Assembly: GCF_006345805.1 (NCBI RefSeq)
Contig: NW_021829440.1
Span: forward strand, 1 to 6,376
Direction of reading: 5' to 3'
Source of the DNA: Octopus sinensis
Taxonomy: Eukaryota
Length of the DNA stretch: 6,376 nt
Shown here: positions 1-6,376 of the stretch, piece after piece
How positions within the stretch are numbered: the first letter of the stretch is position 1
Layout of the letters: each line of letters starts with the position of its first letter
Translations under genes and position numbers: made by a program
Notes under the pieces: generated by a model
Seen by the model: the letters and a program-made list of their open reading frames with translations, nothing else
Told to the model about the DNA's origin: nothing
The model's database searches: none

Positions 1-29
1 ATATATATATATATATGTGATGTAATGTA

Positions 30-75
<46 letters not shown>

Positions 76-105
76 CAATATGTATGTATACATATATATT
101 TATGT
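1..105. repeat. (TA)n-rich microsatellite / low-complexity tract
   Basis: Direct reading: long ATATAT runs with TG/TGTA interruptions. Confidence 0.95.
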
Positions 106-148
106 AAACACGCGTTGACATATAAACAAACCCTATCCCCCTATCCCT

Positions 149-164
149 TCTCTCTCTCTCTCTC
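149..164. repeat. (TC)n microsatellite
   Basis: tctctctctctctctc read directly. Confidence 0.9.
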
Positions 165-290
165 GTTCAGATGAATTCAATAATCCATTGAGCTAAATCT
201 GTTTAATATAGATTAACTGTGATTGATAATCCCATGTCATGTCAGCCATATTGACATTAAGTTTGGGTGTGGTCACTCAGTCAATATCTA

Positions 291-313
291 TGGTGGCGGT
301 GGTGGTGGTGATG
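291..313. repeat. (GGT)n imperfect trinucleotide repeat
   Basis: tggtggcggtggtggtggtgatgg read directly. Confidence 0.85.
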
Positions 314-354
314 GCGTTGAACCAAATTTCGGTACTTCGGCTTTAGTTGTAGTC

Positions 355-579
355 TTGTTGTTGTTGTTGTTGTTGTGGAACCCCGGGGTCAATACTGATT
401 GAGAAGACCCCTGATCAGAGATATACCAGTCGTGATACATCCTGTCTTTTTAAATCTGCGTAAGACTACATTGTTCATTGTGGCATTCCCGTTTTTACAA
501 CAACTTGGTGTAATTTTGGGAGATTTGGCTGTTATTTCTAGTGACCACGTTGACACTTTTCTTGCTCCCTCGTTGACTC
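355..579 (-). mobile_element. Short non-autonomous retroposon, copy 1 (HDV-like head, (AAC)n tail)
   Basis: Plus strand: (GTT)n, then aacccc(g)gggtcaatactgat...agactaca...gtgtaattttgggagatttggctgttatttctag...ctccctcgttgactc. It is colinear with the copies at 581-775 and 973-1141. Read on the minus strand, it ends in (AAC)n. Confidence 0.7.
518..579 (-). ncRNA. Candidate HDV-like ribozyme, decayed (copy 1)
   Basis: Minus strand: GAGUCAAC GAGGGAG C[10-nt insert]UCAACGU GG UCAC[~9-nt deletion]UA GAAA UAACA GCCAA AU CUCCC. P2 GGGAG/CUCCC, an L3-like UCAACGU and a J4/2-like GCCAA are present. This copy is probably inactive. Confidence 0.5.
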
Positions 580-580
580 A

Positions 581-775
581 TGCTGTTGTTAACCCCAGGT
601 CAACAATGATCAAGCACATATATGATCAACAACATTCCTTCTATGTTTTGGCATTCTCTATTTAGGACTACAATATCCAATAGGTTCTCTCTTCTTTAGA
701 AATATTTGCGTGTGATTTTAGGGGTGTTAGGCTGCTATTTCTAACAGGTTGAGTAACGTAGAGAAACTCACTTAT
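581..775 (-). mobile_element. Short retroposon, copy 2, abutting copy 1 head-to-tail
   Basis: gctgttgttaaccccaggtcaacaatgatcaagcacatatatgatcaa...aggactacaatatccaat...gtgtgattttaggggtgttaggctgctatttctaacaggttgagtaacgtagag aligns colinearly with copy 1. The head reads UCUACGU..ACUC AACC UGUUA GAAA UAGCA GCCUAA on the minus strand. Confidence 0.65.
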
Positions 776-794
776 TTTCCTGAAGGGACTGATG

Positions 795-850
795 TGAGGC
801 GAGGTTTGGCTACTATCTCTAGTAGGTGGAGCCACTGCATACAGGCTCTG
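795..850 (-). ncRNA. Isolated HDV-like head fragment with compensated GNRA hairpin
   Basis: Minus strand: GAGCC UGUAUGC AG UGGCUC CACC UACUA GAGA UAGUA GCCAA ACCUCGCCUC. The P4 stem has a compensatory G-C to A-U change and keeps a GNRA loop. Confidence 0.5.
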
Positions 851-862
851 AATCTATCTTAT

Positions 863-948
863 GAGAAGTTTAGCTGTTGTTACTAGAAGATCGCAAGACC
901 GCATGGTGGGCTGGTTTAGTTACATCGAAGATGGCTCCTTGTTGACTT
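863..948 (-). ncRNA. Highly decayed HDV-like head fragment
   Basis: Minus strand: AAGUCAAC AAGGAG CC[insert]...GCC CACCAUGC GG UCUUGC GAUC UUCUA GUAA CAACA GCUAA ACUUCUC. The motif order matches the other heads, but the stems are poor. Confidence 0.35.
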
Positions 949-972
949 ACGAATTCTTCTCATTGGTCGATT

Positions 973-1141
973 TGTTGTTGCTGTTGTTGCTATTGCTGTT
1001 TAACCCCAGGTCGGCACTTATTTAGTCAAAGGCGTCTCAGTCATGACTGTTTTACCTTTCTCTGGAAAACTCTACTCTGAAGGAATTTTGGCAACAATAC
1101 TAGCAGGTCTACTAACCCCATAAAGGTCCACTCATTAGTTC
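973..1141 (-). mobile_element. Short retroposon, copy 3 (internally deleted), with HDV-like head at 1079-1141
   Basis: Plus strand: (GTT/GCT)n, then taaccccaggtcggcact...gtcaaaggcgtctcagtcatgac. Minus-strand head: GAACUAAU GAGUGGA CC UUUAUGG GG UUAGUA GACC UGCUA GUAU UGUU GCCAA AA UUCCUUC, with P1 ACUAA/UUAGU and P2 GAGUGGA/UUCCUUC. Confidence 0.6.
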
Positions 1142-1439
1142 AGGGAACCAGTTGAACTCGATGCTGCTGCTGCTGTTGCTTATCTAACACTCATCAATGT
1201 TACCTTGCTGTCTTTCAATTCAAAAAGACAGACAAGAGGTGTAAATAGTATTAGGACACGAACGGGGCAGAAGCTTTGTGAGATTAACCGCGAGGAGGGA
1301 AAAAAATCTCTTTGCCTCCAGAAGAATAGCTGTGTTGTTGTTGTTGTTGTTCTTATTATAGGCCCTAAGCACTTAAAAGAGTTTTGGTGCCCTTCAAACA
1401 CAAAGGATACAATCTTTTCCTTAACATATTCACATCATA

Positions 1440-1842
1440 GGCGCAGGAGTGGCGGGTGGTAGTAGCTTGCTAACCAACCACCATGGTTCCGGGTTCAGTC
1501 CCACGGCGTGGCACCTTGGGCAAGTGTCTTCTACTATAGCCTCGGGCCGACCAAGCCTTGTGAGTGGATTTGGTAGACGGAAACTGAAAGAAGCCTGTGT
1601 TATATGATATATATATATGCATGTGTGTGTGTGTTTGTGTGTCTTTGTTTGTCCCCCTAGCATTGCTTGACAACCGATGCTGGTGTGTTTACGTCCCCGT
1701 TCTTAGCGGTTCGCAAAGAGACCGATAGAATAAGTACTGGGCTTACAAAGAATAAGTCGGGGTCGATTTGCTCGACTAAAGGTGTGGTTGCTCCAGCATG
1801 GCCGCAGTCAAATGACTGAAACAAATAAAAGAGTAAAGAATA
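1440..1842 (+). mobile_element. Full-length tRNA-derived SINE (octopus-type, internal microsatellite)
   Basis: A-box-like TGGCGGGTGG (1450-1459) and B-box-like GGTTCAGTCCC (1492-1502), then a CORE/MIR-like ggcaccttgggcaagtgtctt. Internal (TA)/(TG) repeat; 3' end ccagcatggccgcagtcaaatgactgaaacaaataaaagagtaaaga. No clear TSD. Assignment to an octopus family is from recall. Confidence 0.9.
1450..1502 (+). promoter_or_regulatory. Internal Pol III promoter (A and B boxes) of the SINE
   Basis: TGGCGGGTGG and GGTTCAGTCCC at tRNA-like spacing. Confidence 0.7.
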
Positions 1843-1994
1843 TCAATAATGGAATTCAAAATATTTACTATAGTAGAACTAACAAGGTATGCATTATTCT
1901 CTAAACTCGTTCTGCCACGGATATGACAAAAGAAACAATGTAAATATTTTTTGAATTCCATTATAGAAGGAAATGGATGTATTCTATGTTTGAA

Positions 1995-2356
1995 GCATCT
2001 TAGGTCAAGTGTCTTAGCTCGGGCCAACCAAAACCTTATCAATGGATTTAGAAGAGAGAAGAAAGAGGCTCGTTGTACACACACACACACACAAACTCAG
2101 ACACACTCACACACGCACGCACACACACATGCACACACACACACACGCAGGCACACACACACACACACATACGCACGTACACACACACACACATACGCAC
2201 GTACACACACACACACACACACACACACAAAACGGAGCTTATGTGTACGTGTGTGTGTATCTGTGTATTCTTGTGTTTGTGTTTTGCCCCACCACCGTTT
2301 GATAAACGGTGTTGGCTTCTTTACGTCCCCGTATCTTAGCGCTCGGCAAAATGACC
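1995..2356 (+). mobile_element. Older, headless copy of the same SINE family
   Basis: gcatcttaggtcaagtgtctt-agctcgggccaaccaaaaccttatcaatggattt matches 1510-1573. ccaccaccgtttgataaacggtgttggc...tttacgtccccgtatcttagcgctcggcaaaatgacc matches 1655-1722. No A/B box is visible. Confidence 0.75.
2077..2229. repeat. Compound (CA)n microsatellite inside SINE copy 2
   Basis: ~150 bp of CA repeat, with a duplicated 24-bp higher-order unit (catacgcacgta at 2168 and 2192). Confidence 0.95.
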
Positions 2357-2374
2357 AAAACTATTGAAAGATAA

Positions 2375-2711
2375 TCATCATCATCTATGTTACGCCAGAC
2401 TTCACAGTCCATCATAGCATTACGGAGGTCCTGTTGCTGGATGCCTGTATCCCTGGAGATTACATCAGGGTAGGAGAGTGTGCGCCCTCTGGTATCGCGA
2501 GCAGATGGCTTCCAGAGGAGAAGAGTAGAAATTACCTCGTTTTCAGCTCTACAACAATGTCCAGCAAACTGGACTCTTCTACCTTTCACAAGAGATGACA
2601 CAGGTGGTAGTTTCCCATATATTTGCATTTTGGTTGGATGACGCTTCCACGAGAGATTTTGAGCTCTCATAAGGAGGTGAGTGTAAGTTCCATCCAACTG
2701 CCTCTCAAGCT
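2375..2711 (-). mobile_element. 5'-truncated RTE-like LINE, copy A, with 11-bp TSD
   Basis: Minus-strand translation LERQLDGTYTHLLMRAQNLSWKRHPTKMQIYGKLPP...VQFAGHCCR...RGRTLSYPDVISRDTG resembles the C-terminus of an RTE ORF. (GAT)n tail. TTGAAAGATAA is duplicated at 2364-2374 and 2712-2722. About 13 substitutions against copy B over ~310 bp (manual count). Confidence 0.9.
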
Positions 2712-2991
2712 TTGAAAGATAAAAGATATGTGTCATATATAAACATTAAACACACAAATATGTATGTATATGTTTACGTATGTATCAGTGGTGTGCAGTG
2801 ACTTCTGAGGTTGGTCATACAATAAATACTTATTGGTTGAGCCGAACCATTCTGAAATTATTTAACTAAAAGAACACATTTAGTTACGTAATATATAGCC
2901 ATGGTTTTAGACCATTGTGCTGTCAAAGACAACTCAGCTAATTTATCAGGTTCCTCGTCAATTTCGGGAAAATAATTGACACTCACTCGAG

Positions 2992-3064
2992 CAGCCTGTT
3001 CTGATATTTACTGAACTCTGTACATTAAAAGACTACGTCCCGCGTACATTGAACATACAGGCTG
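2992..3064. mobile_element. 73-bp mini-MITE-like insertion flanked by CTCGAG
   Basis: Perfect 15-bp inverted repeat ACTCGAGCAGCCTGT (2985-2999) / ACAGGCTGCTCGAGT (3057-3071). It can be read as CAGCCTGT...ACAGGCTG termini plus a CTCGAG direct repeat (2986-2991, 3065-3070). Confidence 0.55.
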
Positions 3065-3074
3065 CTCGAGTCTT

Positions 3075-3181
3075 CAAAAATGCTGATTATGAAATTATAA
3101 TTTTGTTTTGTGGTAATAAAGAGTAGTTCCATCTAGTTGCTGTTGCTTTCGGAAATCCTTTTTTAACAATGTTAAAACATT
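3075..3181 (-). pseudogene. hAT transposase segment with TRWN motif
   Basis: IVKKGFPKATATRWNYS (TRWN at 3126-3137) continues the protein on the far side of the SINE at 3182-3522. The catalytic E and hATC domain are not recognisable and are probably deleted. Confidence 0.75.
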
Positions 3182-3522
3182 GTGAAGGCGCATGGCTCAC
3201 TGGTTAGAGCGTTGAGCTTACGATCGTGAGGTTGCGAGCTCGAATCCCGGACCGGGCTGCGTGTTGTGTTCTTGAGCAAGACACTTTATTTTACGTTGCT
3301 CCAGTTCACTCAGCTGTAGAAATGAGTTGCAACGTCACAGGTGCCAAGCTGTATCGGCCCTTGCCTTTCCCTTGGATAACACTGGTTGCGTGGAGAGAGG
3401 CGGCCGGTATGCATGGGCGACTGCTGGTCTTCCATAAACAACCTTGCCCGGACTTGTGCCTGGGAGGGTAACTTTCTAGGTGCAATCCCATGGTCATTCA
3501 TGACCGAAGGGAGTCTCAGAAT
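3182..3522 (+). mobile_element. tRNA-derived SINE (second family) inserted in the hAT transposase
   Basis: A box TGGCTCACTGG (3193-3203) and B-box-like AGCTCGAATCCC (3237-3248), then gtgttgtgttcttgagcaagacact. Possible decayed TSD ttaaaacatt (3172-3181) / ttaatgcatt (3523-3532), 8/10 matching. The hAT frame stops and resumes at its edges. Confidence 0.9.
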
Positions 3523-4178
3523 TTAATGCATTAGCCCTTTTCGGTGATTTCGTAAAAAATGTGCCTAGTCCATTTATTGTAGAAAAAAATATCTGACATT
3601 CTTTCATAGCAGAGCATGATTGTGAAAGAACAAGAATTTAGGATATGAGCATAACAATGAATAAAGATCGCACATTCATATTTCTTTCTTACATTTGACT
3701 GTGAATCATTTAATTGTCCTGCTATTGTAGCGGTACCATCATTGGTTTGTGCAATCAATTTGTTTCCACATTTCCACGTTTCAATGCTTTTAAAAACATG
3801 TTCAGATAAAGCATCTGCAGATCGATCTGCACAAGCATAATTAAAACTAATAAATCGTTATTTCGTAACACAATCTTTTGTAACATAACATAAAACAGTT
3901 GACAATTGTGAAGATGCCGATAAATCAGATGTTTCATCAACAAAATTAACAACGGATGTGGTTTAATTAAGTTAATTTTGTATTTCATACAACATAACCT
4001 TTTGAACTGCATCAATCAAGTCATTTTGAATTCTGTTTGAGAGGTAGAGGCTGTGTCTAGATGGGTTGCTGATTAAATATAAGAGTTCTTTATAATTTCC
4101 ACGATTATTAGATTCTTCAGATTCAAAATGACCCCAAAATGATAATTCCTGACAACCTAAAAAAATAACTACATCGAT
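3523..4178 (-). pseudogene. hAT transposase core (DUF4371-like region and DDE motifs)
   Basis: One frame with 3 stops: IDVVIFLGCQELSFWGHFESEESNNRGNYKELL...YLSNRIQNDLI...VDETSDLSASSQLS (first D, 3924-3938)...RFISF...IAQTNDGT (second D)...HCYAH (3645-3659). After a 1-nt frameshift: LNLVLSQSCSAMKECQIFFSTINGLGTFFTKSPKRANALN. Confidence 0.9.
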
Positions 4179-4454
4179 CGGCATTCCTTCGATATAGCTC
4201 GACAAGGTCGAGACATTTCACTTCGGGTATTTCCGTGGGTTTGTGGAGTAAAGATATAACGAAATTATGCCAGCAATGTCTCATTTGAAACTTGAAGTAA
4301 AAAAACCTTGCGTATTTGTTCTTACCTGCTTCATGTGTGGATGTAAAATCCGCAAATTTCCCAGCAGAAAACAGAATCGAACTGTCATTTGCTTTCACGG
4401 AAGTACCCGAAGTGAAGTGTTTTGATTTTGTCGAGTTATATCGAAAGAATTCCC
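4179..4454. mobile_element. 276-bp MITE with ~59-bp TIRs flanked by ATCGAT
   Basis: Gapless inverted arms 4173-4237 and 4396-4460 match 55/65, counting the palindromic ATCGAT. Removing the element and one ATCGAT restores the in-frame hAT sequence CGA TTG ATC GAT GTA GTT (RLIDVV). Confidence 0.8.
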
Positions 4455-4469
4455 ATCGATCAATCGTCA

Positions 4470-4982
4470 CATCATCATCATCATCGTTCGACCGTGGTCG
4501 AGACAATGGAATTTACCATGCTACGCCAGACTTCACGGTCCATCATAGCATTACGGAGGTCCTGTTGCTGGATGCCTGTATCCCTGGAGATTACATCAGG
4601 GTAGGAGAGTGTGCGCCCTCTGGTGTTGCGAGTAGATGGCTTCCAGAGGGGAAGAGTAGAAATTACCTCGTTTTCAGCTCTACAACAATGTCCAGCAAAC
4701 TGGACAAGAGATAACACAGGTGGTAGTTTCCCATATATTTGCATTTTGGTTGGATGACGCTTCCACGAAAAATTTTGAGCTCTCATAAGGAGGCGAGTGT
4801 AGGTTCCATCCAACCGCCTCTCAAGCATCTTTGATAACGTCCAGGTTTCTGAGCCATATAGTAGAATTGTTTCGACTGTGGCTTTGAAGATTTCAAGTTT
4901 GAAGTCTCCACTTAGATTTGATGACCAGATCTTATGCATGTCATTATAGGCTGACCAGGCCATACCCTTTCTAGTTAGAAAA
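4470..4982 (-). mobile_element. 5'-truncated RTE-like LINE, copy B, inserted in the hAT
   Basis: LTRKGMAWSAYNDMHKIWSS...FKATVETILLYGSETWTL...QFAGHCCR...VSTTVER* runs directly into a (GAT)n tail. It has an in-frame 15-bp deletion (KGRRV) relative to copy A. No TSD; the flanks rejoin as hAT K-I-L-*-R-L-I-D. Confidence 0.9.
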
Positions 4983-5365
4983 TTTTGGATCTATTTCGTC
5001 TAACTTCCTCATTATGATGTTGCATACTCTGTTTTTTTTGAACACGCATCTAATTGTAAGTCTACGCAAACATTCCCGAATGTTTTAAGATCTATCAAGG
5101 ATTTTATATACCTTTGAGAACGTTCATGTTTTAGCATAGCCATTTATAGATAATTTAAATCATCATAACCTTTATCATTCCAAATAGATTTTTCTAAACA
5201 AAACAACACGCATGGCCAGCAGAATAACTTATTAAGTGTATCACTACCAGTTAACCATTTTTTCTTTTCATACAAATTAACCTGAAATTGTATTGTGAAT
5301 TTCTTGTTGTAGCTTCGCAAATCAGGTAATTTCGGTTTTGGTCGATCACCTTTTATAATTACGAT
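4983..5365 (-). pseudogene. hAT transposase N-terminal segment (TTF-type zinc finger region)
   Basis: IIKGDRPKPKLPDL...NLYEKKKWLTGSDTLNKLFCWPCVLF...WNDKGYDDLNYL*MAMLKHERSQRY...LKTFGNVCVDLQLD, then a frameshift in the poly-A run, then MQHHNEEVRRNRSKI. LFCWPC is at 5210-5227. Confidence 0.85.
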
Positions 5366-5523
5366 TGTGCTTCACCGGTTGGGACTTTGGTGAACAGACT
5401 TATCACATCTAGACTCACCATCTGGTTGGATTCAATAGGGGTATCCTTCATCAATTCTGTGAAGTGGGTGGAATTCTTCACGAACAATGTTGACTTTCCT
5501 GCTAATGGACTGATTATATCCAC
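5363..5523 (-). pseudogene. Penelope-like element (PLE) reverse transcriptase fragment
   Basis: Stop-free ~54 codons: VDIISPLAGKSTLFVKNSTHFTELMKDTPIESNQMVSLDVISLFTKVPTGEAQS. This is the typical PLE RT pattern, xxKNSxxF followed by VS(F/L)DVxSLFTxVP (5380-5418). Confidence 0.85.
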
Positions 5524-5535
5524 TCCATAATTGCC

Positions 5536-5780
5536 CACGGAAATATGGCGTAGTGGTTAAGAGCGCGGGCTACTAACCCCAAGATCCGAGTTAACAACAA
5601 CAACAACATATTGGAAAATACCTTAGGAATGAGAACCCAGGTTCCAAAATTTCCCCAAGACACCTGAAGAAGGCTGGAGGGTGTATCAGCTGAAACGTTG
5701 TGTTAACAACAAACAAGATGAGGACAAATATCCGTCAAATGTAAATAATGTACATAATTCCTCATCTCTTAAATATAGAA
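5536..5780 (+). mobile_element. tRNA-headed, hammerhead-containing short element (SINE/PLE-pLTR chimera)
   Basis: A box TGGCGTAGTGG (5546-5556), D-arm/anticodon-like ttaagagcgcgggctactaacccc, and a B box cut off after GAGTT (5588-5592) by an (AAC)n run. Hammerhead at 5659-5704 and a 3' hairpin AGATGAGGA (5716-5724) / TCCTCATCT (5759-5767). Confidence 0.8.
5659..5704 (+). ncRNA. Minimal type I hammerhead ribozyme (PLE type)
   Basis: Stem I GACAC/GUGUU; core CUGAAGA (5664-5670) plus one extra A; stem II GGCUGG/UCAGCU; GAA followed by palindromic ACGU in place of stem III; predicted cleavage after U5699. Confidence 0.75.
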
Positions 5781-5784
5781 ATGT

Positions 5785-5965
5785 GTATTATTATTCTTAT
5801 TATTCTTATTAGTAGTAGTGTGTGTGTGTGTGCATGTGTGTATTTATATTATATATATATACATACACATACGCACCACCACACATTATATATATATATA
5901 TTTACATATATATATATATATTTACATATATATATATTTACATATATTATATATATCATATATTA
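5785..5965. repeat. Compound (TAT)/(TG)/(TA) microsatellite block
   Basis: Direct reading. Confidence 0.9.
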
Positions 5966-6010
5966 TAGTTTCTTACATCTGTGAAAACGACTTATTGATG
6001 GACACTTGTT

Positions 6011-6105
6011 TATATTCTCCCTGGTGAGATTGATGCATTTTTCCACATTATTCTTCCACTCGGATTTATTTTAATACATCTATCGAAACATATGTCGGTG
6101 ATATG
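6011..6105 (+). ncRNA. Second type I hammerhead motif, core-mutated (probable PLE pLTR remnant)
   Basis: Core CUGGUGA (6021-6027, A6>G). Stem II GAUUGAUGCAUU / AAUACAUCUAUC pairs 10/12. GAAAC-AUAU-GUC (6085-6096) has a palindromic loop. Stem I UAUAUUCUCC / GGUGAUAUG is imperfect. Confidence 0.6.
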
Positions 6106-6157
6106 GTGATATAAATGATTTAAATAACATCTTGAGCGTTGTCTCCTTTTCCATTAT

Positions 6158-6217
6158 TCTTATATATATATATATATATATATATATACTAATATATATA
6201 TACATATATAATATATA
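6158..6217. repeat. (TA)n microsatellite
   Basis: Direct reading. Confidence 0.9.
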
Positions 6218-6280
6218 ACCGGTGGAAAAACAGTACTGTAAAACAAGGTGGTAAAAAGAGTACTTTAAATACCAGAGGTA

Positions 6281-6301
6281 TACACACACACACAAATACA
6301 C

Positions 6302-6341
<40 letters not shown>

Positions 6342-6355
6342 TACATACATACATA
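6281..6355. repeat. (CA)n/(TACA)n microsatellite
   Basis: Direct reading. Confidence 0.9.
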
Positions 6356-6376
6356 TACGGGGTGCGGTGAATAAAT
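6356..6376 (+). mobile_element. Possible Tc1/mariner-type terminus at the window edge
   Basis: TA|CGGGGTGCGGTGAATAAAT resembles a TA-CAGGGTG/CGGGGTG mariner/Tc1 TIR start. Only ~20 bp are visible. Confidence 0.4.

What the first reader, a model, noticed from the sequence alone, without database searches (positions are those of the whole stretch)
355..1141. Short (AAC)n-tailed retroposon headed by an HDV-like ribozyme fold
Seen: five diverged minus-strand heads give a by-eye consensus GAGYCAAY GAGGGAG CC UCUACGU GG UYRCUC GACC UGCUA-GAAA-UAGCA GCCAA AU CUCCCUC. This follows HDV nested-pseudoknot order: P1, P2, P3, L3, P3', P1', P4, J4/2 with a candidate catalytic C in GCCAA/GCUAA, then P2'. 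Pairing covaries between copies: P1 GAGU/AC(U) versus ACUAA/UUAGU, P2 G-C versus A-U, and P4 UGCUA/UAGCA versus UACUA/UAGUA. The P4 loop stays GNRA (GAAA, GAGA, GUAA) in four of the five heads. The element's 5' end coincides with the predicted G1 cleavage position. Established: HDV-like ribozymes head R2, RTE and L1Tc/ingi elements; as I recall, the Drosophila R2 ribozyme has CC-UCCUCGU-GG and UGCUA..UAGCA-GCUAA. Inference: this is a ~200-bp non-coding retroposon with no Pol III boxes whose 5' end is made by self-cleavage. I do not know of one described in cephalopods. No single copy here is intact, P3 is only 2 bp, and P1.1 is not canonical.
Basis: partly seen in the sequence, partly recalled or inferred. 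Interest (0 to 1): 0.8.

Follow-up and report, generated by a model that had tools for sequence, protein, structure and literature searches.

The report
Decayed (AAC)n-tailed retroposon stack, ribozyme unproven
This stretch holds three old, head-to-tail copies of a short non-coding retroposon that ends in a small hairpin plus an (AAC)n repeat, but the proposed self-cleaving HDV-like ribozyme at its 5' end has no support beyond what chance gives, so on present evidence it is an ordinary decayed repeat.

Summary
Real: on the minus strand, 355-1160 holds three related, diverged short elements in head-to-tail order (A 355-579, B 580-971, C 972-1160). Each ends in a GACC-N3-4-GGTT stem-loop followed by (AAC)n. 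A 55-75 nt "head" unit recurs five times.

Not supported: the HDV-like ribozyme.
- Rfam gives no ribozyme match, even at E<=10.
- RNAalifold predicts no conserved base pair.
Shuffled partners give 61.7% (130 of 500 shuffles are as high).
- Only head C can adopt the fold, and 44% of its own shuffles score as well.
- No head matches the R2 core CCUCCUCGUGG within 3 mismatches.
- The consensus is chimeric. Picking any observed letter per column pairs 19/19 model pairs, but also 13-18/19 arbitrarily slid pairs.
- An unbiased plurality consensus folds into two plain hairpins.
- The head is tandemly repeated at least 3.5 times inside B.
- In C and B the proposed G1 lies about 18-23 nt inside the element.

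No further genomic copies could be retrieved, so an intact ribozyme in younger copies is not excluded (about 8%). Short HDV-ribozyme-headed non-autonomous elements are already known (R2 SIDEs, NARTc/SIDER). Interest is low.

The parts
355..579 (-). Element A (225 nt). It reads 5' GAGTCAAC..., then one head unit, a body, a stem-loop, and (AAC)7.
   Evidence: Sequence. Body similarity to B is z=3.4.
355..376 (-). (AAC)7 tail of A
   Evidence: TRF: period 3, 7.3 copies, 100% matches.
379..390 (-). 3' stem-loop core of A (GACCCCGGGGTT)
   Evidence: (D10). It lies within the predicted fold of the A tail segment, which is no more stable than its shuffles (z=-0.42).
509..579 (-). Head unit A. The 5' GAGTCAAC-GAGGGAG and the 3' GCCAAAT-CTCCC are kept. 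The middle is disrupted, with no P3 or P1' partner, and the P4 stem is only 2 bp.
580..971 (-). Element B (about 392 nt). Its 5' end reads ATCGACC.... It holds at least 3.5 tandem head sub-units, a body, two 3' hairpins, and the tail AACAACAGCAT.
586..606 (-). 3' hairpin of B (UUGUUGACC-UGG-GGUUAACAA, 9 bp), directly abutting the tail
   Evidence: MFE -13.7 kcal/mol for the 51-nt tail segment, z=-1.81.
712..790 (-). Head B3. It has hairpin UGAGU/ACUCA (750-770) and hairpin CUGUUA-GAAA-UAGCAG (732-747). There is no separate P1 or P2 5' strand.
795..862 (-). Head B2. It has hairpin GAGCC/GGCUC (829-848) and hairpin CUACUA-GAGA-UAGUAG (810-825). There is no separate P1 or P2 5' strand.
863..948 (-). 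Head B1. It is about 1.5 sub-units: AAGTCAAC-AAGGAG-CC..., then a second partial unit whose core is at 859-910. P4 is broken.
   Evidence: the profile hit runs 910 to 859.
972..1160 (-). Element C (about 190 nt). Its 5' end reads (AT)CGAGTTCAAC.... It has one head unit, a body, GACCTGGGGTT, and an impure (AAC/AGC)n tail.
1075..1141 (-).
   Evidence: score 35 versus 32.9+-5.4 for shuffles, and 44% of shuffles are as good.
1142..1160 (-). GAGTTCAAC (1151-1159) is the homologue of A's 5' terminus and forms a local hairpin with UGAACU.
1161..1352 (-). Unit D. It lies between (AAC)6 (1333-1351) and (AGC)n (1162-1180). It is not significantly related to A, B or C. It holds CCTCCTCGCGG at 1288-1298 and a strong hairpin at 1208-1231.

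Best explanation
Minus strand 355-1160 is a head-to-tail stack of three old, diverged copies of a short non-autonomous non-LTR retroposon (SINE-like, with no recognisable Pol III head).

Shown:
- The copies share a 3' module, a GACC-N3-4-GGUU stem-loop directly followed by (AAC)n.
- They share a body.
- They share a 5' terminus of the type AT(C)GAGT(T)CAAC.
- Their 5' region is built from a variable number of a 55-75 nt sub-repeat: one in A, one plus a fragment in C, and at least 3.5 in B.

Inferred mechanism: the RNA is copied in trans by the reverse transcriptase of a 'stringent' LINE that recognises the 3' stem-loop plus the trinucleotide repeat. The (AAC)n end anneals to nicked (TTG)n DNA, so new copies land in existing (AAC)n tracts, including the tails of older copies. 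That would produce the head-to-tail stack with a microsatellite at every junction.

The head sub-repeat shows at most two local hairpins in its best-kept copies (B2, B3). Nothing in the data requires it to be a ribozyme. It may be a LINE 5'-UTR-derived or otherwise structured module whose function is not established.
For: - 3' module and tails: (D10, D16).
- Relatedness of bodies: A-B z=3.4, B-C z=3.6. Relatedness of heads: z up to 7.3.
- Same strand and order, with a microsatellite at each junction.
- Similar 5' termini after CAGCAT/CAAAT.
- An independent site at 5538-5605 (+) shows GAGTTAAC(AAC)5 closing a tRNA-like fragment. So GTTAAC(AAC)n behaves as a 3' tail in this genome (direct reading).
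- No ORF with family matches in the region.
- Tandem nature of the head.
- Plurality consensus folds as two simple hairpins at -17.1 kcal/mol.
- No ribozyme signal.
Against: - No target-site duplications can be read, because the flanks are microsatellite.
- No second locus of the family was found in the window, and none could be retrieved from the collections searched. Multi-copy status and the LINE partner are therefore inferred, not shown.
- In a head-to-tail array the microsatellite could formally be assigned to either strand. The minus orientation rests on the hairpin-then-repeat order and on the 5538-5605 analogue.
- The two-hairpin model itself has no statistical support across the five heads: 58% paired versus 60% in shuffles.
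- Copies are too decayed (59-77% to any consensus) to exclude a lost function.
Confidence: 0.6

Rival explanations
1. Reader's model. The family's intact master copies carry an HDV-like self-cleaving ribozyme at the 5' end. It trims read-through transcripts exactly at G1, as in R2, R4/Dong, RTE, L1Tc and their short derivatives. The copies here are simply too decayed to show it.
For: - Elements that live inside repeats and lack a promoter are the kind that use such ribozymes. Dong, in (TAA)n, has an active HDV-like ribozyme at its 5' end (PMC3774820).
- A, B1 and C have a 5-6 bp long-range complement (GGGAG/CUCCC type) with one compensatory change (direct reading; helix 3 is 83% paired).
- Head C can be drawn in the correct strand order.
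- The fold tolerates much variation: a 4-bp P1, absent P4, and P3 mismatches are documented in PMC3774820.
Against: - No Rfam match.
- Pairing and covariation are at shuffle level, and RNAalifold finds nothing.
- C's fold is matched by 44% of its shuffles. A and B1 have no solution, and the other units only chance-level folds in other registers.
- A topology-only descriptor hits 54 times in this 1 kb, so a fit is uninformative.
- The R2 L3/P3 core is absent from all heads. L3 of C has no C.
- J1/4 is 4-5 nt, against 0-2 in R2.
- The 'P1' 5' strand GAGUCAAC is a direct repeat of the ACUCAAC segment it should pair with.
- Three and a half heads in tandem inside B are hard to reconcile with efficient 5' self-cleavage.
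- G1 is internal in B and C, and CAGCAT is shared upstream of G1 in A and C.
Confidence: 0.08
2. The array is a DNA-level tandem duplication: a minisatellite-like repeat of a composite unit (head, body, hairpin, microsatellite) expanded by unequal exchange or replication slippage. It is not three independent retrotranspositions.
For: - Strict head-to-tail order.
- Junction similarity extends across the supposed element boundary: CAGCAT + GAGT(T)CAAC in both A and C.
- Sub-repeats are tandem inside B.
- No other copy occurs in the window or in any collection searched.
Against: - Unit lengths differ greatly (225, 392, 190 nt).
- Identity between units is low and uneven, unlike a homogenised array.
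- The hairpin-then-trinucleotide-repeat end is the classic signature of a reverse-transcribed 3' end.
- A similar GTTAAC(AAC)n end closes an unrelated tRNA-like fragment at 5538-5605.
Confidence: 0.15
3. A, B and C are 5'-truncated 3' ends of an autonomous LINE whose 3' UTR contains the 55-75 nt tandem repeat. There is no separate short element.
For: - Most LINE copies are short 3' fragments.
- Lengths differ between copies.
- Variable tandem repeats are common in LINE UTRs.
- The heads are internal in B.
Against: A, B and C begin with similar sequences, AT(C)GA(G).... Random truncation would not give that. No reverse-transcriptase remnant with this tail is present in the window; the only LINE remnants are RTE-type with a (GAT)n tail.
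Confidence: 0.12

Closest known systems
Stringent-type SINE/LINE 3' ends (stem-loop plus short tandem repeat, as in UnaL2/UnaSINE and CR1/L2-type tails; my knowledge of Kajikawa and Okada 2002, cited in PMC4758252)
   Same: A conserved small hairpin is followed directly by a 3-nt repeat at the 3' end. The elements are short and non-coding, and the tail motif is shared with another element in the same window.
   Different: No LINE partner was identified. No Pol III (tRNA/5S/7SL) head is present. Copy number is unknown.
LP-SINEs of molluscs (short retroposons with a LINE-5'-UTR-derived head in place of a tRNA head; PMC4758252)
   Same: The host is a mollusc. The element is a short retroposon without Pol III boxes, with a non-tRNA 5' module.
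   Different: No LINE 5' UTR is available to compare with the head. The head here is a variable tandem sub-repeat.
R2 SIDEs, and NARTc/RIME/SIDER (short non-autonomous elements headed by a tested HDV-like ribozyme; PMC3414825, PMC4035085, PMC3383444)
   Different: Those ribozymes fold with compensatory changes in P1-P4, keep the L3/P3/P1.1 core, sit at the exact 5' end, and cleave in vitro. None of the features testable here is met.
Dong (R4 clade), a LINE specific for (TAA)n microsatellites with an active 5' HDV-like ribozyme (PMC3774820)
   Same: The element is flanked on both sides by a trinucleotide microsatellite that also forms its tail.
   Different: No coding element is present. Dong's published 5' 18-mer has no match within 3 mismatches. 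No ribozyme was demonstrated.

Membership tests
HDV-like self-cleaving ribozyme | Nested double-pseudoknot strand order: P1-P2-P3-L3-P3'-P1'-(P1.1)-P4-J4/2-P2', all present in one molecule | tested here: not met
A and B1 have no solution; B2 and B3 give only unrelated chance-level folds.
HDV-like self-cleaving ribozyme | P1 of about 6-7 bp that starts at the cleavage site and pairs with the 7 nt right after P3 (PMC3774820) | tested here: not met
   A has no partner. B1 has 3 bp. In B2 and B3 the 'P1'' strand pairs with the adjacent GAG in a plain hairpin. C has 5-6 A-U-rich bp starting 20 nt inside the element. Helix 1 is 63% paired on the alignment and is not distinguishable from shuffles.
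HDV-like self-cleaving ribozyme | P3 (3 bp) plus L3 with the conserved C and G, and a P1.1 pairing (the roughly 15-nt conserved core; R2 version CCUCCUCGUGG) | tested here: not met
   No head matches within 3 mismatches. P3 columns are 33% paired. L3 of C lacks C. The only near-match (1 mismatch, 1288-1298) is in unrelated unit D, without P1 or P2 partners in the right order.
HDV-like self-cleaving ribozyme | P2 of at least 5 bp closing the fold, and a catalytic C in J4/2 | tested here: inconclusive
   GGGAG/CUCCC (A), AGGAG/CUUCU (B1) and GAG-GGA/UCC-UUC (C) exist, and GCCAA/GCUAA precedes them. The 5' strand is absent in B2 and B3. The same pairing fits an ordinary three-way junction equally well.
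HDV-like self-cleaving ribozyme | Significant covariation across family members | tested here: not met
   Covariation score is 0.221 versus 0.193+-0.033 in shuffles (105/500 as high). RNAalifold gives 0 pairs. Only five decayed sequences were available, so power is low.
HDV-like self-cleaving ribozyme | Match to curated covariance models (HDV, CPEB3, drz families in Rfam 15) | tested here: not met
   No such match at E<=10 in the window or in 300-1400. Rfam models do not encode the pseudoknot, and to my knowledge include no R2-type family, so this is weak evidence.
HDV-like self-cleaving ribozyme | Self-cleavage that is abolished by mutating the catalytic C | not testable with these tools
   This is a bench assay.
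Ribozyme-headed non-LTR element (R2/R4/RTE/L1Tc type and their SIDEs) | The ribozyme sits at the exact 5' end of the element | tested here: not met
   True only for A. The heads are internal in B (23 nt in, plus B2 and B3) and in C (18 nt in).
Non-autonomous non-LTR retroposon (SINE-like) | 3' end made of a simple repeat, preceded by a conserved recognition module | tested here: met
   The GACC-N3-4-GGTT stem-loop followed by (AAC)n occurs in A, B and C.
Non-autonomous non-LTR retroposon (SINE-like) | Defined common 5' end | tested here: inconclusive
   AT-GAGTCAAC (A), ATCGAGTTCAAC (C) and ATCGACC... (B) are similar, but there are only three junctions and all lie in microsatellite.
Non-autonomous non-LTR retroposon (SINE-like) | Target-site duplications and dispersed multiple copies | not testable with these tools
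   The flanks are microsatellite. No host genome was searchable, and viral, metagenome and protein-based searches found nothing.
Non-autonomous non-LTR retroposon (SINE-like) | Internal Pol III promoter (tRNA, 5S or 7SL-derived head), as required for a classical SINE | tested here: not met
   ARAGORN finds none. There is no tRNA, 5S or 7SL match in Rfam at E<=10. It is therefore 'SINE-like' and not a classical SINE.

The most novel reading that the evidence does not exclude
Young, intact copies of this family elsewhere in the genome carry a working HDV-like ribozyme at the 5' end of an (AAC)n-microsatellite-targeting short retroposon. That would be a cephalopod counterpart of R2 SIDEs and Dong. 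The tandem heads would then be duplicated ribozyme relics.
Probability: 0.08. Interest if true: 0.5.

Novelty: new member of a known kind. Interest (0 to 1): 0.2.

Why it matters
As it stands, this is routine repeat annotation: an uncharacterised, decayed, microsatellite-tailed short retroposon in a repeat-rich (apparently cephalopod) genome.

If the ribozyme reading were later confirmed on young copies, it would extend ribozyme-processed non-autonomous retroposons to cephalopods. It would also show how promoter-less short elements in microsatellites obtain defined 5' ends. The principle is already established in insects and trypanosomatids, so the gain would be incremental.

A methodological point is worth keeping. 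A by-eye consensus assembled from five copies at about 70% identity can be made to satisfy almost any pseudoknot: 19/19 pairs for the model, against 13-18/19 for slid controls.

Tried and rejected
1. Collecting genomic copies.
- Exact tail 20-mer in IMG/VR: 0 hits.
- Tail 17-mer in JGI metagenomes: 7 hits, all unrelated bacterial-looking contigs with no head or repeat context.
- Protein search with the 88-aa chance ORF spanning A's head: none.
- Exact look-up of the window's RTE ORF: not on record.
- Homologues of that RTE fragment led to three long ENA contigs (L001-L003). They share only the RTE at 70-74% nt identity and none of the window's repeats, so they come from another organism. Profile searches found no family copy in them.
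- Expected yield was near zero.

2. Rfam at permissive thresholds returned only microsatellite-driven miRNA noise.

3. Unit D's CCTCCTCGCGG as the 'real' ribozyme core. It sits in the loop of a plain hairpin, GAGAUU...AAUCUC, with no P2 or P1 in HDV order. The candidate P2' is sequestered in a strong local hairpin (1208-1231). Its descriptor score is at shuffle level.

4. Dong's 5' end. Its 18-mer has no match within 3 mismatches. A 10-nt identity (CCCTAAAATC) to B3 seen by eye is AT-rich, and I treat it as chance.

5. The idea that the heads are antisense tRNA-SINE pieces. C(+) versus 5566-5590 gives z=3.7, and A(+) versus the SINE body at 3267-3322 gives z=4.3. The matches are short, partly palindromic, not found by the profile search, and not significant after 36 comparisons.

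6. The unit at 5601-5705 (+) as a further family member: z<1.

7. A two-hairpin consensus model as a positive alternative also lacks statistical support.
Full report
ANATOMY

Read on the minus strand, 1352 to 355 is a run of units separated by trinucleotide microsatellites:
- (AAC)6 at 1333-1351
- unit D, 1181-1332
- (AGC)n at 1162-1180
- element C, 972-1160, including an impure (AAC/AGC)n tail at 972-1000
- element B, 580-971, ending in the tail AACAACAGCAT
- element A, 355-579, ending in (AAC)7 at 355-376

A, B and C share a 3' module. Its core is GACC-N3-4-GGTT (379-390, 591-601, 1002-1012). In B this core is a 9-bp hairpin that abuts the tail (z=-1.81). Their bodies are related: A-B z=3.4 and B-C z=3.6 against dinucleotide shuffles. 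D is not significantly related to them.

The region has only chance ORFs with no family match. It has no tRNA-like head (searches show no tRNA, 5S or 7SL match).

THE HEADS

The repeated head is real but uneven.
- A, B2 and B3 are clearly homologous over the core CTAGARATARYAGCCWAA and its flanks (z=5.0-7.3).
- B1 resembles only A (z=3.0), and C only B2 (z=2.4).
- The unit is a tandem sub-repeat. B carries B1, B2 and B3 in direct succession, and B1 itself holds about 1.5 units (profile hit 910 to 859).
- In the two best-kept copies, B2 and B3, thermodynamic folding gives two adjacent plain hairpins. These are GAGCC/GGCUC or UGAGU/ACUCA, followed by CUNNUA-GARA-UANNAG. In both copies the MFE is no lower than that of their shuffles (z=+0.19 and -0.98).

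TESTS OF THE HDV-LIKE FOLD

(a) Rfam 15 with permissive filters gave no HDV, CPEB3, drz or any other ribozyme match at E<=10. This holds for the whole window and for 300-1400 alone.

(b) I searched for the most conserved R2 ribozyme string, CCUCCUCGUGG (quoted in PMC5035012). No head matches within 3 mismatches.

(c) I wrote a relaxed descriptor:
- P1 5-7 bp
- P2 at least 4 bp
- P3 2-3 bp
- L3 5-10 nt
- P4 optional
- a C in J4/2

C scores 35 against 32.9+-5.4 for its own shuffles, and 44% of those shuffles score as high. A and B1 still have no solution, and B2, B3 and D give only chance-level folds in other registers. A topology-only descriptor hits 183+135 times in the window and 54 times in this 1 kb. 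Being able to draw the topology therefore carries no information.

It pairs 64% of cells, against 61.7+-2.7% when 3' letters are shuffled (130/500 as high). Covariation is 0.221 against 0.193+-0.033 (105/500). The P3 columns are 33% paired. The structure was derived from one of the rows, which inflates the observed value.

(e) RNAalifold predicts zero consensus pairs on the five heads and on the four best cores.

If one may pick any letter seen in a column, all 19 model pairs can be made. So can 13-18 of 19 pairs when the partners are slid by 1-4 columns. The fit is therefore a product of the freedom in building a chimeric consensus.

(g) The unbiased plurality consensus folds as two simple hairpins at -17.1 kcal/mol. 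In that fold the supposed P1' strand (UUACUC) pairs with the adjacent GAGUGA, the supposed P2 strand. That two-hairpin model is not statistically supported either (58% against 60%). No structure can be established from these copies.

POSITION OF THE HEAD

An HDV-like ribozyme cleaves immediately 5' of P1 (PMC3774820). Only in A does the head start at the junction.
The real homologue of A's GAGTCAAC is GAGTTCAAC at 1151-1159.
- In B the first head starts 23 nt after the junction, and two more heads follow.
- The two clean junctions read CAGCAT|GAGTCAAC and CAGCAT|C|GAGTTCAAC, so similarity continues 6 nt upstream of G1.
- The 5' GAGUCAAC is a direct repeat of the ACUCAAC segment it is supposed to pair with.
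- Tandem heads inside one copy are hard to reconcile with efficient self-cleavage, which would remove the upstream ones from the RNA template.

- A, B1 and C have a 5-6 bp long-range complement of the GGGAG/CUCCC type, with one G-C to A-U compensation. B2 and B3 show one compensation in the second hairpin.
- Elements that live in repeats and lack promoters do use such ribozymes. Dong, in (TAA)n, has an active one at its 5' end.
- R2 ribozymes tolerate a 4-bp P1, no P4 and P3 mismatches.
- The long-range pairing is equally compatible with a plain three-way junction, however, and five decayed copies give little power.
- I put the ribozyme reading at about 8%.

RELATED SEQUENCES

I could not obtain other copies of the family.
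- Exact-pattern scans of viral contigs and JGI metagenome contigs gave nothing or chance bacterial hits.
- A protein-level search with the ORF spanning A gave nothing.
- Contigs reached through the window's RTE fragment belong to another organism. They share only the RTE, at 70-74% identity, and contain no family copy.
- The decisive test, a consensus of young copies, therefore remains undone.

BEST EXPLANATION

Shown: three related short non-coding elements with a conserved stem-loop-plus-(AAC)n 3' end, similar 5' termini, and a variable tandem sub-repeat in the 5' half. They are stacked head to tail with a microsatellite at each junction.

Inferred:
- They are non-autonomous non-LTR retroposons.
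- They are copied by a stringent-type LINE reverse transcriptase that recognises the 3' hairpin and repeat.
- Priming on (TTG)n DNA directs new copies into older tails.

A GAGTTAAC(AAC)5 end that closes a tRNA-like fragment at 5538-5605 (+) shows the same tail type in use elsewhere in the window.

Rivals:
- single-locus DNA-level tandem duplication (0.15)
- 5'-truncated LINE 3' UTR fragments (0.12)

COMPARISON WITH KNOWN FAMILIES AND NOVELTY

The 3' architecture works like stringent SINE/LINE tails. The lack of a Pol III head recalls mollusc LP-SINEs (PMC4758252). Short elements headed by tested HDV-like ribozymes already exist: R2 SIDEs (PMC3414825) and NARTc/SIDER (PMC4035085).

Verdict: a real but ordinary decayed retroposon cluster, with the ribozyme not supported. 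Interest is 0.2.

Noticed in passing
window 1288-1298 (-), within 1181-1332: CCTCCTCGCGG is one mismatch from the conserved R2 ribozyme core CCUCCUCGUGG. I estimate about 0.1 such matches expected per window. It sits in the loop of a plain hairpin, GAGAUU...AAUCUC, in unit D, next to the finding and on the same strand. No P1 or P2 partners lie in HDV order, and the descriptor score is at shuffle level.
   Followed up: yes
window 2373-2736 (-) and 4468-4981 (-): Two 3'-terminal fragments of an RTE-type LINE: reverse-transcriptase C-terminus, a weak PF20049 hit, and a (GAT)n-type tail. They are 95-97% identical to each other over 188+123 nt, with a 15-nt indel. Relatives reach up to 87% aa identity in ENA assemblies. 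The tail differs from the (AAC)n family, so this LINE is not its partner.
   Followed up: partly
window 5538-5605 (+): A tRNA-like fragment with an A-box-like TAGTGGTTAAGAGCG and an anticodon-loop-like CTACTAA. It is cut short at GAGTT and followed by AAC(AAC)5. The GTTAAC(AAC)n end resembles the 3' end of elements A-C. A second GTTAACAACAAAC end lies at about 5700-5718.
   Followed up: partly
window 3186-3520 (+), 1440-1780 (+), 1985-2360 (+): Apparently tRNA-derived SINE-like repeats (by eye; ARAGORN and Rfam detect no tRNA in them). The two at 1440 and 1985 share a body interrupted by long (GT)n/(CA)n tracts. The body of the 3186 copy (3267-3322) shows weak similarity to head A on the plus strand (z=4.3) and, in the other orientation, to B3 (z=3.6). 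This is probably chance or palindromy.
   Followed up: partly
window 4173-4237 and 4396-4460: 65-nt inverted repeat arms, 85% complementary and 158 nt apart. This is a MITE-like or foldback element, lying beside the second RTE fragment.
   Followed up: no
window 3972-4205 (-): A decayed transposase-like remnant. The 77-aa ORF at 3972-4205 has a sub-threshold match to DUF4371 (E=3e-5; 24.5 bits, below the 32.1-bit cut-off). By eye, a hAT-like motif (FIHCYAHILNS) sits in the adjacent ORF at 3531-3758, which has no Pfam hit.
   Followed up: partly
window 1208-1231 (-): A perfect 8-bp hairpin, CUGUCUUU-UUGAAUUG-AAAGACAG, inside unit D.
   Followed up: no
L001-L003 (ENA assemblies ERZ25072740, ERZ26222911): Long contigs in metagenome assemblies that are clearly animal DNA (RTE-type LINE, RVT_1/Exo_endo_phos_2, rve, zinc-finger ORFs). 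They come from an organism other than the window's source. They share only the RTE, at 70-74% nt identity.
   Followed up: partly
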